A stretch of DNA of 64,000 nucleotides from a phage: NCBI GenBank assembly GCA_026165385.1, contig GCA_026165385.1_4524.1, one strand, 5' to 3'. Under the pieces are notes generated by a model, which worked only from the letters and a program-made list of their open reading frames with translations, made no database searches and had not been told where the DNA came from. The translations under genes were made by a program, and so were the position numbers. Numbering within the stretch: the first letter of the stretch is position 1; every line of letters starts with the position of its first letter. Below, piece after piece: positions 1-64,000 of the stretch.

Positions 1-137
1 ATATGCGTCTTGCATCAGAAGTATTCTCAAGAGAATTACAGGATATGAATGACGACTACGCCCCGGTTATATTTGTTGATTGTGCAAGTAATTCGGCAGA
101 ATATAATCCATCAGCACATGGCCTGTCAATGGTATAA
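1..137 (+). CDS. 17: 3' end of upstream gene, probably terminase large subunit (gene 17), partial
   Basis: Frame 3 is open from the window edge to TAA at 135-137; gene 17 precedes gene 18 in T4-type genomes. Identity is by synteny only. Confidence 0.45.
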   Translation, partial: MRLASEVFSRELQDMNDDYAPVIFVDCASNSAEYNPSAHGLSMV

Positions 138-140
138 ATA
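133..140 (+). promoter_or_regulatory. Late promoter TATAAATA for gene 18
   Basis: Exact TATAAATA about 28 nt upstream of the gene 18 ATG, overlapping the upstream stop codon. Confidence 0.7.
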
Positions 141-167
141 AAATAAAGCAAATTAAGAGGAATTAAA

Positions 168-2150
168 ATGGCACTTCTCTCTCCGGGCGTTGAGCTCAAA
201 GAAACTACTGTACAGAGTACGGTAGTTAATAACTCCACTGGTACTGCTGCCCTGGCTGGAAAATTCCAATGGGGACCGGCATTTCAGATTAAACAAATCA
301 CCGACGAAGTTGCGTTGGTTGATATGTTTGGTACTCCTAACACAGACACCGCAGATTATTTCATGTCTGCTATGAACTTCCTTCAATATGGTAATGACCT
401 TCGTGTTGTACGCGCTGTTGATCGTGATACTGCTAAGAACTCATCTCCTGTGGCAGGAAACATTAATTTTACTATTTCTTCGGCTGGCACCAACTACAGA
501 GTCGGTGATAAAGTTGTAGTTAAATATTCTACAGATATTATCGAACCGGACGGTGAAGTTACTTCAGTCGATTCTGACGGTAAAATTTTGAATATCTTTA
601 TTCCTTCAGGTAAAATTATCGCTAAAGCGAAAGAAATCGGCGAATATCCTGAATTAGGTTCAAACTGGACTGCCGAAATGTCTGGGTCTTCTTCTGGTCT
701 GTCTGCAGTAATTACTATTGATTCTGTTGTAATGGATTCTGGTATTCTGTTGACTGAAGTTGAAACTTCAGAAGAAGCTATTACTTCTCTAACTTTCCAA
801 GAATCTATTAAAAAATATGGCGTCCCAGGCGTAGTTGCTCTTTATCCTGGCGAACTTGGCGACCAGCTCGAAATTGAAATCGTATCTAAAGCAGACTATG
901 ACAAAGGTGCTTCGGCCCAGTTAAAAATTTATCCTGATGGTGGTACTCGTGCATCTACTGCTAAAGCAATCTTTGGGTATGGCCCACAGACTGATGACCA
1001 ATATGCAATTATCGTTCGTCGCAACGACGCGGTAGTCCAGAGCGTAGTTCTTTCTACTAAACGTGGTGAACGCGATATTTATGGTAGCAATATCTTCATT
1101 GATGATTTCTTTGCTAAAGGCGCAAGCAATTATATTTTCGCTACGGCACAAGGTTGGCCAAAAGGTTTCTCTGGCGTAATCAAACTGAATGGTGGCTTAT
1201 CATCTAATGAAACGGTTGAAGCCGGTGATTTAATGGAAGCTTGGGATTTGTTTGCTGACCGTGAATCGGTTAATGCACAGTTGTTTATTGCTGGTTCTTG
1301 TGCTGGTGAATCTTTAGAAGTTGCTTCTACAGTTCAGAAACATGTTGTAGCAATTGGTGATTCTCGTCAAGATTGCTTGGTTCTTTGCTCACCGCCACGT
1401 GCAACTATAGTCGGTATTCCTGTTAATCGTGCAGTTGATAATCTGGTTGATTGGCGTACAGCGTCAGGAACTTACACTGATAATAACTTTAATATAAGTT
1501 CTACTTATGCTGCTATTGATGGTAACTATAAATATCAATATGACAAATATAACGATGTGAATCGTTGGGTTCCATTAGCTGCTGATATCGCCGGTCTTTG
1601 TGCTCGAACAGACAATATTTCTCAGCCTTGGATGTCTCCAGCCGGTTATAACCGCGGACAAATTCTTAACGTTATTAAGCTTGCAATTGAAACTCGTCAA
1701 GCACAACGAGATCGTTTGTATCAGGAAGCTATTAACCCTGTTACTGGTACCGGTGGTGATGGATATGTTCTGTACGGTGATAAAACTGCCACTTCTGTTC
1801 CTTCGCCATTTGACCGTATTAACGTACGTCGTTTGTTTAACATGGTTAAAACGAACATTGGTTCAGCATCCAAATATCGCCTATTTGAATTGAACAACGC
1901 GTTTACCCGTTCTTCTTTCCGTACAGAGACTTCTCAATATCTACAGGGTATTAAAGCTCTTGGTGGTGTATATAACTTTAAAGTTGTTTGTGATACTACC
2001 AATAACACCCCAGCAGTTATCGACCGTAATGAATTTGTAGCTACTTTCTACTTACAACCTGCCCGCTCGATAAATTATATTACGTTGAACTTTGTAGCAA
2101 CAGCAACTGGCGCTGATTTCGACGAACTGATTGGTGCTGTAGGTGGCTAA
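168..2150 (+). CDS. 18: Tail sheath protein gp18
   Basis: 660 aa ORF; near-identical over its length to remembered T4 gp18 (MxLLSPGxELKETTVQSTVVNNSTGTAALAGKFQWGPAFQIKQ...), same size as T4 (659 aa). Confidence 0.97.
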   Translation: MALLSPGVELKETTVQSTVVNNSTGTAALAGKFQWGPAFQIKQITDEVALVDMFGTPNTDTADYFMSAMNFLQYGNDLRVVRAVDRDTAKNSSPVAGNINFTISSAGTNYRVGDKVVVKYSTDIIEPDGEVTSVDSDGKILNIFIPSGKIIAKAKEIGEYPELGSNWTAEMSGSSSGLSAVITIDSVVMDSGILLTEVETSEEAITSLTFQESIKKYGVPGVVALYPGELGDQLEIEIVSKADYDKGASAQLKIYPDGGTRASTAKAIFGYGPQTDDQYAIIVRRNDAVVQSVVLSTKRGERDIYGSNIFIDDFFAKGASNYIFATAQGWPKGFSGVIKLNGGLSSNETVEAGDLMEAWDLFADRESVNAQLFIAGSCAGESLEVASTVQKHVVAIGDSRQDCLVLCSPPRATIVGIPVNRAVDNLVDWRTASGTYTDNNFNISSTYAAIDGNYKYQYDKYNDVNRWVPLAADIAGLCARTDNISQPWMSPAGYNRGQILNVIKLAIETRQAQRDRLYQEAINPVTGTGGDGYVLYGDKTATSVPSPFDRINVRRLFNMVKTNIGSASKYRLFELNNAFTRSSFRTETSQYLQGIKALGGVYNFKVVCDTTNNTPAVIDRNEFVATFYLQPARSINYITLNFVATATGADFDELIGAVGG

Positions 2151-2163
2151 TAAGACGCCTGAT

Positions 2164-2181
2164 GGGCTATTTCGGTAGCCC
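2164..2181 (+). terminator. Hairpin downstream of gene 18
   Basis: GGGCTA-TTTCGG-TAGCCC stem-loop 14 nt after the gene 18 stop; no U-tract. Confidence 0.45.
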
Positions 2182-2182
2182 A

Positions 2183-2190
2183 TATAAATA
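2183..2190 (+). promoter_or_regulatory. Late promoter TATAAATA upstream of gene 19
   Basis: Exact TATAAATA within the conserved CATATAAATATAACTATA 18-mer. Confidence 0.65.
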
Positions 2191-2262
2191 TAACTATATC
2201 GTTTAAAATTAATTCTATGGGCATCTGGTTAATCCTAAGCCCATATTACTACAGAGGCTAAT

Positions 2263-2754
2263 ATGTTTGTAGATGACGTAACTCGTGCCTTCGAATCAGG
2301 TGATTTCGCTCGCCCTAACCTGTTCGAAGTAGAAATCTCTTATCTTGGGCAAAACTTTAGCTTCCAGTGTCGTGCTACGGCTCTTCCTGCTGCGATCGTT
2401 GAAAAGGTTCCTGTTTCTTATATGAACCGTAAAATTAACGTGGCTGGTGATCGTACATTCGATGATTGGACTATTACAGTAATGAACGATGATGCTCATA
2501 GCATTCGTCAGAAATTTGTTGATTGGCAAGGTATTGCAGCAGGACAAGGTAATGAAATTACCGGTGGTAAACCTGCTGAATATAAAAAGACTGCTATCGT
2601 TCGTCAATTTGCTCGTGATGCTAAAACGGTCACTAAAGAAGTTGAAATTGTCGGCTTGTGGCCTACTAACGTCGGTGAAGTATCTCTTGATTGGGATTCG
2701 AATAACGAGATTGAAACGTTCGAAGTAACTCTTGCTCTTGATTGGTGGGAATAA
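2263..2754 (+). CDS. 19: Tail tube protein gp19
   Basis: 163 aa; matches T4 gp19 (MFVDDVTRAFESGDFARPNLF...ALDWWE); follows gene 18. Confidence 0.96.
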   Translation: MFVDDVTRAFESGDFARPNLFEVEISYLGQNFSFQCRATALPAAIVEKVPVSYMNRKINVAGDRTFDDWTITVMNDDAHSIRQKFVDWQGIAAGQGNEITGGKPAEYKKTAIVRQFARDAKTVTKEVEIVGLWPTNVGEVSLDWDSNNEIETFEVTLALDWWE

Positions 2755-2760
2755 TCTGGT

Positions 2761-2776
2761 TGGGGAGAAATCCCCA
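2761..2776 (+). terminator. GNRA-loop hairpin downstream of gene 19
   Basis: TGGGGA-GAAA-TCCCCA 7 nt after the gene 19 stop. Confidence 0.45.
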
Positions 2777-2802
2777 GCTTCCCGTGATGACGGAGAAGTC
2801 CA

Positions 2803-2810
2803 TATAAATA
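2803..2810 (+). promoter_or_regulatory. Late promoter TATAAATA upstream of gene 20
   Basis: Exact TATAAATA within the same 18-mer as at 2181. Confidence 0.65.
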
Positions 2811-2838
2811 TAACTATAATTCCCATTCGGAGAATACA

Positions 2839-4410
2839 ATGAAATTTAATATCTTAAGTTTGTTTGCTCCATGGGCAAAAATGGACGAACGTGATTACAA
2901 AGACCAAGAAAAAGAAAATTTAGAATCTATCACCACACCAAAATTAGACGACGGCGCTAAAGAATACGAAGTATCTGAAAATGAAGCACAGCAAACATAT
3001 AATGCTATGTTTCAGAGAATGTTCGGTAGCCAAGAACCAGGGCTCAAATCAACGCGTGAATTAATCGATACGTATCGAAATTTGATGACGAACTATGAAG
3101 TGGATAATGCAGTCTCTGAAATAGTTTCCGATGCTATCGTATATGAAGATGATACAGAAGTCGTTTCTATAAATTTAGACAACACAAAATTTAGTCCAAA
3201 TATCAAATCAATGATGTTGGATGAATTTAACGAAGTGTTAAATCATTTATCTTTCCAACGTAAAGGTTCAGATCATTTTAGACGTTGGTATGTGGATTCT
3301 CGAATTTTCTTCCATAAAATTATTGACCCTAAACGCCCTAAAGAAGGTATTAAAGAGCTTCGTCGTTTAGACCCACGTCAAGTTCAATATGTCCGTGAAG
3401 TTATTACAACCACTGAAGCCGGTGTTAAAATAGTCAAGGGTTATAAAGAATATTTCATTTATGACACATCACACGAATCTTATGCTTGTGATGGTCGCAT
3501 ATATGAAGCTGGCACAAAAATAAAAATCCCTAAAGCCGCAATTGTTTATGCCCATTCTGGTTTAGTTGATTGTTGTGGTAAAAATATCATTGGTTATTTG
3601 CATCGGGCTATTAAGCCGGCGAACCAATTAAAACTTCTTGAAGATGCCGTCGTAATTTATCGTATTACTCGTGCTCCTGATCGTCGTGTATGGTACGTTG
3701 ATACAGGTAATATGCCTTCAAGAAAAGCAGCAGAACATATGCAACATGTTATGAATACGATGAAAAACCGTATTGCATATGATGCTACTACAGGCAAGAT
3801 TAAAAACCAGCAGCATATTATGTCGATGACCGAAGATTATTGGTTACAACGACGTGATGGTAAAGCAGTAACAGAAGTTGATACATTACCGGGTGCAGAT
3901 AATACTGGAAATATGGAAGATGTACGTTGGTTCCGTAATGCGCTTTATATGGCTTTACGTATTCCTATTACCCGTATTCCAAGTGACCAAGGTGGTATAC
4001 AGTTTGATGCTGGTACTTCTATTACACGAGATGAATTGTCGTTTGGTAAATTTATTCGTGAGCTGCAACATAAATTTGAAGAGATATTCCTAGACCCGCT
4101 TAAAACTAATTTAATTCTTAAAGGAATTATTACAGAAGACGAGTGGAATGATGAAATAAATAATATTAAGATAAAATTTCATCGGGATAGTTATTTCTCG
4201 GAATTAAAGGATGCTGAGATTCTGGAGCGTCGTATTAATATGCTTCAGATGGCCGAACCATTTATTGGTAAATATATTTCTCACAGAACAGCTATGAAAG
4301 ATATTCTTCAGATGTCTGATGAGGAAATTGAACAAGAGGCTAAGCAAATTGAAGAAGAGTCGAAAGAGGCTCGTTTCCAAGACCCCGACCAAGAACAAGA
4401 GGATTTTTAA
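2839..4410 (+). CDS. 20: Portal vertex protein gp20
   Basis: 523 aa; matches T4 gp20 end to end ([18 protein letters not shown]...[10 protein letters not shown]). Confidence 0.97.
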
Positions 4411-4646
4411 TGGACGATTTAATTCAAGCTATTAAATCAAACGACCTCGTTGCTACTCGAAAGTTTTTTGAAAGTGCAATGGCAGAAAAAATGGTTCGTT
4501 TGATTGAAGCACGCAAAGCAGAAATCGCTTCTCAATTTTTGATTGAAGGCGAAGAACCTGAAGAAGAAAAGAAAGCTAAAGCTTCGGAAGACGACGCTGA
4601 TGAAGGCGATGACGACGAAGACGAAGATGATGAGGACGATGAATAA
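4410..4646 (+). CDS. 67: Prohead core protein gp67-like, acidic C-terminus
   Basis: 78 aa, poly-Asp/Glu tail; position between 20 and 21 as in T4; start overlaps gene 20 stop. Confidence 0.8.
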
Positions 4647-5071
4647 TGTATCTTATCCCTGAATCTTATGAATTGGTACTCGAAAATGTCGAAGCACTTA
4701 TTCCTGAAGCACAGGGCCGAATCGATGCATTGTCTTCTGCTCTCGATATTGACGATATAAATACTATTATCGAGAACATGCTTGAAACTGAAACGGATTT
4801 AGCTGTTGCAATGGCTTCCATTATTAATGAAGAACAGTTAAATGAGTTTATCGTTAAACATGTTTCTTCTCGTGGTGAAGTCACCCGCACTAAAGACCGT
4901 AAAACTCGTGAACGTAACGCGTTCCAAACCACTGGTCTTTCTAAAGCAAAACGTAGACAAATCGCTCGTAAGGTCGTTAAAGCTAAAAAAGCTAACCCTT
5001 CAGGCCAAGTTAAAGGCTTGCGTAAGCGTAAAAAGGCTCTTAAACGTCGTAAAGCATTAGGATTAAGCTAA
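4646..5071 (+). CDS. 68: Prohead core protein gp68-like, basic C-terminus
   Basis: 141 aa; position and size as T4 gene 68; overlapping stop/start with neighbours. Confidence 0.8.
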
Positions 5072-5712
5072 TGAATAAACCCGAGTTACTTATTGAAACT
5101 TGGGGTCAACCCGGTGAGATTATTGATGGCGTTCCAATGTTGGAATCTCATGATGGAAAAGATTCTGGCTTAAAACCAGGGCTTTATATAGAAGGTATTT
5201 TTCTTCAGGCAGAGGTTGTTAACCGAAATAAACGTTTATATCCTAAACGCGTTTTGGAAAAAGCAGTAAGTGACTATATTAAAGAACAAGTCGCAACCAA
5301 ACAAGCCCTTGGAGAATTAAACCATCCACCTCGCGCAAATGTTGACCCTATGCAAGCCGCTATCATTATTGAAGATATGTGGTGGAAAGGAAACGATGTA
5401 TATGGACGCGCTAGAATTATTGAAGGCGACCATGGTCCCGGCGATAAATTAGCTGCTAATATACGAGCTGGTTGGATTCCAGGTGTTTCCTCTCGTGGTC
5501 TTGGTTCTTTAACCGACACCAATAAAGGGTACCGTATCGTGAACGAAGGATTTAAATTAACCGTCGGCGTAGATGCCGTATGGGGACCTTCTGCTCCAGA
5601 TGCTTGGGTTACTCCTAAACAAATATCAGAATCAGAAAATTCGGTGGAAATCACCAAAAACAGTGCTGATGAAGCATTTAAAGCTCTCGCAGAGAGTTTA
5701 AAAGCATTATAA
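5071..5712 (+). CDS. 21: Prohead core scaffold/protease gp21
   Basis: 213 aa; matches T4 gp21 (LLIETWGQPGEIIDGVPMLESHDGKD...). Confidence 0.95.
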   Translation: MNKPELLIETWGQPGEIIDGVPMLESHDGKDSGLKPGLYIEGIFLQAEVVNRNKRLYPKRVLEKAVSDYIKEQVATKQALGELNHPPRANVDPMQAAIIIEDMWWKGNDVYGRARIIEGDHGPGDKLAANIRAGWIPGVSSRGLGSLTDTNKGYRIVNEGFKLTVGVDAVWGPSAPDAWVTPKQISESENSVEITKNSADEAFKALAESLKAL

Positions 5713-5745
5713 ATAATAATGTAATCTAAACCACAGGACACTAAA

Positions 5746-6558
5746 ATGATCAAAGAACAACTTTTGAAAGAAGCTCAGAACATCGAGACTTCAGTTGCTC
5801 TTAATAGTGTTTTCGAATCAGTAGAACTGTCTCCGGACGTTAAAGCTAATTTCAGCACTGTATTCGAAGCCACCGTTAAGCAGGAAGCAGTCAAACTGGC
5901 TGAATCTCATATCAAAGCCATCGCCGAAAAAGCCGAAGAAGAAGTTGAAAAGGCTAAAGAAGATGCTGAAGAGAAAGCTGATAAAAAATTGGCTGAACAA
6001 GCTTCTAAATTCCTAGACCATCTTGCAAAAGAATGGCTCGCAGAAAACCAAATAGCAGTTGATAAAGGCATTAAAGCTGATTTGTTCGAATCCATGCTTG
6101 GTGGTCTGAAAGAACTGTTTGTTGAACATAACGTTGTTGTTCCAGAAGAATCTGTAGATGTTGTAGCAGAAATGGAAGAAGAGCTGGCCGAACATAAAGA
6201 AGAAACCGCTCGTTTGTTCGAAGAAGTTACCAAACGTGATGCATATATCAATTACGTTCAGCGTGAAACCGCTATTAATGAAAGCGTAAAAGACCTGACT
6301 GAATCTCAGAAAGAAAAAGTTATTGGCCTGGTTGAAGGTATGGATTATTCTGACGCATTTGGTACTAAGTTAACTGCTATTGTAGAAATGGTTAAAGGTT
6401 CTACTAAAGAAGAAGCCGCTATTACCGAAAGTATAAATACAGTTGACAATGACGCTGCCGGTCTTAATTTTGTTGCCGAAGCAGTTGACACTACCACAAC
6501 TCAGGTAGAACAGAATTCTAATGTAAGTTTATATGCGAAAGTCGCATCTCGTTTCTAA
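5746..6558 (+). CDS. 22: Prohead core scaffold protein gp22
   Basis: 270 aa, acidic and helical (EEEVEKAKEDAEEKADKK); position and size as T4 gp22 (269 aa). Confidence 0.9.
   Translation: MIKEQLLKEAQNIETSVALNSVFESVELSPDVKANFSTVFEATVKQEAVKLAESHIKAIAEKAEEEVEKAKEDAEEKADKKLAEQASKFLDHLAKEWLAENQIAVDKGIKADLFESMLGGLKELFVEHNVVVPEESVDVVAEMEEELAEHKEETARLFEEVTKRDAYINYVQRETAINESVKDLTESQKEKVIGLVEGMDYSDAFGTKLTAIVEMVKGSTKEEAAITESINTVDNDAAGLNFVAEAVDTTTTQVEQNSNVSLYAKVASRF
6432..6439 (+). promoter_or_regulatory. Late promoter TATAAATA for gene 23, inside the 3' end of gene 22
   Basis: Exact TATAAATA about 137 nt upstream of the gene 23 ATG; same arrangement as T4 P23. Confidence 0.65.
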
Positions 6559-6575
6559 TTTAAAGGTTAACACAA

Positions 6576-8144
6576 ATGACTACTATCAAAACTAAAGCTC
6601 AGCTCGTAGACAAATGGAAAGAACTGCTGGAAGGTGAAGGCCTGCCGGAAATCGCTAATAGCAAGCAGGCTATTATCGCTAAAATCTTCGAAAACCAGGA
6701 AAAAGATTTCGAAGTATCCCCTGAATATAAAGACGAGAAAATCGCTCAGGCATTTGGTTCTTTCTTGACCGAAGCTGAAATTGGTGGTGACCACGGTTAT
6801 AATGCTCAGAACATCGCAGCAGGTCAAACCTCTGGTGCAGTAACCCAGATTGGGCCAGCAGTTATGGGTATGGTTCGTCGTGCTATTCCTAATCTGATCG
6901 CTTTTGATATTTGTGGTGTTCAGCCTATGAACAGCCCAACCGGTCAGGTATTTGCTCTCCGTGCAGTATATGGTAAAGACCCTATCGCTGCTGGCGCTAA
7001 AGAAGCTTTCCATCCGATGTATGCCCCAGACGCGATGTTCTCTGGTCAGGGTGCTGCTAAGAAATTCCCAGCTCTGGCTGCTGACACTACTACTGTTGTA
7101 GGTGATATCTATACTCACTTCTTCCAGGAAACTGGTACTGTATATCTGCAAGCTTCTGCCGTCGTAACACTTGATTCTAGTGCAACTGATGCAGCTAAAT
7201 TAGATGCAGAAGTTAAGAAACAAATGGAAGCTGGTGCACTGGTAGAAATCGCTGAAGGTATGGCTACTTCTATCGCTGAACTTCAGGAAGGTTTCAACGG
7301 TTCTACCGATAACCCATGGAATGAAATGGGCTTCCGTATCGACAAACAAGTTATTGAAGCTAAATCTCGTCAGCTGAAAGCAGCTTACTCCATCGAATTG
7401 GCACAAGACCTCCGTGCAGTACACGGTATGGATGCTGATGCTGAACTGAGCGGTATTCTGGCTACAGAAATTATGCTAGAAATCAACCGTGAAGTTGTTG
7501 ATTGGATTAACTACTCTGCACAGGTTGGTAAATCTGGTATGACCCTGACTCCGGGTTCTAAAGCTGGTGTATTTGACTTCCAGGACCCGATTGATATCCG
7601 TGGTGCTCGTTGGGCCGGTGAAAGCTTTAAATCTCTGTTGTTCCAGATTGATAAAGAAGCAGTTGAAATTGCTCGTCAAACCGGTCGTGGTGAAGGTAAC
7701 TTCATTATCGCTTCCCGTAACGTAGTTAACGTACTGGCTTCAGTTGATACTGGTATTTCTTACGCTGCACAGGGTCTGGCTTCTGGTTTTAATACCGACA
7801 CTACTAAGTCCGTATTTGCCGGTGTACTCGGTGGTAAATACCGCGTATACATCGACCAGTATGCTAAACAGGATTACTTCACCGTTGGTTACAAAGGCGC
7901 TAACGAAATGGATGCAGGTATTTACTATGCTCCTTACGTTGCACTCACCCCACTGCGTGGTTCCGATCCTAAGAACTTCCAGCCGGTAATGGGCTTTAAA
8001 ACTCGTTACGGTATCGGTGTTAACCCGTTTGCTGAAAGTTCCCTACAGGCTCCAGGTGCTCGCATCCAGTCCGGTATGCCGTCTATCCTGAACAGCCTTG
8101 GTAAGAATGCTTACTTCCGCCGTGTATATGTAAAAGGCATCTAA
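6576..8144 (+). CDS. 23: Major capsid protein gp23
   Basis: 522 aa; matches T4 gp23 (T4 is 521 aa); highly expressed-type codon usage. Confidence 0.98.
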   Translation: MTTIKTKAQLVDKWKELLEGEGLPEIANSKQAIIAKIFENQEKDFEVSPEYKDEKIAQAFGSFLTEAEIGGDHGYNAQNIAAGQTSGAVTQIGPAVMGMVRRAIPNLIAFDICGVQPMNSPTGQVFALRAVYGKDPIAAGAKEAFHPMYAPDAMFSGQGAAKKFPALAADTTTVVGDIYTHFFQETGTVYLQASAVVTLDSSATDAAKLDAEVKKQMEAGALVEIAEGMATSIAELQEGFNGSTDNPWNEMGFRIDKQVIEAKSRQLKAAYSIELAQDLRAVHGMDADAELSGILATEIMLEINREVVDWINYSAQVGKSGMTLTPGSKAGVFDFQDPIDIRGARWAGESFKSLLFQIDKEAVEIARQTGRGEGNFIIASRNVVNVLASVDTGISYAAQGLASGFNTDTTKSVFAGVLGGKYRVYIDQYAKQDYFTVGYKGANEMDAGIYYAPYVALTPLRGSDPKNFQPVMGFKTRYGIGVNPFAESSLQAPGARIQSGMPSILNSLGKNAYFRRVYVKGI

Positions 8145-8168
8145 TCTTAATTGATTAAATCTTATTTT

Positions 8169-8186
8169 GGGAGACTTCGGTCTCCC
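8169..8186. terminator. UUCG-tetraloop terminator between convergent gene 23 and the 89 aa ORF
   Basis: GGGAGAC-TTCG-GTCTCCC followed by ATTTTTGGTTTT. Confidence 0.75.
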
Positions 8187-8196
8187 ATTTTTGGTT

Positions 8197-8466
8197 TTAT
8201 TTCTGTGCAATTTCGATGTAAGTTTTCAAAATATTTTGCCAATTAGGCATACCTTCTTGGACATATGCCGGAGAACCGTCTTTGTTTTTGAATGATGCAA
8301 GTTTATCAGTGGCCCAATAACCTTTAGCTCGAGCTTCAGAATCAACTTTCATCCATACTTTGTTGAAGGCATTACCATTAACTTTTGCACCATATTTTTC
8401 TACTAACTTAACTGCTTCAGCTTCCAGAACTTTTAAAGTATCTCGTAAGAAACGTGCTTTAGTCAT
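8197..8466 (-). CDS. Hypothetical 89 aa protein between genes 23 and 24
   Basis: ORF on the opposite strand to the flanking late genes; has its own GTTTAC/TACTAT early-type promoter and a Shine-Dalgarno sequence; occupies the slot where T4 carries segD. Confidence 0.5.
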   Translation of the reverse strand: MTKARFLRDTLKVLEAEAVKLVEKYGAKVNGNAFNKVWMKVDSEARAKGYWATDKLASFKNKDGSPAYVQEGMPNWQNILKTYIEIAQK

Positions 8467-8496
8467 TTTGTTTACTCCTCTGTAGTTGATAAGTCT

Positions 8497-8526
8497 ATAG
8501 TATCACATACCAAATACGTTGTAAAC
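8497..8526 (-). promoter_or_regulatory. Early-type promoter (GTTTAC-N18-TACTAT) for the 89 aa ORF
   Basis: Minus strand GTTTAC...TACTAT about 30 nt upstream of the ATG at 8466. Confidence 0.55.
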
Positions 8527-8532
8527 AATCTT

Positions 8533-8540
8533 TATAAATA
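8533..8540 (+). promoter_or_regulatory. Late promoter TATAAATA for gene 24
   Basis: Exact TATAAATA 28 nt upstream of the gene 24 ATG. Confidence 0.7.
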
Positions 8541-8567
8541 ATCTATATCACATAAGGAAAAAATGCA

Positions 8568-9851
8568 ATGAGTAAAATCCAAAAATTATTGCGTGAATCT
8601 ACAACGTCTACTAGCAACTCAATTGGTCGCCCAAATCTCGTTGCTTTGACTCGCGCTACGACTAAATTAATATATTCTGACATTGTAGCAACACAAAGAA
8701 CTAATCAACCTGTTGCTGCTTTTTATGGTATCAAATATCTTAACCCAGATAACGAATTCACATTTAAAACCGGTGCTACTTATGCAGGCGAAGTTGGATA
8801 TGTAGACCGAGAAAAAATTACTGAGCTCACAGAAGAATCAAAAGTCACACTAAATAAAGGTGATTTTTTCAAATATAATAATATCGTCTATAAAGTGTTA
8901 GAAGATACACCATTTGCAGATATTCAAGAAAGTGATCTAGAATTAGCTCTTCAGATTGCAGTCGTTCATTTAAAGGTACGGTTATTTTCAGATGCAGCGG
9001 TAACAAGCAAATTTGAAAGCTCTGATAGCGAAATTTCTGATGCAAGATTCCAGATTAATAAATGGCAAACTTCAGTCAAATCTCGTAAACTTAAAACTGG
9101 CCTCACGGTCGAATTAGCGCAAGATTTGGAAGCGAATGGATTTGATGCCCCTAACTTCTTAGAAGATTTGCTTGCTACTGAAATGGCAGATGAAATTAAT
9201 AAAGATATTCTTCAGTCTTTAATTACTGTATCGAAACGTTATAAAGTTACTGGAATTACTGACACCGGATTTATTGACTTGAGTTATGCATCAGCTCCAG
9301 AAGCAGGTCGTTCATTATATCGAATGGTGTGTGAAATGGTATCACACATTCAAAAAGAGACAACTTATACTGCAACGTTTTGTGTAGCCTCAGCTCGTGC
9401 AGCTGCTATTCTTGCTGCTTCTGGTTGGTTAAAACATAAGCCAGAAGATGACAAGTATCTTTCACAAAATGCTTATGGATTCTTGGCAAATGGATTACCT
9501 CTTTACTGCGATACCAACAGTCCGTTAGATTATGTTATTGTGGGTGTTGTAGAAAATATCGGCGAAAAAGAAATTGTAGGGTCCATCTTTTATGCTCCAT
9601 ACACTGAAGGAGTAGATTTAGATGACCCGGAACATGTTGGTGCTTTTAAAGTTGTAGTTGATCCAGAAAGCTTGCAACCGTCTATTGGATTATTGGTTAG
9701 ATATGCTTTATCGGCAAATCCTTACACTGTAGCAAAAGATGAAAAAGAAGCGAGAGTAATTGATGGCGGGGACATGGATAAAATGGCAGGACGTTCAGAC
9801 TTGTCTGTTTTACTCGGTGTTAAATTGCCTAAAATTATTATAGATGAATAA
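8568..9851 (+). CDS. 24: Capsid vertex protein gp24
   Basis: 427 aa (same as T4 gp24); gp23-like fold region visible (shared motifs with gp23); late promoter upstream. Confidence 0.95.
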   Translation: MSKIQKLLRESTTSTSNSIGRPNLVALTRATTKLIYSDIVATQRTNQPVAAFYGIKYLNPDNEFTFKTGATYAGEVGYVDREKITELTEESKVTLNKGDFFKYNNIVYKVLEDTPFADIQESDLELALQIAVVHLKVRLFSDAAVTSKFESSDSEISDARFQINKWQTSVKSRKLKTGLTVELAQDLEANGFDAPNFLEDLLATEMADEINKDILQSLITVSKRYKVTGITDTGFIDLSYASAPEAGRSLYRMVCEMVSHIQKETTYTATFCVASARAAAILAASGWLKHKPEDDKYLSQNAYGFLANGLPLYCDTNSPLDYVIVGVVENIGEKEIVGSIFYAPYTEGVDLDDPEHVGAFKVVVDPESLQPSIGLLVRYALSANPYTVAKDEKEARVIDGGDMDKMAGRSDLSVLLGVKLPKIIIDE

Positions 9852-9859
9852 ACGAAAAA

Positions 9860-9875
9860 GGGACCTTACGGTCCC
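9860..9875. terminator. Bidirectional terminator between convergent gene 24 and rnlB
   Basis: AAAAAGGGACC-TTAC-GGTCCCTTTTTTT: GC stem flanked by an A-run and a T-run. Confidence 0.8.
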
Positions 9876-9883
9876 TTTTTTTG

Positions 9884-10882
9884 TTATGATACTAATTCAA
9901 TCCATGCAGGACGCAGAACATCTTGCACCATTCGGACTAATTCTTTCTTAACAAGGTTCGGATTATCGGATGATGTTAATACAATACCTTCACGAGAAGT
10001 TTCTTCCAGAATATCTTGAACGGTCAATCCCATCACTTTGCCGAAATCTTTTGGCGTTACAGCCCCAATCTTAGAAATCACATTATTAACACGATTTAAT
10101 GTAACATAACAAGCTAGAACATCAAGCAAGTTTTTGTCAATTTCGGTTAATGGAACCTGAGTTTTAATAGGCTTATCAGACTTTTTCTTTTCACTGAATT
10201 TAGAGTTCTTGCACTTAATAGCTACACGAGTACCGTTTGGCAGCCATTTAGGGAAACAAGGCTTCAGAACATAACCTTCTGCCGTATTATCGCCAATAAC
10301 ATTAGCGTCAAATACACAATTATTTGCTTCTACAAGGTCTTCTGACGCAGTAGCATTATAAGCGGCTAAGACAGAATCAAGGTCATTTGGAATCATGATA
10401 AGAGCATCAAATGTGCCACGTCCAAGCATTGGTGCCATTTTAAAACCGAATTCATTACAGAAATCTTGCATTTCATAATCGGTCAAATACGTATTATCAC
10501 CACTTTCTGTATTGATAAGGATATCGAACACATAAAAATCTTTTTCACCGTAGTCAACACCTTTCTGGATTCCACCACCAGCGAATTCACCGAATACTTG
10601 ATATGATACGGCTCGAGCTGTGTACATGAATTCCTGAACGGCTTTAATAGCTTTATCATACTTCTTGAGTACGATTTCATAACCATAAAAATCTTCTGCT
10701 GGAAGAATAGGGCCTGTGCGCTTGGCGCATGTGACGTTGTCACGTTCAATTATTAACGAGAAGTTAGTCCCATGGATTTTCTCACGTGCTACCCAAACGC
10801 CAGTAGTCAAACCATTAGTGTAGAGTTTTTCAATAAACTTAGAGTTGTAGTGGTTTTCAAGACTGCTGTATTTCTTAAACAT
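9884..10882 (-). CDS. rnlB: RNA ligase 2 (Rnl2)
   Basis: 332 aa; matches T4 Rnl2 including the ligase KxHGxN motif (EKIHGTNFS). Confidence 0.95.
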
Positions 10883-10919
10883 AAATCACCATTATAAATA
10901 ATAATATCAAAATAATTAG

Positions 10920-10936
10920 CAGAGACTCTGTCTCTG
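10920..10936 (-). terminator. Hairpin downstream of the 24.x ORFs
   Basis: CAGAGAC-TCT-GTCTCTG stem-loop in the rnlB/24.x intergenic region. Confidence 0.4.
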
Positions 10937-11001
10937 ACCCGATGTTTAATTTGAATGGATAGAACCTAGATTCATTATACCATCAAAAAATGTAAAGCAT
11001 A

Positions 11002-11253
11002 TTAGAACTTGATTTCTATCCAATGACCATCACGCTGGTCGTGATTAATTTTATACTGAAAGCCATTATCACGTAACCACTGCCCGACTTGCTCAGTGAT
11101 AGTTAAATCATTCTTTGATGGATAGTACGTGAATTGTGTCTGGCCTTTATCAGCGGCTTTCTCTGCCATCACAGAGAAGTTAGTAATAAAATCACTCAAC
11201 AAATTAGCTTTAGTGGCCAGAGCCCTTTCTCTTAATTCCTGTGCAAAACTCAT
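11002..11253 (-). CDS. Hypothetical protein (24.2/24.3-like position)
   Basis: 83 aa ORF between rnlB and hoc, as for the T4 24.x genes. Confidence 0.5.
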   Translation of the reverse strand: MSFAQELRERALATKANLLSDFITNFSVMAEKAADKGQTQFTYYPSKNDLTITEQVGQWLRDNGFQYKINHDQRDGHWIEIKF

Positions 11254-11450
11254 TTCTTCACCTTTTTGTTAATAAAACGTTTACGGTATACGACTTTTTC
11301 TTTTGCTTTAAACTTTGACCGAGCTGTCTCGGCTTTAGTCCATAGTAATCCAACTTCTTTAGGTTGTAAACCAATTTTTTGAGCAATTTCTACGAATGAA
11401 AATCCCGCCTCATGTAATGTATAAACTTCAACTTCAGCTCTCATAATCAA
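11250..11450 (-). CDS. Small basic protein with helix-turn-helix-like segment
   Basis: 66 aa; segment GFSFVEIAQKIGLQPKEV resembles an HTH; basic C-terminus. Confidence 0.45.
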   Translation of the reverse strand: MIMRAEVEVYTLHEAGFSFVEIAQKIGLQPKEVGLLWTKAETARSKFKAKEKVVYRKRFINKKVKK

Positions 11451-11523
11451 TCCCGTATTATTTGGTTTGTGCCATTATATACATCAATCTCAAGATGTGT
11501 TTTGTATGCTTTAAAAACGAAGA

Positions 11524-11541
11524 AAGGGGCCGAAGCCCCTT
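11524..11541 (-). terminator. UUCG-tetraloop terminator downstream of hoc
   Basis: AAGGGGC-CGAA-GCCCCTT on plus (UUCG in the minus transcript), U-rich tract following on the minus strand. Confidence 0.7.
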
Positions 11542-11545
11542 ACGA

Positions 11546-12964
11546 TTATGGATACGTATAGATGATACCAGTTTCCAAAGCAGTTTTATGGATGATGTAT
11601 CCATTACGTGATTCTTGAACATCAACTTCTGGATAGTCTTTCATCATCTTCTGAAGAGTGTAACGATGCAGGTAGTATTTACTATCTGGATCTTCAGTTT
11701 TCCAATCTTTACCTTCTTCAGTCATTTTTTGGATTTCATCCATAACCCACCAACCACACCAGATGTAAGCTGAAGTACGATGTGGAAGAGGATGAACATA
11801 AGGTAGTTCACCTTCTGGTTCTGGAGCAACTTTATCAGTTACCTGAACTTGACCTTCTGCTGTAATAGTTTTGCTATCATAGTCATCTGCAGTAACGACG
11901 GCGGTCACTTCAATAGTTTGACTTCCAATAGATGAGGTATCAACGGTATAAACATTAGTTGACCCTTCTACAGGAGAAGAATCTTTCTTCCATGAATAAG
12001 TAATTTGTGCCTGTTCCGGTGCATCAGTGACATTAGCGGTAAATGTAGCTGAAGCATCTTGCTGAACGTTAATAGAAGGAGGAGTCAATGTAACCTGTGG
12101 ATTCATTTTCTTCTTATTAACCGTTAATGATACTTCATTCGAAGTAACTTCCTTTGCATCATAATCTGTCGCGGTTACTTGGGCTACACATTTAATTCTT
12201 TTTACACCACTTGTAGTTGGAGTATAGCTAAATGTAGATTTAGTTTCTCCACCAACCTGTGAATCATCTACATACCACTGATACGTAGCAGACGCTCCAG
12301 CCGGTTGAGAAGCTAAGGCAGCAGTAAATTGAACTGGGGTTCCAATTACTCCAGCTGAAGGACTATTGGGAGTTACTGCCAACGTAGTTGTCTGCGTCTT
12401 TTTATTAACAGTCAGTGACACTTCATTAGAAGTAACGCTTAGTGCGTCATAATCTGCTGCGGTTACTTGAGCCACACACTTAATTCTTTTTACCCCGCTT
12501 TCGGCAGGAGTGTAATTGAATGTAGCGTTAGTTGCTTCGCCCACAGGAGAACCGTCAACGTACCATTGATAAGTAGCGTTTGCGCCTGATGGCTGTGAAG
12601 CTAAAGCGGCAGTAAATTCAATAGCTGTTCCTATTACTCCAGCGCCAGGGCTATTAGGAGTTACAGCTAAGGTAGTCGTTTGTGTCTTGTTTTGAACTGT
12701 GATAGTTGTAGAAGCTTCTGCTGTTTCAGCTTCAGCTTCTGGAACTGTATTTGTTGCAACTACTTTAATAGTCTTTTGACCTGCAGGTCCTTTTAGTACA
12801 TAACTAAAAGTTGCTTCAGCTCCATCTTGCGGAACATCATCTACAGTCCAAGCATATGTAATAGTTCCACCTCCAGTTTCACCACTGGGAGTAGCAGTAA
12901 ACTGCTTAGTCTCATCTATAACTCCAGTAGGGGTTTTAGGAGTTATATCAACTGTAAAAGCCAT
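11546..12964 (-). CDS. hoc: Highly immunogenic outer capsid protein Hoc with an extra tandem Ig-like domain
   Basis: 472 aa; Ig-like repeats and C-terminal capsid-binding region; T4 Hoc is 376 aa; two ~95 aa units are near-identical. Confidence 0.85.
   Translation of the reverse strand: MAFTVDITPKTPTGVIDETKQFTATPSGETGGGTITYAWTVDDVPQDGAEATFSYVLKGPAGQKTIKVVATNTVPEAEAETAEASTTITVQNKTQTTTLAVTPNSPGAGVIGTAIEFTAALASQPSGANATYQWYVDGSPVGEATNATFNYTPAESGVKRIKCVAQVTAADYDALSVTSNEVSLTVNKKTQTTTLAVTPNSPSAGVIGTPVQFTAALASQPAGASATYQWYVDDSQVGGETKSTFSYTPTTSGVKRIKCVAQVTATDYDAKEVTSNEVSLTVNKKKMNPQVTLTPPSINVQQDASATFTANVTDAPEQAQITYSWKKDSSPVEGSTNVYTVDTSSIGSQTIEVTAVVTADDYDSKTITAEGQVQVTDKVAPEPEGELPYVHPLPHRTSAYIWCGWWVMDEIQKMTEEGKDWKTEDPDSKYYLHRYTLQKMMKDYPEVDVQESRNGYIIHKTALETGIIYTYP
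12119..12691 (-). repeat. Tandem duplication (2 x ~288 bp) inside hoc, encoding two near-identical Ig-like domains
   Basis: Protein units NKTQTTTLAVTPNSPGAGVIGT... and NKKTQTTTLAVTPNSPSAGVIGT... (~85% identical); the DNA units align at the same period. Confidence 0.8.
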
Positions 12965-12973
12965 AAGTTATCC

Positions 12974-13642
12974 TTATTTTAATGTTACGAAAGAAGAATT
13001 ACGAGTTTCACGAATTAGAACTGATCCATCGCGATTAATATAATAAATTAAGCTAAATAATGTTTGGTGAGCAGAAGCATGCACAAAACTGGTTGGGCGA
13101 GATTTCCAATCTGGAGTTTCGGCTATCCATTGATAAATCCACCAAGGAACAGTAACATATCCTGGGCCTTTGCCTAATTTAATGAGTGTAGGACTAAAAT
13201 TTTCAGGCAGAACAAAATTTACTTCTTTATTTACTTCTGGCTCAGGCTCTTTTTCAGATTCAACAACCTGAGTAATTGCTTCTTCGAATTTATCATGGTC
13301 GAATTCTTTTTCTTGTTCGACAACTTCTAATACTTCAACTTGTTCTGTTGGAGAATCAAACAACAGAATAGCTTCTTCTTTAACTTCTTCGTTGGTGAAA
13401 TTAACACCGTCCACATCATCTGCGGCAGTAATTAAATCAGTGATAGATAATCCATCAGTTTCAGGTAATGGTTCATCAGCCAGTGCGTTAAGAGCTTCTT
13501 CGATATCAATAACAATATTATCGAATGATTTTGATTTCTTAACACTAATGCCAAATTGTTCCGCGTATTCAAACAGTTTAGCTTTGGCTTCCTTTTTATC
13601 AGAAAGAGCACGTAACTCTTCAATATAGTCTTTATCGATCAT
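12974..13642 (-). CDS. inh: Inh-like protein (inhibitor of prohead protease), acidic
   Basis: 222 aa; position between hoc and uvsW and size as T4 inh (226 aa). Synteny-based. Confidence 0.5.
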   Translation of the reverse strand: MIDKDYIEELRALSDKKEAKAKLFEYAEQFGISVKKSKSFDNIVIDIEEALNALADEPLPETDGLSITDLITAADDVDGVNFTNEEVKEEAILLFDSPTEQVEVLEVVEQEKEFDHDKFEEAITQVVESEKEPEPEVNKEVNFVLPENFSPTLIKLGKGPGYVTVPWWIYQWIAETPDWKSRPTSFVHASAHQTLFSLIYYINRDGSVLIRETRNSSFVTLK

Positions 13643-13665
13643 GATATTTCCTCATTATAAATATA

Positions 13666-13673
13666 ACTATATT
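13666..13673 (+). promoter_or_regulatory. Late promoter TATAAATA for uvsW
   Basis: Exact TATAAATA about 20 nt upstream of the uvsW ATG, within the conserved 18-mer variant. Confidence 0.65.
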
Positions 13674-13692
13674 TATTACATGGTAATTTGAC

Positions 13693-15207
13693 ATGACTGA
13701 CATTAAAGTACATTTTTATGATTTTAGTCACGTGCGCATTGAATGCGACGAAAGTACGTTTTACGAACTTCGTGACTTTTTTAGCTTTGAAGCTGACGGG
13801 TATAAATTTAACCCAAAATATCGCTATGGGCAATGGGATGGTAGAATTCGACTTTTAGATTACAATCGTTTGTTACCATATGGACTTGTAGGACAAATAA
13901 AAAAGTTCTGTAACAATATGAGTTATTCTGTATGGATTGACCCTAAAATCTTTGAGACTGAAGACCTTACCAGGGAAGATTTTGACGCATGGCTTTCTAA
14001 ACAAGAAATTTATTCAGGCAACGCCAAAATCGAACCGCATTGGTATCAAAAAGATGCAGTATATGAAGGACTAGTTAATCGTCGTCGAATTTTAAACCTT
14101 CCGACATCAGCAGGTAAATCACTAATCCAAGCACTTTTAGCTCGGTATTATCTAGAGAACTATGAAGGTAAAATTCTCATTATCGTCCCTACAACAGCAT
14201 TGACAACCCAGATGGCTAATGATTTTGTTGATTATCGCTTGTTTAGTCATTCGATGATTAAGAAAATTGGCGGTGGTGCCGATAAAGCGGACAAATCTAA
14301 AAACGACGCTCCAATTATTGTTGGCACATGGCAAACAGTAGTTAAACAGCCTAAAGAATGGTTCTCTCAGTTCGGTATGATGATGAACGATGAATGCCAC
14401 TTAGCAACAGGCAAAAGTATTTCTTCAATCATCTCAGGATTAAATAATTGCATGTTTAAATTCGGTTTATCCGGCTCATTAAGAGACGGAAAAGCCAATG
14501 TAATGCAGTACGTAGGCATGTTCGGCGAAATCTTCCGTCCTGTTAGCACGTCTAAATTAATGGAAGATGGACAGGTAACTGAGCTTAAGATTAATAGTAT
14601 TTTCCTTCGTTATCCGGACGAATTCACCGTTAAATTAAAAGGTAAAACATACCAAGAAGAAGTTAAAATTATCACCGGACTAAAACGACGTACAAAGTGG
14701 ATTGCTCAACTTTCAGTCAAATTAGCTAAGAAAGACGAGAACGCCTTTGTAATGTTTAAACACGTTACGCACGGTAAAGAAATATTTGAAGCTATTAAAG
14801 AGCTTGGATACGAAAAAGTTTATTACGTATCAGGTGAAGTTGATACTGAAACACGTAACGCGCTTAAAGTCATGGCAGAAAATGGTAAAGGCATTATTAT
14901 TGTCGCATCATATGGAGTATTCTCTACTGGTATTTCAGTCAAGAATCTTCATCATGTTATTTTCGCCCATGGTGTTAAATCAAAAATTATCGTACTTCAA
15001 ACCGTAGGTCGCGTGCTTCGTAAGCATGGTTCTAAAGCTGTTGCTACAGTTTGGGATCTCATCGACGACGCAGGTGTAAAACCTAAATCATTAAATACTA
15101 AAAAGAAGTATACTCATCTTAATTACTTGTTAAAACACGGCATTGATCGTATCCAACGTTACGCTGATGAGAAATTTAACTATGTAATGAAAACAATTAA
15201 TTTATAA
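13693..15207 (+). CDS. uvsW: UvsW DNA/RNA helicase
   Basis: 504 aa; Walker A (PTSAGKS) and DECH box; size and position as T4 UvsW. Confidence 0.95.
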   Translation: MTDIKVHFYDFSHVRIECDESTFYELRDFFSFEADGYKFNPKYRYGQWDGRIRLLDYNRLLPYGLVGQIKKFCNNMSYSVWIDPKIFETEDLTREDFDAWLSKQEIYSGNAKIEPHWYQKDAVYEGLVNRRRILNLPTSAGKSLIQALLARYYLENYEGKILIIVPTTALTTQMANDFVDYRLFSHSMIKKIGGGADKADKSKNDAPIIVGTWQTVVKQPKEWFSQFGMMMNDECHLATGKSISSIISGLNNCMFKFGLSGSLRDGKANVMQYVGMFGEIFRPVSTSKLMEDGQVTELKINSIFLRYPDEFTVKLKGKTYQEEVKIITGLKRRTKWIAQLSVKLAKKDENAFVMFKHVTHGKEIFEAIKELGYEKVYYVSGEVDTETRNALKVMAENGKGIIIVASYGVFSTGISVKNLHHVIFAHGVKSKIIVLQTVGRVLRKHGSKAVATVWDLIDDAGVKPKSLNTKKKYTHLNYLLKHGIDRIQRYADEKFNYVMKTINL

Positions 15208-15222
15208 GGGCTTCGGCCCTTA
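15205..15222 (+). terminator. UUCG-tetraloop hairpin overlapping the uvsW stop codon
   Basis: TAAGGGC-TTCG-GCCCTTA followed directly by the uvsW.1 Shine-Dalgarno; no U-tract, so probably an RNA-stability or coupling element. Confidence 0.5.
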
Positions 15223-15232
15223 GGAGATAAAA

Positions 15233-15466
15233 ATGGTACTTGAATTTAAACAATTTTTATACGAAGCATCTATTGACGAATTCATGGGTAAAATTGCTAG
15301 TTGTCATACCTTAGAAGGGCTTGAAGAATTGGAAGCTTATTATAAGAAACGTATAAAAGAAACGGAATTAAAAGATACAGATGATATTTCTGTCAGGGAT
15401 GCCTTAGCAGGTAAGCGTGCCGAACTTGAAGGCGGCGATGATGAGGATGAGGAAGAAGACTTCTAA
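15233..15466 (+). CDS. uvsW.1: UvsW.1-like small acidic protein
   Basis: 77 aa immediately after uvsW with a Shine-Dalgarno sequence; acidic C-terminus. Confidence 0.7.
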   Translation: MVLEFKQFLYEASIDEFMGKIASCHTLEGLEELEAYYKKRIKETELKDTDDISVRDALAGKRAELEGGDDEDEEEDF

Positions 15467-15525
15467 TTAAAAAAAAGGCCCTTCCAAAAAGGTCGGGCCA
15501 AAAACCATAGGCAAAAAAGGTAACA

Positions 15526-15693
15526 CTATAGTAAAAGTTGGGTTTCGTTCAATTGCTCTTCTGAACTTTCTGAAACCGGCAATTGTTGGACATAATTATA
15601 ACAAGGACCAGGATGTGCTGGACCTTTGTCTGTTTCAACAACCAATGCAGAATCGATTGGAGTTTTACAGACAACACAAATCTTATCTGACAT
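15526..15693 (-). CDS. Small CxxC protein, 55 aa (absent from the supplied ORF track)
   Basis: Own translation of the minus strand: MSDKICVVCKTPIDSALVVETDKGPAHPGPCYNYVQQ...; strong Shine-Dalgarno (TAGGAGG) 6 nt upstream of ATG. Confidence 0.45.
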   Translation of the reverse strand: MSDKICVVCKTPIDSALVVETDKGPAHPGPCYNYVQQLPVSESSEEQLNETQLLL

Positions 15694-15725
15694 GATTGCC
15701 TCCTAAGTTGAAATTACATATCTAT

Positions 15726-15950
15726 TTATACCACTCTCATATGCATATCGATACCCATATCTTTAGAATAAAAATATTCATCAAGATATCCAGCAAATTT
15801 TCCTTTAATATAAAGGACATCTTCGCCACAAGGATGGTCTGTCAGAATACGAATATCCTGGCGACGTAGACGATACTTTTCCATTAAGAATTTAATTTCA
15901 GTTTCAAATTCTTCATCACTATTAAAGGCATCTTCAATTGAATAACGCAT
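15726..15950 (-). CDS. Hypothetical protein (uvsY.-1/-2 position)
   Basis: 74 aa ORF directly downstream of uvsY on the minus strand. Confidence 0.5.
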   Translation of the reverse strand: MRYSIEDAFNSDEEFETEIKFLMEKYRLRRQDIRILTDHPCGEDVLYIKGKFAGYLDEYFYSKDMGIDMHMRVV

Positions 15951-16363
15951 TATTGCCCCGCTTCAAATTCTCGCATGTCCTGGATATGTTTAAGTGCAAA
16001 ACTACGAGACTTGACTGCGTCAAGTGCACCACTACAGAACTCAAGTAAAATTCCCCAGTATTGTAAAGTAGTCTCTATTTTAAGCACATCTTTATCAGCA
16101 GCCAGGACAGTTTTCATTTCAGATTTCTCGTATCGGTCCATACTGAATTCATCACCATCACCTCGTCCCGAGTAGTAGTCTAATCTTGCTTTTAGAGCAG
16201 TTTTCTTCTGAGTCTCTATACGCAACATTTCTTTACGAATAAATGAGTGCTTACGTAGCCATTTGCTGTATAACTTAACATTATTCGCTGTCTCATATTG
16301 CAACTTTGTCGTATCAATAGCTAAGTCTGCGTCTAACTCTTCCTGTAAATCTTCCAGCTTCAT
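15950..16363 (-). CDS. uvsY: UvsY recombination mediator
   Basis: 137 aa from MKLEDLQEEL; matches T4 UvsY; the track ORF is over-extended upstream of the true start. Confidence 0.93.
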   Translation of the reverse strand: MKLEDLQEELDADLAIDTTKLQYETANNVKLYSKWLRKHSFIRKEMLRIETQKKTALKARLDYYSGRGDGDEFSMDRYEKSEMKTVLAADKDVLKIETTLQYWGILLEFCSGALDAVKSRSFALKHIQDMREFEAGQ

Positions 16364-16418
16364 AATATTCTCTCTTTTAACTAATAATCTCCCGGCTGTA
16401 TCGGAAGGACCTAAAACC

Positions 16419-16443
16419 ATTATACATAGGTTGCCTTGAAGCA
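16419..16443 (-). promoter_or_regulatory. MotA-dependent middle promoter for uvsY
   Basis: Minus strand reads aaTGCTTCA (MotA box), a 12-nt spacer, then TATAAT; sits between the gene 25 stop and the uvsY start. Confidence 0.65.
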
Positions 16444-16842
16444 TTACACTCTATTGCTTGATGCTAACTGAAGTTTGATTTGTTCGATATCATCAGGGTT
16501 ATCTACGACCGAAAATCTAATCTCTACTATAACTGTATAGTCATCATATACTGGCGTTACACTTACAGAAAGTTTGTCGATGCGTGGCTCATAGTTACGA
16601 ACAGCTGCCTGGATATTACGCTCAATCGTATCGGCTGTAAGTGGTGTCATGTTCTCGAAAAGTTCATCAACCAAATCGCATCCAAATTCAGGGTCGAAGG
16701 GGCGTGAGCCTTTTCTAGTTGTCACTATACCAAGAAGACTATTTTTAATAGAACGAAGTCCTACAGAACGAGCAACGTCCTTGTTCCAATCCATACGCAT
16801 TTCTGGGTCGATATCTGAATAAAGTTTATTGATATTAGACAT
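16444..16842 (-). CDS. 25: Baseplate wedge protein gp25
   Basis: 132 aa, same as T4 gp25; gene order 25-26 divergent from 51. Confidence 0.9.
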   Translation of the reverse strand: MSNINKLYSDIDPEMRMDWNKDVARSVGLRSIKNSLLGIVTTRKGSRPFDPEFGCDLVDELFENMTPLTADTIERNIQAAVRNYEPRIDKLSVSVTPVYDDYTVIVEIRFSVVDNPDDIEQIKLQLASSNRV

Positions 16843-17468
16843 TATAGTAACTCAAAGAATTCTTTGAGGCCTCGTATTGTGTGAACGTGTGACGCCCCAC
16901 ATTTGGGACATTTAATAGGGGTTGCCAGATAAATTGATGGCGATACCAAAAGATTTTTAATATTGATCATGTCATCTTCTGTTATAAGGCCGTAAAGGTC
17001 GTTTATTTCTGCTTCAGTTAAATCTTCAACAGGGATGGACTCTCCATTGACAAAAACAGCCTCAATACATGAAGCAATCATTAATGCGATATTTTTATCA
17101 TCAAATAATTTAGGTTGACGGAACTTAATTTTAATACCACTAAACGAATACCAGGGATCGGCCTGTTCATCTAATTGAGTGTGCAATAAATTCATATAGA
17201 CTTGAAATGAATGCCCACAGGAACAATTCCAGGTGTGTTCTTGATTCACTTCACCTAACGAATGTGCCCACAGATTTACCAACAATAACTCGGCTTCTTG
17301 TTTAGTCAAGTTTTTAGCATTAGAGCAATTAGTGATAATATTGTTCACTGCTGATTCAATAGTACCGGTAGCCCGCGCACCTATGAGTCCTAAATATTCT
17401 TTTAAAGTAAAGGCTCTACAATTCACTTCTTTATCGCCTAAACGTACTGTAAACGTATATTTGTACAT
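16842..17468 (-). CDS. 26: Baseplate hub protein gp26
   Basis: 208 aa as T4 gp26; divergent late promoter shared with gene 51. Confidence 0.85.
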   Translation of the reverse strand: MYKYTFTVRLGDKEVNCRAFTLKEYLGLIGARATGTIESAVNNIITNCSNAKNLTKQEAELLLVNLWAHSLGEVNQEHTWNCSCGHSFQVYMNLLHTQLDEQADPWYSFSGIKIKFRQPKLFDDKNIALMIASCIEAVFVNGESIPVEDLTEAEINDLYGLITEDDMINIKNLLVSPSIYLATPIKCPKCGASHVHTIRGLKEFFELL

Positions 17469-17486
17469 GTTAACTCCTTTATTGTG

Positions 17487-17494
17487 TATTTATA
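17487..17494 (-). promoter_or_regulatory. Late promoter (TATAAATA on minus strand) for gene 26
   Basis: Plus-strand TATTTATA is the reverse complement of TATAAATA; overlaps the gene 51 promoter in the palindrome GTATTTATAAATAAT. Confidence 0.6.
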
Positions 17495-17498
17495 AATA
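17491..17498 (+). promoter_or_regulatory. Late promoter TATAAATA for gene 51
   Basis: Exact TATAAATA 18 nt upstream of the gene 51 ATG. Confidence 0.7.
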
Positions 17499-17515
17499 AT
17501 AGAAAAGGAGTAATT

Positions 17516-18268
17516 ATGGCTAATATAATTCGTTGTAAATTACCGGATGGTGTTCATCGTTTCAAGCCGTTCACCGTGGCGGATTATAGAGACTTTTTAC
17601 TAGTTAGAAATGATATCGAACATCGTTCACCACAAGAACAAAAAGAAATAATTGCCGATCTGATTGATGATTATTTTGGCGAGTACCCTAAAACATGGCA
17701 ACCATTTATATTCCTGCAAGTTTTTGCAGGCTCTATAGGCAAAACAAAAGTTCCCGTTATTTTCACTTGCCCTAAATGCTCTAAAGAAAAAACTGCACCA
17801 TTTGAGATATATCAAAAAGAACTAGTCGAACCTGAACTTGATGTTGCTGGTATAAAAATACGTTTTTCTTTCCCTGAAAAGTTTTATGATAACAAGGCAT
17901 TAATGATAAGTGAAAACATAAAAGAAATATATTATAATGGTGAATGGTATCCATGGAATGATTTGACTGAAGAGAACCAAATCCAAGTAATAGAAGCAAT
18001 AGACATTGACTCGCTCGAGAAGGTTATTGCTTCTATGAACCCTATTAATTTGACCCTTAGATTAGGTTGTTGTGAACGTCATGTTAAAACATATACCGAT
18101 ATTTTAGAGGTTTTTAAATTGTTAGTTAACCCTGATGAGATTTTTACATTCTATCAGATAAACCATTCACTAGTAAAGAGTCAATACACATTGGATTCTA
18201 TTATGCAAATGATTCCTGTTGAACGTGGTATTGCTTTAACATTAGTAGAAAAGGACCATAAAAAATGA
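17516..18268 (+). CDS. 51: Baseplate hub assembly protein gp51
   Basis: 250 aa (T4 249 aa); late promoter TATAAATA upstream. Confidence 0.85.
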
Positions 18269-19437
18269 CAGTATTCCAACGTCCAGGATATCCTAACTTA
18301 AGCGTTAAATTATATCAAGATTATTCGGCTTGGCAAGAAAATAGATACGTTGAACTCGCAGCAACAATAACAACTTTAACCATGCGAGATTCGCTATATG
18401 GAAGAAATGAAGGGATTCTTCAATTTTATGACACTAAAAACATCCACACTAAAATGGATGGTAGACAGATAGTCCAAATCTCTGTTTCAAATTCAAACAC
18501 ACCTCTCCAAGTTAGAACTCGAATTTACGGATGTAGACATTATTCTGTGTCTGTGGACTCAAAAGGTGACAATATTATTGCAATTGAGCTTGGAACAATA
18601 CATTCTATAGAGAACCTTAAATTTGGGCGACCATTCTTCCCAGACGCAGGAGAATCTATACGTGAAATGTTAGGTGTCATATATAAAGACCGTACGTTAA
18701 TTACTCCGCCAATAAACACTATTAATGCTTATGTTCCTGATATTCCTTGGACAAGCACATTTGATGATTATTTGGCATATGTCAGAGAATTAGGACTTGC
18801 TACAGCGAGTGATAAGTTCGTATTCGTATGGCAAGATATTTTAGGCGTAAACATGATTGACTACGATACTCTTATTGGACAGGAAGGCATTAAGATGATT
18901 GTAGGCGAGCCAAATACCGTAGGTCAGTATATTCAAGAGCTTGAGTATCCATTAGTATGGGATTTCACCTGGATGACTAAAGCTAACCAATTTACAAGAG
19001 ACCCTATTAAAAACGCCACGATATTCGCCCATTCATTTTTAGATACATCTATTCCGGTTATTGTTACAGGCGATGGTGATAATGCTATTGTTGTGTCAAG
19101 ATCTGGTGGATATTCCGAAATGACCTATCGTAATGGATTTGAAGAAGCAAGTCGTCTTCAGACAATGGCTCAATATGACGGATATGCTAAATGCACTACT
19201 ACAGGTAATTTTAACATAACGCCTGCTACTAAAATTATATTTGTCGACCAAAAGAACCAATTCAAATCCGAATTTTACGTAGATGAAGTTATTCATGAGT
19301 TGTCAAATAACAACTCACAAACTCATCTGTACATGTTTACCAACTCAATGGTGTTAGAACCTGTTAACCCAGTTAAGGTTAAAAATGAACTTAAATCTGA
19401 TTCTACCTCTAAAGAAAATAATTCTACCGCAGTCTAA
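18265..19437 (+). CDS. 27: Baseplate hub protein gp27
   Basis: 390 aa (T4 391 aa); overlaps gene 51 stop. Confidence 0.9.
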
Positions 19438-19918
19438 TAAAAAGGTAATGATTCCTAAATTAGGGCTCAAACATTATAATCTTTTAAAGGACGTTAAAGG
19501 TCCTGACGAAAACATGAAAATCTTAGCTGATTCTATTTGTAAAAATATGAGTCCGGCAGATTTTGATTTTGCATGTCTACACATATTGGAATTTAATAAC
19601 AAACTTAAGTCTGAAGTTGAAAAAGACGGATTCACATATAAGCTAGATGACGTCTATGTATGCCAACGAACAGAATTCCAATTCCAAGGCAATACTTTTT
19701 ATTTTAGACCTCCAGGCAAATTTGAACAATTCGCTACAATCAGTGAAATGCTATCAAATTGCTTAATAAAAGTTAATGACGAAGAGAAAGAAATTTCTTT
19801 CCTTGAGATGCCTGCTTTTGTAATCAAATGGGCAGAAGACCTTTCGACAACTATTGCTATTCCAGGCCCTAATGGTCCTATTAAGGGTATAGCAGAAATT
19901 ATTGGATTGCTTGAATGA
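19385..19918 (+). CDS. 28: Baseplate hub distal subunit gp28
   Basis: 177 aa; matches T4 gp28 ([39 protein letters not shown]...). Confidence 0.9.
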
Positions 19919-21687
19919 AACCTGAAGAAATGAAATCCATGCGTAGAAATAAGGTCATTGCCGATAATAAACCACAAAAAGTAGCTGCAACAGCAGCTAC
20001 CGATTCATTAGAAGCATTGAATGACATTTCATCAAAACTAGACGATGTCCAAGCCGCGTCTGAACTCACATCACAAAGTGTAGAAGATAAAGGCAATGGA
20101 ATTATTGAATCAATTGGAGACTTAAAGAATTCGACAGATAATACTGCTGAAGGCACAGAGCTTATCGCAGAAGTTATTGAAAAACAAACTGAAGTCACTA
20201 AAAGTATAAACGAAGTTTCTAGTGCAATAAGCTCTAAGTTAGACCGATTAGCTACATTATTAGAGCAAAAATTACAAACATCTACCGCTATTCAAAATAC
20301 AGGAGGCACCTCTCTTGAAGTAATTGAGAACGCTATACCTGTTAAAGTGGTTGAGAATGAAACTTCTGATGAGTTGTTTAAAGCATTACCTACACCTGAA
20401 AAGATTGATAATAAGCCAGACGAAGATTTCTTCCCAGCCCCGGTTCAAGAAAGTGCTAATTCTACTTCCGATTCTAAAGGCGGAATTAGCTTTAAATTGA
20501 GCGATAAAATTGCAATGCTCACCAAAACAGTTCAAACCGGGTTTAATAAATCAATATCAATTTCAGACAGAATTGCTGGAATGCTTTTCAAATACACTAT
20601 AACGGCTGCTATTGAAGCAGCAAAAATGGCTGCGCTTATTCTTGGTATTGTTATCGGTATTGATTTATTGATAGTCCATTTCAAATATTGGACAGACAAA
20701 TTCACTTCTGCCTGGGATTTATTTGATGAAAACTTTACTAAATTCTCCGATGAAGCTAAAGAGTGGGGTAAATTCTTAAGTGATATATTCACTTCTATTG
20801 ACTCGATAAAACAATTGTGGGAAGCTGGAGACTGGGGTGGTTTAACCGTTGCTATTGTCAAAGGTGTAGGAACAGCATTAATGAACTTAGGTGAACTAAT
20901 TCAATTAGGAATGGCTAAACTCTCCGCGTCTATATTGCGTGCTATAGGTTTTGGTGATACCGCAGACGAAATAGAAGGACGTGCTTTAGAAGGATTCCAA
21001 GAAACTACTGGGAACAAATTAAAGAAAGAAGACCAAGAGAAAGTCGCTAAATATCAAATGAAACGTGACGATGGGGAATTAGGAACCGTTTCTAAAGGTC
21101 TTGATATGTTACAACGCGGCAAAACATTCGTTACTAACTGGGTTCGTGGTAATGACAATAAAGAAGAGTTTAGTACAAGTGATGAGCGCGCTGCGGAATC
21201 AGCAAAATTAAAAGAGTTACCTGAAGAGGAACGTAAAGAGGCGTACATAAAAGCGAATGAAACTCGTGCTGCACTAGTTAGATTTGAGGATTATATCGAT
21301 AAAATCGATATGACTAATCCGGAAAATGCTAAAAACGTCGAGAAGTCTTATGCTGATTTAAGTAAACTTATTAAAGACCCTGAACTTAATAAAACTCCTG
21401 TTGTTAAAAAGGAAATAGATGCTAGATTTGAAAAGCTAAATAATAAAATGGCTGAAGCCAAAAAGGCCCAGACAACAGTTAAGCCTGAATCTTCATCTAA
21501 ATCTCCGGAAGCAAAACAAGTTCAGTCAATAGAGAAAGGACGTGCTTCTGAATCTAAACAACAGCAACCGGTAGCGGCGATTAGTAACACAAATAATGTC
21601 GTCAAAAAGAATACCGTAGTCCAGAATATGACCCCTGTAACAAGTACAACGGCTCCTGGAATTTTCCATGCCACCGGTGTTAATTAA
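19915..21687 (+). CDS. 29: Baseplate hub/tail length determinator gp29
   Basis: 590 aa, same as T4 gp29; position. Confidence 0.9.
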   Translation: MKPEEMKSMRRNKVIADNKPQKVAATAATDSLEALNDISSKLDDVQAASELTSQSVEDKGNGIIESIGDLKNSTDNTAEGTELIAEVIEKQTEVTKSINEVSSAISSKLDRLATLLEQKLQTSTAIQNTGGTSLEVIENAIPVKVVENETSDELFKALPTPEKIDNKPDEDFFPAPVQESANSTSDSKGGISFKLSDKIAMLTKTVQTGFNKSISISDRIAGMLFKYTITAAIEAAKMAALILGIVIGIDLLIVHFKYWTDKFTSAWDLFDENFTKFSDEAKEWGKFLSDIFTSIDSIKQLWEAGDWGGLTVAIVKGVGTALMNLGELIQLGMAKLSASILRAIGFGDTADEIEGRALEGFQETTGNKLKKEDQEKVAKYQMKRDDGELGTVSKGLDMLQRGKTFVTNWVRGNDNKEEFSTSDERAAESAKLKELPEEERKEAYIKANETRAALVRFEDYIDKIDMTNPENAKNVEKSYADLSKLIKDPELNKTPVVKKEIDARFEKLNNKMAEAKKAQTTVKPESSSKSPEAKQVQSIEKGRASESKQQQPVAAISNTNNVVKKNTVVQNMTPVTSTTAPGIFHATGVN

Positions 21688-21698
21688 GGATTATTATT

Positions 21699-22808
21699 AT
21701 GATTAGTGTAAAAGAAATAGTAGTAGATGCAAAGGATTTAAATAAAGCGATACCAGTCTCAGAAAGTGCTGGGCAAAGCACTAAAACCGAAACAACTACT
21801 AAAACTTATGTTGCTCAATTTCCTACAGGAAGAGCAGCCGGAAATGACTCCACAGGAGACTTCCAGGTAACAGACCTTTATAAGAATGGATTATTATTTA
21901 CCGCGTACAATATGTCTGCACGCGATTCAGGATCCCTCAGGAATTTACGTCCAGCATACGCCGGGACTTCATCTAACGGTATCATATCAGATTTAACTGA
22001 TAATGTGAAAGATGCAGTGACTAAATTCTCTAATGGGTTGCTTCCTGCTGGAGCTAATAAATCTACCATAAATAAAACTCCTGTTGCTAATATACTTTTG
22101 CCGCGTTCCAAATCTGACGTTGATACAACTTCACATCGTTTTAATGATATCGGTGATAGCCTTATTACTAAAGGTGGAGGTACTGCTACAGGTGTTTTAA
22201 GTAACATTGCCTCTACGGCAGTTTTTGGCGCATTAGATTCTATTACTCAAGGGCTTATGGCTGATAATAACGAACAGATTTATACGACTTCTCGTAGTAT
22301 GTATGGTGGTGCTGAGAACCGTACTAAAGTCTTTACATGGGATTTAACTCCACGTTCAACTGAAGACCTTATGGCTATTATAAACATTTACCAGTATTTT
22401 AACTATTTCTCATATGGTGAGACCGGTAAATCACAATACGCCCAAGAGATTAAAAGTTATTTAGATGAATGGTACCGTTCAACGTTTATTGAGCCTATGA
22501 CGCCAGACGATGCAGTAAAAAATAAGACATTGTTTGAAAAGATTACTGCGTCATTAACAAATGTATTAGTTGTAAGCAACCCTACAATTTGGATGGTTAA
22601 AAACTTTGGACACACATCTAAATTTGACGGGTTAACTGATGTATTTGGCCCATGCCAAATTCAAAGCGTACGTTTTGATAAAACTCCAAATGGACAATTT
22701 AATGGTCTTGCTGTTGCTCCTAACTTACCGTCAACATTTACGTTAGAGATAACAATGCGAGAAATTATTACATTAAACCGTTCTTCACTTTATGCGGGGA
22801 CTTTCTAA
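21699..22808 (+). CDS. 48: Baseplate tail tube cap gp48
   Basis: 369 aa (T4 364); position after gene 29. Confidence 0.88.
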   Translation: MISVKEIVVDAKDLNKAIPVSESAGQSTKTETTTKTYVAQFPTGRAAGNDSTGDFQVTDLYKNGLLFTAYNMSARDSGSLRNLRPAYAGTSSNGIISDLTDNVKDAVTKFSNGLLPAGANKSTINKTPVANILLPRSKSDVDTTSHRFNDIGDSLITKGGGTATGVLSNIASTAVFGALDSITQGLMADNNEQIYTTSRSMYGGAENRTKVFTWDLTPRSTEDLMAIINIYQYFNYFSYGETGKSQYAQEIKSYLDEWYRSTFIEPMTPDDAVKNKTLFEKITASLTNVLVVSNPTIWMVKNFGHTSKFDGLTDVFGPCQIQSVRFDKTPNGQFNGLAVAPNLPSTFTLEITMREIITLNRSSLYAGTF

Positions 22809-23770
22809 TGTACTCTTTAGAAGAATTTAATAACCAAGCTATAAATGCAGATTTCCAACGAAACAATATGTTTAGTTGTGTATTTGCTACTACACCATCA
22901 ACCAAATCGTCTTCACTAATTTCGTCAATTGGTAGTTTTGCTTATAATAACTTAGGGTTGGATTCTGATTGGTTAGGATTAACTCAAGGTGATATCAATC
23001 AGGGCGTAACAACCCTGATTACAGCAGGAACACAGAAATTAATTCGAAAATCAGGTGTAAGTAAATATCTGATTGGAGCAATGAGTCAACGTACGGTACA
23101 AAGCTTGTTAGGTGAGTTCACAGTAGGAGCTTATCTGATAGACTTCTTCAATATGGCATATAATAATACAGGTTTAATGATTTATTCCGTAAAAATGCCT
23201 GAGAACCGATTATCTTATGAAACGGATTTCAACTATAACTCCCCGAACATCCGAATTACCGGCCGAGAAATGGACCCGTTAGTAATAAGCTTTAGAATGG
23301 ATTCCGAAGCATCTAACTTTAGAGCAATGCAGGACTGGGTAAACTCGGTCCAAGACCCTGTAACAGGTCTTCGCGCTTTACCACAAGACGTCGAAGCAGA
23401 TATTCAGGTTAATTTACATGCGCGAAATGGTTTACCACATACCGCTGTCATGTTCACTGGATGTATTCCTGTTAGTGTCTCTTCTCCTGAGTTAACGTAT
23501 GATGGTGATAATCAGATAACAGTTTTTGACGTAACATTTGCTTATCGCGTTATGCAATCAGGTGCTGTAAATAGACAGGCTGCTTTAGAATGGCTGGAAT
23601 CAGGACTTATTAGTAGTGTTTCAGGAATGTTTGGAAATAATCAGAATGATTCTGGGCTAGGAAGTGCAGTATCAAGACTTTCTAGATTAGGTGGGACTGC
23701 TGGAGGTGTGTCTAATATAAACACATTGACAGGTGTGGTGAATTCTGCGTCAAGAGTTTTAGGACTATAA
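22808..23770 (+). CDS. 54: Baseplate tail tube initiator gp54
   Basis: 320 aa as T4 gp54; position. Confidence 0.9.
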   Translation: MYSLEEFNNQAINADFQRNNMFSCVFATTPSTKSSSLISSIGSFAYNNLGLDSDWLGLTQGDINQGVTTLITAGTQKLIRKSGVSKYLIGAMSQRTVQSLLGEFTVGAYLIDFFNMAYNNTGLMIYSVKMPENRLSYETDFNYNSPNIRITGREMDPLVISFRMDSEASNFRAMQDWVNSVQDPVTGLRALPQDVEADIQVNLHARNGLPHTAVMFTGCIPVSVSSPELTYDGDNQITVFDVTFAYRVMQSGAVNRQAALEWLESGLISSVSGMFGNNQNDSGLGSAVSRLSRLGGTAGGVSNINTLTGVVNSASRVLGL

Positions 23771-23775
23771 GAAAA

Positions 23776-23792
23776 GGGAGACAACGTCTCCC
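23776..23792. terminator. Hairpin between convergent gene 54 and ORF 23802..24095
   Basis: GGGAGAC-AAC-GTCTCCC followed by TTTAG. Confidence 0.65.
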
Positions 23793-23801
23793 TTTAGTGG
23801 T

Positions 23802-24095
23802 TTATTTACGGAATGAAAGGAATGCTGGTGCTCGGAACGGAGTATCATCTTTAGAGTATTTAACTAATACGACCATTGGTACCTCTGTTTCTAAATGACC
23901 TGTCACTACACCGATAAAAATTTGATCAGTGTGCTCAGGATCACGAAAGTTTTTAAGAGGTTCCATAGCAATATGGAATGCACCTGGGAATACTCGATTC
24001 AATTCGTCAATCACAGCTTCGTTAAAAGCATCATCCGCTGGGATAGCATCTTCAACTACTAGTTCTTGACCATTAAAGCGAAGCATAGATTTCAT
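23802..24095 (-). CDS. Hypothetical protein (alt.-1/-2 position)
   Basis: Start taken at MKSMLRF, which has a Shine-Dalgarno and an early promoter upstream; the longer track ORF (to 24167) would run into the promoter. Confidence 0.5.
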   Translation of the reverse strand: MKSMLRFNGQELVVEDAIPADDAFNEAVIDELNRVFPGAFHIAMEPLKNFRDPEHTDQIFIGVVTGHLETEVPMVVLVKYSKDDTPFRAPAFLSFRK

Positions 24096-24124
24096 AACGT
24101 TTTCCTCATGTTGTTGATGGGATG

Positions 24125-24154
24125 ATAGTATCACACATCCATGTGTTTGTAAAC
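24125..24154 (-). promoter_or_regulatory. Early-type promoter (GTTTAC-N18-TACTAT) upstream of ORF 23802..24095
   Basis: Minus-strand motif abutting the alt stop codon. Confidence 0.55.
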
Positions 24155-26241
24155 TATCCTTGGACAAATTTAAACGGAACTGATTCCAAATCCATTAAAG
24201 ATGCTAACAATTTCAATCCTTTAGGAGCACTAGTTTTTTCTACAAATGAGGAGAACGATACCGGCTCATCTGATTCGATTTCACCCGTCATAGCAACCAC
24301 CTCGCCTGTTTCCATGAGAACATCACCATCATAAATGACAGCTTCGTCCAACTGGTCCGAGGACATAACTTCAGCTTGAATAAATTTAATGTTAGATTCT
24401 AAACCTGCACCAGTGTCAGATGACGCATCTGTAATTTTATTTATCTGCAAGAGAATGCCTCTAGGCAAAATAATTTCTTGCTCATTAGGGTGATTACTCA
24501 ACTGTCCCGGATAAATCACGTTAACTTTATGAGCGCCATCAATAGCCCATCCAACGTTAACACGGATTTGTTCTGGCGCATGCATAGCTGTTCTTACTTG
24601 ACTAGGAGAAATAGTAACACCTTCGTCGTTATTGTCAATGTTAAGCTCTTTGCGAACTTCTTCAGGAGCAAGTCCAAGGGCAACGTTCTCTTTAAACCCG
24701 CCGAAAATAATAGGAGCTAGTGAAGTGGAAACATAGTTTCTGAAGTAGAATACCTTATTTTTAACCATTGCTTCGTAAATAGGCATTCTGATAGACTGAG
24801 CTCTATATAATGTTAGTCCTTCAGGTAAACGGTCTCCATTTAAAAACGCCGAATCAAGACCATCAATAGCGCGTTTAACTTCATCTTCATCTGCAACATC
24901 ATAAAAATCCGGTTTATAACGGCCTAACAACATATTATTGATATCGGTATACGCAGAAGAGGCATATTCGCGAATAGCTCGTTTTTCAGCAACAGAGTAT
25001 TGTTTAGGGTCCCGATTCATTGTTATATTAAAGGTGCCTCTAGCCGATTCTCGTGCATAAGTATACATCACATTAGACAAGAACGCTGATTTACGTTGTT
25101 TCCAAGTTTTTTCAGATACTTCAGCTAAAACGTCGTCAGCCAGTTGGAAATTATCACGTCTAAAATCTTCAAACCATTCGTCTTTAATAGAGTCTGCAAT
25201 TTCATTTGCAGCTTCAACAAAAGCAGCTAATGCTTTAACAGATGTTGTTTTTTCAGTTTTAATTTTCTTAGCAAACTTTTCTAAAGTTGGCTTAATAACA
25301 CTACCATAAGAAACTTCATCAGCAAATCTAAAGGATTCATCAATACGATTATAAATCTTATTTTCAATATCAGCAACTAAAGTGCCTTTTGCTGTGGACG
25401 ATGCTTGGGCTAGTACGATTTCATATGCTTCGGGAAGTAATTCGGCTGTAGCTGGGCCACTAACTTCTTTAGCAGAATTTTCATATTTCTGGAATAACTC
25501 ACCTTCTTGGCGGTCAGCTTCTAAAGATTGACTTGCTGCAATAGCACGACGAGAAATTTTAGTACGAGCAATAACAGGCTTATCTTTACGTTTTTCTTCT
25601 ACATCAGCAATAGAACCAGCGATGGCCGTTTCTTTGGTGACCTTTTCGCCAGTCTTTTTACTCACATAAACTTCGCCAACATCAGAATCTACTTTCGTGT
25701 ACAACTCTGTGTTAATGTTAGGGATGCCTTTAATATCTTCAATGTTGGCATTTTTACGAACCATCATCACATAGGTGTGTTTACCTGTGAATTGATACAT
25801 TGCCGACAATACTTTAAAACGACCACCGGTTTTAGTAGAAACTAGACGAGCAAGAAGAGTTTGAAGTTGTTGTCCACGTCCTTTCAATTTCTTGGTAGGG
25901 AATCGGAACAGAACCGCATCCATACGAAGAGCTTTAACCTGTTCATATACTGTATTGAAAATGGTGTTGATTGCATCAATAGGAGCAGGACCAAGGCCAT
26001 TTTTTAATTCAGCGAGATTACCCTTTTCAGACAGACTCATAATAACAACATGAGCGTATTTATCGCCAAGTTTAACTTGTTTTACAGCATCGCCTTCAGA
26101 AAGGTAAGAGAATAAGCGAACTACAATATTTGTATCAACATCACCAATTTTCCAGACTTGTGGAACTTTAGCTTTAGGGTTCAAATTGACGACAGGAAGA
26201 CTGCCTTCAGATTCAAACACTTCATTTAATTGTTCAGACAT
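24154..26241 (-). CDS. alt: Alt ADP-ribosyltransferase
   Basis: 695 aa (T4 Alt 682 aa); position between gene 54 and gene 30; similarity to remembered T4 Alt. Confidence 0.88.
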   Translation of the reverse strand: MSEQLNEVFESEGSLPVVNLNPKAKVPQVWKIGDVDTNIVVRLFSYLSEGDAVKQVKLGDKYAHVVIMSLSEKGNLAELKNGLGPAPIDAINTIFNTVYEQVKALRMDAVLFRFPTKKLKGRGQQLQTLLARLVSTKTGGRFKVLSAMYQFTGKHTYVMMVRKNANIEDIKGIPNINTELYTKVDSDVGEVYVSKKTGEKVTKETAIAGSIADVEEKRKDKPVIARTKISRRAIAASQSLEADRQEGELFQKYENSAKEVSGPATAELLPEAYEIVLAQASSTAKGTLVADIENKIYNRIDESFRFADEVSYGSVIKPTLEKFAKKIKTEKTTSVKALAAFVEAANEIADSIKDEWFEDFRRDNFQLADDVLAEVSEKTWKQRKSAFLSNVMYTYARESARGTFNITMNRDPKQYSVAEKRAIREYASSAYTDINNMLLGRYKPDFYDVADEDEVKRAIDGLDSAFLNGDRLPEGLTLYRAQSIRMPIYEAMVKNKVFYFRNYVSTSLAPIIFGGFKENVALGLAPEEVRKELNIDNNDEGVTISPSQVRTAMHAPEQIRVNVGWAIDGAHKVNVIYPGQLSNHPNEQEIILPRGILLQINKITDASSDTGAGLESNIKFIQAEVMSSDQLDEAVIYDGDVLMETGEVVAMTGEIESDEPVSFSSFVEKTSAPKGLKLLASLMDLESVPFKFVQG

Positions 26242-26281
26242 AGTGTTTTCCTTTTAGTAATATCTAATATTTATGCCAGAA

Positions 26282-26299
26282 AAGAGCCCGAAGGCTCTT
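26282..26299 (-). terminator. UUCG-tetraloop hairpin upstream of alt, downstream of the 69 aa ORF
   Basis: AAGAGCC-CGAA-GGCTCTT on plus. Confidence 0.55.
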
Positions 26300-26507
26300 A
26301 ATCCACAATCGGAAGCAAAGTACGATAAACTTCAAAATTAGGGCCTTTTTCATACCCATTAACGTTATCTACGAAAACCCGATACGAATTTTCATTAGGA
26401 AAATCTAATATAATCTGAGAGCAAGAGGTGGAAACATCTCCACCATCCTTCTTAGCTACAATAACTGTTTCTAAATAAGCTTTCATTATAAACCTGTCTG
26501 GGACCAC
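26298..26507 (-). CDS. Hypothetical small protein (alt.1 position)
   Basis: 69 aa ORF between ligase and alt; overlaps the ligase 3' end, so the true start may be internal. Confidence 0.4.
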   Translation of the reverse strand: MVPDRFIMKAYLETVIVAKKDGGDVSTSCSQIILDFPNENSYRVFVDNVNGYEKGPNFEVYRTLLPIVD

Positions 26508-27979
26508 GGTCCAAATACGTCTTCAAATGAATCCGCTTCTGTTTTATCAAAACGGAACCCTTTAATAATTGGAAGGAAAATACCTACAGTACCTTCACGG
26601 CCTTTAGAATGAACCCAACCATTGCATTCACAATCAGCAATACGTCCAATCAATTTACCTTCACGAGCTTCGGTCATTAATCGTTCACGGTCTAAATCAT
26701 GACGCTCGTCTAAAGGAATAAGAACCTTTACACCATCAACTGTTTTATGAGTTGTATCTTTAAACCCTGAACCACAATCGGTTGTAATACGACGACAACG
26801 TGATATGAGTTCGACACCACCTAATTTGTTAGGGTCTTTAGAGTGTTCATAGTATCCTACAACTTCTAAAGCGATATCAATAACTTCTTTAAATTTAATT
26901 AGGTTCTTAGAGCGTTTGTTTTCCCAATATGAATCACGGTTTTTAAGGATAATACCTTCAAGACCTTGGTCAACATATTTTTTATAAACCACTTTAGCTT
27001 CGTCAAGATTACGAACTAACTGATTTTCAATTGGCTCAATTCGCTTAAAGCCTTCAGCCATATTTTCAAGAGCAGCAAAACGAACATCGTATTTCTGACC
27101 TTTAATTTTGCCATCAGAATAGACTTCATCTAAAGGAACATAGTCCCAGGCTTGAAGAACCATACCTTCCGCTTCTTTAGGAGAAATAGTCCCTTGAAGA
27201 GATTTATTTGCTAAACCATTTGAAGTGCTACGGTCTGCAACCTGTACTTCTTCGGATTCTTCATTATCACCAAATAAGAACGACAGGTCATTTCCTGAGC
27301 TCGCAGCCTTTTTAATATCAAATGAATGGTAAACTAATTCACCGTCGATTAAAACCCCATTAGGGTGTCTTTCACGAGCTTCTTTAGTCATTTCCATTAG
27401 TTCATCCGCTAATAGAGTAAGACCATGGTATTCATTACCAGCACGAGAAAAGAATTGAACACCATCATCGCGAACTTCAGCGAAACAACGAGCACCATCG
27501 GCTTTTAATTGAGCAAATGCAGGCCATTTAATATTTTTAGTAATCAATTTCTCATCATATGCAGATGCTAACATCTGTGGTTGCAATTGAATAAGTCCAG
27601 GCCACACCTTATTCGCGATAGACACTGAAGCACCTACTTCAAGGTCGCGCATCATTACACGACGAAGGACTTCTACATCATCAGGTTTACCATCAGCGAT
27701 ATAACCCATGAGCTCTTTAATTGCAGCATTACCAGTGAGTTTACGAGTGGCTAATGTGAACTCAATAAAATCCAACATGTCATCTAATTCAAGAAGACCA
27801 TACGCTTGGGACCTTTCACCTGGTCCTGGCCATTTCTTAATATAATACTGGATACCACGTGCATATGTTAAACGATACACACGTTCAAGTAATTTGTTGT
27901 CCTTATTTTTCTTAAGGATTTCTTGTTTTGTTTTAGTAGAACCGATCGCAGCTATTTGGTTTAAAATATCTAAAATCAT
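26486..27979 (-). CDS. 30: ATP-dependent DNA ligase gp30
   Basis: 497 aa; matches T4 DNA ligase (MILxILNxIA...KADGARCFAEV...EGIILKN...). Confidence 0.97.
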   Translation of the reverse strand: MILDILNQIAAIGSTKTKQEILKKNKDNKLLERVYRLTYARGIQYYIKKWPGPGERSQAYGLLELDDMLDFIEFTLATRKLTGNAAIKELMGYIADGKPDDVEVLRRVMMRDLEVGASVSIANKVWPGLIQLQPQMLASAYDEKLITKNIKWPAFAQLKADGARCFAEVRDDGVQFFSRAGNEYHGLTLLADELMEMTKEARERHPNGVLIDGELVYHSFDIKKAASSGNDLSFLFGDNEESEEVQVADRSTSNGLANKSLQGTISPKEAEGMVLQAWDYVPLDEVYSDGKIKGQKYDVRFAALENMAEGFKRIEPIENQLVRNLDEAKVVYKKYVDQGLEGIILKNRDSYWENKRSKNLIKFKEVIDIALEVVGYYEHSKDPNKLGGVELISRCRRITTDCGSGFKDTTHKTVDGVKVLIPLDERHDLDRERLMTEAREGKLIGRIADCECNGWVHSKGREGTVGIFLPIIKGFRFDKTEADSFEDVFGPWSQTGL

Positions 27980-28245
27980 TTGATGTCCTCGATTTTGGTT
28001 ACGGTTCTATTATAAGCCACTTCATCTAGAAGCGATTTCAGCGTTTTCTGATAAGTGGTAATCCATTTACCAAGCCCTTCAACGTAGTATTCTGAAATGT
28101 AGATGAACCCTTGTTCAACACACTCTTTAAATATTTCTGCGTCTTTTACTGAACGAAACAATGGCCGGTCTCGAAAGAACATGTTAACGTGACCGTAGTC
28201 ACGTGTGGTATTTTTGCCATCTGTAATATCATGAACTACAAACAT
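27976..28245 (-). CDS. Hypothetical protein (30.1 position)
   Basis: 89 aa ORF, start overlapping the ligase stop. Confidence 0.5.
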   Translation of the reverse strand: MFVVHDITDGKNTTRDYGHVNMFFRDRPLFRSVKDAEIFKECVEQGFIYISEYYVEGLGKWITTYQKTLKSLLDEVAYNRTVTKIEDIK

Positions 28246-28254
28246 AATTAACCC

Positions 28255-29079
28255 TTAACAATTTATAGACCAAGTCCATTTAGACGAATCTAAAGGAAAG
28301 TTTTGAATCGTCCACCACGGCTGCATATCAGTTGGTCCTGGGGTTCGCCAGGTATATGGAGTACGTGTTGTCGAGGGGCCACCAATTTGATTAGGCCATG
28401 CGCCTGGACTTGTTGCACCAGATTCTTTAAGCAAATCAGCCAATCGTTTTAAAAGGTCTTCACGATCTGAATCTGAATTATGCCCAGGTGGAACCAAACG
28501 AGATTCAATATCATCCCACGTGTGTACACGTTGTGCAGTGCGAGGAATATCATCACGTTCACCACGAGCCAACCAATAAATCGGTACATTGAGAATTTCT
28601 GCCGCATGGTCACAGTGATGAGCTAAATCGTCAACGTAACAAATCACGTTATATTTTGTTTTAGCTAGTTCAAATAATTGTTCCTTTGAAGAATCATGTC
28701 CACACATCATTACTTCAGAAAAGGCGCCTGGGAACAAAGCATTCAAATTAAATTGTCTATTCAATCGAGCATCAATTGAATCACCTAGCGCCGTCACGGC
28801 TACAAAATTATAGTCTTCTTTTAGTTTATTGATAACTCGAAGAGCATCCGAATAAGGCGCTAAGTAACGAATAAAATCAGAGCGATTATATTTTTCTATT
28901 AATTGTTTACCAAGGTTATCGTCGGTATTGAATAGTTTACCAGGAGAAATAAATTTTTCATCCTGAATCATTTTTAAAATATGTTCTAATGGAAGATTAT
29001 ATTTTTGGGCAAAATAAGGAAGTCCAGATTGCCAGCTTAAACATACACCATCAATATCAGTCAAAATAGTAGGCTTCAT
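28255..29079 (-). CDS. HAD-like hydrolase-fold protein (30.2 position)
   Basis: 274 aa; N-terminal LTDIDGV motif like HAD motif I; Pro/Thr/Trp-rich C-terminal tail. Confidence 0.55.
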   Translation of the reverse strand: MKPTILTDIDGVCLSWQSGLPYFAQKYNLPLEHILKMIQDEKFISPGKLFNTDDNLGKQLIEKYNRSDFIRYLAPYSDALRVINKLKEDYNFVAVTALGDSIDARLNRQFNLNALFPGAFSEVMMCGHDSSKEQLFELAKTKYNVICYVDDLAHHCDHAAEILNVPIYWLARGERDDIPRTAQRVHTWDDIESRLVPPGHNSDSDREDLLKRLADLLKESGATSPGAWPNQIGGPSTTRTPYTWRTPGPTDMQPWWTIQNFPLDSSKWTWSINC

Positions 29080-29543
29080 AAAGAGTCTCTTAATAGGTTT
29101 AACACATCAATAAATTCAGCTTCAGTTAGTATTGTATCATCTTTTGTTAGACCACTAGCCATGCTGTGCTTCAAAATTTTTCCTTTAGAGGCTTGTAAGG
29201 CATCACGAAACCCCTTGTTTTGGATCGCGGCTTCAAAATATGCATTTGTGTATAATTCTTTCCACGCTTCGGAGTATCTTGAAAATGGAACTCCTAACCA
29301 GAAGAGAGTCCCACGGTCCTGAGCTCTTGCATAAGACCTTCCAGCTTGCTGTGCAGCCAATCCATACAACCCAAATATACGTCTTTGTTGTTCAACATTT
29401 TTCACCTTACATCCTTGGAGAAATCCTTCAAGACCTCCGAATTGAATACCATCCATAACAAAAGGCCATTGAGCAAAGTTACTTAATGCACATGACGGCC
29501 ACTTGAAATTACTTCTTATTTCTAATTCAGACATCTTTAACAC
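29076..29543 (-). CDS. NADAR (YbiA-like) domain protein, 30.3 homologue
   Basis: 155 aa; NADAR-family motifs (FxxxSNF, GxxFxxxEQ-like); T4 gp30.3 belongs to this family. Confidence 0.7.
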   Translation of the reverse strand: MLKMSELEIRSNFKWPSCALSNFAQWPFVMDGIQFGGLEGFLQGCKVKNVEQQRRIFGLYGLAAQQAGRSYARAQDRGTLFWLGVPFSRYSEAWKELYTNAYFEAAIQNKGFRDALQASKGKILKHSMASGLTKDDTILTEAEFIDVLNLLRDSL

Positions 29544-29745
29544 TTATAATTTCAACATCAGCCCAATGACCGTATCCAGGTATACGGTCTTCGATAGATA
29601 AATTTCCATCATTTTTAGGCATTTTAATTGACGTAACGTATGGTTCTAAACGGTTTTCTGCATAATATGGAAAAACGTCAGTCACACGATAAGTAACTTC
29701 GATCATTTCTGTACCAAACAATTTCTGCATCAGTTTCTTAAACAT
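29527..29745 (-). CDS. Hypothetical protein
   Basis: 72 aa ORF in the 30.x early cluster. Confidence 0.45.
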   Translation of the reverse strand: MFKKLMQKLFGTEMIEVTYRVTDVFPYYAENRLEPYVTSIKMPKNDGNLSIEDRIPGYGHWADVEIISVKDV

Positions 29746-29746
29746 A

Positions 29747-29941
29747 TTATCCTCGCTTTAAACATTTGATTACAGACAGTTCTTGGCTCATGCGGACGTC
29801 TTCAGTTCCATCAACCCACAGGACTGCATAGGCTTCTTTAATTACATTACCGTTAATTTTAAAAGCAGGTAAAACCTTTGAAATCATTCCGGGGATACCT
29901 ATACCTTTTAACTGGACAGTTTGTGATAAGAATAGTTGCAT
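29747..29941 (-). CDS. Hypothetical protein
   Basis: 64 aa ORF in the 30.x early cluster. Confidence 0.45.
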   Translation of the reverse strand: MQLFLSQTVQLKGIGIPGMISKVLPAFKINGNVIKEAYAVLWVDGTEDVRMSQELSVIKCLKRG

Positions 29942-30228
29942 TAGAACCTCATCTGAAATCCGTGTGATTTAACATTACCGCCATAGATGTCAGAGGTATT
30001 GACTTCACGTGCGGCGCTAGGGTCGATGTTAATATCATGGTTGAGCTTAGTGATTGCTAGGGTGTCACGACCATTGACTGTACGGAATTCTACTGGACAA
30101 ACCACATCAGCATAAGCCTTAATGGATTCACGAGTGGGCTGTTTGTCGGCAGGAACATCTTTACCTGCTTTAGAGAAAACAACTTCACAGAAATTTTTAC
30201 GAGTATCGAAATAAGTGGTCATAAACAT
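29941..30228 (-). CDS. Hypothetical protein
   Basis: Start placed at MFMTTYF with GAGGA 7 nt upstream; the longer track ORF (to 30261) would include the terminator hairpin. Confidence 0.5.
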   Translation of the reverse strand: MFMTTYFDTRKNFCEVVFSKAGKDVPADKQPTRESIKAYADVVCPVEFRTVNGRDTLAITKLNHDINIDPSAAREVNTSDIYGGNVKSHGFQMRF

Positions 30229-30242
30229 AATATTTTCCTCAA

Positions 30243-30260
30243 TGGAGGCCGAAGCCTCCA
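30243..30260 (-). terminator. UUCG-tetraloop terminator between ORFs 30270..30635 and 29941..30228
   Basis: TGGAGGC-CGAA-GCCTCCA flanked by a T-run. Confidence 0.65.
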
Positions 30261-30269
30261 TTTTTAAGA

Positions 30270-30635
30270 TTAGATATCGAATTCGTTCAGAACTACATCA
30301 AAGATTGCTTCCAGGTGTTCAGGTTTAGCTCGGTTACTCAGGATATGACGAATCCAAGTTTTAACCAGAAGTTTACGATTAACACCATTCCAGCAAGGAT
30401 GAGTACCTAAATCACGTTGACGGAAATCGTCATCTAATGCAATTTTGAAGTTGGAACCTTCCATCGTGATTGAAACCGTGATGCCATTTTCAAATCGCAT
30501 ATAAACGTAATTAGGAGTCATATACTGCTCAATTTCACATACTGAACCATTTTTATGCTTCCACAAACAAACCGTATCGATAGAACCAGCGATACCGTTA
30601 GAAACGTATTTGCGTTCGAAGTTGGTGTAGTTCAT
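30270..30635 (-). CDS. Hypothetical protein
   Basis: Start placed at MNYTNFERKY with GGAGA Shine-Dalgarno and an early promoter upstream. Confidence 0.5.
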   Translation of the reverse strand: MNYTNFERKYVSNGIAGSIDTVCLWKHKNGSVCEIEQYMTPNYVYMRFENGITVSITMEGSNFKIALDDDFRQRDLGTHPCWNGVNRKLLVKTWIRHILSNRAKPEHLEAIFDVVLNEFDI

Positions 30636-30676
30636 TTTATTCTCCAGATGTTTAAGTTGTTTGTTGGTACAGGTAT

Positions 30677-30705
30677 ATAATAACATATCCTGTACCAAAG
30701 TAAAC
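30677..30705 (-). promoter_or_regulatory. Early-type promoter (GTTTAC-N17-TATTAT) upstream of ORF 30270..30635
   Basis: Minus-strand motif; the -10 is flanked by an 8-bp inverted repeat GGTACAGG/CCTGTACC. Confidence 0.5.
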
Positions 30706-30708
30706 ATT

Positions 30709-31080
30709 TTATTTGATTTTTGTCCACTTAGCTGAATCAATAACACCTTTTGCTTTAATCTTCTCGATTAATGACTCTGCGCGATTTCTGGCATTTTCGT
30801 ACCATACAACATCTTCAGAGTAACCAGTTTCTTCATCTTCATAAGTTTTAGAACGAATACAGCCATAAACTGTAGAATTCAGACGGTAAATTTCACCAGT
30901 GAAAAAGTTTTCGATTTCGATATGATAACAAAAATCGTCTGAAGGGCCATCAGGAGTTGTACAATAAACCACATCACCTTGAACTGAACGAACCATCCAC
31001 TGTAACTCGTTAACAACTTGAGATTTATATCCATCATGGTCACGGCATTTAATTGTAGCATTTAAATTGATAATGTTCAT
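30709..31080 (-). CDS. Hypothetical protein
   Basis: 123 aa ORF with Shine-Dalgarno (GGAGAATAAA) and an early promoter upstream. Confidence 0.5.
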   Translation of the reverse strand: MNIINLNATIKCRDHDGYKSQVVNELQWMVRSVQGDVVYCTTPDGPSDDFCYHIEIENFFTGEIYRLNSTVYGCIRSKTYEDEETGYSEDVVWYENARNRAESLIEKIKAKGVIDSAKWTKIK

Positions 31081-31121
31081 TTTATTCTCCGGCTGTTTTA
31101 TTGATTAGATGGTACAAGTCT

Positions 31122-31150
31122 ATAGTAACACATCCTACAGGAGAGTAAAC
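31122..31150 (-). promoter_or_regulatory. Early-type promoter (GTTTAC-N17-TACTAT) upstream of ORF 30709..31080
   Basis: Minus-strand motif. Confidence 0.55.
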
Positions 31151-31186
31151 ATCTTTTTAAACTTTTTCTGCCCTAAACGCACAAAA

Positions 31187-31204
31187 GGGAGACCGAAGTC
31201 TCCC
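31187..31204 (-). terminator. UUCG-tetraloop terminator downstream of the 59 aa basic ORF
   Basis: GGGAGAC-CGAA-GTCTCCC; the same 18-mer as at 45949 and the reverse complement of 8169. Confidence 0.7.
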
Positions 31205-31209
31205 TAAAA

Positions 31210-31389
31210 TTATGCAACAACCTTTCCAAAACGAGAAGCATCATCTCGAAGAACTGCACGTGCTCTGCGCATGATCTTCTCAACTGTTTGATTAATACGA
31301 GAGTTCGACCCACGCTTGTATCCAGCGCGTTTAGAGGTACCATCAACTTTCTTTTCAACTGCTTTCTTTGCTTTAGCTTGTTTTGCCAT
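31210..31389 (-). CDS. Small lysine-rich basic protein, 59 aa (absent from the ORF track; 30.9 position)
   Basis: Own translation: MAKQAKAKKAVEKKVDGTSKRAGYKRGSNSRINQTVEKIMRRARAVLRDDASRFGKVVA; followed by a UUCG hairpin terminator. Confidence 0.45.
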   Translation of the reverse strand: MAKQAKAKKAVEKKVDGTSKRAGYKRGSNSRINQTVEKIMRRARAVLRDDASRFGKVVA

Positions 31390-31684
31390 TATAAATTCTC
31401 TTTAAATGAAAATGCAGGACTTATTGACATTGCCTGCGCAAGCCCTCAACGGGAACATAGGTTTTGGATATTTAACGACAGGATAACCATAAACCTCGTC
31501 ATCATACCAACCACGACTTAGACAGATAACCTTTTTCTGACGCGTGATAGTACAAAATACATTCAAGAGGTACACCGTAAAACTGCCGGGGTCTTAAAAC
31601 TATAATGATTCGCAAATCATTAATCAGACAGTTCGACGGCTCCTCGATTTTCTAGCCGCACTAAGGTAGCGAATCACCTAAAAC

Positions 31685-31933
31685 TTATTTAAGGGTAATA
31701 ACAAAATGACGTACTGCTTTACGAGCTGCAGAAGCCAAAGGCTTAGCATATTTCAGTTCATCTTTTGCTTCCAGTTCAGAGGCCAAAGCTGCCTGTACCG
31801 GGTTCAGATGTTTGAAATAACGCAAGATTTCCAGTGCTTCGGCTTCAACATCAATCGACGCGCCGTAGTTTTCGTGACCGTTATTCCATGCGTTTCGTTG
31901 CAGTTCAAGAGCGTGTTGTAATTGTTTAATCAT
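31685..31933 (-). CDS. rIII: Probable rIII lysis-inhibition accessory protein
   Basis: 82 aa ORF immediately downstream of gene 31 as in T4; size matches T4 rIII (82 aa). Confidence 0.6.
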   Translation of the reverse strand: MIKQLQHALELQRNAWNNGHENYGASIDVEAEALEILRYFKHLNPVQAALASELEAKDELKYAKPLASAARKAVRHFVITLK

Positions 31934-32049
31934 TTTAAATTCTCAATTCGAGATAATATTTAGTAGCCACGTTCGTCTGAATTTCACCTTCTTTCGACAG
32001 GTCTCTCAGTTGTAGGCTACCGCTTAGAAGAGTGTTCTCTTCATATAGT

Positions 32050-32057
32050 TATTTATA
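32050..32057 (-). promoter_or_regulatory. Possible late promoter (minus strand) upstream of rIII
   Basis: Plus-strand TATTTATA immediately after the gene 31 stop. Confidence 0.4.
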
Positions 32058-32390
32058 TCACTTATAAAGACACGGAATAGCTTTATAGTGGCATGTTACG
32101 AATTTCTGTTTAATTTCTTTAGGTTGTTTAAGTCCCAAAGCCACAAATGGATGTGGAACATTTCGAATTTGTCCAACTGGTAGTGGAGTCAAATCACCGA
32201 CTTCAACAAAACCTTCAGGAACATCAGGACCTACAGAATGAACTACACATAGTTCAGGAACTTCACCTTGAACACGTTTACCAATCACAAGTCCTGATTC
32301 GGTAACTTCTTCATCACCTGCTTGAGCGGGTTCAGAAACCAGAATGACATATTCACCAACAGCACGAATTGGGAGTTGTACTTCAGACAT
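32058..32390 (-). CDS. 31: Co-chaperonin gp31 (GroES analogue)
   Basis: 110 aa; near-identical to T4 gp31 ([30 protein letters not shown]...[11 protein letters not shown]). Confidence 0.95.
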
Positions 32391-32447
32391 CTTATTTCCT
32401 TGTTGTTTGACGATAGATTAATAATACCATACTATTCGTAAAGCATA

Positions 32448-32756
32448 TTACATAAGAAGCAAACGTTCTACCGGAGTACCGTCAACCGAAATTACTTTAT
32501 CAAGGCGGAAAGAACGCCACTGACCTAACTTGGTATCGAATGCTCGAACTGATTCACGAGGTTCAGAACGAACTTCTGTTGCTGGATTTCTATTTTCATA
32601 TTTGACTTCAAGTTCATCACGGGAGGCAAACATCGTACGAACATCACCGTTAGCCTTTTCAAATACAACACAATGAACGCCTACAGACAGAATAGTTTTA
32701 ATACGTTCACGAAGAACCATAGTTTCTTGTTCAGTTAAAATCATATTATTCACCAC
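32448..32756 (-). CDS. Hypothetical protein (31.1/31.2 position)
   Basis: 102 aa ORF between cd and gene 31. Confidence 0.5.
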   Translation of the reverse strand: MVNNMILTEQETMVLRERIKTILSVGVHCVVFEKANGDVRTMFASRDELEVKYENRNPATEVRSEPRESVRAFDTKLGQWRSFRLDKVISVDGTPVERLLLM

Positions 32757-33327
32757 AAAAGTTTCGAATTTGTTCCCAATTCAGAGAACGAAGATTATTA
32801 CGAGAGTACTGAATTACTTCAATACCAGCTTGTTTAAGAATGTCTGTCCAATTTTCAGGAGACCGGTCATATAATTCTGCATATACAACCTTTTTAATGC
32901 CTGACTGTGTGATAGCTTTAGTGCAATCAGGACACGGAGAAAGCGTAGTATATAACGTAGCACCTTCAATAGAATTACCTTTACGAGCTGCAAACAAAAT
33001 TGCATTCAATTCCGCATGGATTTCGTTATTAGCAGACCATGCACTATGAGCGGCCCGATGTTCTTTAGCCAAAACAAAATTATCTGCCCGGCCAAATGCT
33101 GTAGTGCCTTCTTTATGCCCAGCAACGATGACCGGGCTTGGTTTATTCTTCAACCAACCTTGTTCGGTAGCATGGTCACAACAGTTTGTACCACCTGAAG
33201 GAGACCCGTTATAACCCGTAGAGATAATGCGCCCATCTTTTTCAATGACGGCACCAACTTTCCATGAACAACATTTTGATTCTTGAGAAATCAGATATGC
33301 AATCTGAAGGTATGTGCTAGCTTTCAT
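32746..33327 (-). CDS. cd: dCMP deaminase
   Basis: 193 aa (same as T4 Cd); zinc-binding HAE...PCxxC deaminase motifs (HAELNAI, SPCPDC). Confidence 0.95.
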   Translation of the reverse strand: MKASTYLQIAYLISQESKCCSWKVGAVIEKDGRIISTGYNGSPSGGTNCCDHATEQGWLKNKPSPVIVAGHKEGTTAFGRADNFVLAKEHRAAHSAWSANNEIHAELNAILFAARKGNSIEGATLYTTLSPCPDCTKAITQSGIKKVVYAELYDRSPENWTDILKQAGIEVIQYSRNNLRSLNWEQIRNFCGE

Positions 33328-34319
33328 TATTGAACCTTATTAATATAAGTTAACAGCTCTTTAGTTTGTTCCCAACTGATGCACGCATCGGTAACGGAAA
33401 CGCCATAGGACATATTATCAGAAATTTTTTGATTTCCTTCATGTAGGAACGATTCTATCATAATTCCTTTGACCAAATCATTCGCTGCTAAATTTTTACC
33501 AATACCAATTTGATTGCTATAATGCCCAGCAGCGTTTGCATGGCTACAGTCAACCATTACATAATGATTCAGACCTACTGCCCTTGCTTTGTTAGAAGCT
33601 TCTTGAATATCAGAAGAATGATAGTTCGGGCCGTTGGTCCCGCCACGCAATACGATATGCGTATTCTGATTACCTTCAGCTTCAACAATGCCTACAGTAC
33701 CATCGACGTCCATACCCATATACCGATGAGGCCAGGCGGCACTATACATCGCGTCTGTAGCTACTTTAATAGAACCATTGGTTGCGTTCTTGAAGCCTAC
33801 GCACATCGGTAGACCTGAAGCAATTTCACGATGTGTCTGACTTTCAGTCGTACGGGCACCAATAGCAACCCATGAGAAAATACCAGAAAGATACTTAATC
33901 GTGAATGGGTCTAATACTTCAGTTGCTAATGGAAGTCCCATACGTAGAAGTTTACGACACAATGTTCGTGCAACTATAAGACCGTGGTTCATATCAAAAC
34001 TTCCATCAAGATATGGATCATTTACAAGACCTTTCCAACCTACGGTAGTTCGAGGCTTTTCAAAATAAACGCGCATCACTAACAGAACATTAGGAAGACG
34101 AGTTTGAAGTTCAGCCAGACGTTTGCCGTATTCAACAGCAGCAATAGGGTCATGAATTGAACAAGGACCTACAACAATAAGTTTGCGTGGGTCTTCACCG
34201 TTCATAATCGAATTAACTTGTTCGCGATGAGAAGCAACTTGTGATGCGTAAGCTTCCGACAAAGGAATAATCTCAGCCAGTTCTTTTGGAGAAATAAGTT
34301 TTCCGACGACAGGTAACAT
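33327..34319 (-). CDS. Class I DAHP synthase (phospho-2-dehydro-3-deoxyheptonate aldolase, AroG/AroF/AroH type)
   Basis: 330 aa; aligns by eye to E. coli AroG along its length (VVGPCSIHD, MRVYFEKPRTTVGWKGL, WVAIGARTTESQ, DCSHAN, GVSVTDACISWE); stop overlaps cd start (TAATG). Confidence 0.88.
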   Translation of the reverse strand: MLPVVGKLISPKELAEIIPLSEAYASQVASHREQVNSIMNGEDPRKLIVVGPCSIHDPIAAVEYGKRLAELQTRLPNVLLVMRVYFEKPRTTVGWKGLVNDPYLDGSFDMNHGLIVARTLCRKLLRMGLPLATEVLDPFTIKYLSGIFSWVAIGARTTESQTHREIASGLPMCVGFKNATNGSIKVATDAMYSAAWPHRYMGMDVDGTVGIVEAEGNQNTHIVLRGGTNGPNYHSSDIQEASNKARAVGLNHYVMVDCSHANAAGHYSNQIGIGKNLAANDLVKGIMIESFLHEGNQKISDNMSYGVSVTDACISWEQTKELLTYINKVQ

Positions 34320-34439
34320 AACAATCCTTAGGAAATATAAATAGATTCTGATTCAACAATACCTTTAACCGGATTAGACAGGCTAAGTTGGTAGTGCTCA
34401 GATTTATGACCATTCTCTATAGTAATGAGATAGCTCTCA

Positions 34440-34676
34440 TTATAGTGTTCCATATACTCGAGTTGCTTCAACTAAACCGTCACTGCCTAATTTAAGGCTA
34501 GTAATCTGGTCACCATCTTTAGGATTAACGATTATGAGAAAAGAACGTGGAGATTCTTGAATAACTCGTAATGTTGCATCCTGGAAACGTTCAGACACTT
34601 TATTGATGAGTGCTTGAGCAAATTCTTTTACTTTAATCTGAAATTCGTGTACTGTAATTGGATTTTCACTTAGCAT
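34440..34676 (-). CDS. Hypothetical protein
   Basis: 78 aa ORF with an early promoter (GTTTAC-N18-TACTAT) and Shine-Dalgarno upstream. Confidence 0.5.
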   Translation of the reverse strand: MLSENPITVHEFQIKVKEFAQALINKVSERFQDATLRVIQESPRSFLIIVNPKDGDQITSLKLGSDGLVEATRVYGTL

Positions 34677-34705
34677 TTCGATTTCCTCATTGTATTGGTA
34701 GAGTT

Positions 34706-34735
34706 ATAGTATCACAACTCCACCATGTTGTAAAC
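34706..34735 (-). promoter_or_regulatory. Early-type promoter (GTTTAC-N18-TACTAT) upstream of ORF 34440..34676
   Basis: Minus-strand motif. Confidence 0.55.
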
Positions 34736-34737
34736 CA

Positions 34738-35013
34738 TTAAATTGCTTTGCATTCAATTTTTTGTGTACCGAAATTGATATCACATTGGATAACTAAATC
34801 GCCGTCAAGATCAAATACCACTATGACGTGTGCAGACCCAGGGAGAAGAGTAATAGCAATAGAATCTACTTGGTCCGGGAGCAAAGCATTGAGTACATGA
34901 GTTAGTTGAGCATGAACTCTGAGTTCGGCTGCATTATCAAGCACTTCAAACATATTATTAGCAATAATCTGACTGAAGACTACCTTTACAATTTCAGAAT
35001 AAGTTGGGAACAT
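34738..35013 (-). CDS. Hypothetical protein
   Basis: 91 aa ORF in the cd-pseT interval. Confidence 0.45.
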   Translation of the reverse strand: MFPTYSEIVKVVFSQIIANNMFEVLDNAAELRVHAQLTHVLNALLPDQVDSIAITLLPGSAHVIVVFDLDGDLVIQCDINFGTQKIECKAI

Positions 35014-35020
35014 AATTACC

Positions 35021-35245
35021 TCAGTGCACAGTATTTACTTTAACTCGAACAACAAATCGCTCGGTTGGTTCGCCTACAGGAACAAACTCTACATGATACT
35101 CGCCTTTGTATCGAGTATTCAGGTCATTACGAATTCCGGCGAGTTTGTTGATTAATGTAGGACTCATACTAAGTCCCACTAGTTTACGAAGCATTTTGTA
35201 TGCTTCATCTTCGATTTCATGATGTTTATCGTACATAGTTTTCAT
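35021..35245 (-). CDS. Hypothetical protein
   Basis: 74 aa ORF in the cd-pseT interval. Confidence 0.45.
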   Translation of the reverse strand: MKTMYDKHHEIEDEAYKMLRKLVGLSMSPTLINKLAGIRNDLNTRYKGEYHVEFVPVGEPTERFVVRVKVNTVH

Positions 35246-35416
35246 TTAACCATTCAATTGCCTGGTCGACGTTATCAAATATACCACCGTCCAAACGTTC
35301 TTCATGCTCATAGTCCAGCACATCAATACCGAACTGTCCATTTACTAAAGGCCAGGCTACAAACAAATATTCTTTATGCCGTTCAATGGCCTCGATCACT
35401 TCGTATAATCGTTTCA

Positions 35417-35417
<1 letters not shown>
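35226..35417 (-). CDS. Hypothetical acidic protein
   Basis: 63 aa ORF directly downstream of pseT. Confidence 0.45.
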
Positions 35418-36503
<1,086 letters not shown>

Positions 36504-36504
<1 letters not shown>

Positions 36505-36803
36505 TATTTTATTCCTAAGAAAGTTTCAAGAATACGAATGTTATGCTCGCGTCGGTCTTTATTAATTTCAGCAACGTTTTTATTAATTGACGTACTTCTA
36601 ACGTTTGAAGAAATAAATTTAATCATATGACTTTTGAGTTGTTGCAAATCCAACCCTTTTTCTTTAGCAGCTTTACGAAGAGCTTTACCTGCTTCATCTA
36701 GTGCCTTTGCTGCATCTTTGTCATAATTGCCAAGTGTCATTCCACGGCAGATATCAATATACTCATCAGACCGTTTGATGTAATTCTCTAGTAACGTTTT
36801 CAT
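36504..36803 (-). CDS. Hypothetical protein
   Basis: 99 aa ORF in the pseT.x cluster. Confidence 0.5.
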
Positions 36804-36860
36804 TTAGATTTCCTCAGTTATCCATAGGAGCATTATACTCTGCTCCCGAGAGTTTGTAAA

Positions 36861-37085
36861 CTATTTTACTAAAGATTCAATATACTCATGAAGAGCTTTA
36901 GTCGCTACTGCCCACTTATTCTGATATTCATTTTTCAGATTAGCACGAGACTGAACTAACAAGCGGTCATTAGTCGGAGGCAAAGATTCTAATCGTTGAA
37001 TCTGGCGTCCATAAATCATAGCCGCCATTTCAGATTCATAGATAAGCCCTTTAATGTATTCATGCTGTTCTTTAGTCATTGGCAT
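36861..37085 (-). CDS. Hypothetical protein
   Basis: 74 aa ORF in the pseT.x cluster. Confidence 0.5.
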   Translation of the reverse strand: MPMTKEQHEYIKGLIYESEMAAMIYGRQIQRLESLPPTNDRLLVQSRANLKNEYQNKWAVATKALHEYIESLVK

Positions 37086-37366
37086 TTTTCCTCTTTTAAA
37101 CCACTACGATAATAACATAACATAGTCTTCTGGTCATGTATATATCTTTTTACGTCGTTTAACCAGATACGAAATTCTTGAGAGTCTTCAAATGGCATTC
37201 CAACCCACGGATTACCATCAATAACCTTTACTTGCCATTTCTGGTTGTATTCGGAAATAGGCGTAGGCCATGAAGGATGTAAAGTTTCTTTAGGGCTTAC
37301 TGGCACATCCTGAGTACATCCAACTAGGAGACCAATAGATAATACAGCCACAGTTAATTTAATCAT
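37076..37366 (-). CDS. Outer-membrane spanin (Rz1-like lipoprotein)
   Basis: 96 aa; signal peptide plus lipobox (LLVGC); directly downstream of and overlapping a TMD/coiled-coil protein; T4 spanins lie in the pseT.2/pseT.3 position. Confidence 0.65.
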   Translation of the reverse strand: MIKLTVAVLSIGLLVGCTQDVPVSPKETLHPSWPTPISEYNQKWQVKVIDGNPWVGMPFEDSQEFRIWLNDVKRYIHDQKTMLCYYRSGLKEEKCQ

Positions 37367-37719
37367 TCTGAGAGCTTCCTGAGGTCTTCTGCAAAGGAAT
37401 CGAAGGACCTGTTGATTTGTTTTTCGACCAATCCTGGCTTACTTGCCACCACGTTCTTCTTCTTCGAATCCTTACGGAGCTTTTCATTTTCAGCCTTAAG
37501 TTGGTCAACTAAAACACGGTTCTTATAAGTCATTTCTTCGATTGACTGATATTGAATCTTGAAGTCGTCTAATACTTTAGCATTGTTTTTAGCAGTCTCT
37601 TTAACAGAAGCCAATTCAGTATTCAGCGAATCGACTTTATGGTTCAGAAATGCTATTGTTACAGTAGCAACAACTGCAAAAGCTGCCACTACAATATATG
37701 ATGCATTTACTTTAAGCAT
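37363..37719 (-). CDS. Inner-membrane spanin (Rz-like)
   Basis: 118 aa; N-terminal hydrophobic helix (YIVVAAFAVVATVTIAF) followed by a charged coiled-coil region; paired with the lipoprotein ORF. Confidence 0.65.
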   Translation of the reverse strand: MLKVNASYIVVAAFAVVATVTIAFLNHKVDSLNTELASVKETAKNNAKVLDDFKIQYQSIEEMTYKNRVLVDQLKAENEKLRKDSKKKNVVASKPGLVEKQINRSFDSFAEDLRKLSE

Positions 37720-38207
37720 GTTTGAATAATCTCAATGATTTCGTCTCGGGATAATCCATTGATAAGAACTGTTTTAGGCCCATCAGTTTGGATTTTGTAG
37801 GTCTCAAACATTACACACAACTCTTCTGCTGTATGATATGGACTTGAGATTCCGAGGCGGTTGAATTTGTCGGTAAGAGGGTCGCAAATGATGTAGAATT
37901 TTATACCCGCGATATGTACGTTAGGTTGACTAATATTAACGAACACATTAGCGTCGTATTTAGTTAAATTGTTTTGAAGAAATTCTACCATAGCATTAAC
38001 TGCTTCCGGCATTGCTTCACGTTTCTCTTCAGCGTATCGGGTGGAATATTCCTTTTGCTTTAACTTCTTTTTAGCATTTTTCGCTAGAGTAGTACGAAGG
38101 TCTGTAAGATAACCAACTGCACGGCCTTTCTTAAAGACCCGGATTCCATCTGTAGAATCACCAAATGCCGCCACAACCATATCGTTAGTAATCAATTGCA
38201 TATTCAT
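37707..38207 (-). CDS. alc: Alc (host transcription unfolding/termination protein)-like
   Basis: 166 aa (T4 Alc 167 aa); position between the pseT cluster and rnlA; early promoter upstream. Confidence 0.7.
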   Translation of the reverse strand: MNMQLITNDMVVAAFGDSTDGIRVFKKGRAVGYLTDLRTTLAKNAKKKLKQKEYSTRYAEEKREAMPEAVNAMVEFLQNNLTKYDANVFVNISQPNVHIAGIKFYIICDPLTDKFNRLGISSPYHTAEELCVMFETYKIQTDGPKTVLINGLSRDEIIEIIQTCLK

Positions 38208-38237
38208 AATTTTCTCCTCGTGTTGTTGATAAAAGCC

Positions 38238-38267
38238 ATAGTAACACCTTCCTTGGTGTTTGTAAAC
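38238..38267 (-). promoter_or_regulatory. Early-type promoter (GTTTAC-N18-TACTAT) upstream of alc
   Basis: Minus-strand motif abutting the rnlA stop. Confidence 0.55.
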
Positions 38268-38269
38268 CG

Positions 38270-39403
<1,134 letters not shown>

Positions 39404-39449
39404 TCAGTTAGTTTTTTTAAATTGTACCACAATCCTTGTGGTGTGTAAA

Positions 39450-39860
39450 CTACTTTTTCTTATGTTGGATATTCCAAGGCGGGTTGAACTTTTTGATAAA
39501 AAGTGGTTCTTCAAGGTCCATTGTTGCGATGGTCATTGAACCAAGTTCGTTGGTGACTGAAAGGTCAAAACATTGGCGGGCCCAGAATTCAACCTTTTTG
39601 CCTTGCATTAAGGCATCCAAAATCATAAGTGATTTTCTTGAATCTGAAGTCTGGTCTTTTCGATTTATGGCTGTTCGATAATAGTTAATGCGTTTCTTTA
39701 AATTCTTGGTTTTACCAATATACACAAGTTCGTCATCTATAGCAATAGCGTATATGACATTTTTCTTATTAGGGACATCGACTGTTTTAATTGTTGCATC
39801 TTCTAATAGCTCCAATTCTGTATATTTAATAAAGGAATATTCGGCGGCAATATCTTTCAT
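39450..39860 (-). CDS. denA: Endonuclease II (GIY-YIG family)
   Basis: 136 aa (same as T4 DenA); GIY-YIG-like segment (VIYAIAIDDELVYIGKTKNLKKR). Confidence 0.85.
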   Translation of the reverse strand: MKDIAAEYSFIKYTELELLEDATIKTVDVPNKKNVIYAIAIDDELVYIGKTKNLKKRINYYRTAINRKDQTSDSRKSLMILDALMQGKKVEFWARQCFDLSVTNELGSMTIATMDLEEPLFIKKFNPPWNIQHKKK

Positions 39861-39868
39861 AATAAAGT

Positions 39869-39882
39869 GGGACCGAAGTCCC
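39869..39882 (-). terminator. UUCG-tetraloop hairpin downstream of nrdB
   Basis: GGGAC-CGAA-GTCCC between the nrdB stop and the denA start. Confidence 0.6.
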
Positions 39883-39886
39883 GTCC

Positions 39887-41065
39887 TTAGAAATATTTTT
39901 TGTATGAATTGATTACATTTTGGTCTACATCATTATCAATTTGTGCGACAAGATAAGAACTGATTTCAACTTCCTGAGGAGCTGCTTGAACTAAATCGGA
40001 GTTCAGATATTCACGAATCCATGGAATAGGATGGCGAGTTGATACGTCTTTAAGTGGACAAGGTAGACCACAACTACGCATACGAGATACAGTAAGGTAA
40101 TCCACAAATTCGCTTAGAATTTTAACATTTAGCCCTGGCAGAGCACCATCTTTAAACAAGTGTTCAGCCCATTCTTTTTCTTGAGCATTAACTTCCATAA
40201 AGATATCAACGGCTTCTTTCTCACATTCTTTTGTGATCTGAACCCACTCATCACCATCTTCACCGTCTTGTAAAGCACGAATAATATATTGAGTGCCTTT
40301 AAGGTGAAGCTGTTCATCACGTGCGATGAACTTCATAATCTTCGCATTACCTTCCATAATTTCCATATTTTTATGGAAGTTGAAAGTACAAGCAAAAGAT
40401 ACATAAAAACGAATAGCTTCCAAGGCGTTAATAACATGCAGGCAGAGATAAAGAGATTTCATTAGCTCACGCTTCCAATATGTCTCATGCTCAATAGCAT
40501 CTTCAATAACGTCTTCGTCTGCATTAATTTCTTTTTGGTATTCGATATCAGCTTTAGCATTTTCCCAATAACGAGTTTTAACTAAGACATCGTCGTAATA
40601 ACGTCCGATAGATTCAGCACGTTTCATAATAGCTTCGTCTAATACAATTTCATCAAATACCTTCGATGGATCGGTATAAAGATTTCGCATGATATGAGTA
40701 TATGAACGGGAGTGAATAGTTTCACTGAAAGTCCATGTAGCAACCCATGTATCTAATGAAGGGTCTGAAAGCAATGACATAAGTACCGCAGATGGTGCCC
40801 TGCCTTGGATAGAATCTAATAATGATTGATACTTAAGGTTGTTGGTAAAGATATTCTGTTGGAACTGAGGAAGCTTATTGAACTGGGCTGAATCCAGCAT
40901 CAGGTTTACTTCTTCTGGCCGCCAAAAGAACGAGAGTTGCTTTTCGATAAGCTCTTCAAAAACTTTATGACGTTGGATATCGTAACGTGCAAGACCAAGA
41001 CCAGAACCAAAGAACATCGGTTCATTCAAAACATCGACTTGTTGTGTATTAAAAACTGTACTCAT
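39887..41065 (-). CDS. nrdB: Ribonucleotide reductase small subunit, intron-less
   Basis: 392 aa; class Ia R2 di-iron motifs; continuous reading frame. Confidence 0.95.
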   Translation of the reverse strand: MSTVFNTQQVDVLNEPMFFGSGLGLARYDIQRHKVFEELIEKQLSFFWRPEEVNLMLDSAQFNKLPQFQQNIFTNNLKYQSLLDSIQGRAPSAVLMSLLSDPSLDTWVATWTFSETIHSRSYTHIMRNLYTDPSKVFDEIVLDEAIMKRAESIGRYYDDVLVKTRYWENAKADIEYQKEINADEDVIEDAIEHETYWKRELMKSLYLCLHVINALEAIRFYVSFACTFNFHKNMEIMEGNAKIMKFIARDEQLHLKGTQYIIRALQDGEDGDEWVQITKECEKEAVDIFMEVNAQEKEWAEHLFKDGALPGLNVKILSEFVDYLTVSRMRSCGLPCPLKDVSTRHPIPWIREYLNSDLVQAAPQEVEISSYLVAQIDNDVDQNVINSYKKYF

Positions 41066-41120
41066 TATATTTTCTCACTTAGTTATTAACTCATCCATGA
41101 GTAAATTATAATCAAAAGAC

Positions 41121-43376
41121 TTAAAGCTTACAAGCAGAACAATCTTCAGCTTTAGGTGTTTCTAATTCATAGTCATCTGTACCTGACCCATCACGAGTGT
41201 TATGATAGTAGAGATTTTTTCCGCCAAAGTACCAGAAGTAAAGCAGATCGTCAAGCATTACTGACATTGGCACTTTACCTTTCTCAAATACTGCAGGGTC
41301 ATAGTAAGTATTAGCAGAAGCAGATTGGCACACCCATTTCAACATGATAGCAACTTGGGTCAAATAAGGTTTATTACCTTTCTTAGCAAGTTTCCACGCA
41401 TAGTCGTAAAGACTCATGTTATGTTCGATATTAGGAACAACCTGTCGGAAGTTGCCTTCTTTAGATTCTTTAATACTTACTGGGCCGCGTGGGGGCTCAA
41501 TCCCATTTGTAGAGTTCGATACTTGGCTGCTTGACTCACAAGGCATGAGTGCAGACAACGTTGAGTTACGAATTCCATGCTCTTTGAGTTCAGCTCGAAG
41601 TTCTTCCCAGTCGCAGACGTAGTTCGGGGCTGCGATTTGGTCAATCTTTTTATTGTACCAGTCGATAGGTAATTCGCCTCTAGACCATTTAGTGTCTGAA
41701 TAATACTCGCAAGGTCCTTTTTCTTTGGCGAGTTTGATTGATGCTTTGATAAGGCCATATTGCAATCTCTCAAACAATTCATGAGTCAAATCGTTAGCGT
41801 CTTCATATGAAGCAAAGTTAGAAGCTAACCATGCAGCATAGTTCGTCACACCGACACCGAGATTTCGACGCTTTTTAGCTTTTAAAGCTTCTGGAACCGG
41901 ATAATCTTGATAGTCTAACAGGTTATCAAGTGCACGTACTTGTACTTCAGCAAGTTCATTAATTTTATCTTGGTCTTGCCAATCAAATTTATCTAATACA
42001 AAAGCAGATAATGTGCATAAACCGATTTCAGCATCAGGACCATTCACATCATTAGTTGGAATAGCGATTTCACAACATAAGTTACTCTGACGAATTGGAG
42101 CTTTTTCACGAATAAATGGAGTGTAGTTATTCGTGTTATCGACAAACTGTGGATAAATTCGAGCAGTACCAGAACGTTCAGTCATGAACAATTCAAAGAG
42201 TTCTAGTGCTTTGATTCTTTTCTTTCTGATTGTTGGGTCTTTTTCAGCTTTCTCATAAAGCTCACGGAATTTATCTTGATCTTCAAAGAACGAGTAGTAT
42301 AGTTCGCCTGACATTTCGTGAGGGCTAAATAAAGTAATATAATCATTTTTACCAAGGCGTTCCATCATAAGGTCATTAATTTGAATTCCGTAGTCCATAT
42401 GTCGAATACGGTTTTCATCCACGCCTTTGTTATTTTTTAGAACTAATAGGTTCTCTACTTCTAAGTGCCACATCGGATAATACGCTGTAGCAGCACCACC
42501 ACGAATACCACCTTGAGAACAAGATTTTACTGCAGTTTGGAAATGTTTCCAGAATGGAATAACACCTGTATGTCGAACTTCACCCATACCGATCTTAGAA
42601 CCTTCTGCACGAAGCATGCCAACGTTGATACCGATACCAGCTCGTTTAGAAATATATTCAATAATTGACGCCGAAGTTTTGTTAATAGATTTTAACGAAT
42701 CACCTGCTTCAATAACTACACAACTAGAGAACTGGCGAGTTGGAGTACGAGCACCTGCCATAATTGGGGTTGGCAATGAAACTTGATGAGTAGAAACAGC
42801 ATCATAAAAACGAATAATATGTTTCAAACGGTCATGAGTTTCGTCTTGATGTAAGGCCATACCAATAGCCATGATAGCAAATTGGGGAGTTTCATAAATC
42901 TTACCAGTTGTTTTATCTTTAACCAGATATTTTTCTTTAAGCTGCATAGCACCAGCATAAGTCAGGTCAAAATCTCGCTCATGTTTAATCCGAGAATCAA
43001 GATAAATGATTTCTTCTGCAGAATATCTAGACAACAACTCAGGATCGTATTTGCCTTCATTAACACAGTAAGAAATATGGTCGATAAAAGCAGGCGGTTC
43101 AAACTGCCCATATACATCTTTACGAAGTGCAAACATTAATCCTTTAGCAGCAACATATTGATAGTCAGGTTCTTCGACAGAAATCGAGTTAGCTGCAACT
43201 TTAATACAAATCTTCTGAATATCTTTGGTGCTCATCCCATCGACAAGATGGGTCTTAATTTCTTCGTACAATTCATATGGGTCGATTTGTGTTCCTTCAC
43301 ATTGCCAAGTTAAGACTTGAATAATTTTCTGTGCATCAAAATTTTGGGATACACCACTGCTCTTAGTTACTTGCAT
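41121..43376 (-). CDS. nrdA: Ribonucleotide reductase large subunit
   Basis: 751 aa; class Ia R1 motifs including the C-terminal Cys pair (CSACKL). Confidence 0.97.
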   Translation of the reverse strand: MQVTKSSGVSQNFDAQKIIQVLTWQCEGTQIDPYELYEEIKTHLVDGMSTKDIQKICIKVAANSISVEEPDYQYVAAKGLMFALRKDVYGQFEPPAFIDHISYCVNEGKYDPELLSRYSAEEIIYLDSRIKHERDFDLTYAGAMQLKEKYLVKDKTTGKIYETPQFAIMAIGMALHQDETHDRLKHIIRFYDAVSTHQVSLPTPIMAGARTPTRQFSSCVVIEAGDSLKSINKTSASIIEYISKRAGIGINVGMLRAEGSKIGMGEVRHTGVIPFWKHFQTAVKSCSQGGIRGGAATAYYPMWHLEVENLLVLKNNKGVDENRIRHMDYGIQINDLMMERLGKNDYITLFSPHEMSGELYYSFFEDQDKFRELYEKAEKDPTIRKKRIKALELFELFMTERSGTARIYPQFVDNTNNYTPFIREKAPIRQSNLCCEIAIPTNDVNGPDAEIGLCTLSAFVLDKFDWQDQDKINELAEVQVRALDNLLDYQDYPVPEALKAKKRRNLGVGVTNYAAWLASNFASYEDANDLTHELFERLQYGLIKASIKLAKEKGPCEYYSDTKWSRGELPIDWYNKKIDQIAAPNYVCDWEELRAELKEHGIRNSTLSALMPCESSSQVSNSTNGIEPPRGPVSIKESKEGNFRQVVPNIEHNMSLYDYAWKLAKKGNKPYLTQVAIMLKWVCQSASANTYYDPAVFEKGKVPMSVMLDDLLYFWYFGGKNLYYHNTRDGSGTDDYELETPKAEDCSACKL

Positions 43377-43464
43377 TATATTCCTCAGTATAGGTTGATA
43401 GACATTACTCCAAACGGGATAGTATTTATCCCGTTAATTTATTATACACTTTTAAACTGAAGCG

Positions 43465-43719
43465 TTAATTATTCTTAGCAATAATTTCTTTGTATTCTTT
43501 AGGAGTCAAGACTGTGATATCGAAATAAACCATTGGTTCTTTTTCCATACCGTAACCACCACAAAATTCACGATATTCATAAATTCGTTCATGTGAATAA
43601 CAAACGAATCGTTCACCTTTAACTGTGATTTCACTATTTGGTGAAGGGATATCTAGTTCGGTAGGATTTTTCATTTCAAAAATTGTGGTGCCATATGAAT
43701 TAATAAAACGTAAAATCAT
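43465..43719 (-). CDS. Hypothetical protein (nrdA.1 position)
   Basis: 84 aa ORF between td and nrdA. Confidence 0.5.
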   Translation of the reverse strand: MILRFINSYGTTIFEMKNPTELDIPSPNSEITVKGERFVCYSHERIYEYREFCGGYGMEKEPMVYFDITVLTPKEYKEIIAKNN

Positions 43720-43720
43720 T

Positions 43721-44581
43721 TTATACCGCCATTTTAGCTTTGATAACTGGATGTGATTCGTAATTTTTAAGAACGAAATCAGAATGTGTCATTGTTCCGG
43801 TAACCCAGTCCATTTGGATTTTTGTAGGCCAATTCTCAAAATTACTAGGCCAATTAATTTCAAGAGAACATAACTCTTTAGGTTCACGACTAAGAACTTC
43901 TTTGCATTGTTCTACATGATTGCTGTAGATATGAGTGTTGCCGCCTGAGAACACTAAATCACCTGGGATAAGGTTACACATCTTCGCTACAATATGCGCC
44001 AAGGCGGCGTACGAGGCAATGTTGAACGGCAGGCCCAAGAAAACATCTACACTGCGTTGATACCATTGTAAATCAAGATGTCCATTACGCACATTAAATT
44101 GATAGAACATATGACAAGGAGGAAGAGCCATTTGGTCAATTTCGGCAGGGTTCCATGCAGAAACTATTTGTCGACGATCATTAGGAAGAGCTTTAATACG
44201 GTCGATAGTTTTGACCAATTGGTCTACACCACCGAAATCACGCCATTGTTTACCATATATAGGACCAAGTTCACCACTATGATAACCAAGGTCTTTTGCC
44301 TGATTTTCATAGTTGTCATCCCAAATAGTTTTGCCTTCAATTAGACTACCATGAGTACGAATACGCAAATCATTAACATTGGTAGAACCAGACATGAACC
44401 ACAGTAGTTCGGCAATACAAGCTTTCCATGCTAATTTCTTAGTTGTTACCGCAGGGAATCCTTTAGTTAGATCCCAACGTAATTTAGTTCCGAACAGGGC
44501 AATAGTGCCGGTACCTGTACGGTCGTCTGTTTCGTAACCATTTTCTAGGATATCATTAATCAGGTATTGGTATTGTTTCAT
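43721..44581 (-). CDS. td: Thymidylate synthase, intron-less
   Basis: 286 aa; matches T4 TS (same length) including the active-site PPCH motif; no intron interruption. Confidence 0.97.
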   Translation of the reverse strand: MKQYQYLINDILENGYETDDRTGTGTIALFGTKLRWDLTKGFPAVTTKKLAWKACIAELLWFMSGSTNVNDLRIRTHGSLIEGKTIWDDNYENQAKDLGYHSGELGPIYGKQWRDFGGVDQLVKTIDRIKALPNDRRQIVSAWNPAEIDQMALPPCHMFYQFNVRNGHLDLQWYQRSVDVFLGLPFNIASYAALAHIVAKMCNLIPGDLVFSGGNTHIYSNHVEQCKEVLSREPKELCSLEINWPSNFENWPTKIQMDWVTGTMTHSDFVLKNYESHPVIKAKMAV

Positions 44582-45165
44582 TTATATACACTCTCAGTAA
44601 TTTCGGTGAGTTCATCGATTCTGTAGTAATGAGATTCTACCATAGAACGTTGAAGCATAATATCTTGGACGAAATCTTTATCAAGTTGAACATCGGAATT
44701 AACACGACATTTCTTAATGATTTTAGTCATCACGATTTCATCGGCATAAGGCAGTGCTTGTTTAAGTAGAGCAGGACCGCCGATAACAGATACATTAACA
44801 TGTTCAGTAGAAAGTTTAAACGGTACATCAGTTGCAGGGCTAAACAGGTTAATTTCACCACCTGTTACCAAGGTAATAAATTCAGATTGGGTGATATAGA
44901 ACCGTGCAAGTTCATCAGTTTTAGTCCTAGGCAGTTTTCTGGCCATATCAGTGACAACCACATGAGTACGATCTGGTAGTAGACGAGGTAATGATGCAAA
45001 AGTCTTAGCACCCATAACCATTACAGTGTTTTTAGTGCGAGCAACAAAGTTACTCATATCTTGTTTGATATGCTTCCATGGAAGTCCATCACCTAATCCA
45101 AAAGCATATTCAAGTTTATCATCAACTGTTTTAGACGGTGCGCATGCGAATACTAATTTAAGCAT
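44578..45165 (-). CDS. frd: Dihydrofolate reductase
   Basis: 195 aa (T4 Frd 193 aa); position downstream of td with overlapping stop/start. Confidence 0.9.
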   Translation of the reverse strand: MLKLVFACAPSKTVDDKLEYAFGLGDGLPWKHIKQDMSNFVARTKNTVMVMGAKTFASLPRLLPDRTHVVVTDMARKLPRTKTDELARFYITQSEFITLVTGGEINLFSPATDVPFKLSTEHVNVSVIGGPALLKQALPYADEIVMTKIIKKCRVNSDVQLDKDFVQDIMLQRSMVESHYYRIDELTEITESVYK

Positions 45166-45167
45166 TT

Positions 45168-45416
45168 TTATTTCCTCAGATTTTTCTTAACAACTTTCCA
45201 ATCAGCTTTAAACGATTCAACATCAGAGTGGTGAATCCAGAATCCTGCGCTTTCACCATCTTCGTAGAGTGGACATCCATCACATTCTTCGTTCCAACCC
45301 ATTTCACGTAAAGCTTCTTCAGCTTGTTCAAGGAGTTCAGCGTCTTTACCAACGATGTTGAAGTACCATTTACCTTTAACTTCAGAATCGTTAATGCTTT
45401 GGCGTTGTAATCTCAT
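45168..45416 (-). CDS. Hypothetical protein (frd.1 position)
   Basis: 82 aa ORF with an early promoter and Shine-Dalgarno upstream. Confidence 0.5.
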   Translation of the reverse strand: MRLQRQSINDSEVKGKWYFNIVGKDAELLEQAEEALREMGWNEECDGCPLYEDGESAGFWIHHSDVESFKADWKVVKKNLRK

Positions 45417-45442
45417 TTTATTCTCCTCTTGATGATAGGACT

Positions 45443-45472
45443 ACTATAACATAGCCCTATCATGGTGTAAAC
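45443..45472 (-). promoter_or_regulatory. Early-type promoter (GTTTAC-N18-TATAGT) upstream of ORF 45168..45416
   Basis: Minus-strand motif. Confidence 0.5.
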
Positions 45473-45858
45473 TACTTTTTAAAAGTTTTTTGTAAAAGTT
45501 CAATGATTTCATCGACGTTGGTTTTATCTACAACACAATGAATTTTTGTTACACCCAAATCTATACCTTCGTTAACCTGTTGAGGTTTTTCTAATGTTAC
45601 CTCGGTAAAGTATTTGAATTCTTCAGAATAAATCTCAAAATACGTCTCAAGTGGTCCACCTGCGCTGTATTCAGTGCCGTCTTCCATAGTTACACGTACC
45701 ACACATTCACCGGCGCAATCGTCACTTTCTATTTCGTTGACAACAAAACTAGGTCCGTGCTTCTCTATTAATTTTAGCATCATTGCGTTGCAACGGCATT
45801 CGTTGGCAAAGTCATTTTTAGATAAAGGGTTAATGATGTACGTTTTTCCGACTTCCAT
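45472..45858 (-). CDS. Hypothetical protein (frd.2 position)
   Basis: 128 aa ORF with an early promoter and Shine-Dalgarno upstream. Confidence 0.5.
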   Translation of the reverse strand: MEVGKTYIINPLSKNDFANECRCNAMMLKLIEKHGPSFVVNEIESDDCAGECVVRVTMEDGTEYSAGGPLETYFEIYSEEFKYFTEVTLEKPQQVNEGIDLGVTKIHCVVDKTNVDEIIELLQKTFKK

Positions 45859-45888
45859 TTTGATTTCCTCGTTTGTTTTGATAGGTCT

Positions 45889-45917
45889 ATAATATCATAC
45901 CTAGAGAAGAAGTAAAC
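45889..45917 (-). promoter_or_regulatory. Early-type promoter (GTTTAC-N17-TATTAT) upstream of ORF 45472..45858
   Basis: Minus-strand motif; shares the GATATTATAGACCTATCAAAACAAA leader with the motA promoters. Confidence 0.55.
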
Positions 45918-45948
45918 AACTTTTTTGGCAATTTACAGATACTCAAAA

Positions 45949-45966
45949 GGGAGACCGAAGTCTCCC
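45949..45966 (-). terminator. UUCG-tetraloop terminator downstream of gene 32
   Basis: GGGAGAC-CGAA-GTCTCCC 7 nt after the gene 32 stop. Confidence 0.7.
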
Positions 45967-45972
45967 AATTTA

Positions 45973-46875
45973 TTATAGACCAGCTAACAGGTCATCGAGG
46001 TCGCCATCATCAGAGGATGAGGTAGAGCTCATGAAGTCATCTTCAGTTTTTGCAGAACTAAAGGCTTCCATGTCTTTATCAAAATCGTCAAGGTCAGAAG
46101 CAACTTTATCTGCAACAGAAGCTGCTGCGGCTGCTGCACCACCAAGAGCGGCAGTACCAAGAACCTTAGCGAAAGATTCATTTAATTTTTCAAAGGATTT
46201 GAACTGGTCTTTAGCCGTCAAAGTAGTAAGGTCTACCATCTGGTCATATAGTTCTTTCTGGAATGCTTCGTCATTAATACGAGGAATTTCAGATTGACCC
46301 AAGAATTTAGATTCGTCATAGTTGCTAAAACCGGAAACCTGCTTAGCTTTCAGAACGAAGTTAGCACCTTCAAATGGGCAAGTAACATCAACTGGAGTTT
46401 CACCCATTTCGGTATCAACTGCAATCATTGCATTGATTTTGTCCCAAATCTTTTTACCGAAACGATATTTAAATACTTTACCTTCGTTATCTGGAGCTTG
46501 AGGGTCTTTAACAACCAGAATATTGGCCCAATAAGAGGTTTTACGTTTCAGTTGAGAATATTCAGCTTTGTTGGTATTGTACAGGTCATTTTTACTAATG
46601 TACTGACATACAGGACAAGAGTCGTAATCACCATGTGTAGAAGAGCAATTTTCAATATACCATTTACCATTTTTCTTGAAACCGTGGTTAACAAGAATTG
46701 CAAATGGTAGTGCATCATCAGTTTTTGCTGGCAAGAAACGAATTACCGCTTGACCATTACCGGATGCATCTAGCTTCAGCTTCCATTCGCCTTTATCTTC
46801 TGAAGAGAAACCTTTGTTACCATTCAGTTTAGCCATTTGAGCAGCGAGGTCAGCAGTAGATTTACGTTTAAACAT
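45973..46875 (-). CDS. 32: Single-stranded DNA-binding protein gp32
   Basis: 300 aa; matches T4 gp32 ([36 protein letters not shown]...), acidic C-terminus. Confidence 0.97.
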
Positions 46876-46960
46876 GGATTATTACCTTTTATTTAGATTA
46901 TTTAATTTATTTACTTACAGTTGGTTGCTACGACACTTATACCTCGTAGCTGGTATGATT
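46876..46960 (-). promoter_or_regulatory. Gene 32 mRNA leader: probable translational operator (hairpin plus unstructured UUAAA-rich tract)
   Basis: Hairpin GCUACG...CGUAGC at 46927-46950, then an A/U-rich tract with repeated UUAAA/UAAAU next to the start codon; T4 gp32 autoregulates through such a leader. Confidence 0.5.
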
Positions 46961-46968
46961 TATTTATA
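46961..46968 (-). promoter_or_regulatory. Late promoter (minus strand) for gene 32
   Basis: Plus-strand TATTTATA about 90 nt upstream of the gene 32 start, 5' of the leader hairpin. Confidence 0.6.
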
Positions 46969-46997
46969 AAGTAATTTTAACACACAAGAAATAAAGC

Positions 46998-47651
46998 TTA
47001 ATACTTACATGATTTGATTGTTTCTATGAACAATTTCTTAGCAGCATTTCCATCGATTTGAAGTATTTTTCGATATGCCTTTAATTTGGTAGAATAATTT
47101 TGCCAGACTAAATTGTCAGTAAGTTCATCATGCTTATCTATAATATTCAAGAATGAATCCAACAACAAGAAGGTTTCAAACGAAATTATATTGCTTTGTA
47201 GCAATTTAAATATGTAGCTCGACTGAACTTTATTATTATAATCAAATATCTCTTGAAGCGCACTAACTTCCACTTTCTTACTGAAATAGTAGATGTTACG
47301 CACATCTTCAGCAAACGTCTCCTTGGCTTGTTTGAGACGTCCAATATATTCCCTATAGAAAACTAATGCATCAGCGTCTGATATCTCACCAATCCATGCA
47401 TCTTGGTTAGCAACTAAGTTACTGATGAATATCAAAGTGAGTTCCTTTAACTTATATTTCTCTGCTAGTTTCTCAAAGAAATATTTATCTCGGCGTTTTT
47501 GATACGCATTATCCGAAACACGCATGCACCAGTTATATTTGATTACGTCATACCGACCATTAAAATGTTGTTTGCACATCAAGTATAGTTTGTATACCGA
47601 TTTTCCATTAATATAACGTTCTCCGTCAGGAGGCATGCGTATTTTAATCAT
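46998..47651 (-). CDS. 59: Helicase loader gp59
   Basis: 217 aa, same as T4 gp59; position between 32 and 33. Confidence 0.9.
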   Translation of the reverse strand: MIKIRMPPDGERYINGKSVYKLYLMCKQHFNGRYDVIKYNWCMRVSDNAYQKRRDKYFFEKLAEKYKLKELTLIFISNLVANQDAWIGEISDADALVFYREYIGRLKQAKETFAEDVRNIYYFSKKVEVSALQEIFDYNNKVQSSYIFKLLQSNIISFETFLLLDSFLNIIDKHDELTDNLVWQNYSTKLKAYRKILQIDGNAAKKLFIETIKSCKY

Positions 47652-47986
47652 AATAAGAAATCTAACGTATTAGTTTTTTCACCACGAGCAACTGATGGGC
47701 GAAGCATGTTTTCGTCAATTGCTTCGCTTGTAATTTTTTCAACAATTCCTGTAGGAATAAATTTAGCAAATTGTGTTTCTGGAATAGAATTTTCTTCCAA
47801 GAAAGCAGTTGTTGCTTCTAAATAAGACATACCAAATTGTTCAACCATGGATTCGATAATGAATCCGTTTTCTTGTCGGTCAAGCAATTTAGCGATATCA
47901 TCTTTATCATGTTTTACTGCTAATTCTTGTTCAGATAAACCGGCCTCATCAACCGGTTTAATATCACTTAGTGAAAACTGTGTCAT
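47648..47986 (-). CDS. 33: Late transcription co-activator gp33
   Basis: 112 aa; matches T4 gp33 (MTQFSLxDIxPVDExGLSE...KTNTLDFLL). Confidence 0.93.
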   Translation of the reverse strand: MTQFSLSDIKPVDEAGLSEQELAVKHDKDDIAKLLDRQENGFIIESMVEQFGMSYLEATTAFLEENSIPETQFAKFIPTGIVEKITSEAIDENMLRPSVARGEKTNTLDFLL

Positions 47987-48233
47987 AAAGCTCGACTACC
48001 TCTTCGTTTTCAGCTTCAAATTGGTCACGAGCGTCTTTATGATAAAGAGCCAACAAACGATTAAACATTTTTCCATCTACGCCAAGCTCTTCTTTAGCGC
48101 GAGTACGAATGTCTTTAATCAGTTCATTATAACCAGAAATTTTAAGTTTGTTATCGGAAGCTTCCTTGACTAGTTTAGCCAGTTCTTCACCATGCACATC
48201 TTGATTAAATTCAACTGCTTCTTTCTTAGCCAT
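47964..48233 (-). CDS. dsbA: dsDNA-binding protein DsbA
   Basis: 89 aa from MAKKE with GAGGT Shine-Dalgarno; matches T4 DsbA; the track ORF starts 18 nt too far upstream. Confidence 0.9.
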   Translation of the reverse strand: MAKKEAVEFNQDVHGEELAKLVKEASDNKLKISGYNELIKDIRTRAKEELGVDGKMFNRLLALYHKDARDQFEAENEEVVELYDTVFTK

Positions 48234-48240
48234 GTTTACC

Positions 48241-49158
48241 TCAGAATTCATTAATTACACTTGTTAATTTAGAAAGACCAGATTTTACAAAGTATGAATA
48301 AATCTTGCCTTTAGGTTGTGGTTTATATGAGTTATAATACTCTATAATGGTTGAAGCAATATTATCAGGGATATAATCAAAATCAATGAGAACCAAATTT
48401 TCTTGATACCGTTTATATTCTTCTGCACTTAATAATACTTCAGCTTGAGAACGGTCGTTAGCAATTGCTTCAATAATTGATGTTTTCATGCTTGGAGTTC
48501 GTTCACCATCAACTCTGGTAAACCAGAAGTCGCCACGAACTCGAACAGATGCAACACCATCCTTACGGTCACCTTTAAGAATTTTAGTCATGCAATCAAT
48601 TTCAGCAGAACCGTTCTTAATTTTAACCCATTTTTTCTGTGGTGGGGACCACTGTTTAACGTTAGGATATTTGTGTAATTGTGTAAAGTCACCATCTGAT
48701 GCAACAATACACACCTTATGACCAGCTAATGACAAATATTTAGTTAATACACCGATATGGTCATCCGCTTCATATTTGTCAATATCCATTACAACGTATG
48801 GCATATATTTCTTAATCTCATCAACGACTTGATGAAGTGCAGTAAAATATCCTTCCCAATCCCACTTTGAAGCTTCACGATCAGTTTTACGATTTTTCTT
48901 GTAATAGTAAGCAAAGTCACGTCGCCAATAACCTGAAGTAGCATTATCCATACACAATACAAATTTTGTATAGCCTTGCTTACGGAACATCACTACGTTT
49001 TTACGAATTGAATTCAAGACTACATGACGAACCATCGGAACAGTAATTTTATCACCATCTTCAAAGTTGTTTAATGCAGCTGCCAATGCAATGTTACTAA
49101 AGTCTGCAAGCGCAACACCTTCTTTGTAATCTTCATCCAACATCATTTCTAAATCCAT
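48241..49158 (-). CDS. rnh: RNase H (5'-3' exonuclease/flap endonuclease)
   Basis: 305 aa, same as T4 RNase H; position. Confidence 0.93.
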   Translation of the reverse strand: MDLEMMLDEDYKEGVALADFSNIALAAALNNFEDGDKITVPMVRHVVLNSIRKNVVMFRKQGYTKFVLCMDNATSGYWRRDFAYYYKKNRKTDREASKWDWEGYFTALHQVVDEIKKYMPYVVMDIDKYEADDHIGVLTKYLSLAGHKVCIVASDGDFTQLHKYPNVKQWSPPQKKWVKIKNGSAEIDCMTKILKGDRKDGVASVRVRGDFWFTRVDGERTPSMKTSIIEAIANDRSQAEVLLSAEEYKRYQENLVLIDFDYIPDNIASTIIEYYNSYKPQPKGKIYSYFVKSGLSKLTSVINEF

Positions 49159-49191
49159 ATGAACCTCTTGTTCAGTTAGTCAACTTAGACC

Positions 49192-49221
49192 ATAGTAACA
49201 TACTAGTTTGAAAGCGTAAAT
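49192..49221 (-). promoter_or_regulatory. Possible early promoter (ATTTAC-N18-TACTAT) upstream of rnh
   Basis: Minus-strand motif in the rnh/gene 34 divergent intergenic region; -35 deviates by one base. Confidence 0.4.
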
Positions 49222-49236
49222 AGTCTTTTACTCGTT

Positions 49237-49244
49237 TATAAATA
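49237..49244 (+). promoter_or_regulatory. Late promoter TATAAATA for gene 34
   Basis: Exact TATAAATA about 35 nt upstream of the gene 34 ATG. Confidence 0.7.
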
Positions 49245-49278
49245 GTAAAATAGAACACATAATGATAAGAGGACTACC

Positions 49279-52200
49279 ATGGTTGACATCAAACGTAAGT
49301 TCAGGGCCGAAGACGGTCTTGACGCAGGCGGTGATAAGATAGTTAACGTTGCGCTTGCTGACCGCACAGTTGGCACCGATGGCGTGAACGTTGACTTTTT
49401 GGTGCAAGAAAACACCGTACAGAATTATGACGATACGCGCGCGTATACAAAAGATTTTATTGTTCTTTATGATAATCGTTTTTATCAAGCTTTAAGTGAT
49501 ATTCCAGCTCCGGCAGGCCCTTTCTCTTTGGCTAAATGGAAGGCAACTCGTACAGATGCAGAATGGATTACAGTTCAAGGCGGAGATTTCCAATTATCAG
49601 TAGGTAACTCTATTGCGGTTGATACTTCAGCTGGCACTGATATTAATTTCACTTTGCCTCAAAATCCTTTAGATGGCGATACAGTTATTTTGTCTGATAT
49701 TGGTGGTAGAGTAGGCTATGTAAAAGTTCAAATTACTGCAGAGGCTCAAAGTATTGTAAACTTTAGAGGACAACAGGTTCGTTCAGTTTTAATGACGCAC
49801 CCAAAATCTAAAATGGTCTTCATTTTTAGCAACCGCCTATGGCAAATGTATGTTTCTGATTACGAACGTAATGCAGTCACAGTAACTCCTGCTACGCCGT
49901 ATCAGGCGCAACCTAATGATTTTATCATTCGACGTTTTACATCAGCCGCTCCTATTAATATTACATTGCCTCGTAATGCTAATAATGGCGATATTATTAA
50001 TTTAGTGGATTTAGACAAATTAAACCCATTATATCACACAATTGTCAAAACTTACGATGAAACAACTTCTATACGAGAAGCTGGTGTTCATGTAGCAGAA
50101 GGACGTAATACTGCGGAAGCATTCTTTGTTTATGATTCTGCAAATAGTTTATGGCGTGTTTGGGAAGGTGACCAGAAATCTCGTTTACGTATAGTTCGTA
50201 ATGATACTGATTTACGCCCTAATGAAGAAGTTCTTGTTTTTGGAACTAATAATGATACAATCTCGACGGTAAATCTTACTTTGCCTACAGATATTTTGTC
50301 TGGCGATACTGTTAAAATATCGTTGAATTATATGCGTAAAGGGCAAACTGTAAAAATTAAAGCTGCTGAAGGCGATACAATTGCTAGCAGTATTTCTTTA
50401 TTACAGTTCCCAAAACGTTCGGAGTATCCACCTGATGCACAATGGGTTTCTGTTAGTGAGCTGGAATTTAATGGTGATACTTCGTATGTACCTGTACTTG
50501 AGTTAGCTTATATAGAAGATTATTCATCTGAAACAAAATATTGGGTAGTTCAACAAAACACCGTAACCGTCGAACGAGTCGATGCATCGAGCAATACAAC
50601 TCGAGCTCGTTTAGGTGTTATTGCTCTTGCTTCTCAAGCGCAAGCAAATGTCGATTTAGAAAATGCTCCTGGTAAAGAACTGGCTATTACTCCGGAAACA
50701 TTAGCAAATCGTACAGCAACTGAAACTCGTCGTGGTATTGCTCGTATTGCAACAACTGCACAAGTTAACCAGAATACCGATTTTGCATTCCAAGACGACT
50801 TGATTATTTCTCCTAAGAAATTGAACGAACGTACAGCAACTGAAACCCGTAGAGGTGTTGCTGAAGTTGCAACTCAGGCTGAAACTAATGCTGGCACAGA
50901 TGATACCACTATTATTACTCCTAAGAAATTGGATGCCCGTCAAGGTTCTGAAGTTTTATCTGGTATTGTAAAATACACATCTACGACTGGTACTACAGCT
51001 GCTACTATTCGTGGTAATGCTGGGACTAACGTTTATAACAAAGCCGTAGATAATTTAACTATTTCTCCAAAGGCTCTTGACCAGTATAAAGCTACCCCTA
51101 CTCAGCAGGGTGCAGTAATTCTTGCTATTGAAAGCGAAGTTATCGCTGGCGAATCACAAGCTGGTTGGGCTAATGCTGTAGTGACCCCTGAAACTCTGCA
51201 TAAGAAAACTTCTACTGATGGACGTATTGGTTTAATTGAAATTGCTACGCAAGCAGAAACTAACACTGGAACTGATTATACTAGAGCAGTAACGCCTAAG
51301 ACGTTAAATGATAGGAAAGCTACGGAAGGATTATCTGGCATAGCCGAAATTGCTACGCAAGTTGAATTTGATACTGGAACTGACGATACTCGTATCTCGT
51401 CTCCACTGAAAATTAAAACTCATTTTGATTCTTCTGACCGTACCAGTGTTAATTCTGATTCCGGACTTATTGAAGAAGGAACCTTGTGGAACCATTATAC
51501 TCTTGATATTTCTAAAGCAAATGAAACACAACGTGGTACACTTCGAGTAGCGACCCAGGCAGAATCTAATGCAGGAACTTTAGATGATGTTCTTATTACT
51601 CCTAAAAAGCTTTTAGGGACTAAGTCCACTGAAACATCTGAAGGCGTAATTAAGGTTGCTACTCAGGCTGAAACTGTAACAGGAACTTCTGCTAATACTG
51701 CTGTATCACCTAAGAATTTAAAATGGATTGTTCAATCAGAACCGTCATGGACTGCTACTACGGCAATTCGTGGATTCGTTAAAACTTCATCTGGTTCTAT
51801 TACATTTGTCGGCGACGATACTCAGGGTAATACCCAGGATTTGAATCTTTATGAGAAAAATAGCTATGCGGTGTCGCCATATGAATTAAACCGTGTACTT
51901 GCTAACTACTTACCGTTGAAAGCTAAAGCAGCTGATAGTAATTTGTTAGATGGTCTAGATTCTCTTCAGTTCATCCGTAGAGACATCGACCAGACGGTTA
52001 ATGGTTCTTTAAGTCTTACTAAACAGACCAACCTGAGTGCTCCTTTAGTATCTACAAGCACTGCTTCTTTTGGTTCCGAAGCATCTGTTACTCGTAGATT
52101 AACTCTTAATGACTCTAGCGGTTCCGAAATAGTTTTCACTAAAGGAACCCAATCTCTTAGTAATAAAGAGAATTTCGTTGTTAGAGCATGGGGTAATAGC

Positions 52201-53112
52201 GCTACAGATGGTGCCCGTGATACAGTATTTGAAGCGGGTGACGAAACCGGATACCATTTCTATTCTCAGCGCGCTGCTGATAATAGAGTATCATTTAATA
52301 TTAATGGAACACTTTATTCAACAGGTATTGTTTCTACAAATGGATTAAATGTTACAGGTGTTTCTACCTTTACAGGGCCTATTAGTGCTACAGGCGAAAT
52401 TGTTTCTAGTTCTCCTATTGCATTCAGAGCTATTAACGGTAACTATGGTGTTATGCTTTATAATGCTGGTAACAGTTCTTATATTGCATTAACTAACTCA
52501 GGTGACCAGACCGGGACGTTTAATAACTTACGCCCGATCACGATTAACAATGCCACGGGATTAGTTCGTCTTGACAACGGTGTTCAAATCACAAGTGGTG
52601 CAACGATAACTACCGGTGGGTTAACTGTAAATAACAGGATTATTTCTAACGGCGTTAAAACTGCCACGGTTTATACAGATAAACCAACAGCTTCTACTGT
52701 AGGTTTTTGGTCTATTGACATTAACGATTCTGCTGTATATAGCCAATTCCCTGGATACTGGACGCGTGATAACAAAGGTAACCGTGACCAAGAAATTAAA
52801 TATCCTGGTACTTTGACTCAATTTGGTAATAGCTTAGATTCGCTTTATCAGGATTGGATTTGTTATCCTACAGGTGCAAATGGCGGTAGTATTCGTTATA
52901 CTCGTACCTGGCAGAAAAATAAAGATGCTTGGACTTCATTTGCAATGGTATTTGATAGTGGCAACCCACCTTCACCTAGCGATGTCGGTGCTATCCCATC
53001 TGATAATGCTGTTATTGGAAACCTTACTGTTCGAGACTTCTTACAATTAGGAAATGTGAGAATTGTTCCAGACCCGGTTAACAAAACAGTTAAATTTATA
53101 TGGGTTGAATAA
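49279..53112 (+). CDS. 34: Long tail fibre proximal subunit gp34
   Basis: 1277 aa; matches T4 gp34 (1289 aa) from start through the C-terminal ...VPDPVNKTVKFxWVE. Confidence 0.97.
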   Translation: MVDIKRKFRAEDGLDAGGDKIVNVALADRTVGTDGVNVDFLVQENTVQNYDDTRAYTKDFIVLYDNRFYQALSDIPAPAGPFSLAKWKATRTDAEWITVQGGDFQLSVGNSIAVDTSAGTDINFTLPQNPLDGDTVILSDIGGRVGYVKVQITAEAQSIVNFRGQQVRSVLMTHPKSKMVFIFSNRLWQMYVSDYERNAVTVTPATPYQAQPNDFIIRRFTSAAPINITLPRNANNGDIINLVDLDKLNPLYHTIVKTYDETTSIREAGVHVAEGRNTAEAFFVYDSANSLWRVWEGDQKSRLRIVRNDTDLRPNEEVLVFGTNNDTISTVNLTLPTDILSGDTVKISLNYMRKGQTVKIKAAEGDTIASSISLLQFPKRSEYPPDAQWVSVSELEFNGDTSYVPVLELAYIEDYSSETKYWVVQQNTVTVERVDASSNTTRARLGVIALASQAQANVDLENAPGKELAITPETLANRTATETRRGIARIATTAQVNQNTDFAFQDDLIISPKKLNERTATETRRGVAEVATQAETNAGTDDTTIITPKKLDARQGSEVLSGIVKYTSTTGTTAATIRGNAGTNVYNKAVDNLTISPKALDQYKATPTQQGAVILAIESEVIAGESQAGWANAVVTPETLHKKTSTDGRIGLIEIATQAETNTGTDYTRAVTPKTLNDRKATEGLSGIAEIATQVEFDTGTDDTRISSPLKIKTHFDSSDRTSVNSDSGLIEEGTLWNHYTLDISKANETQRGTLRVATQAESNAGTLDDVLITPKKLLGTKSTETSEGVIKVATQAETVTGTSANTAVSPKNLKWIVQSEPSWTATTAIRGFVKTSSGSITFVGDDTQGNTQDLNLYEKNSYAVSPYELNRVLANYLPLKAKAADSNLLDGLDSLQFIRRDIDQTVNGSLSLTKQTNLSAPLVSTSTASFGSEASVTRRLTLNDSSGSEIVFTKGTQSLSNKENFVVRAWGNSATDGARDTVFEAGDETGYHFYSQRAADNRVSFNINGTLYSTGIVSTNGLNVTGVSTFTGPISATGEIVSSSPIAFRAINGNYGVMLYNAGNSSYIALTNSGDQTGTFNNLRPITINNATGLVRLDNGVQITSGATITTGGLTVNNRIISNGVKTATVYTDKPTASTVGFWSIDINDSAVYSQFPGYWTRDNKGNRDQEIKYPGTLTQFGNSLDSLYQDWICYPTGANGGSIRYTRTWQKNKDAWTSFAMVFDSGNPPSPSDVGAIPSDNAVIGNLTVRDFLQLGNVRIVPDPVNKTVKFIWVE

Positions 53113-53120
53113 GAGGTTAT

Positions 53121-54245
53121 ATGGAAAAATTTATGGCAAGGTTTGGACAGGGATACGTCCAAACGCCGTTTTTATCGGAAAGCAATTCAGTTAGATTTAA
53201 GCTAAGTATAGCGGGTTCATGCCCGCTTTCAACAACTAATCCGTATATTTTGTTCCAAAACGAGCCTTTAGGGTTGCAGTCTTTTGGTATTGGACTAAAT
53301 GTTAGGGTGATAAATCCGGAAAATGGAACTATAGTTGATAGTAAATTATACAATTTTGCGCCTACAAATAATGCAACTTCAGCTGCATTTATTTCGTTTG
53401 TTAATACATACGCGGATAATTTCATTTTCGCATTTATTTCTAATAACAAATTTAATTTGCCACCGGAAATAATTGAATGGTTTAAAGCTGCTGGGAGTTC
53501 AGTTATACCGTCAATTGAAGTTGCTAGTCTTGTTGATATTTCATATTCAGCGTTTTATGTTTCAGGTAAAAATACTATTGCATTAGAACACATAAAATAC
53601 AGTAATAAGAAAACAATTTCTGATTACGCAACTCCATTAGATATTGTATATGACTCTATTGCTGATATAGGTGCTACCGGCTATCCTAGACGTACATATG
53701 AAGCTCTAGAAACGTTTTTATCTCCTGTTGGAGGAACTAACAATGAAATAAAAAGGATGCCTACGTCATCCCTTGTTACTCCTATCGCAAACTATGGATT
53801 AAAGCCTACAGATTTTCTTTATTTGAAATTTCAATTAACGGCTGATGAAGAATTATTAGAGGAAGGAACCACAAGACTTTCAATTCGTTTCTTTAAGTCT
53901 CCATCTAGCTCTCCTATATCATCTAAAGATATAAACTTTGATGGAATTGCCGGGGAGTGGAAGCTATATGAAGAATACGTTGAAATACCAGCTGAAGCTG
54001 ACGGCTTTACAGTATATTGTTACCGTACGGCCTCAGTCGGTCAAGGTGGACTAAGAAATGTTATTTTCACTGAAGTATCATGTAACGGAAGTATAGCAAA
54101 ACCCGCTGAGTTTGGTATAAACGGTATTCGTGTTAATTACATTGATGAATCATTAACCGGTAATGATATAATGGACTTGCCTACTCAGTTATCTAACGAC
54201 ACAGGTAAGGTATTTGGGCAGGAATTTAAAGAGTACACAGAATAA
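53121..54245 (+). CDS. 35: Long tail fibre hinge connector gp35
   Basis: 374 aa (T4 372 aa); position between 34 and 36. Confidence 0.9.
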   Translation: MEKFMARFGQGYVQTPFLSESNSVRFKLSIAGSCPLSTTNPYILFQNEPLGLQSFGIGLNVRVINPENGTIVDSKLYNFAPTNNATSAAFISFVNTYADNFIFAFISNNKFNLPPEIIEWFKAAGSSVIPSIEVASLVDISYSAFYVSGKNTIALEHIKYSNKKTISDYATPLDIVYDSIADIGATGYPRRTYEALETFLSPVGGTNNEIKRMPTSSLVTPIANYGLKPTDFLYLKFQLTADEELLEEGTTRLSIRFFKSPSSSPISSKDINFDGIAGEWKLYEEYVEIPAEADGFTVYCYRTASVGQGGLRNVIFTEVSCNGSIAKPAEFGINGIRVNYIDESLTGNDIMDLPTQLSNDTGKVFGQEFKEYTE

Positions 54246-54246
54246 A

Positions 54247-54262
54247 GGAGACTTCGGTCTCC
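54247..54262 (+). terminator. UUCG-tetraloop terminator downstream of gene 35
   Basis: AGGAGAC-TTCG-GTCTCC followed by TTTT. Confidence 0.7.
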
Positions 54263-54270
54263 TTTTCGCG

Positions 54271-54278
54271 TATAAATA
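54271..54278 (+). promoter_or_regulatory. Late promoter TATAAATA for gene 36
   Basis: Exact TATAAATA about 27 nt upstream of the gene 36 ATG, just after the gene 35 terminator hairpin. Confidence 0.7.
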
Positions 54279-54304
54279 CTTTAATATTAATAAGGAGACA
54301 CGAA

Positions 54305-54961
54305 ATGGCCGATTTAAAAGCCGGAAGTACAGTTGGTGGTTCCGTCATATGGCATCAAGGCAATTTTCCTTTAATGCCAGCTGGCGACGACATCCTATAT
54401 AAAACATTTAAATTATACACCGAATATAACAAGCCAAAAGCGGCTGATAACGATTTCGTATCTAAAGCAAATGGTGGGACATATCTCAAAAAGGTAATCT
54501 TTAACGAAGGTATTGCAGTCAAAACAGCAGATGACCAAACGAATGGCATTTTTTCTGGCGGTGGTGACGCCGCGACATTCGACCAAACAAACATGGATAT
54601 TGTTTCGTGGTATGGTATTGGGTTTAAATCATCTCAAGGTACAGGTGAAAGAACTGTTGTAATTGATACTCGCACCGGTAATATAAGTTCTAAAGGCGTT
54701 ATTGAAGCATCTCAATTCAGAGCCACAACGTTAGCACCTTTAAATAATTATGACCTTACTCGCAAAGATTATGTTGATAGTCAAATAAATACAGTTAATG
54801 CTAATGCAAACAGTCGTGTACTCCGTTCAGGAGATACGATGACCGGCGCGCTAACCGCCCCAAACTTTTTCTCACAGAATCCTGCATCTCAACCCTCGCA
54901 TGTTCCACGATTTGACCAAATTGTTATTAAGGATTCTGTTCAAGATTTCGGCTATTATTAA
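54305..54961 (+). CDS. 36: Long tail fibre distal connector gp36
   Basis: 218 aa; matches T4 gp36 at both N- and C-termini (MADLKxGST...SVQDFGYY). Confidence 0.95.
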   Translation: MADLKAGSTVGGSVIWHQGNFPLMPAGDDILYKTFKLYTEYNKPKAADNDFVSKANGGTYLKKVIFNEGIAVKTADDQTNGIFSGGGDAATFDQTNMDIVSWYGIGFKSSQGTGERTVVIDTRTGNISSKGVIEASQFRATTLAPLNNYDLTRKDYVDSQINTVNANANSRVLRSGDTMTGALTAPNFFSQNPASQPSHVPRFDQIVIKDSVQDFGYY

Positions 54962-54969
54962 GAGGACTT

Positions 54970-57900
54970 ATGGCTACTTTAAAACAAATACAATTTAAAA
55001 GAAGCAAAACTGCAGGAGCACGTCCTGCCGCTTCAGTATTAGCCGAAGGTGAATTGGCTATAAACTTAAAAGACCGTGTACTTTTTACTAAAGATGACCA
55101 AGGAAATATTATTGATCTGGGTTTTGCTAAAGGCGGTAGTATTGACGGGAATGTTATTCATACAGGTAATTATAACCAAACCGGCGATTATACTTTAAAT
55201 GGCACCTTCACTCAGACAGGTAATTTTAATTTAACTGGTATTGCTCGAGTAACTCGTGATATTATTGCCGCTGGGCAGATTATGACTGAAGGCGGTGAAC
55301 TTATTACAAAAAGTTCAGGTACAGCACATGTTCGTTTTTTCGATGGCAATAGCCGCGAACGTGGAATCATTTATGCCCCGGCTAATGATGGATTAACTAC
55401 ACAAGTACTTAATATCAGGGTTCAAGACTACGCCGCTGGTAGCGAAAGCACTTATGCATTTTCAGGCAATGGACAATTTACTTCACCTGAAGTATCGGCA
55501 TGGAAATCTATGTCAACTCCTCAGATTTTGACTGACAAAGTCATTACAGACGGGAAGAAGGCTGGTGATTATGACATCTATTCATTAGCAAATAATAATT
55601 CTAACACAGATAAAAATAATTTACGTGTCGTACGTACCGACCCGGCGGCCGCAATGCTCCATGAAATTTGTGAAAACAACGGCATCAGTTGGTATTCTGG
55701 TTCAACCCCTACTGATTATATGTTATCTTTTGCTTATTCCGGCGGTTTTCAAGCAGGCCATTCGATTGCAGTAGGTATGGAATCAGGGCCTATGACATAT
55801 TCAACCTTAGGTAAAGGTTCTATTGTTCTTGGGGATAATGATACTGGATTTAAATGGCATCAAGACGGATATTATTTCAGTGTTAATAATGGAACAAAAA
55901 CGTTTTTATTTGGTCCTAGCGAAACAACTAGCCTAAGAAAATTTGTAGCCGGATATTCTACTAATGGAACCGATTTAACTACTCCTCCAACTGAAAACTA
56001 TGCTCTTGCTACTGTTGTGACATATCACGATAATAACGCGTTTGGAGATGGTCAGACTCTTTTGGGATATTATCAAGGCGGTAATTATCATCACTATTTC
56101 CGTGGTAAGGGTACCACAAACATTAATACTCACGGCGGTTTGTTGGTTACTCCTGGTAATATTGATGTTATCGGCGGTTCTGTTAATATAGATGGTAGAA
56201 ATAATTCTTCTACACTAATGTTTAGAGGCAACACAACAGGATACAGCTCGGTTGATAATATGGATATTAAAGTTTGGGGTAATACGTTTGTTGATCCAAG
56301 CGGAGGTATCCGTAAAAACATTATGGAAATTTCTGATGCAACTAGCTGGATGAGCTATATTCAAAGACTTACTACTGGCGAAGTAGAAATGAACGTTAAT
56401 GGTTCATTTGAATCATCTGGTGTTACTGCTGGAGATAGAGGAGTTCACACAACAGGTGAAATTTCATCTGGAGCAGTGAATGCTCTTCGTATTTGGAACG
56501 CAGATTATGGAGCCATTTTTAGGCGTTCAGAAGGTAGTCTTCATATTATTCCTACTGCTTATGGCGAAGGCAAAGATGGCGATATTGGTCCACTTCGCCC
56601 GTTTAGTATGGCTTTAGATACTGGTAAAGTTACTATTCCAGATTTACAATCAAGTTACAATACGTTCGCAGCAAACGGCTATATTAAATTTGTTGGTCAT
56701 GGCGCTGGCGCAGGTGGATATGATATTCAATATGCCCAAGCGGCTCCTATTTTCCAGGAAATTGATGATGATGCTGTAAGCAAATATTATCCTATTGTTA
56801 AACAGAAGTTTTTAAATGGTAAAGCCGTTTGGTCTTTAGGTACTGAAATTAATTCAGGTACATTTGTTTTACACCATATCAAAGAAGATGGATCACAAGG
56901 ACATACATCTCGTTTTAATCAAGACGGCACGGTTAATTTCCCTGATAATGTTCAGGTTGGTGGTGGTGAAGCTACTATTGCTCGCAACGGTAACATCTGG
57001 TCTGATATCTGGAAATCGTTTACTTCAGCAGGAGACACCACAAATATTCGCGATGCAATAGCCACCCGTGTTTCTAAAGAAGGCGACACGATGACCGGCA
57101 CTCTTTGGATTAATAAAGATGCTGCTGGAATAGTTCTTAATCCTCCTTTGGCCAGTGATTCATCATTTATTCGTTCCGATACGGCCGGGGTCAATAATTG
57201 GTATATTGGTAAAGGCGGTGCCGACAATGGTCTAGGTTTTTACAGTTATGTTACACAAGGCGGTATATATATAACAAATAACGGAGAAATATCACTTTCT
57301 CCTCAAGGCCAAGGAACATTTAATTTTAATAGAGACCGCCTCCATATAAACGGTACACAATGGACCGCACACCAGGGAGGTGGTTGGGGAAATCAATGGA
57401 ATCAAGAAGCACCGGTATTTGTAGATTTTGGTAATGTTGGTAATGATAGTTATTATCCTATTATTAAAGGAAAATCCGGTATTACTAATGAAGGATACAT
57501 ATCTGGTGTAGATTTTGGTATGCGACGCATTACTAATACATGGGCACAAGGTATTATTCGTGTGGGTAATCAGGAAAACGGTTACGACCCACAAGCTGTA
57601 TATGAATTCCATCATAACGGTACTTTTTATGCTCCAAGCTTACTTAAGAGCAGTAGAGTATCAGCTGGTGGTGGTGACCCTGCATGGGGCGGGCCGTGTA
57701 TTGTACTTGGAGATAACGATACCGGTTTGCTTTGGGAAAACGATGGTATTTTCAACGCATATGCAAACGGCCAAGGTGTGTTTAGTTTTAGACCTGGTTT
57801 AGCTCAGACATTCGGTGATGTTAACTTCCACTGTAATGCAGGTATGTATGTTCGTGATAACATTGATGTTAACGACGTTTATATTCGTTCTGATATTCGT

Positions 57901-58209
57901 TGTAAGTCGGAAATTAAGCTTATTAAGAACGCTCAAGAGAAATCTAAACTATTGGGCGGTTATACTTATCTGCTTAAAAACTCTGTTACAGACGAAGTTA
58001 AACCGTCTGCAGGTTTGATTGCTCAGGAAGTTCAAGAAGTATTGCCTGAACTTGTTTCTGAAGATAAAGAGACCGGCTTACTTCGTTTAAACTATAACGG
58101 TATTATCGGTTTAAATACCGCTACTATCAACGAGCATACTGACGAAATCAAGGAATTGAAATCTGAAATTGCTGAATTGAAAGCATTAATTAAATCATTG
58201 ATAAAATAA
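54970..58209 (+). CDS. 37: Long tail fibre distal subunit gp37 with C-terminal intramolecular-chaperone-like domain
   Basis: 1079 aa; N-terminus matches T4 gp37 (MATLKQIQFKRSKTAGARPAASVLAEGELAINLKD); C-terminal ~105 aa has an SDIRCKSE motif and coiled-coil end typical of S74-type chaperone domains. Confidence 0.92.
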   Translation: MATLKQIQFKRSKTAGARPAASVLAEGELAINLKDRVLFTKDDQGNIIDLGFAKGGSIDGNVIHTGNYNQTGDYTLNGTFTQTGNFNLTGIARVTRDIIAAGQIMTEGGELITKSSGTAHVRFFDGNSRERGIIYAPANDGLTTQVLNIRVQDYAAGSESTYAFSGNGQFTSPEVSAWKSMSTPQILTDKVITDGKKAGDYDIYSLANNNSNTDKNNLRVVRTDPAAAMLHEICENNGISWYSGSTPTDYMLSFAYSGGFQAGHSIAVGMESGPMTYSTLGKGSIVLGDNDTGFKWHQDGYYFSVNNGTKTFLFGPSETTSLRKFVAGYSTNGTDLTTPPTENYALATVVTYHDNNAFGDGQTLLGYYQGGNYHHYFRGKGTTNINTHGGLLVTPGNIDVIGGSVNIDGRNNSSTLMFRGNTTGYSSVDNMDIKVWGNTFVDPSGGIRKNIMEISDATSWMSYIQRLTTGEVEMNVNGSFESSGVTAGDRGVHTTGEISSGAVNALRIWNADYGAIFRRSEGSLHIIPTAYGEGKDGDIGPLRPFSMALDTGKVTIPDLQSSYNTFAANGYIKFVGHGAGAGGYDIQYAQAAPIFQEIDDDAVSKYYPIVKQKFLNGKAVWSLGTEINSGTFVLHHIKEDGSQGHTSRFNQDGTVNFPDNVQVGGGEATIARNGNIWSDIWKSFTSAGDTTNIRDAIATRVSKEGDTMTGTLWINKDAAGIVLNPPLASDSSFIRSDTAGVNNWYIGKGGADNGLGFYSYVTQGGIYITNNGEISLSPQGQGTFNFNRDRLHINGTQWTAHQGGGWGNQWNQEAPVFVDFGNVGNDSYYPIIKGKSGITNEGYISGVDFGMRRITNTWAQGIIRVGNQENGYDPQAVYEFHHNGTFYAPSLLKSSRVSAGGGDPAWGGPCIVLGDNDTGLLWENDGIFNAYANGQGVFSFRPGLAQTFGDVNFHCNAGMYVRDNIDVNDVYIRSDIRCKSEIKLIKNAQEKSKLLGGYTYLLKNSVTDEVKPSAGLIAQEVQEVLPELVSEDKETGLLRLNYNGIIGLNTATINEHTDEIKELKSEIAELKALIKSLIK

Positions 58210-58214
58210 TAAAA

Positions 58215-58228
58215 GGGCCTTCGGGCCC
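58215..58228 (+). terminator. UUCG-tetraloop hairpin between genes 37 and 38
   Basis: GGGCC-TTCG-GGCCC right after the gene 37 stop and before the gene 38 Shine-Dalgarno; no U-tract. Confidence 0.5.
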
Positions 58229-58239
58229 TGGAGGTTTAT

Positions 58240-59019
58240 ATGGCAGTAGTAGGAATCCCTGGTTGGATTGGGACCTCAGCCGTTGCTGAAACAGGTCAAA
58301 GATGGATGACGGCTGCTTCAAGGGAACTTCGTTTAGGAAACCCTTCATGGATGTCCCAATTCGCGGGCCGTTCAAGAGAAATAATTCATACACTTGGTGC
58401 AGACCATAACTTTAACGGACAATGGTTCCGTGACCGTTGCTTTGAAGCTGGCGGCGCTCCTATAGTGTTTAATATCACCGGAAATTTGGTATCATATAGT
58501 AAAGATGTTCCATTATTCTTTATGTATGGCGATACGCCAAATGAATATGTTACTTTGAATATTCATGGTGGGGTTCATATGTGGGGACGAGGTGGTAACG
58601 GTACTGTAAACGGAAACCCAGGCACAAATGGCGGTGATGTAATCCAAAATGATATCGGCGGAAGACTTCGTATTTGGAACTATGGCGTTATTGCATCAGG
58701 CGGTGGTGGTGGTGGTGCAGTGTCATTACAGAATAGCTGGGCGCCAAATGCTACAGCAGGTGGCGGTGGCGGCAGACCATTTGGCCTCGGCGGAGGCGGC
58801 GTTAATTGGCCGGGTGGTAATGCTAGTTATGACGCCCCGGGAGGCGCCGGTTACACTTCCCAATTCGGCGGTGGTAATGGTGGTGATGCTGGAGGTCGGG
58901 GCGGAGATGGATGGGGTAATCACTTATCTAGATCCGGCGGTGGTGCTCCTGGCAGAGCAGTATTCGGAAGTTCACCGTCATGGGGTGCTACAGGCACAAT
59001 CTACGGCTCCTGGATTTAA
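58240..59019 (+). CDS. 38: Tail fibre adhesin gp38 (T2-type, glycine-rich motifs)
   Basis: 259 aa; several poly-glycine motifs ([39 protein letters not shown]) separated by short variable segments. Confidence 0.85.
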
Positions 59020-59037
59020 ACGATAATACCTCTCAAT

Positions 59038-59045
59038 TATAAATA
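59038..59045 (+). promoter_or_regulatory. Late promoter TATAAATA for holin gene t
   Basis: Exact TATAAATA about 20 nt upstream of the t ATG at 59065. Confidence 0.65.
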
Positions 59046-59064
59046 TTGATAAATGGGAGGTAAT

Positions 59065-59724
59065 ATGGCAGCACCAAAAGTATCATTTTCGCCTAGTGAT
59101 ATTTTATTTGGGTTGCTAGACCGCATTTTCAAAGATAACGCCTCTGGAAATATTCTTATTTCAAGAGTTGCTGTTGTAGTTCTTTTGTTCCTAATGGCAC
59201 TAATATGGTACAAAGGGAATATTTTTATGGATTATTACGTGAGGTCGAAATATGATACTTACACAGAAGTAATTCAAAAAGAAAGAAATACACGATTTGA
59301 ATCTGCGGCTTTAGAACAACTACAAATAGTCCACGTCACATCAAGGGCGGATTTTAGTTCGGTGTATTCTTTCAGACCTAAAAATCTAAATTATTTCGTC
59401 GACCTTATTGCGTATGAAGGTAAGTTACCTAGCACAGTAACTGAAAAATCTATGGGAGGATTTCCTGTTGATAAAACGACAGCAGAATATTCGGTCCATT
59501 TAAGTGGACTTCACTTTACTTCTAAAACAGATTTTGCTTTCTTACCTACAAAATCAAAAACTCCGGAACTGGCGTATATGTATAGTTGTCCTTACTTCAA
59601 TTTGGATAACATATATGCTGGAACTGTTTCTATGTATTGGTATAAGGGGTCGGATGTGTTAAATGAAGAACGCTTGGCTGCAATATGCAACCAAGCAGCA
59701 AGGATATTAGGGCGGGCTAAATAA
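59065..59724 (+). CDS. t: Holin T
   Basis: Start at MAAPKVSFSPSDILFG with GGGAGG Shine-Dalgarno; matches T4 holin T (218 aa); one N-terminal transmembrane segment. Confidence 0.95.
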   Translation: MAAPKVSFSPSDILFGLLDRIFKDNASGNILISRVAVVVLLFLMALIWYKGNIFMDYYVRSKYDTYTEVIQKERNTRFESAALEQLQIVHVTSRADFSSVYSFRPKNLNYFVDLIAYEGKLPSTVTEKSMGGFPVDKTTAEYSVHLSGLHFTSKTDFAFLPTKSKTPELAYMYSCPYFNLDNIYAGTVSMYWYKGSDVLNEERLAAICNQAARILGRAK

Positions 59725-59997
59725 TTAGTTGTTAGAATACATCGTCAAATGGCGATAAATATTTTCAAAACCTTCATTGAATTCACTAATCAGTGTTTTC
59801 TTTTCTTCGGCAGTTAAATTTGTAATTAGTTTTCTGAACGAATTCTGATTTAGCTGCCGACCATCTTTTTTAATTCCAATCTCATTCAAGAATCCGATGA
59901 AATTTGCTCGGTCTTCAACAATATCTTCCCTCGAGAATTTAATCAAAATAGAAGCAACCGTAATAATTTCACGTACAATTTCAATATCTTTATTCAT
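59725..59997 (-). CDS. asiA: Anti-sigma-70 protein AsiA
   Basis: 90 aa; matches T4 AsiA (MNKxIxxVREIITVASILIKFSREDIVE...). Confidence 0.95.
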   Translation of the reverse strand: MNKDIEIVREIITVASILIKFSREDIVEDRANFIGFLNEIGIKKDGRQLNQNSFRKLITNLTAEEKKTLISEFNEGFENIYRHLTMYSNN

Positions 59998-60043
59998 AAC
60001 GTTTTATTCATTCCATTTGGTTGATATGAGTATAGTACCATTA

Positions 60044-60259
60044 TCAGTGTTGATTGTAAACAGCTTTTTCTACACTTTTAACGTAATCAGTGTAGTCTTC
60101 CTGTTCATACGAGTGTAAGGCCAAGAACGTGGCTAATAGTTCATTATAGACTAAAGCCTCACGCTCACGTTCTGCCTCTACTACGTTCTGTAGATTATGG
60201 CTCATATCATTCCTTATAACTATCAATGTAGTCCTGTATGTCAAAGAATGACATTTCAT
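60044..60259 (-). CDS. Hypothetical protein
   Basis: 71 aa ORF; the true start may be internal (MSHNLQ). Confidence 0.4.
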   Translation of the reverse strand: MKCHSLTYRTTLIVIRNDMSHNLQNVVEAEREREALVYNELLATFLALHSYEQEDYTDYVKSVEKAVYNQH

Positions 60260-60494
60260 ATTCTAGGACATTAAGAGCCCGTTCTTCAGTATAGTCAGAA
60301 CCAAATACGATAGTGATTTCACCAGGCTTCATGTGATTGAAATCGACACTAAAAGGAATACGAGAACATACTTCGTCTGCCATATCTACAACAACACTAC
60401 GATACACTTCTCGGTTAACCTGATAAAGCTCTGCAAGTTCTTCACATCGAATAACAAGTTCAGTGGCAGGATTTTCTTTGATTTTAGTAAGCAT
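60207..60494 (-). CDS. Small acidic protein, possible Arn (anti-restriction nuclease) homologue
   Basis: 95 aa, acidic; position near asiA like T4 arn (92 aa). Sequence identity was not verified. Confidence 0.35.
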   Translation of the reverse strand: MLTKIKENPATELVIRCEELAELYQVNREVYRSVVVDMADEVCSRIPFSVDFNHMKPGEITIVFGSDYTEERALNVLEYEMSFFDIQDYIDSYKE

Positions 60495-60568
60495 AGTCTT
60501 TACCCTTATGTTTTTGTTTGCGTTTAGATTGAAGTTCTGATTTCTTCTTATCCTTATGGACAGAAGCC

Positions 60569-60796
60569 TTATTGAAATCGTGTTTTGCTACAAGATTGTT
60601 CATAATGATTTATAACCTCATTTAAACATTTATCGGTAAAAGAAAACTTTTTAGCCACAGAACATTCGATGATGTGTTCTTTCAAATCTTTAGAGTCAGT
60701 ATAACCCATCTCAGTAATAAAGCGGCGAATTAAAGCTTTATTCTTATCATTAACAGAATTAAAATAATCTGCTTTAGAATCAATTATTCTCATCAT
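60569..60796 (-). CDS. Hypothetical protein
   Basis: 75 aa ORF in the asiA-motA interval. Confidence 0.45.
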   Translation of the reverse strand: MMRIIDSKADYFNSVNDKNKALIRRFITEMGYTDSKDLKEHIIECSVAKKFSFTDKCLNEVINHYEQSCSKTRFQ

Positions 60797-61061
60797 CTAA
60801 TTTCCTTAATTGATATTGCAACGAGCTAATAATTTCTTCGTTCATTTTAATATACATGTCACGCAAGAAAGGTTTTAACCCTTCACGAATAATTGCTAAT
60901 GTATCACCTTTACATAAATTAACCAAATAAGGATGATCTAAAGCATCCCAACCAGGCTGATTAGCATACATACCATAGTTTTCTTCCATCATATGATTAA
61001 GACGTTTGATATGATTAATGTGAGCTTCAATAGCATCAATCTGGAGTTGTTTAAGATTCAT
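60780..61061 (-). CDS. Hypothetical protein
   Basis: 93 aa ORF in the asiA-motA interval. Confidence 0.45.
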   Translation of the reverse strand: MNLKQLQIDAIEAHINHIKRLNHMMEENYGMYANQPGWDALDHPYLVNLCKGDTLAIIREGLKPFLRDMYIKMNEEIISSLQYQLRKLDDENN

Positions 61062-61522
61062 TAGTAAAGGTCCTCAGAGTAAAGTTCTTTTTCATTACCA
61101 CCACGTTCAATACGTACTTGTCCAGCGTAAGTTGCAATAATCATTGCTTCTTCACGTGTCCAATAATTACTATATTGGTCAATAAACCCTTGGTCATCAT
61201 CACAAACTTGTTGAGTAACTAATTGAGGTTTAACTACATCTAAAACTTCTGCCATATCTTTAGAATAATGACGAGCACCTGGAATAATAAGAGTTCGTCC
61301 ATCTTTTAATTTAAACCGGTTGGCTGCGCAGACAATTCGTCGTTGATACTTTTGGTTTTCATCCCAATACAGAGTCTGCCAACAGATTTCAGGAACTTCA
61401 TCTAAAACATTTTGTTCTGTATATTCACCGCCGTAAGAAGCTAATTTAGCAGCCAGACTTTCCGGAGTCTCACGCGACAAAGCTTTATCTAACAGAGCTA
61501 AACGTTCTTTAAAAGTTTTCAT
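61061..61522 (-). CDS. Hypothetical protein
   Basis: 153 aa ORF, stop/start overlaps with neighbours. Confidence 0.5.
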
Positions 61523-61848
61523 TTAAACCATTCCTTAATACGTTGCCAAATAGATTTTTGTGCTTGTTTATTTACACCAATCGAACGAATAACTGGTTGT
61601 GACTGCTGATATTCTTTATAATCTTCTTTATAGATTTCGTAAGCTGCATCAACAAATGAACTGATCGCTGCCATGTAGTTTTTACGAAGGCCAAATGGCG
61701 CGTCATTATTTTCACGAATAACCGTATATTGGCCTGCTTTAATCTTTACAATTGTCCCTAAATAAGCCCCGTGGTACCAAATATCCCATCCTTCCTGAGT
61801 AGGTTCTGCACATTTACGAAGTTCGTTAATAATATTCAGCTTATTCAT
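61519..61848 (-). CDS. Hypothetical protein (motA.1 position)
   Basis: 109 aa ORF directly downstream of motA. Confidence 0.5.
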
Positions 61849-61858
61849 TATGTATTCC

Positions 61859-62491
61859 TCACAGTACGTTAGTTACAAGGGTAATGATTTCTTTGGACAC
61901 ATTAGGGAAGTCAATGTAAGTATATTTACCACCGATCTTAATCTTAACATCATTTTCAAGAGAAGTAAACAGCTTTGATTCAGTTTCTGACATGTTGTAT
62001 GCAAAGATTCTAAGAGAACCATCTCGACGAATTTCAATTTGGCGAATACCTAGAACTCGTTTTGCAAATCGAACTTCCAAGTTACTACGGTTTTCACCAA
62101 TTTCTTTAACTTCGACTTTATCTTTAATATTTTCAAAAACAAAGTTTGCCAGTTCATGCATTTCAGGAGTAACTCCACGTGCTTTTCTGGTGTTACGTTT
62201 CTGAAGAAGTTCTGGAGCATTTTCTTGGGCAAAGAGGTCTGCAGCTTTTTGGATAATATCCATTGCTTCGCCTGTTGCTACAAGTCCATCACCGGATTTT
62301 TCGACTAAACCTTTCTTAATCAATACACCAATGTTAGAGTTAACAACTGATGCATTGTATTCTGCTTCCAGAGCTTCACGGACATTGGCAGCAGTGGTGA
62401 AGTTGTTCTTAATGATATAAACCATTATTGTGGCAGTTTTTTCATTCAGAGCGTTTTCAGAAGCTTTGATGATGTAAGTAACTTTAGACAT
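61859..62491 (-). CDS. motA: Middle-transcription activator MotA
   Basis: 210 aa; matches T4 MotA (MSKVTYIIKAS...NSNIGVLIKKGLVEKSGDGL...). Confidence 0.93.
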   Translation of the reverse strand: MSKVTYIIKASENALNEKTATIMVYIIKNNFTTAANVREALEAEYNASVVNSNIGVLIKKGLVEKSGDGLVATGEAMDIIQKAADLFAQENAPELLQKRNTRKARGVTPEMHELANFVFENIKDKVEVKEIGENRSNLEVRFAKRVLGIRQIEIRRDGSLRIFAYNMSETESKLFTSLENDVKIKIGGKYTYIDFPNVSKEIITLVTNVL

Positions 62492-62550
62492 TTTATTTCT
62501 CCAATTTGGTTGTTTTGTTTTGATAGGTCTATAATATCATGTTTGAAGCA
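62483..62550 (-). repeat. 68-bp direct repeat, copy A (motA promoter, leader and first codons)
   Basis: Identical to 62805..62872; includes the ATG and first three codons of motA. Confidence 0.85.
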
Positions 62551-62559
62551 AAAGTAAAC
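62531..62559 (-). promoter_or_regulatory. Early/middle promoter upstream of motA (GTTTAC, TGCTTCA, TATTAT)
   Basis: Minus strand GTTTACtttTGCTTCAaacatgatatTATTAT; part of the duplicated cassette. Confidence 0.55.
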
Positions 62560-62597
62560 TTTATTTTGGGCTCTTTTTCCAAAAGCCCTGGTAAAAT

Positions 62598-62813
62598 TTA
62601 CAAACTCATTTCTTTAATAAGGTCAATAAGTTTTGCCTTTTTAGAACGAAGCTTTTCTAAACGATGTCCATTTGAACCGCGAACCACTAAAGAATTGATT
62701 TCAACTTCTAAGAAATTTAATTCTTCAACAAGTGCTTTACGGGGAGCATTCATACCAGGTTTAACTTTACCGAAACGAGTAGTTGTGTTTTGGGTTAATT
62801 TCATTTTAGACAT
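62598..62813 (-). CDS. Hypothetical basic protein (52.1 position)
   Basis: 71 aa ORF; shares promoter, leader and first three codons (MSK) with motA through a duplicated cassette. Confidence 0.5.
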   Translation of the reverse strand: MSKMKLTQNTTTRFGKVKPGMNAPRKALVEELNFLEVEINSLVVRGSNGHRLEKLRSKKAKLIDLIKEMSL

Positions 62814-62872
62814 TTTATTTCTCCAATTTGGTTGTTTTGTTTTGATAGGTCTATAATATCATGTTTGAAGCA
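62805..62872 (-). repeat. 68-bp direct repeat, copy B (52.1-like ORF promoter, leader and first codons)
   Basis: Identical to 62483..62550; a shorter 26-bp core recurs at 45873..45898. Confidence 0.85.
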
Positions 62873-62881
62873 CGTGTAAAC
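62853..62881 (-). promoter_or_regulatory. Early/middle promoter upstream of the 52.1-like ORF (duplicate of the motA promoter)
   Basis: Minus strand GTTTACacgTGCTTCAaacatgatatTATTAT; second copy of the cassette. Confidence 0.55.
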
Positions 62882-62906
62882 TGTTTTGTGAGAAAAATGC
62901 ACAAAA

Positions 62907-62922
62907 GGGAGCCGAAGCTCCC
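62907..62922 (-). terminator. UUCG-tetraloop terminator downstream of gene 52
   Basis: GGGAGC-CGAA-GCTCCC with a U-rich tract following on the minus strand. Confidence 0.65.
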
Positions 62923-62998
62923 TAATCATGTTTGCCCAACCAATATAGCCAAATCACTAGTGCAGCTATTGCACCGAGAAATCCTAAGGCTAGGGCAC

Positions 62999-64000
62999 TC
63001 AAAGTGCCTCCAAGTCTTTAGTGTACTCTGTCACAACATCAGTAGACTTCCAATACTCATTTTCTTCTTTCTTAGCTTTAGCTTCTTCTGCTAGTTTACG
63101 TGCTTCGTCGGAAGTGATATGGAAGATGTTAAGACCTACCAGTTTATCGACATGTTCTTTATACATTTCGATTTGTGCTAGCTCTTCAGTCAAAGCTTTA
63201 CGAGTCTTGCCCTGAATCACAATTTCACCGTTGATAACTTTTTTGATGAAGTGTGCCTTAGCAAAAGCAAGTTTAAATGCTTTTTCAGATTCAAGGATTT
63301 TGTTGTCAATACGTTTCTGAACGTAAGTCTTACGGACTTCAACAAAATCTTTGATTAAGTCCACTACGTTATCGTAGACAGCTAATTTACCCTTTTCATT
63401 AATCACTGTGATGTTTTGTGAACGACGTTCGATGAGACTAAAATCTTTCATGATTTTTTCATGACGTAGCTCTTCATCATCAGGAAGCGAGTACTCTTTA
63501 CGGAACTTCACCTTAAACCCAAAGCCGTGTTCACCACAATCATCTTCCCATGAGATTAGACCTTTGTCTTCTAACGGGTCAAGAACCTTACTCACATACG
63601 TTTCACGGTCGAATTTATATGGGATTTCAGTTATCTGCATTTGAGTGCGAGATGTGAACTTATATGTTCCGTGAATCTCATAACGCCCATCAACTTCATG
63701 TACTTCACCACGGAATTCCGGGAATTCAACTTTTGGCTTAGTGACATTTTTACCTTGAAGAGCTTGTAATACAGCCTTTTTGACTGATTTAAAACTATGA
63801 GGCAGAATATTTGTTGCGTAACCGGTTGCAATACCAGAGACGCCATTCAAAAGAACTGTCGGAATAATAGGAAGATAGAATTTTGGTGGAATATGTTCTT
63901 TATCTTCATGAGCTGGAGCATATTCAGTATCTTTATATACGTTATAGAAATTTTTACTTACACGAGCAAAAATATAACGAGATGCTGCAGCTTTTTGGAC
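62999..64000 (-). CDS. 52: DNA topoisomerase II medium subunit gp52 (GyrA-like), 3' portion; 5' end beyond window
   Basis: Frame stays open upstream of the track's TTG start to the window edge; own translation gives KFYLPIIPTVLLNGVSGIATGYATN, a GyrA/ParC-type motif. Confidence 0.85.
   Translation of the reverse strand, partial: VQKAAASRYIFARVSKNFYNVYKDTEYAPAHEDKEHIPPKFYLPIIPTVLLNGVSGIATGYATNILPHSFKSVKKAVLQALQGKNVTKPKVEFPEFRGEVHEVDGRYEIHGTYKFTSRTQMQITEIPYKFDRETYVSKVLDPLEDKGLISWEDDCGEHGFGFKVKFRKEYSLPDDEELRHEKIMKDFSLIERRSQNITVINEKGKLAVYDNVVDLIKDFVEVRKTYVQKRIDNKILESEKAFKLAFAKAHFIKKVINGEIVIQGKTRKALTEELAQIEMYKEHVDKLVGLNIFHITSDEARKLAEEAKAKKEENEYWKSTDVVTEYTKDLEAL

Follow-up and report, generated by a model that had tools for sequence, protein, structure and literature searches.

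What does a T4-like phage gain from an enzyme of aromatic biosynthesis, and does that enzyme obey the feedback control of its host counterparts? These questions are raised by a 330-amino acid open reading frame (ORF) at positions 33327–34319, minus strand, of the window, i.e., the whole 64,000-nucleotide stretch of Mosigvirus DNA analyzed here. The ORF resembles DAHP synthase (DAHPS), the first enzyme of aromatic amino acid synthesis, which converts PEP and erythrose-4-phosphate (E4P) to DAHP and Pi.

Identity and distribution of the phage gene

The first-pass annotation had likened the entire ORF to the class-I enzyme AroG and had picked out conserved metal- and PEP-binding motifs, and both observations held on closer comparison. 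From its ATG start through 330 codons to the stop, the ORF matched PF00793 (DAHP_synth_1) across profile positions 8–269 of 270 (Pfam E=5.7e-75; 252 bits vs. a cut-off of 25.5 bits). Within NCBIfam, it passed both the aroFGH equivalog TIGR00034 (427.5 vs. a cut-off of 173.2) and NF009395 (455 vs. 343), but neither the AroG-specific model (364 vs. 568) nor the AroH-specific one (386 vs. 463). The E. coli enzyme AroF, a Tyr-sensitive type I-alpha DAHP synthase, was matched with E=1e-104 (PDB 6agm), and full-length identity reached 51% to AroF, 47% to AroG, and 44% to AroH of E. coli. Every motif quoted at first pass was found, namely GPCSIHD (C53), KPRTT (K88–T92), DCSHAN (H260), ESFLHEGNQ (E289), and TDACISWE (D311), and the catalytic residues proved intact on alignment. 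Specifically, the metal ligands C53, H260, E289, and D311 (AroG Cys61, His268, Glu302, and Asp326) were invariant in 129/129 aligned sequences, and the PEP/E4P residues R83, K88, R90, T91, R156, K177, and R225 (AroG Arg92, Lys97, Arg99, Thr100, Arg165, Lys186, and Arg234) were all present. Nine metal/PEP/E4P residues checked across the same 129 sequences, among them K97 of the KPRT motif that separates DAHPS from KDO8P synthase, showed no variation, and AroG R99/T100 of this motif were invariant in a 10-sequence alignment. Judged from these matches, the ORF is an intact type I-alpha DAHP synthase, assigned to the T4-like-phage subfamily phrog_5045.

An AlphaFold2 (AF2) model of the protein (pLDDT 92) is consistent with this assignment. 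Foldseek aligned the model to 4hso, 1n8f, 1kfl, and 8e0x with TM-scores of 0.94–0.96 and rmsd of 1.7–2.0 Å, with TM 0.95 and rmsd 1.8 Å to the solved DAH7PS of N. meningitidis and E. coli. The phage enzyme is thus predicted to form a (beta/alpha)8 barrel bearing an N-terminal extension, shorter by 8–10 residues, and a beta6a/6b hairpin (strands 198–203 and 209–214). In this modeled fold (TM 0.95), it resembles AroF (6agm/6agl), AroG (1kfl, 1qr7), and N. meningitidis DAH7PS (4hso), with which it also shares identical metal ligands and PEP/E4P residues, KPRT included. Unlike AroF and AroG, however, it carries internal deletions of five and three residues and a shorter C-terminus, lacks 8–10 N-terminal residues, and has altered residues at the inhibitor site.

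The gene itself is already known, being annotated in >200 phages and catalogued as an auxiliary metabolic gene (AMG). An identical protein is present in GenBank (MZ234025.1), with 100% identity found to a protein of phage vB_EcoM-172859UKE1. Full-length homologues occurred in 213 phage records, 140 of them at ≥95% identity and 73 at 35–77%; the ~140 near-identical T4-like phage copies span 98–99.7% identity. Six Straboviridae genera and one metagenomic T4-like contig carry the gene in the same slot between cd.2 and cd, and phrog_5045, placed by PHROGs in the moron/AMG category, was matched over 330 of 341 positions (E=5.9e-182). The window copy is therefore an ordinary member of the family, the same gene as the annotated copies in JS09, HX01, Shf125875, Bas46, PEi20, X20, and PM2. 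GenBank names for the gene in T4-like phages read “phospho-2-dehydro-3-deoxyheptonate aldolase / aroF / AroG”. The statement at first pass that T4 has no DAHP synthase was correct, since the T4 slot holds cd.1, but given this distribution the gene can no longer be called an unusual AMG for a T-even phage. By annotation and synteny it is largely a normal component of close relatives; as to whether it is also a well-described one, no functional study of a T4-like phage DAHPS was found in the openly accessible full-text literature. In a Klebsiella T4-like phage, the gene has been treated as an AMG and hypothesized to supply aromatic amino acids (PMC11845039).

Transcription unit, accessory block, and origin

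The placement in the cd-pseT early region proposed at first pass agrees with the location of the gene in the early nucleotide-metabolism tract frd-td-nrdA-nrdB-...-pseT-DAHPS-cd. The transcription unit, entirely on the minus strand, begins with cd.2 (34440–34676; Pfam DUF7320, E=8e-36; 97% identical to RB69 cd.2 and 65% to T4 cd.2) and continues through DAHPS, which is preceded by a Shine-Dalgarno sequence read as TAAGGA (34325–34330, 5 nt before the ATG), to cd, encoding a 193-amino acid dCMP deaminase (32746–33327; Pfam dCMP_cyt_deam_1, E=2.4e-26; 73% identical to T4 cd and 89% to RB69 cd). A promoter scan placed a predicted sigma-70-type early promoter at 34706–34734, minus strand (TTTACA-17-TACTAT with TG), homologous to an early promoter that the T4 record places between cd.3 and cd.2 (Pe133295) and, when aligned with T4, RB69, and HX01, displaying the invariant pattern GGTTTAC...GAGTTGTGATA.TAT. 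Between this promoter and the DAHPS start, a scan of the coding strand returned nothing resembling a promoter or terminator, which led us to reject an internal signal of either kind between cd.2 and DAHPS. DAHPS is thus probably transcribed early, from the predicted cd.3/cd.2 promoter within a cd.2-DAHPS-cd message.

At its 3′ end, the gene meets cd in a TAATG stop/start overlap (33325–33329, minus strand; coding strand ...GTT CAA TAATG AAA GCT...), in which one base is common to TAA and ATG. The first-pass annotation had taken this apparent translational coupling as an argument against a recent passenger. In RB69, however, the same TAATG joins cd.2 directly to cd with no DAHPS gene between; the overlap hence belongs to the cd start, is uninformative about DAHPS, and was rejected as a sign of old residence.

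Comparison with RB69 (blastn) delimited a 1094-bp block specific to the window (33331–34424, minus strand), whose flanks are 96% identical between the two phages. An imperfect 20-nt repeat of the cd.2-stop/cd-start junction flanks this 1.1-kb block: the copy TAATGAGAGCTATCTCATTAC lies at 34422–34442, minus strand, its partner TAATGAAAGCTAGCACATAC at 33310–33329, and bases 8237–8255 of the compared RB69 sequence align to both sites. A 41-amino acid ORF (34331–34453, minus strand) sits at the block's 5′ edge and was identified by tblastn as a 3′ remnant of a divergent cd.2 allele (Kanagawavirus/Marfavirus-like); it aligns with the C-terminal half of cd.2 homologues and shares 49% identity (E=3e-4) with the ORF that immediately precedes DAHPS in Entb_45. 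Read from these alignments, the fragment is a recombination scar, and its foreign cd.2 sequence marks an import of the block by recombination from another T4-like phage. The RB69-type junction was found in ~11 Mosigvirus records, RB69 included, vs. ~140 records with the gene. Because RB69 and ~10 other Mosigvirus records lack the gene and its 1.1-kb block, the gene is accessory, and since these phages manage without it, any benefit must be conditional. Within Mosigvirus, dS was 0.03 for DAHPS vs. 0.27 for cd, a gap that might hint at a selective sweep confined to the cassette; however, the figures come from three closely related comparators, and sliding identity shows the genomes to be mosaic in general, with further stretches at 99%. 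In cd, a 100-bp patch with 81% identity to RB69 is a weak sign that the block reaches into this gene, as similar patches occur elsewhere.

The gene has evolved under purifying selection (dN/dS 0.14–0.29), and its divergence runs parallel to that of cd, with synonymous sites saturated between the genera that carry it. Neighbor-joining set the 31 phage sequences apart from 98 cellular sequences, their nearest homologues outside phages, in 200/200 bootstraps, and the subfamily is confined to T4-like phages. The closest cellular homologues (~50–55% identity) come from assorted phyla, and GC3 is phage-like (0.29 vs. 0.50–0.57 for E. coli aroFGH). Together with an identity of only 44–51% to AroH, AroG, and AroF, these results led us to reject the idea that the gene was captured recently from E. 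coli as the host.

Clade-specific change at the inhibitor site

An unbiased scan of the 31 phage against the 98 cellular sequences returned only seven clade-defining substitutions (P150I, Q151K, D155G, L156I, S180P, F209Y, and T223A in AroG numbering), all of them within the segments that form the allosteric inhibitor site. The phage residues at AroG P150, Q151, D155, S180, and F209 are I141, K142, G146, P171, and Y200. As noted at first pass, the N-terminus is also shorter than that of AroG, a difference relevant to feedback inhibition: relative to AroG, AroF, and AroH, 8–10 residues are missing, with phage L2 aligned to AroG I10 and residues 1–9 absent, and 9–13 residues precede AroG position 20 in phage enzymes vs. 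17–54 in cellular ones. Neither the inhibitor-contact residues conserved among AroF, AroG, and AroH nor the full N-terminal arm were found in the phage enzyme. This altered feedback pocket is the only point that goes beyond existing annotation, and the searchable literature held no prior report of clade-defining substitutions that all fall in the allosteric site.

Several of these positions have been studied in E. coli. In AroG, P150L confers full feedback resistance, S180F and F209A/S are likewise resistant, Q151/Q152 and S180/S181 contact bound Phe/Tyr, and D155 keeps the inhibitor site in place through a salt bridge (PMC9529685), while AroF becomes feedback-resistant upon loss of Ile11 (PMC10729320). 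The phage enzyme parallels both sets of alleles, with switches at positions 150, 180, and 209 as in aroG(fbr) (PMC9529685) and a change in the same N-terminal arm as in aroF(fbr) delta-Ile11 (PMC10729320). Where the engineered alleles have Leu, Phe, and Ala/Ser, however, the phage enzyme has Ile, Pro, and Tyr, and its substitutions occur naturally, in combination, and fixed clade-wide. Since these changes affect both the aromatic-binding pocket and the N-terminal arm closing it, the phage enzyme is most likely insensitive to Phe/Tyr/Trp and, by the same reasoning, most likely the naturally occurring equivalent of the engineered aroG(fbr)/aroF(fbr) alleles. Inside the phage clade, 13 of the 14 positions of the altered pocket are near-invariant vs. 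a 45% background (P=2e-4), and this conservation, along with the retained beta6a/6b hairpin, would fit equally a dead site and one that was remodeled but still works.

A proposed role and its alternatives

At slightly better than even chances, we propose that the gene supplies a DAHP synthase, made early and free of feedback inhibition, which drives carbon toward chorismate once the host has been shut off. A T4-type shut-off would leave the host making no new AroF/G/H, while the AroF/G/H already present would stay inhibited. An active but unregulated first enzyme from the phage could then keep feeding carbon into the later shikimate enzymes, which are constitutive, and on to chorismate. Chorismate may benefit the phage as a source of the aromatic amino acids needed for virion protein and possibly of derived cofactors such as folate. 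In the closest relative, annotation of the 48-kb neighborhood shows no further shikimate-pathway gene, so the effect would rest wholly on host enzymes surviving infection.

The conservation of the pocket also raises the prospect that the allosteric site was re-targeted rather than lost, and now answers another small molecule, e.g., a chorismate-pathway intermediate or a phage-relevant nucleotide, in the way that the neighboring dCMP deaminase is controlled by hm-dCTP/dCTP. Such control would couple the entry of shikimate carbon to the phage program instead of host aromatic pools. The fixation of I, K, G, I, P, Y, and A across genera with saturated synonymous sites speaks for such control, as do the 13/14 conserved positions, the pocket-forming hairpin kept in the AF2 model, and a new Lys where the inhibitor main chain binds that could suit an anionic ligand. 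Yet the pocket segments lie next to the barrel and to the subunit interface, where structural constraint alone could explain conservation, and the neighboring subunit completes the pocket with an N-terminal arm that is truncated here. We therefore regard re-targeting as unlikely, if worth keeping in view, and its fuller form, i.e., a new conserved pocket (I-K-G-I...P...Y...A) tying shikimate/chorismate (and folate) entry to phage replication through a phage-relevant effector, as a shade less likely again. Much the same low probability attaches to the suggestion that what helps the phage is chorismate destined for folate (pABA) rather than aromatic amino acids, serving the heavy one-carbon demand of thymidylate synthase, dCMP hydroxymethylase, and DHFR. 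The gene does lie in the early nucleotide-metabolism tract, directly upstream of cd, and in an unrelated 261-kb viral contig another DAHPS adjoins thymidylate kinase; however, adjacency carries little weight in the T4 hyperplastic regions, the gene is not accompanied by pab or fol genes, and catalytic cofactor needs are small next to amino acid needs.

The same nucleotide-metabolism context could favor an enzyme acting mainly as an irreversible drain of E4P and PEP, pulling the non-oxidative pentose-phosphate pathway toward pentose phosphates for nucleotides, and phage genes that redirect this pathway have precedent, e.g., cyanophage talC. This seems distinctly improbable, as DAHP would pile up or still go to chorismate, and RB69, with the same nucleotide needs, dispenses with the gene. 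PF00793 also includes KDO8P synthase, an arabinose-5-phosphate user with a KANRS-type motif where DAHPS has KPRT. An enzyme akin to KDO8P synthase, or otherwise linked to arabinose, could in principle serve the arabinosyl-hmC modification of RB69-type phages, and Mosigvirus DNA does carry arabinosyl-hmC (PMC6024577). But the gene is absent both from RB69, where this modification was demonstrated, and from the arabinosylation papers, and the ORF keeps KPRTT, its 44–51% full-length identity to AroH/AroG/AroF, and a passing aroFGH equivalog score, with DAHP synthases making up all top PDB and NCBIfam matches; we accordingly rejected this role as very hard to credit. An equally slim chance is left to a functionless moron moved by recombination, a view that would account for the variable presence within one genus and the recombination scar of the block, but sits poorly with the dN/dS values, the retention of all catalytic residues across clades at saturated synonymous divergence, the fully phage-like composition, and the same position in six genera.

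Should the favored reading hold and the enzyme truly be feedback-insensitive, it would be of interest to metabolic engineers, who make such alleles by mutagenesis, and would offer a clear case of a virus lifting a host metabolic brake with one enzyme. Bas46 and RB69 form a natural presence/absence pair within one genus, making a comparison of when DAHPS pays straightforward.

Type I-alpha DAHPS was also detected in putative giant-virus metagenome-assembled genomes and large viral contigs (IMG/VR), at 40–48% identity to the phage enzyme. Unlike the latter, these proteins, some fused to ~650 amino acids, retain the ordinary P-Q-D...S...F residues and a full-length N-terminus, and fall outside the T4-like clade.

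The DAHP synthase gene and its relatives

The ORF at 33327..34319 (minus strand) runs from an ATG, with a Shine-Dalgarno sequence (TAAGGA) 5 nt upstream, to a TAA stop, and encodes a 330-aa protein. Its assignment to an intact DAHP synthase (DAHPS) in the first-pass annotation was confirmed: the protein matches Pfam DAHP_synth_1 over its full length (E=5.7e-75), it scores 427 bits with the NCBIfam aroFGH equivalog TIGR00034 (cut-off 173), and among solved structures it comes closest to AroF of E. coli (E=1e-104), DAH7PS of N. meningitidis, and AroG of E. coli. Identity to the E. coli isozymes AroF, AroG, and AroH is 51%, 47%, and 44%, respectively (MAFFT alignment). The motifs quoted in that annotation are all present, with the four metal ligands (C53, H260, E289, and D311; phage-protein numbering in this paragraph) and the PEP/erythrose-4-phosphate residues R83, K88, R90, T91, R156, K177, and R225 all kept; nine of these residues were checked across 129 phage and cellular homologues, and all nine were invariant. 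The predicted fold is likewise that of a DAHP synthase: with 38 homologues as input, AlphaFold2 gave a model (mean pLDDT 92) that overlays solved DAH7PS structures at TM 0.94–0.96 and rmsd ~1.8 A, beta6a/6b hairpin included. Taking identity and activity jointly, we are highly confident that this is a catalytically competent DAHP synthase.

The gene had also been presented as unusual for a T-even phage, which was not borne out: it belongs to the normal gene complement of close relatives and is annotated there. Full-length homologues were found by tblastn in 213 of 50,697 phage records: 99 with at least 99% identity (one at 100%, MZ234025.1), 41 at 95–99%, 47 at 60–80%, and 26 below 60%. Many of them carry the annotation “phospho-2-dehydro-3-deoxyheptonate aldolase,” “aroF,” “AroG,” or “DAHP synthetase,” and PHROGs v4 places the protein in phrog_5045 (“moron, auxiliary metabolic gene and host takeover,” E=6e-182). 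Over the 8 kb around the gene, the window shares 96% identity with Escherichia phage ChristianSchoenbein (Bas46, Mosigvirus) and 94–96% with many further Mosigvirus genomes. A DAHP synthetase AMG has been reported from a Klebsiella T4-like phage, with aromatic amino-acid supply hypothesised (PMC11845039); this was the sole mention that full-text searches turned up, and they yielded no functional study. DAHPS is already known as a gene family whose function is not described in the literature found, and what is worth keeping is its predicted natural feedback insensitivity, along with natural presence/absence pairs convenient for testing its benefit. A 99%-identical NCBI protein (P0001) labelled “[Escherichia coli]” lies on a 170,875-bp contig, as long as a Mosigvirus genome and presumably a phage genome deposited inside a bacterial assembly.

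An altered inhibitor site

We scanned the whole protein for positions fixed in at least 93% of the phage clade (the DAHPS subfamily of T4-like phages) at a residue found in <5% of cellular homologues, with cellular conservation of at least 80%. Only seven positions emerged (AroG numbering), P150I, Q151K, D155G, L156I, S180P, F209Y, and T223A, and all seven fall within the three segments building the inhibitor pocket. The N-terminus is indeed shortened, as initially suggested: 9–13 residues precede AroG position 20 in every phage-clade member vs 17–54 in cellular enzymes. Feedback resistance results from AroF N8K and from N-terminal changes in AroG. An AroF with Ile11 deleted is likewise feedback-resistant (PMC10729320), while in AroG, P150L makes Phe resistance complete, S180F and F209A/S are resistant, Q151 and S180 (AroF Q152 and S181) contact the bound amino acid, and a D155 salt bridge stabilises the inhibitor site (PMC9529685). 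From these residue comparisons, we lean toward a phage DAHPS that would not be inhibited by Phe, Tyr, or Trp.

The combined signature of seven switches and a short N-terminus recurred in 10/10 T4-like IMG/VR loci. It was missing from ~60 other IMG/VR DAHPS genes (within L032–L101), whose contigs are labelled as giant-virus MAGs or as large viral contigs of other kinds; their products are 40–48% identical to the window DAHPS and have the usual residues at the allosteric site, several of them forming part of ~650-aa fusion proteins. A second viral DAHPS lineage, represented by L034 (3956–5005 of a 261-kb IMG/VR contig) and L036, carries Q151N, D155H, S180P, and F209Y, i.e., a partly altered site but a full-length N-terminus; its neighbours, encoded in the same orientation, are NUDIX, type IB topoisomerase, and thymidylate kinase genes.

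Long residence and mobility

The locus order, pseT – small cd.x ORFs – cd.2 – DAHPS – (small ORFs or homing endonuclease genes) – cd – 31.x – 31 – rIII, is kept in Mosigvirus, Kanagawavirus (Entb_45 and PEi20), Kagamiyamavirus EcS1, Marfavirus EI, Winklervirus X20, Bragavirus PM2, and, with a DAHPS of just 57% identity, a T4-like contig from a metagenome. Insertions concentrate in the DAHPS–cd slot, which holds a T4 cd.1 homologue in EcS1, X20, and PM2 (L006 4579–4815, L008 4498–4836, and L009 4568–4705) and MobE-like homing endonuclease fragments in Klebsiella phage EI (L007 4510–5048), where Seg-like genes are present upstream. T4 itself has cd.1 and no DAHPS, the latter in line with the first reading.

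We infer that T4-like phages have long carried this family under selection, since DAHPS amino-acid identity tracks that of cd across genera (DAHPS/cd 77/79, 68/71, 66/75, 67/69, 58/63, and 57/57%), GC3 is phage-like (DAHPS 0.29, cd 0.28, and pseT 0.32 vs 0.50–0.57 for E. coli aroF/G/H), dN/dS is low (0.14–0.29), 31 phage-type sequences stand apart from their 98 nearest cellular homologues in 200/200 NJ bootstraps, and the most similar cellular sequences (~50–55% identical) are spread over assorted phyla, with no particular affinity to enterobacterial AroF. On GC3, the NJ split, and these nearest cellular sequences, we rejected a recent capture from E. coli.

DAHPS is nonetheless accessory and mobile among T4-like phages, its presence varying inside one genus, since RB69 (the type Mosigvirus) and ~10 other records join cd.2 directly to cd. 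This junction (L010 8237–8255 in RB69; also in ECO111 5-P, mar005P1, JK36, JK42, and moha) occurs in ~11 Mosigvirus records vs ~140 with DAHPS. Relative to RB69, the window carries an additional 1094-bp block (33331–34424) with 96% identity on both flanks. An imperfect 20-nt repeat flanks the block on its upstream (34442–34422, minus strand, TAATGAGAGCTATCTCATTAC) and downstream (33329–33310, minus strand, TAATGAAAGCTAGCACATAC) sides. In the 5′ part of the block, between cd.2 and DAHPS, a 41-aa ORF (34331–34453, minus strand; hypothetical protein in some relatives, e.g., bas46_0049 and ST0) duplicates the C-terminal half of cd.2 in diverged form. Because it is closest to Kanagawavirus/Marfavirus-type cd.2 and not to the resident Mosigvirus cd.2, intact just upstream, sequence similarity identifies it as a recombination scar, a foreign fragment marking import. 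The simplest reading is that a segment from another T4-like phage, comprising the 3′ part of cd.2, DAHPS, and the start of cd, recombined into an RB69-like cd.2/cd junction. Alternatively, RB69 may have lost the gene through deletion between short repeats; the foreign cd.2 fragment in the window would still indicate import.

This import bears on the TAATG in which the DAHPS TAA and the ATG of cd (32746..33327, minus strand, 193 aa, dCMP deaminase) overlap by one base, an overlap first taken as a sign against a recent passenger. The overlap is real but uninformative on residence time, because RB69 has the same TAATG where cd.2 ends and cd begins, and the block reads as an import. Across 32746–34319, dS within Mosigvirus is ~0.03 for DAHPS, about tenfold below the ~0.27 of the adjacent cd, which could reflect recent spread of the block by recombination, although the region is a mosaic of patches at 87–100% identity and only three close comparators (HX01, phi25-307, and ST0) were used. 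In the 5′ part of cd, a 100-bp patch (33141–33240) 81% identical to RB69, with flanks at 92–100%, could be the right-hand limit of the import; comparable low-identity patches occur at 31644–31743 and 37253–37352.

Expression and proposed role

A sigma-70-type promoter (TTTACA-17-TACTAT with TG; 34734–34706, minus strand) between cd.3 and cd.2 is nearly invariant among the window, RB69, HX01, and T4, where an early promoter is annotated at this position. Given this conserved early promoter and no promoter- or terminator-like site on the coding strand from there to the DAHPS start, an early cd.2-DAHPS-cd transcript is likely, as judged from sequence. Two antisense matches were also seen: a T4 late-promoter motif (TATAAATA, 34336–34343, plus strand), 17 nt away from the DAHPS ATG and reading into cd.2, may be chance (19 such motifs in the window vs 7.3 expected, mostly in the late-gene part), and a strong sigma-70-like match inside the DAHPS CDS (TTTACC-17-TATAAT with TG, 33495–33523, plus strand) is probably chance because the regional count (17) equals shuffle expectation (15.5).

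We propose that an early-made, catalytically normal, feedback-insensitive DAHPS would supply the flux-controlling first shikimate step once host gene expression is shut off, with host downstream enzymes carrying flux on to chorismate and thence to aromatic amino acids and perhaps folate. Instead of losing inhibition, the allosteric site may have been re-targeted to a different ligand, which we consider unlikely even though the phage clade keeps 13/14 pocket positions almost invariant, compared with 45% across all columns (P=2e-4), and the model still has the hairpin. Chorismate production for folate in particular, consistent with the location of DAHPS within the frd-td-nrdAB-...-cd tract, is a rather doubtful reading, and a sink for erythrose-4-phosphate/PEP an improbable one. 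The absence of the gene from RB69 and the preserved KPRT motif all but refute an arabinose/KDO8P-type role linked to arabinosyl-hmC. Equally remote is a functionless passenger, which is contradicted by the purifying selection on DAHPS.

Follow-up and report, generated by a model that had tools for sequence, protein, structure and literature searches.

In phage S16, tryptophan prongs of gp38 dock the protein on the tip of the gp37 trimer (PMC6851490, where the structure PDB 6F45 of Dunne et al. 2018 is described), and gp37 is cut at DLNVS^SDRRIKK (PMC7917993). In T2, cleavage of gp37 precedes its capping by the gp38 adhesin, and T6 gp37 is cleaved as well (PMC3157838); according to the accounts given in PMC3157838 and PMC6851490, gp37 processing in T2 dates from 1986 (Drexler, Riede and Henning) and the adhesin from 1987 (Riede et al.). 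For PP01, the gp38 receptor-binding domain was solved as PDB 9V85 (PMC12892980). The S16 and PP01 crystal structures have ten polyglycine-II (PGII) helices and five distal loops, and only the five loops were proposed as contact sites (PMC6851490, PMC12892980). The gp38 polyglycine domain was considered hard to predict by the CASP13 authors (PMC6851490).

The window, i.e. the whole analysed stretch of 64,000 nt of phage DNA (GenBank assembly GCA_026165385.1, contig GCA_026165385.1_4524.1), in all likelihood encodes, for an RB69-like (Mosigvirus) phage, the receptor-recognition module at the distal end of a T2-type long tail fibre, with a gp38 that probably binds OmpF (Table 1). The locus has the domain content of such a module, its catalytic and docking residues are conserved, and it is near-identical to characterised alleles. 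The Pfam architecture is that of T2, in which gp37 likewise ends in S74 and gp38 likewise consists of Gp38_N and GP38; nothing in the sequence was found to argue against a T2-type module. A preliminary description, made from the letters alone, had placed the module at 57889-59019, and these are exactly the first base of the Ser974 codon and the last base of the gp38 stop codon.

Both protein sequences are already held by NCBI in identical form (gp37 as EKD0950821.1, gp38 as EKD0950822.1 ‘receptor-recognizing protein’). They match phrog_1699 (‘long tail fiber protein distal subunit’, 1309 bits) and phrog_2056 (‘tail fiber protein; host specificity’, 366 bits), respectively, and an NCBIfam scan of the two proteins returned no family. 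The stop codon of gene 37 and the start of gene 38 are 30 nt apart, and the order 36-37-38-t is common to T2, T6, PP01, S16 and RB69. The T4-type late promoter motif TATAAATA was observed 19 times in the window (expected 7.3), in the fibre region only at 49237, 54271 and 59038; the motif scan found none within 54279-59037. Genes 36-37-38 probably share a single late transcript, since the motif at 54271 is the sole one ahead of them. At the position of the 59038 motif, the fPS-2 record also annotates a late promoter. A scan for σ70 promoters gave 22 hits compared to 19.6 in shuffled sequences, i.e. no excess. Over the entire window, Rfam and tRNA scans gave no matches; hence, there were no introns or RNA genes to consider. 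Three ORFs in or beside gene 38, at 58649-59026 (+), 58726-58923 (-) and 58190-58393 (-), were taken as by-products of glycine-codon-rich sequence and rejected.

Table 1. Features of the fibre-tip locus; positions are those of the window.
Feature	Positions	Strand	Properties and basis
T4-type late promoter motif TATAAATA	54271-54278	+	upstream of gene 36
Gene 37, long tail fibre distal subunit precursor	54970-58209	+	1079 aa, 116.4 kDa; ORF listing
Predicted mature gp37, aa 1-973	54970-57888	+	104.7 kDa, ending ...NDVYIR; homology to S16 gp37 tip
C-terminal intramolecular chaperone domain, aa 974-1079	57889-58206	+	106 aa, 11.75 kDa; self-release predicted
Peptidase_S74 match, gp37 aa 974-1029	57889-58056	+	Pfam
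Predicted catalytic Ser974	57889-57891	+	S-D-x-R-x-K motif
Predicted catalytic Lys979	57904-57906	+	S-D-x-R-x-K motif
Heptad-repeat (coiled-coil) tail of the chaperone domain, aa 1053-1079	58126-58206	+	INEHTDEIKELKSEIAELKALIKSLIK
Intercistronic hairpin A-GGGCC-UUCG-GGCCC-U	58214-58229	+	-12.3 kcal/mol; between gene 37 stop and gene 38 ribosome-binding site
Gene 38 ribosome-binding site GGAGG	58230-58234	+	directly 3' of the hairpin
Gene 38, T2-type tail-fibre tip adhesin	58240-59019	+	259 aa, 26.3 kDa; ORF listing
gp38 N-terminal attachment domain, aa 1-42	58240-58365	+	Pfam Gp38_N; W9, W22, W37
Polyglycine (PGII) sandwich region, aa 116-238	58585-58953	+	ten glycine-rich motifs flanking five distal loops
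Distal loop A, aa 122-127 (TVNGNP)	58603-58620	+	PP01 structure transfer
Distal loop B, aa 163-172	58726-58755	+	PP01 structure transfer
Distal loop C, aa 185-190 (GGGVNW)	58792-58809	+	PP01 structure transfer
Distal loop D, aa 205-209 (YTSQF)	58852-58866	+	PP01 structure transfer
Distal loop E, aa 222-231	58903-58932	+	PP01 structure transfer
Late promoter motif TATAAATA of holin gene t	59038-59045	+	3' limit of the 36-37-38 unit

The preliminary description had assigned an S74-type chaperone domain to the ~105 C-terminal residues of gp37 starting with SDIRCKSEIKL and ending in a coiled coil. These residues begin at aa 974 and comprise 106 aa, and an HMM search confirmed the assignment: Peptidase_S74 (PF13884) is matched with 51.5 bits (cut-off 22, E 1.3e-13) over model positions 1-57 of 58. 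The coiled coil corresponds to a clean heptad repeat in the final 27 aa, in which the four ‘a’ positions are all I and the ‘d’ positions H/L/L/L; a chaperone that forms the very C-terminus and ends in such a pattern is positioned as in CIMCDs. The Ser-Lys dyad of the Peptidase_S74/CIMCD family is present too, and the Ser974/Lys979 pair was found in all 12 T-even phages compared. Within the motif S974-D-I-R-C-K979, Arg and Lys are invariant, and Ser and Asp occur in every row covering them (10-12 T-even gp37s); position 978 is Cys here and L, V or I in other lineages. The aligned counterparts of the motif are SDERHK in 3GUD and SDRRIK in 6F45_A, the S16 gp37 tip, to which gp37 shows similarity over 169 aa (E 3e-30). 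A profile built from the T-even domains finds 6F45_A (6e-45), the self-cleaving domain of MYRF (7DC3, 1e-9), 8JOV and 3GUD of GA-1. Endosialidase-type CIMCDs (PF13884/MEROPS S74; 3GUD of the GA-1 neck appendage; MYRF 7DC3) have in common with gp37 the S-D-x-R-x-K motif, a G-[LIV]-I-A-Q-E segment in the centre and a helical coiled coil at the C-terminus. They are attached to a tailspike enzyme or a transcription factor, whereas the domain here is attached to a tail-fibre β-helix and its predicted release would also unmask a docking site for gp38.

Autoproteolytic release of the gp37 chaperone is predicted by homology to S16 and T2/T6. The bond cleaved would be R973^S974 (DVYIR^SDIRCK), N-terminal to the conserved Ser, because the S16 cut lies before the homologous SDRRIKK and the released GA-1 chaperone chain in 3GUD starts at the homologous Ser. 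The cut had been placed after this Ser in the preliminary description, which is to be corrected accordingly. S16 has Ser before the scissile bond where gp37 here has Arg; the DVYIR strand preceding Ser974 recurs unchanged in the fPS phages, and there the cleavage site was predicted at the corresponding bond (PMC7917993).

The 259-aa gp38 had been compared to the T2/T6-type adhesins on account of its poly-glycine motifs, and the alignment agrees with this: gp38 aligns end-to-end with T2, T6, PP01, S16 and RB69, and the glycine motifs are conserved. Runs of 3-6 Gly occur at aa 154-159 (GGGGGG), 174-178 (GGGGG), 184-187 (GGGG) and 210-212 and 233-235 (GGG each), besides many GG pairs. The glycine content is 25% overall, and 35% in aa 110-259 compared to 11% in aa 1-109. 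Pfam GP38 is matched with 279.1 bits (cut-off 25, model positions 1-218 of 218) and Gp38_N with 74.2 bits (cut-off 25, positions 1-40 of 40); like that of Peptidase_S74, the GP38 score is far above chance. As expected for a T2-type adhesin, gene 38 lies directly downstream of a gp37 bearing a cleavable-type chaperone, and as expected for a docking domain, the 12 phages compared, S16 among them, all have W9, W22 and W37.

We regard the matches to solved structures as decisive, i.e. to the PP01 receptor-binding domain 9V85 (E 7e-73; 66% identity overall) and, over the full length, to S16 gp38 6F45_D (E 3.5e-49; 50% identity). From these identities, a PGII-sandwich fold is predicted for gp38. The PP01 protein has the same layout of β-helix and PGII sandwich and is 92% identical in aa 47-109, but only 53% in aa 110-259, where its loops differ; it binds OmpC of O157. 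S16 shares the three docking Trp, the β-helix, the ten glycine-rich motifs and the S74-type end of gp37, and differs in all five distal loops, in its gp37 shaft (749 aa compared to 1079 aa) and in its genus (Gelderlandvirus). T2 gp38 is only 52% identical and has different loops, its receptor is FadL/OmpF and its gp37 has 1341 aa. The loops of gp38 were transferred by alignment from the definitions of the PP01 crystal structure (PMC12892980). In the alignment, Gly columns are invariant and loops vary between receptor groups. The idea that the segments between glycine runs contact the receptor is retained in part: variable loops are seen, but only the five distal ones were proposed as contacts in S16 and PP01.

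Combining these data, gp37 would be made as a 116-kDa precursor in which the 106-aa Peptidase_S74-type chaperone drives trimerisation and folding of the β-helical fibre tip. The chaperone would then remove itself, the Ser974/Lys979 dyad cutting the R973-S974 bond, and the C-terminal β-strand of the remaining 104.7-kDa gp37 (...DVYIR) would form the docking tip for gp38. One gp38 monomer would then cap the exposed trimer tip via its N-terminal domain (Trp9, Trp22, Trp37) and present the PGII sandwich, of which the five distal loops would bind the outer-membrane receptor. The 3:1 stoichiometry and the presence of gp38 in virions are predicted by homology; a virion monomer of gp38 which sits on the gp37 trimer and sets specificity is suggested by S16, T2, PP01 and the receptor genetics of near-identical alleles.

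In several GenBank relatives, the orthologue is labelled ‘long tail fiber assembly chaperone’ or ‘distal long tail fiber assembly catalyst’, which would fit a gp38 acting only in assembly as in T4, being absent from the virion and leaving receptor binding to gp37 itself. However, these labels were carried over from T4, as the RB69 record's own note says, and this role is extremely unlikely for gp38 here. The 183-aa T4 gp38, from which the preliminary description had rightly set gp38 apart, is an unrelated assembly factor with a best BLASTP hit of E 0.96 over 14 aa to gp38 here and no Pfam match to GP38 or Gp38_N, whereas the receptor-binding domain of PP01 gp38, 66% identical to gp38 here, has been crystallised. 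T4 shares the locus and the conserved gp37 N-terminus, but its gp37 lacks an S74 domain; the receptor-binding tip is part of T4 gp37 itself and has Collar and Phage_fiber domains, which are absent from gp37 here. Only slightly less improbable is an S74-like domain that is retained without cleaving, or removed by another protease, with gp38 binding elsewhere. The unusual Cys between Arg and Lys of the motif and the fact that cleavage of gp37 here is predicted by homology would leave room for it; Ser and Lys at the exact family spacing, the same domain in T2 gp37, the DVYIR strand shared with the fPS phages and the documented cleavage in S16 (PMC7917993) argue against it.

The E. coli porin OmpF is the most probable primary receptor of the T2-type module, since the glycine-rich domain is near-identical to alleles with experimental OmpF dependence; the LPS core is probably required as well. 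In aa 110-259, identity is 100% to FL31 and TH12, 99.3% to AlbertHofmann, RB69 and fPS-2, and 97-100% across the OmpF group (RB69, AlbertHofmann/Bas47, FL31/FL33, fPS-2/fPS-90), in which all five distal loops are identical. AlbertHofmann/Bas47 depends on ompF, as confirmed by complementation (PMC8594841), RB69 requires OmpF, FhuA and the LPS core (PMC3157838), fPS-2 and fPS-90 require OmpF and LPS (PMC7917993), and FL31 and FL33 were assigned to OmpF with a minor TolC effect (PMC12032242). On an ompF deletion, the plating efficiency of FL31 decreased by only about one log (PMC12032242); since its glycine-rich domain is identical, OmpF dependence may be partial here, varying with the phage background. 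The same FL31 result, the additional requirements of RB69 for FhuA and the LPS core, and single residue changes that can switch receptors (SV76 vs T2, PST vs T6; PMC3157838) give a small chance, though a larger one than that of either preceding alternative, to a primary receptor other than OmpF (e.g. OmpC, Tsx, OmpA, FadL or LPS alone) for an otherwise unchanged module. This is opposed by four independent studies, each of which found OmpF dependence for alleles with at least 97% identity in aa 110-259, by the identity of all five loops in the OmpF group and by their strong difference from those of PP01 (OmpC), T6 (Tsx) and T2 (FadL/OmpF). A further caveat to the OmpF assignment is that several of the near-identical gp38 genes belong to phages isolated on O157:H7, Shigella or Yersinia, with differing porin alleles.

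In contrast to the glycine-rich domain, the attachment domain at the N-terminus (aa 1-46) shares only 50-78% identity with four members of the OmpF group (RB69, FL31, fPS-2 and FL33) and changes together with the gp37 chaperone and tip type. The nearest backbone relative is ChristianSchoenbein. Compared to this phage, a cassette of the distal third of gp37, the chaperone and the first ~36 aa of gp38 is swapped, and the receptor-binding part of gp38 is unchanged. Such a cassette might be a co-adapted unit that recombines without regard to receptor specificity and has its breakpoint in the conserved stretch of gp38 that directly follows the docking domain (aa 37 to about 47), but we consider this rather doubtful. 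If true, it would be at most a sharper statement of a known principle, because the two-domain modularity of gp38 was reportedly described by Trojet et al. (2011), whose scheme is said to comprise 5 glycine-rich motifs (GRM) alternating with 4 hypervariable segments (HVS).

The T2-type reading is correct but textbook T-even biology: gp37 processing, the adhesin role of gp38, crystal structures and receptor mapping of this allele are already published. It gives the correct annotation of the window, a T2-type and not a T4-type fibre tip; therefore, gp38 should be the main determinant of host range, and OmpF its predicted receptor. The annotation helps where the host range of this one phage is to be predicted or engineered, and it corrects the ‘assembly chaperone/catalyst’ label still found on several database relatives.

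Between genes 37 and 38, a hairpin is found at the same place with another stem sequence in RB69, PP01, T2, T6, fPS-2, S16, ChristianSchoenbein and T4. A function specific to adhesin-type loci (e.g. setting a 3:1 ratio of gp37 to gp38) was rejected, since T4, with its unrelated gp38, has the same UUCG hairpin there. Hairpins were compared by folding each sequence separately; in an alignment, the stems do not stay in register because the loops are 3 or 4 nt long. In its 56-nt context, the hairpin folds no better than shuffled sequences (z -1.04); it is supported by the stem being kept across phages whose stem sequences differ.

Judged by the domain content of its proteins, the fibre-tip locus of the window is of the T2 type and not of the T4 type, because gp37 (the distal subunit of the long tail fibre) and gp38 (the glycine-rich tip adhesin) of T2, used as controls, give the same Pfam pattern as the proteins of the window, whereas T4 gp37 contains Collar and Phage_fiber domains without Peptidase_S74 (S74, a self-cleaving intramolecular chaperone), and similarity between T4 gp38 (183 aa) and the gp38 of the window was not detectable. 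This bears out the preliminary description, which had called gp38 T2-type rather than T4-type and had placed the module at 57889-59019. Both limits are exact, 57889 being the first base of Ser974 of gp37 (SDIRCKSEIKL) and 59019 the position at which the stop codon of gene 38 ends. In several GenBank relatives, the T2-type adhesin is still labelled ‘long tail fiber assembly chaperone’ or ‘assembly catalyst’, a name that on gene 38 orthologues goes back to T4 gp38, to which they are unrelated. In the record MZ501056, the gp34 note says ‘Gp37’.

The fibre genes are part of a T-even late-gene block in standard order; downstream of it, the early genes asiA, arn-region ORFs, motA and gene 52 are located on the - strand. 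The late-promoter motif TATAAATA precedes only genes 34, 36 and t in the fibre locus, thus genes 36, 37 and 38 are probably co-transcribed. The mechanical ORF of holin t starts at an ATG (223 aa), 7 nt upstream of which this motif (from 59038) ends at 59045. A second ATG follows a GGGAGG Shine-Dalgarno sequence at 59055-59060 and gives a product of 219 aa (MAAPKVSF...); this start is more plausible. Orthologues are annotated in the databases with both 660 nt and 672 nt. In the whole window (1-64000), a scan for tRNA genes was negative and Rfam gave no family at the gathering score, hence no group I introns were detected.

Genes of the fibre locus, predicted gp37 products and distal loops of gp38.
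Feature	Position	Strand	Mass	Basis
gene 34	49279-53112	+		ORF table
gene 35	53121-54245	+		ORF table
gene 36	54305-54961	+		ORF table
gene 37, 1079 aa	54970-58209	+		ORF table
gene 38, 259 aa	58240-59019	+		ORF table
holin t	ORF 59053-59724; more probable start 59065	+		ORF table
predicted mature gp37	aa 1-973		104.7 kDa	
predicted chaperone fragment	aa 974-1079		11.75 kDa	
gp38 distal loop A	aa 122-127			PP01 transfer
gp38 distal loop B	aa 163-172			PP01 transfer
gp38 distal loop C	aa 185-190			PP01 transfer
gp38 distal loop D	aa 205-209			PP01 transfer
gp38 distal loop E	aa 222-231			PP01 transfer

For gp37 (phrog_1699 in PHROGs, ‘long tail fiber protein distal subunit’), a C-terminal domain of ~105 aa starting with SDIRCKSEIKL and ending in a coiled-coil had been described. 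From Ser974 to the C-terminus 106 residues were counted, and the last 27 (INEHTDEIKELKSEIAELKALIKSLIK) follow a clean heptad pattern, all ‘a’ positions being Ile and the ‘d’ positions His/Leu/Leu/Leu. The HMM search proposed for this domain matched Peptidase_S74 (‘chaperone of endosialidase’) at aa 974-1029 with 51.5 bits (Pfam cut-off 22 bits; E 1.3e-13 on the fragment). Among solved structures, the gp37 C-terminus matched S16 gp37 (6F45_A, E 3e-30), and a chaperone profile built from the S74 domains of ten T-even phages additionally matched three proteins of more remote relationship, namely myelin regulatory factor in its self-cleaving domain (7DC3, 1e-9), a tail fibre (8JOV, 4e-7) and the chaperone released from the GA-1 neck appendage (3GUD, 2e-3). 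The motif S-D-x-R-x-K is found in 12/12 aligned gp37s, with Arg and Lys invariant and Ser/Asp in every row covering them; its Ser-Lys spacing is that of the S74 family. According to PMC7917993, cleavage of S16 gp37 takes place at DLNVS^SDRRIKK, and that of the fPS phages is predicted at DVYIR^SDGRLKI, the counterpart of which in the window is DVYIR^SDIRCKS. Since, in addition, the 3GUD chain starts at the Ser homologous to the motif Ser, the scissile bond would be N-terminal to the conserved Ser. The S74 domain of the preliminary description was therefore retained, but not its cleavage after Ser. A cut before Ser974 would release the S74 chaperone from gp37; cleavage, gp37:gp38 stoichiometry and virion location are predicted by homology. 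Position 978 (57901-57903), between Arg and Lys of the motif, is Cys in the window, TH12, Shf125875 and AlbertHofmann; the remaining eight aligned phages have Leu, Val or Ile there.

In gp38 (phrog_2056 in PHROGs, ‘tail fiber protein; host specificity’), Pfam recognized Gp38_N at 74 bits and GP38 at 279 bits, the latter over the whole model. The protein matched the receptor-binding domain of PP01 gp38 (9V85, E 7e-73) and, over its full length, S16 gp38 (6F45_D, E 3.5e-49). The poly-glycine motifs claimed for this 259-aa protein are present, as glycine makes up 25% overall and 35% of aa 110-259 vs 11% of aa 1-109, with up to six in a row; it is this glycine richness that raises G+C locally to a peak of 0.52 vs about 0.38. 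In S16, chaperone removal bares the trimer tip, to which one gp38 monomer docks via three Trp (PMC6851490). The docking Trp of the window's gp38 are W9, W22 and W37 (invariant in 12/12 phages), through which a monomer would, by analogy, cap the bared gp37 trimer tip. The distal loops were placed using PP01 crystal-structure definitions (PMC12892980) and the gp38 alignment of 12 T-even phages. Ten glycine-rich motifs flank the five loops.

Using tblastn, gp38 matched 804 phage genome records; the best matches (99.2-99.6% identical) were TH12, AlbertHofmann, Shf125875, PECP20 and CAU_ECP01. The overall divergence of 8-10% from RB69 and FL31 is almost completely confined to the N-terminal docking domain. 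The proposed alignment to the T2 and T6 adhesins was obtained as well (table). AlbertHofmann (Bas47) is ompF-dependent, with complementation shown (PMC8594841), RB69 and RB51 need OmpF, FhuA and the full LPS core (PMC3157838), fPS-2 and fPS-90 require OmpF and LPS (PMC7917993), and for FL31, FL33 and FL34 the receptor assigned was OmpF, TolC having a minor effect and the drop for FL31 being one log only (PMC12032242). Because these four independent studies included phages with 97.3-100% identical gp38 aa 110-259, OmpF is the best-predicted primary receptor and probably the true one. The strength of OmpF dependence may vary with the phage background.

Identity to gp38 aa 110-259 of the window and reported receptors.
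Phage	Identity	Receptor
TH12	100%	none found in the papers examined
FL31	100%	OmpF (weak), minor TolC effect
AlbertHofmann	99.3%	OmpF
RB69	99.3%	OmpF + FhuA + LPS core
fPS-2	99.3%	OmpF + LPS
FL33	97.3%	OmpF, minor TolC effect
PP01	about 51-53%	OmpC
T2	about 51-53%	FadL/OmpF
T6	about 51-53%	Tsx

The initial reading is a correct account of a known system, with nothing new in processing, adhesin, structures or receptor. That T2 gp37 is proteolytically processed was reported by Drexler et al. 1986, and the adhesin role of gp38 by Riede et al. 1987, as cited in PMC3157838 and PMC6851490. Structures of the gp37-gp38 complex (6F45) and of a second gp38 (9V85) are published, and receptor mapping for this gp38 allele is already available from several phages. 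Proteins identical to gp37 and gp38 are recorded at NCBI as EKD0950821.1 (‘tail fiber domain-containing protein’) and EKD0950822.1 (‘receptor-recognizing protein’) on the same contig (70,436 bp) of an assembly labelled ‘Escherichia coli’, which suggests that the window is a lytic-phage contig in a bacterial isolate assembly.

Outside the fibre locus, the window has a Mosigvirus backbone, with 99.1% and 97.4% identity to ChristianSchoenbein over its first 50 kb. In the fibre locus, identity to this phage is 98.2% up to nt 56965, is lost in the rest of gene 37 and is back at gene 38. On protein level, gp37 is 98-100% ChristianSchoenbein-like in aa 1-520, falls to 85-92% in aa 521-640 and has 15-40% identity in aa 681-1079, vs 92-100% to TH12. 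In gp38, ten differences from ChristianSchoenbein are within aa 6-36 and one is beyond (G72S). The junction region, about 56890-58350, covers gp37 aa 640-1079 and gp38 aa 1-36. Backbone and proximal gp37 are ChristianSchoenbein-like, distal gp37, chaperone and gp38 docking domain are TH12/Shf125875-like (Mosigvirus utam type), and the receptor-binding part of gp38 is common to both types. Since distal gp37 and gp38 aa 6-36 diverge from ChristianSchoenbein whereas the rest of gp38 does not, the exchanged unit, according to these alignments, consists of the gp37 distal shaft/tip, the chaperone and the docking domain of gp38, the receptor-binding part being kept. In the 12 phages, the chaperone and the gp38 N-terminus each fall into three types, which vary together; both this covariation and the exchanged unit agree with the division of gp38 into two modular domains that Trojet et al. 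(2011) had described. Elsewhere, a ~236-bp segment (62569-62804) in the motA-gene 52 gap is present in AlbertHofmann, TH12 and Shf125875 and absent in ChristianSchoenbein, RB69 and FL31. Its ORF at 62598-62813 (-) encodes a small, basic protein of 71 aa (MSKMKLTQNTTTRFGKVKPG...), ‘hypothetical’ in relatives.

The gap from the stop codon of gene 37 to the Shine-Dalgarno sequence of gene 38 contains, at 58214-58229 (+), a stable hairpin of the C(UUCG)G type (A-GGGCC-UUCG-GGCCC-U, -12.3 kcal/mol). Intercistronic UUCG hairpins of T4 were reportedly described by Tuerk et al. (1988). Hairpins occupy the same place with different stems in RB69, PP01, T2, T6, fPS-2, S16, ChristianSchoenbein and T4, thus the structure and not the sequence is conserved. 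On the - strand, the hairpin is followed by TTTATTATTT and scores terminator-like, and may thus end early transcription in the antisense direction. In the gap of genes 35/36, a 9-bp hairpin at 54244-54265 (-) with a GAAG loop on - (TTCG on +), AAAGGAGACCGAAGTCTCCTTT, also scores terminator-like; it lies shortly before the late promoter of gene 36. In fPS-2, a terminator is annotated between genes 35 and 36.

Follow-up and report, generated by a model that had tools for sequence, protein, structure and literature searches.

The region between gene 52 and motA was analysed in a stretch of 64,000 nucleotides of phage DNA, here called the window, which belongs to a Mosigvirus (RB69-like T-even phage) and carries all of the genes concerned on its minus strand. 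The features are listed below by coordinates in the window.

61859..62491, minus strand: motA, middle-mode transcription activator, 210 aa (Pfam MotA_activ 5e-40, MotCF 2e-8; phrog_1345 8e-90)
62483..62550, minus strand: copy 1 of an exact 68-bp block, ending in the Shine-Dalgarno (SD) GGAG (62502-62499) and the motA ATG TCT AAA
62531..62559, minus strand: predicted early promoter of the motA cassette (-35 GTTTAC(T) 62559-62553; TGCTTCA 62550-62544; TGn and -10 62539-62531)
62568..62588, minus strand: hairpin SL1, GGGCUUUUGGAAAAAGAGCCC, between ORF71 and the downstream promoter
62598..62813, minus strand: ORF71, a 71-aa ORFan and the module cargo (phrog_6200, function unknown, E = 1e-39)
62805..62872, minus strand: copy 2 of the exact 68-bp block, from promoter spacer through -10, leader of ~33 nt and SD GGAG (62824-62821) to the ATG TCT AAA of the 71-aa ORF
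62853..62881, minus strand: predicted early promoter of the upstream cassette (-35 GTTTAC(A) 62881-62875; TGCTTCA 62872-62866; TGn and -10 TGATATTAT 62861-62853)
62907..62922, minus strand: hairpin SL2, GGGAGC-UUCG-GCUCCC followed by UUUUGUGCAUUUUU, of intrinsic-terminator form, the stem-loop of the upstream cassette
62922..63002, minus strand: 26-aa hydrophobic mini-ORF (translation MSALALGFLGAIAALVIWLYWLGKHD), which starts with a TTG that overlaps the stop codon of gene 52
62999..63850, minus strand: 3' part of gene 52, topoisomerase II medium subunit (from the ORF list; relatives annotate DNA topoisomerase II)
45872..45917, minus strand: partial third family member, a predicted early promoter GTTTAC-N17-TATTAT that precedes an frd.2-like gene

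Pairwise alignment of 62483-62550 with 62805-62872 gave exactly 68 identical nt, with the identity ending at these limits, which bears out the initial annotation in its claim of an exact repeat ahead of motA and the 71-aa ORF. On the coding (minus) strand, the block starts with TGCTTCA and ends with codon 3 (ATG TCT AAA); GGAG stands 7 nt before the ATG in both copies. The -10 TATTAT, the leader, the SD and the first three codons (MSK) lie inside both copies, as had been proposed. The -35 had also been placed within the block, and this part of the description needs correction, as the GTTTAC hexamers (62881-62876 and 62559-62554) are set off upstream of it by three mismatching bases. They fall within a longer extension of the pair, which a repeat search of the window traced over 86 nt at 93% match and a spacing of 322 (blastn within the window, E-value 1e-34).

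A 26-mer core of the repeat, allowing up to 3 mismatches, has three matches in the window against 0.00 expected from 100 shuffles. The third match, which had been noticed ahead of the ORF at 45472..45858, proved to be exact over 27 nt (45872-45898), one base longer than first claimed; these 27 nt comprise the TGn, the -10, the +1 region and the first leader bases, and are common to both copies in the motA region. Upstream of this promoter are gene 32 and a hairpin, GGAGACUUCGGUCUCC, with a U-run (45965-45950), and the ORF that follows (45472-45858) matches Pfam FRD2 at 8e-33.

Both motA-region copies scored as promoters in a sigma-70 promoter scan, the upstream one with 10/12 matches (TTTACA-16-TATTAT) and the motA one with 9/12 (TTTACT-16-TATTAT), TG being present in each; the predicted +1 positions are near 62846 and 62524, respectively. 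Early promoters of T4-type phages have GTTTAC at about -36 to -31, TGn, and a -10 with A at -11 and T at -7, and those of RB69 are C-rich from -3 to -1 (PMC1524935, PMC2988021); in RB69, 57 early promoters were predicted by Nolan et al. 2006 (PMC1524935). The window cassettes have the GTTTAC, the TGn, the -10 and the C-rich stretch, with CC at -3/-2 (AGACCTA). Alignment, with the copy-2 flank, further identified both as orthologous to the early promoter of T4 motA: the flank CACAAAACAGTTTAC of the upstream promoter aligns with T4 CACAAAACGGTTTAC, and T4 shares the position (gene 52, then a small membrane ORF, then a GC hairpin come first), the kept upstream sequence CACAAAAC(A/G)GTTTAC, the TGn with TA(C/T)TAT, a downstream motif (TACAACTATCAA in T4, TAGACCTATCAA in the window), and the GGAG SD with ATG TCT AAA GT. 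Unlike the window, T4 has one copy, with no gene between the hairpin and motA, and its promoter has a 17-nt spacer and no TGCTTCA. T4-type early promoters also have an A/T-rich UP element before the -35; at that place copy 2 reads TTTTGTGCATTTTTCTCACAAAACA, and in copy 1 the stretch from hairpin to -35 is limited to AAAATAAA. From the sequence and the T4 orthology we infer that both cassettes are active promoters with early timing; as unmodified host RNA polymerase would read both, ORF71 and motA should appear immediately after infection. The scan scores, together with the identity of leader, SD and three codons, agree with the shared regulation of the two genes that the initial annotation had suggested. 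More broadly, TTTACW-N15-17-TAYWAT occurs 15 times in the window against 1.2 in shuffles, with 14 of the 15 matches on the early-gene strand, and most of them sit 30-45 nt ahead of an SD and ATG.

The leader of ~33 nt is A-rich and, in the predicted fold, unstructured (-1.7 kcal/mol, z = -0.1), and on these values a structured or riboswitch-like leader was ruled out. In T4, motA is an early gene, and RegB cuts its mRNA in the SD (PMC2988021); RegB sites have an unpaired GGAG in the translation-initiation region, and the consensus of strong ones is GGAGRAYARAA (PMC3014915). The corresponding context in the window, GGAGAAAUAAA, agrees with 9/11 positions. The ORF71 and motA mRNAs would have a common translation-initiation region and, by extension, might be equally sensitive to RegB in GGAG.

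This arrangement corresponds to the promoter-early stem-loop (PeSL) cassettes of T4-type phages (Arbiol et al. 2010, PMC2839356; Comeau et al. 2014, PMC4122927). As defined in these two papers, a PeSL has a stable stem-loop in or beside the promoter with a terminator or attenuator role, has the SD and start codon of the downstream gene as its 3' end, and is subject to indels and replacements among close relatives, two cassettes around an ORFan in one phage standing against one cassette in another; recombination between cassettes yields mini-circles, and reporter assays show that promoter and terminator are active (PMC2839356, PMC4122927). The promoter consensus in the T4/PST group is TTTACW-N17-TAYWAT (PMC4122927). 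In RB49, ORFan192 is flanked by two PeSLs where the sister phage phi1 has a single one. Mapping placed PeSL crossovers in the interval from the -10 to the SD or ATG, the mini-circles are of ~400 bp, and homology of <50 bp suffices for T4 recombination (PMC2839356).

The window pair is a new local example of these already described cassettes. It shares with the RB49/phi1 case the hairpin, the sigma-70-like early promoter, the SD and the start codon (the last two in both copies), membership of a dispersed multi-copy family found mostly before ORFans, and an ORFan between two cassettes where a close relative has one cassette instead. The crossovers that the relatives suggest would likewise fall between the -10 and the SD/ATG, and the module predicted to be excised is again of a few hundred bp (322 here). 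Differences are the promoter spacer, 16 nt here against 17 in the published consensus, the hairpin of the motA cassette, which has no U-tract, the homology, which runs three codons into the coding sequence, and the downstream partner, where the place of an ORFan is taken by motA, master activator of middle transcription. A duplicated promoter-leader-start cassette had been correctly read from the window; its membership of the PeSL class (PMC2839356, PMC4122927) had gone unrecognised. Neither PeSL paper names RB69 or motA, JS98 receives a single mention in them, regarding the gene 43 locus (PMC2839356, PMC4122927), and no description of the motA-region duplication in RB69-like phages was found in the literature searched.

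The two stem-loops rest on predicted folds and differ in form. SL2 folds at -15.5 kcal/mol (z = -4.05), has a U-run and is an annotated terminator in SA79RD; on this model it should terminate the transcript of gene 52, the upstream neighbour. SL1 folds at -12.2 kcal/mol (z = -2.9) without a U-tract, is kept with changes in JS98 (AGAGCTCTTGAAAAAGAGCTC), and is called a terminator by WebGeSTer in SA79RD. Since the U-tract is lacking, SL1 would be at best an attenuator or 3'-end stabiliser, the motA cassette agrees only by half with the terminator part of the PeSL definition, and read-through from the upstream promoter probably also reaches motA.

ORF71 gave no match in Pfam or in a PDB sequence search. 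Compared with its JS98 counterpart, 53/71 aa are identical and the differences at codon positions 1/2/3 number 15/14/33, a third-position bias by which it behaves like a real gene. In tblastn and blastn searches, only 77 records at the Mosigvirus level and 17 at the Dhakavirus level contained it, each at a single place and none at another locus; in the records inspected directly, this place is between gene 52 and motA.

Comparison with relatives revealed a presence/absence polymorphism of exactly one repeat period. The spacer between gene 52 and motA is 507 nt in the window and 185 nt in RB69 and phi25-307, a difference of exactly 322, and these two phages have one cassette, in which the left flank of copy 2 is joined to the right flank of copy 1. 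The body of ORF71 is present in 77 of ~156 Mosigvirus-level records, so that about half of the sequenced Mosigviruses, including RB69 and phi25-307, are without it. Full identity of the two copies is a minority state: the exact 68-nt pair was read directly in PHB12, the pair of EP02SG is 56 nt, and some four further records resemble the full-identity state by BLAST identity. In JS09 and HX01 the repeat is made up of patches of 37 bp and 22 bp.

The leaders are mosaic. Most phages with ORF71 carry alleles A/B; the window, PHB12, EP02SG and UGJNEcP2 are A/A, as are NHEP10, NHEP11 and UGJNEcP1 by BLAST identity. Amongst phages with a single leader, RB69 has B, and A was read directly in phi25-307, mobillu and O157tp3 and assigned by BLAST identity in moha, FL18 and others, to roughly 86 records in all; these allele counts are estimates from BLAST identity bands among the matches listed. 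In SA79RD, JN02 and UGJNEcP2 the spacer triplet of copy 2 is TTT, the same as in copy 1. The two copies of JS98 are identical over 41 nt, and both carry the genus-specific TGCTTTA and GATACTAT. The N-terminus of ORF71 is MSK in the window as opposed to MNK in JS98, which suggests that the first codons of motA overwrote those of ORF71.

The content of the slot also varies. A scan of IMG/VR with the promoter core returned 12 stretches, mostly Dhakavirus-like (Mosigviruses being too few there for statistics), which were the source of the examples with alternative cargo: across different Dhakavirus-like genomes, three unrelated ORFans (phrog_6200, phrog_10955 and phrog_13302) occupy the same slot with the same cassette. 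The initial annotation had proposed that the repeat offers homology for recombination, and the exact 322-bp indel, the mosaic leader alleles and the unrelated ORFans in the slot of Dhakavirus-like contigs are all in line with that proposal.

We consider it probable, at about 85%, that two adjacent cassettes of the PeSL family, with the ORFan and one cassette forming a recombining 322-bp module, explain the locus. In each cassette, a hairpin would end the transcript coming from upstream or insulate it, and would be followed by a strong sigma-70 promoter, the leader of ~33 nt, GGAG and the start codon, the upstream cassette driving ORF71 and the downstream one motA. With the module lying between direct repeats, a crossover anywhere in the repeat could excise or re-insert it precisely, and homologous recombination, rather than function alone, would account for the near-identity of the copies. 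The layout is common to Dhakavirus and is hence old, but the exactness over 68 bp appears to be recent, the usual leader allele of ORF71 having presumably been placed on motA as well in this lineage, by gene conversion or by a crossover with a co-infecting relative lacking ORF71. The direction of each such event can be given only as a likelihood; precise excision is scarless, so genomes without ORF71 are not provable as deletions as opposed to lineages in which it was never inserted.

The identity might instead reflect purifying selection only, acting on an optimal promoter and leader that stem from one old duplication, with no ongoing recombination. Constraint is certainly strong, as the promoter core is identical at 38/41 positions (93%) between Mosigvirus and Dhakavirus, in contrast to ~72% for motA and ~71% for ORF71, and the difference from these coding flanks indicates that purifying selection gives part of the identity between the paralogues. 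As the sole cause it is improbable: viable phages carry either allele A or allele B on motA, which shows that the leader is not tied to one sequence, and the alleles occur in every combination over both positions. Moreover, the identity runs through the spacer triplet, which is not under constraint, in some genomes, and it continues to codon 3 (MSK, against MNK in JS98); the indel measures one repeat period exactly, and the slot holds different ORFans.

Given the heptamer TGCTTCA, the cassettes could be read as middle promoters that depend on MotA, or as dual early/middle ones, through which motA and its neighbour would be positively autoregulated. In middle promoters, the MotA box (a/t)(a/t)(a/t)TGCTT(t/c)A lies 12±1 bp before the -10, is centred at -30 and replaces the -35 (PMC2988021, PMC1524935). 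TGCTTCA fits the core of this box (PMC2988021), is shared by both copies, RB69 and Marfa, with TGCTTTA as its Dhakavirus form, and occurs in none of the other 13 promoter matches of the window; the heptamer and a good -10 with TGn are features shared with T4 middle promoters. The heptamer is preceded by TTT in copy 1 and by ACG in copy 2, and the full 10-nt consensus therefore fits copy 1 only. The box ends 7 bp before the -10 and is centred at about -23, no TAnnnT lies 11-13 bp downstream of it (the hexamers there are ATAGAC, TAGACC and AGACCT), and a full GTTTAC -35 is present where middle promoters have none, a geometry that misfits sigma appropriation as published; the promoter of T4 motA is without the box, and T4 motA is an early gene (PMC2988021). 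The MotA-box-like heptamer that had been reported is therefore real, but its spacing, with no alternative -10, rules out reading the cassettes as middle promoters, and we regard such a function as highly improbable.

TGCTT(C/T)A is nevertheless kept in the spacer (at about -26 to -20) of the motA-slot promoters of Mosigvirus, Dhakavirus and Marfavirus. Conceivably, though with small odds, MotA could use it as an operator to regulate, by feedback, both its own synthesis and the slot gene; if so, MotA at a site displaced by half a turn could shut the early promoter, which would tie MotA to T-even early shut-off.

The perfect 68-bp identity, in a genome ~2% different from its nearest relatives, would also fit a tandem duplication that arose recently and de novo from the 5' region of motA in this phage alone, or else an error of assembly. 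Both are extremely unlikely and were ruled out, since the two-cassette layout with ORF71 and SL1 occurs in 94 records and in another genus at 71% identity, PHB12 independently carries the same 68-nt pair (which, with the 56-nt pair of EP02SG, shows that the duplication is no assembly quirk of the window), and the leader segment alone differs from the common haplotype.

The mechanism behind the preferred reading, recombination between PeSL cassettes, is known, PeSL-mediated modular shuffling having been described in 2010 and 2014; such cassettes let these phages gain, lose and swap small genes. The locus is a clean natural example: among >150 sequenced relatives, the site is empty in some and filled in others, the cargo varies and leaders are chimeric, and every junction is within ~70 bp. 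Additionally, the cassette ahead of a key regulator, motA, joins in the exchange, and a new ORFan in the slot would inherit the promoter, leader and first three codons of motA. Given direct repeats of 68 bp, spontaneous deletions of 322 bp are predicted for stocks of this phage, and annotators should expect presence/absence of ORF71 among near-identical therapeutic Mosigviruses.

On the gene 52 side of SL2, the 26-aa mini-ORF gave no match in a PHROG search. It is the positional analogue of T4 motA.1 and is kept in RB69 and phi25-307; in JS98, an analogue of 34 aa has its ATG at this position.

The window phage is an RB69-like T-even phage of the genus Mosigvirus. Over the 1.3 kb surrounding the cassettes, 156 phage records match at 95-99% identity, with BEU50, PHB12 and F31 as the best matches (~98%). 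Every gene concerned is carried on the minus strand, and the features are sorted below by transcription order.

Features of the gene 52-motA region
62999, minus: stop of gene 52
63002-62922, minus: 26-aa hydrophobic mini-ORF, overlapping the gene 52 stop
62922-62907, minus: SL2, a GC hairpin followed by a U-run
62872-62805, minus: promoter-leader cassette copy 2, exact block
62813-62598, minus: ORF71, a 71-aa ORFan
62588-62568, minus: SL1, hairpin
62550-62483, minus: promoter-leader cassette copy 1, exact block
62491-61859, minus: motA (Pfam MotA_activ and MotCF, phrog_1345)

The mini-ORF (62922-63002, minus) is unannotated and encodes the peptide MSALALGFLGAIAALVIWLYWLGKHD; it is preceded by GGAGG and starts at a TTG that lies within the gene 52 stop (TTGA). 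Both RB69 and phi25-307 have it conserved, and its position is taken in the Dhakavirus phage JS98 by a 34-aa version with ATG at the same spot and in T4 by the 49-aa motA.1; a PHROG search with the mini-ORF returned no match.

Alignment confirmed the exact 68-bp duplication proposed in the initial annotation (62483-62550 and 62805-62872), with identity ending precisely at these limits; with mismatches allowed, the pair spans 86 nt at 93%. The leader core said to recur over 26 bp at a third locus is in fact 27 nt exact (45872-45898), and the 26-mer core has three matches in the window versus none expected from shuffles. The -35 had been placed inside the exact block and must be moved, as GTTTAC (62881-62876 and 62559-62554) lies outside it, beyond three mismatching bases. 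An artefact of this assembly was ruled out by PHB12, which has the identical 68-nt exact pair, and by EP02SG, with a pair of 56 nt. The main interpretation, that a duplicated cassette before motA and ORF71 provides homology for recombination, was borne out by the cassette anatomy and by the indels and mosaics of relatives.

In both copies, the promoter scan identified TTTACA/TTTACT-16-TATTAT with an extended-10 TG. Placing +1 seven bases past the -10 gave predicted starts at ~62846 and ~62524 and a 33-nt leader that is A-rich and predicted to be unstructured (-1.7 kcal/mol, z = -0.1), with GGAG 7 nt upstream of ATG TCT AAA. SL2 (GGGAGC-UUCG-GCUCCC plus UUUUGUGCAUUUUU; predicted fold -15.5 kcal/mol, z = -4.05) resembles an intrinsic terminator in form. 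SL1 (predicted fold -12.2 kcal/mol, z = -2.9) is probably leaky because its hairpin is followed by AAAAUAAAG instead of U's, and motA would then be reached from the upstream promoter too. The SL2 loop (62907-62922, minus) is UUCG in the window and most relatives and the reverse complement, CGAA, on an unchanged stem in RB69 (comparison sequence L003, ~1449-1464) and UGJNEcP2 (L021); this difference is a hairpin-inversion polymorphism.

In T4, gene 52 is followed by motA.1, a GC hairpin, a single early promoter and motA. The copy 2 flank CACAAAACAGTTTAC can be aligned with that of the T4 motA promoter, CACAAAACGGTTTAC, and so can the -10 to +1 region and SD-ATG TCT AAA GT. T4 makes motA early, and RegB cleaves the motA mRNA within the SD (PMC2988021); strong RegB sites have the consensus GGAGRAYARAA (PMC3014915), which the window context GGAGAAAUAAA fits at 9/11 positions. 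Given this homology and fit, it is plausible that ORF71 and motA are both expressed early and both sensitive to RegB.

The MotA-box-like TGCTTCA noted earlier is indeed present in both copies, but its spacing is wrong for a MotA box, as it ends 7 bp before the -10. In middle promoters the box stands 12±1 bp ahead of the -10, its centre at -30 and its GCTT at -30 to -27, and there is no -35 element (PMC2988021, PMC1524935). In both cassettes, GCTT lies at ~-25 to -22 behind a full GTTTAC -35, and inspection revealed no TAnnnT 11-13 bp downstream of the box; a middle promoter is not built this way. There is a small chance that the heptamer is an operator, since RB69, Marfa and Dhakavirus (there TGCTTTA) retain it in their motA-slot promoters and none of the window's other 13 promoter matches has it.

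The duplicated cassettes are a local example of a class already on record, the T-even early promoter or promoter-early stem-loop (PeSL) cassettes. A PeSL is a small cassette in which a strong sigma-70-like promoter is combined with a stem-loop, an SD and a start codon; PeSLs mostly precede ORFans and, with mini-circle evidence, were proposed as mediators of modular shuffling (PMC2839356). The published consensus for the T4/PST pair is TTTACW-N17-TAYWAT (PMC4122927). In the window, TTTACW-N15-17-TAYWAT gave 15 matches versus 1.2 in shuffles, 14 of them on the minus strand and most 30-45 nt ahead of an SD and ATG; several have in common a downstream AGAC(C/T)T(A/G)T motif. The third copy (45917-45872), between gene 32 and an FRD2-family gene and preceded by a UUCG hairpin with a U-run, is another family member. 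The class mediates ORFan gain, loss and replacement (PMC2839356, PMC4122927). Neither paper mentions the motA case of Mosigvirus and Dhakavirus, which is therefore a new example within a known class; the novelty lies in the locus, the cassette class having been described already.

Evidence for recombination between the copies comes first from the gene 52-motA spacer, which measures 507 nt in the window versus 185 nt in RB69 and phi25-307. The difference of 322 is precisely one repeat period, and at the RB69/phi25-307 joint the copy 2 left flank is fused to the copy 1 right flank. The ORF71 body was found in 94 records, 77 Mosigvirus-level and 17 Dhakavirus-level (~75% identical), and is missing from about half of the ~156 Mosigvirus-level records. 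Among Dhakavirus-like IMG/VR contigs, the slot holds proteins unrelated to ORF71 in L016 (75 aa, phrog_10955, 625-852) and L010 (73 aa, phrog_13302, 1108-1329), and is gene-free in L008, L009 and L011, with a chimeric SL1/SL2 joint, 'agagctcttgaaaaagag|tgcaaaaaagtgtttac'. In every slot variant (L008-L011, L016) the junction is formed by the same promoter cassette. The locus shows the pattern published for PeSLs, in which an ORFan lies between two PeSLs versus one PeSL in a sister phage and the crossovers map to the stretch from the -10 to the SD or ATG; for T4 recombination, homology of less than 50 bp suffices (PMC2839356).

Two leader alleles, A (CAAAACAAAACAACCAAATTGGAG) and B (CAAAACAAATACTAATTTGGAG), occur in several combinations. 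Most ORF71-positive phages carry A before ORF71 and B before motA (BEU50, SA79RD, JN02, SHSML-52-1 and ECCR664 read directly; JS09 and HX01 by BLAST identity). Phages lacking ORF71 commonly have motA leader A (roughly 86 records, estimated from BLAST identity bands; phi25-307, mobillu and O157tp3 directly, moha and FL18 by BLAST identity) and rarely B (RB69). The long-repeat state, A before both genes, was read directly in the window, PHB12, EP02SG and UGJNEcP2 and assigned by BLAST identity in NHEP10, NHEP11 and UGJNEcP1. These combinations require crossovers or conversion tracts at differing points within the cassette. The copy 2 triplet after the -35 is ACG, ATG or ATA in most genomes and TTT, like copy 1, in SA79RD, JN02 and UGJNEcP2. 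ORF71 starts with MSK in the window, its DNA identical to that of motA, versus MNK in JS98, so exchange extended into coding sequence. In JS98 the two promoter copies match exactly over 41 nt, and each bears the genus-specific variants TGCTTTA and GATACTAT. In the ORF71 cassette of ECCR664 (L020, ~811-900), the leader contains one additional A (CAAAAACAAAAC) and the TGn region a G; the tblastn match of this record spans ORF71 residues 1-68 only (87%), perhaps because of a frameshift or of faulty sequencing.

The two-cassette layout is probably older than the Mosigvirus/Dhakavirus split, because ORF71 and motA have diverged similarly from JS98 (71.3% and 71.9% DNA identity). Mosigviruses lacking ORF71 are most simply deletions, although a precise excision is scarless and deletion therefore unprovable. 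Between genera the promoter core matches at 38/41 positions, so selection is also part of why the paralogues are alike. Exactness over the full 68 bp is both recent and uncommon: the A/A state occurs in ~6/77 ORF71-positive records, and in BEU50, the closest relative overall, the exact block is just 37 nt. ORF71 itself is a gene on evolutionary grounds. It shares 53/71 residues with JS98, the differences falling 15/14/33 over codon positions 1/2/3 (21 synonymous and 18 non-synonymous codons); its frame is open in both phages, with 8-10 stops in the other frames, and it matches phrog_6200 (1e-39).

The segment around the third copy (45300-46300, gene 32/frd.2) is far more mosaic than the motA region, with 8 records at 95-99% and most Mosigvirus relatives at 83-88%, which suggests that the segment adjoining this cassette was replaced. 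Nine minus-strand PeSL-like matches to TTTACW-N15-17-TAYWAT (8497-8525, 24125-24153, 30677-30704, 31122-31149, 34706-34734, 36832-36860, 38238-38266, 39421-39449 and 60032-60060) each lie 30-45 nt before an SD and ATG. Those at 30704 and 31149 lie next to each other at a distance of 445 bp, have the start GGAGAATAAAATGAAC in common and may be a further pair of the motA/ORF71 kind. Four IMG/VR contigs (L006, L012, L013 and L014) carry an extra cassette copy, with spacer CCTCCTTT replacing TGCTTT, before an unrelated gene starting MDNYGEL. Its leader, CAAAACAACAGAGTGAA, equals that of the ORF71 homologue in JS98; distant loci therefore share leader segments.
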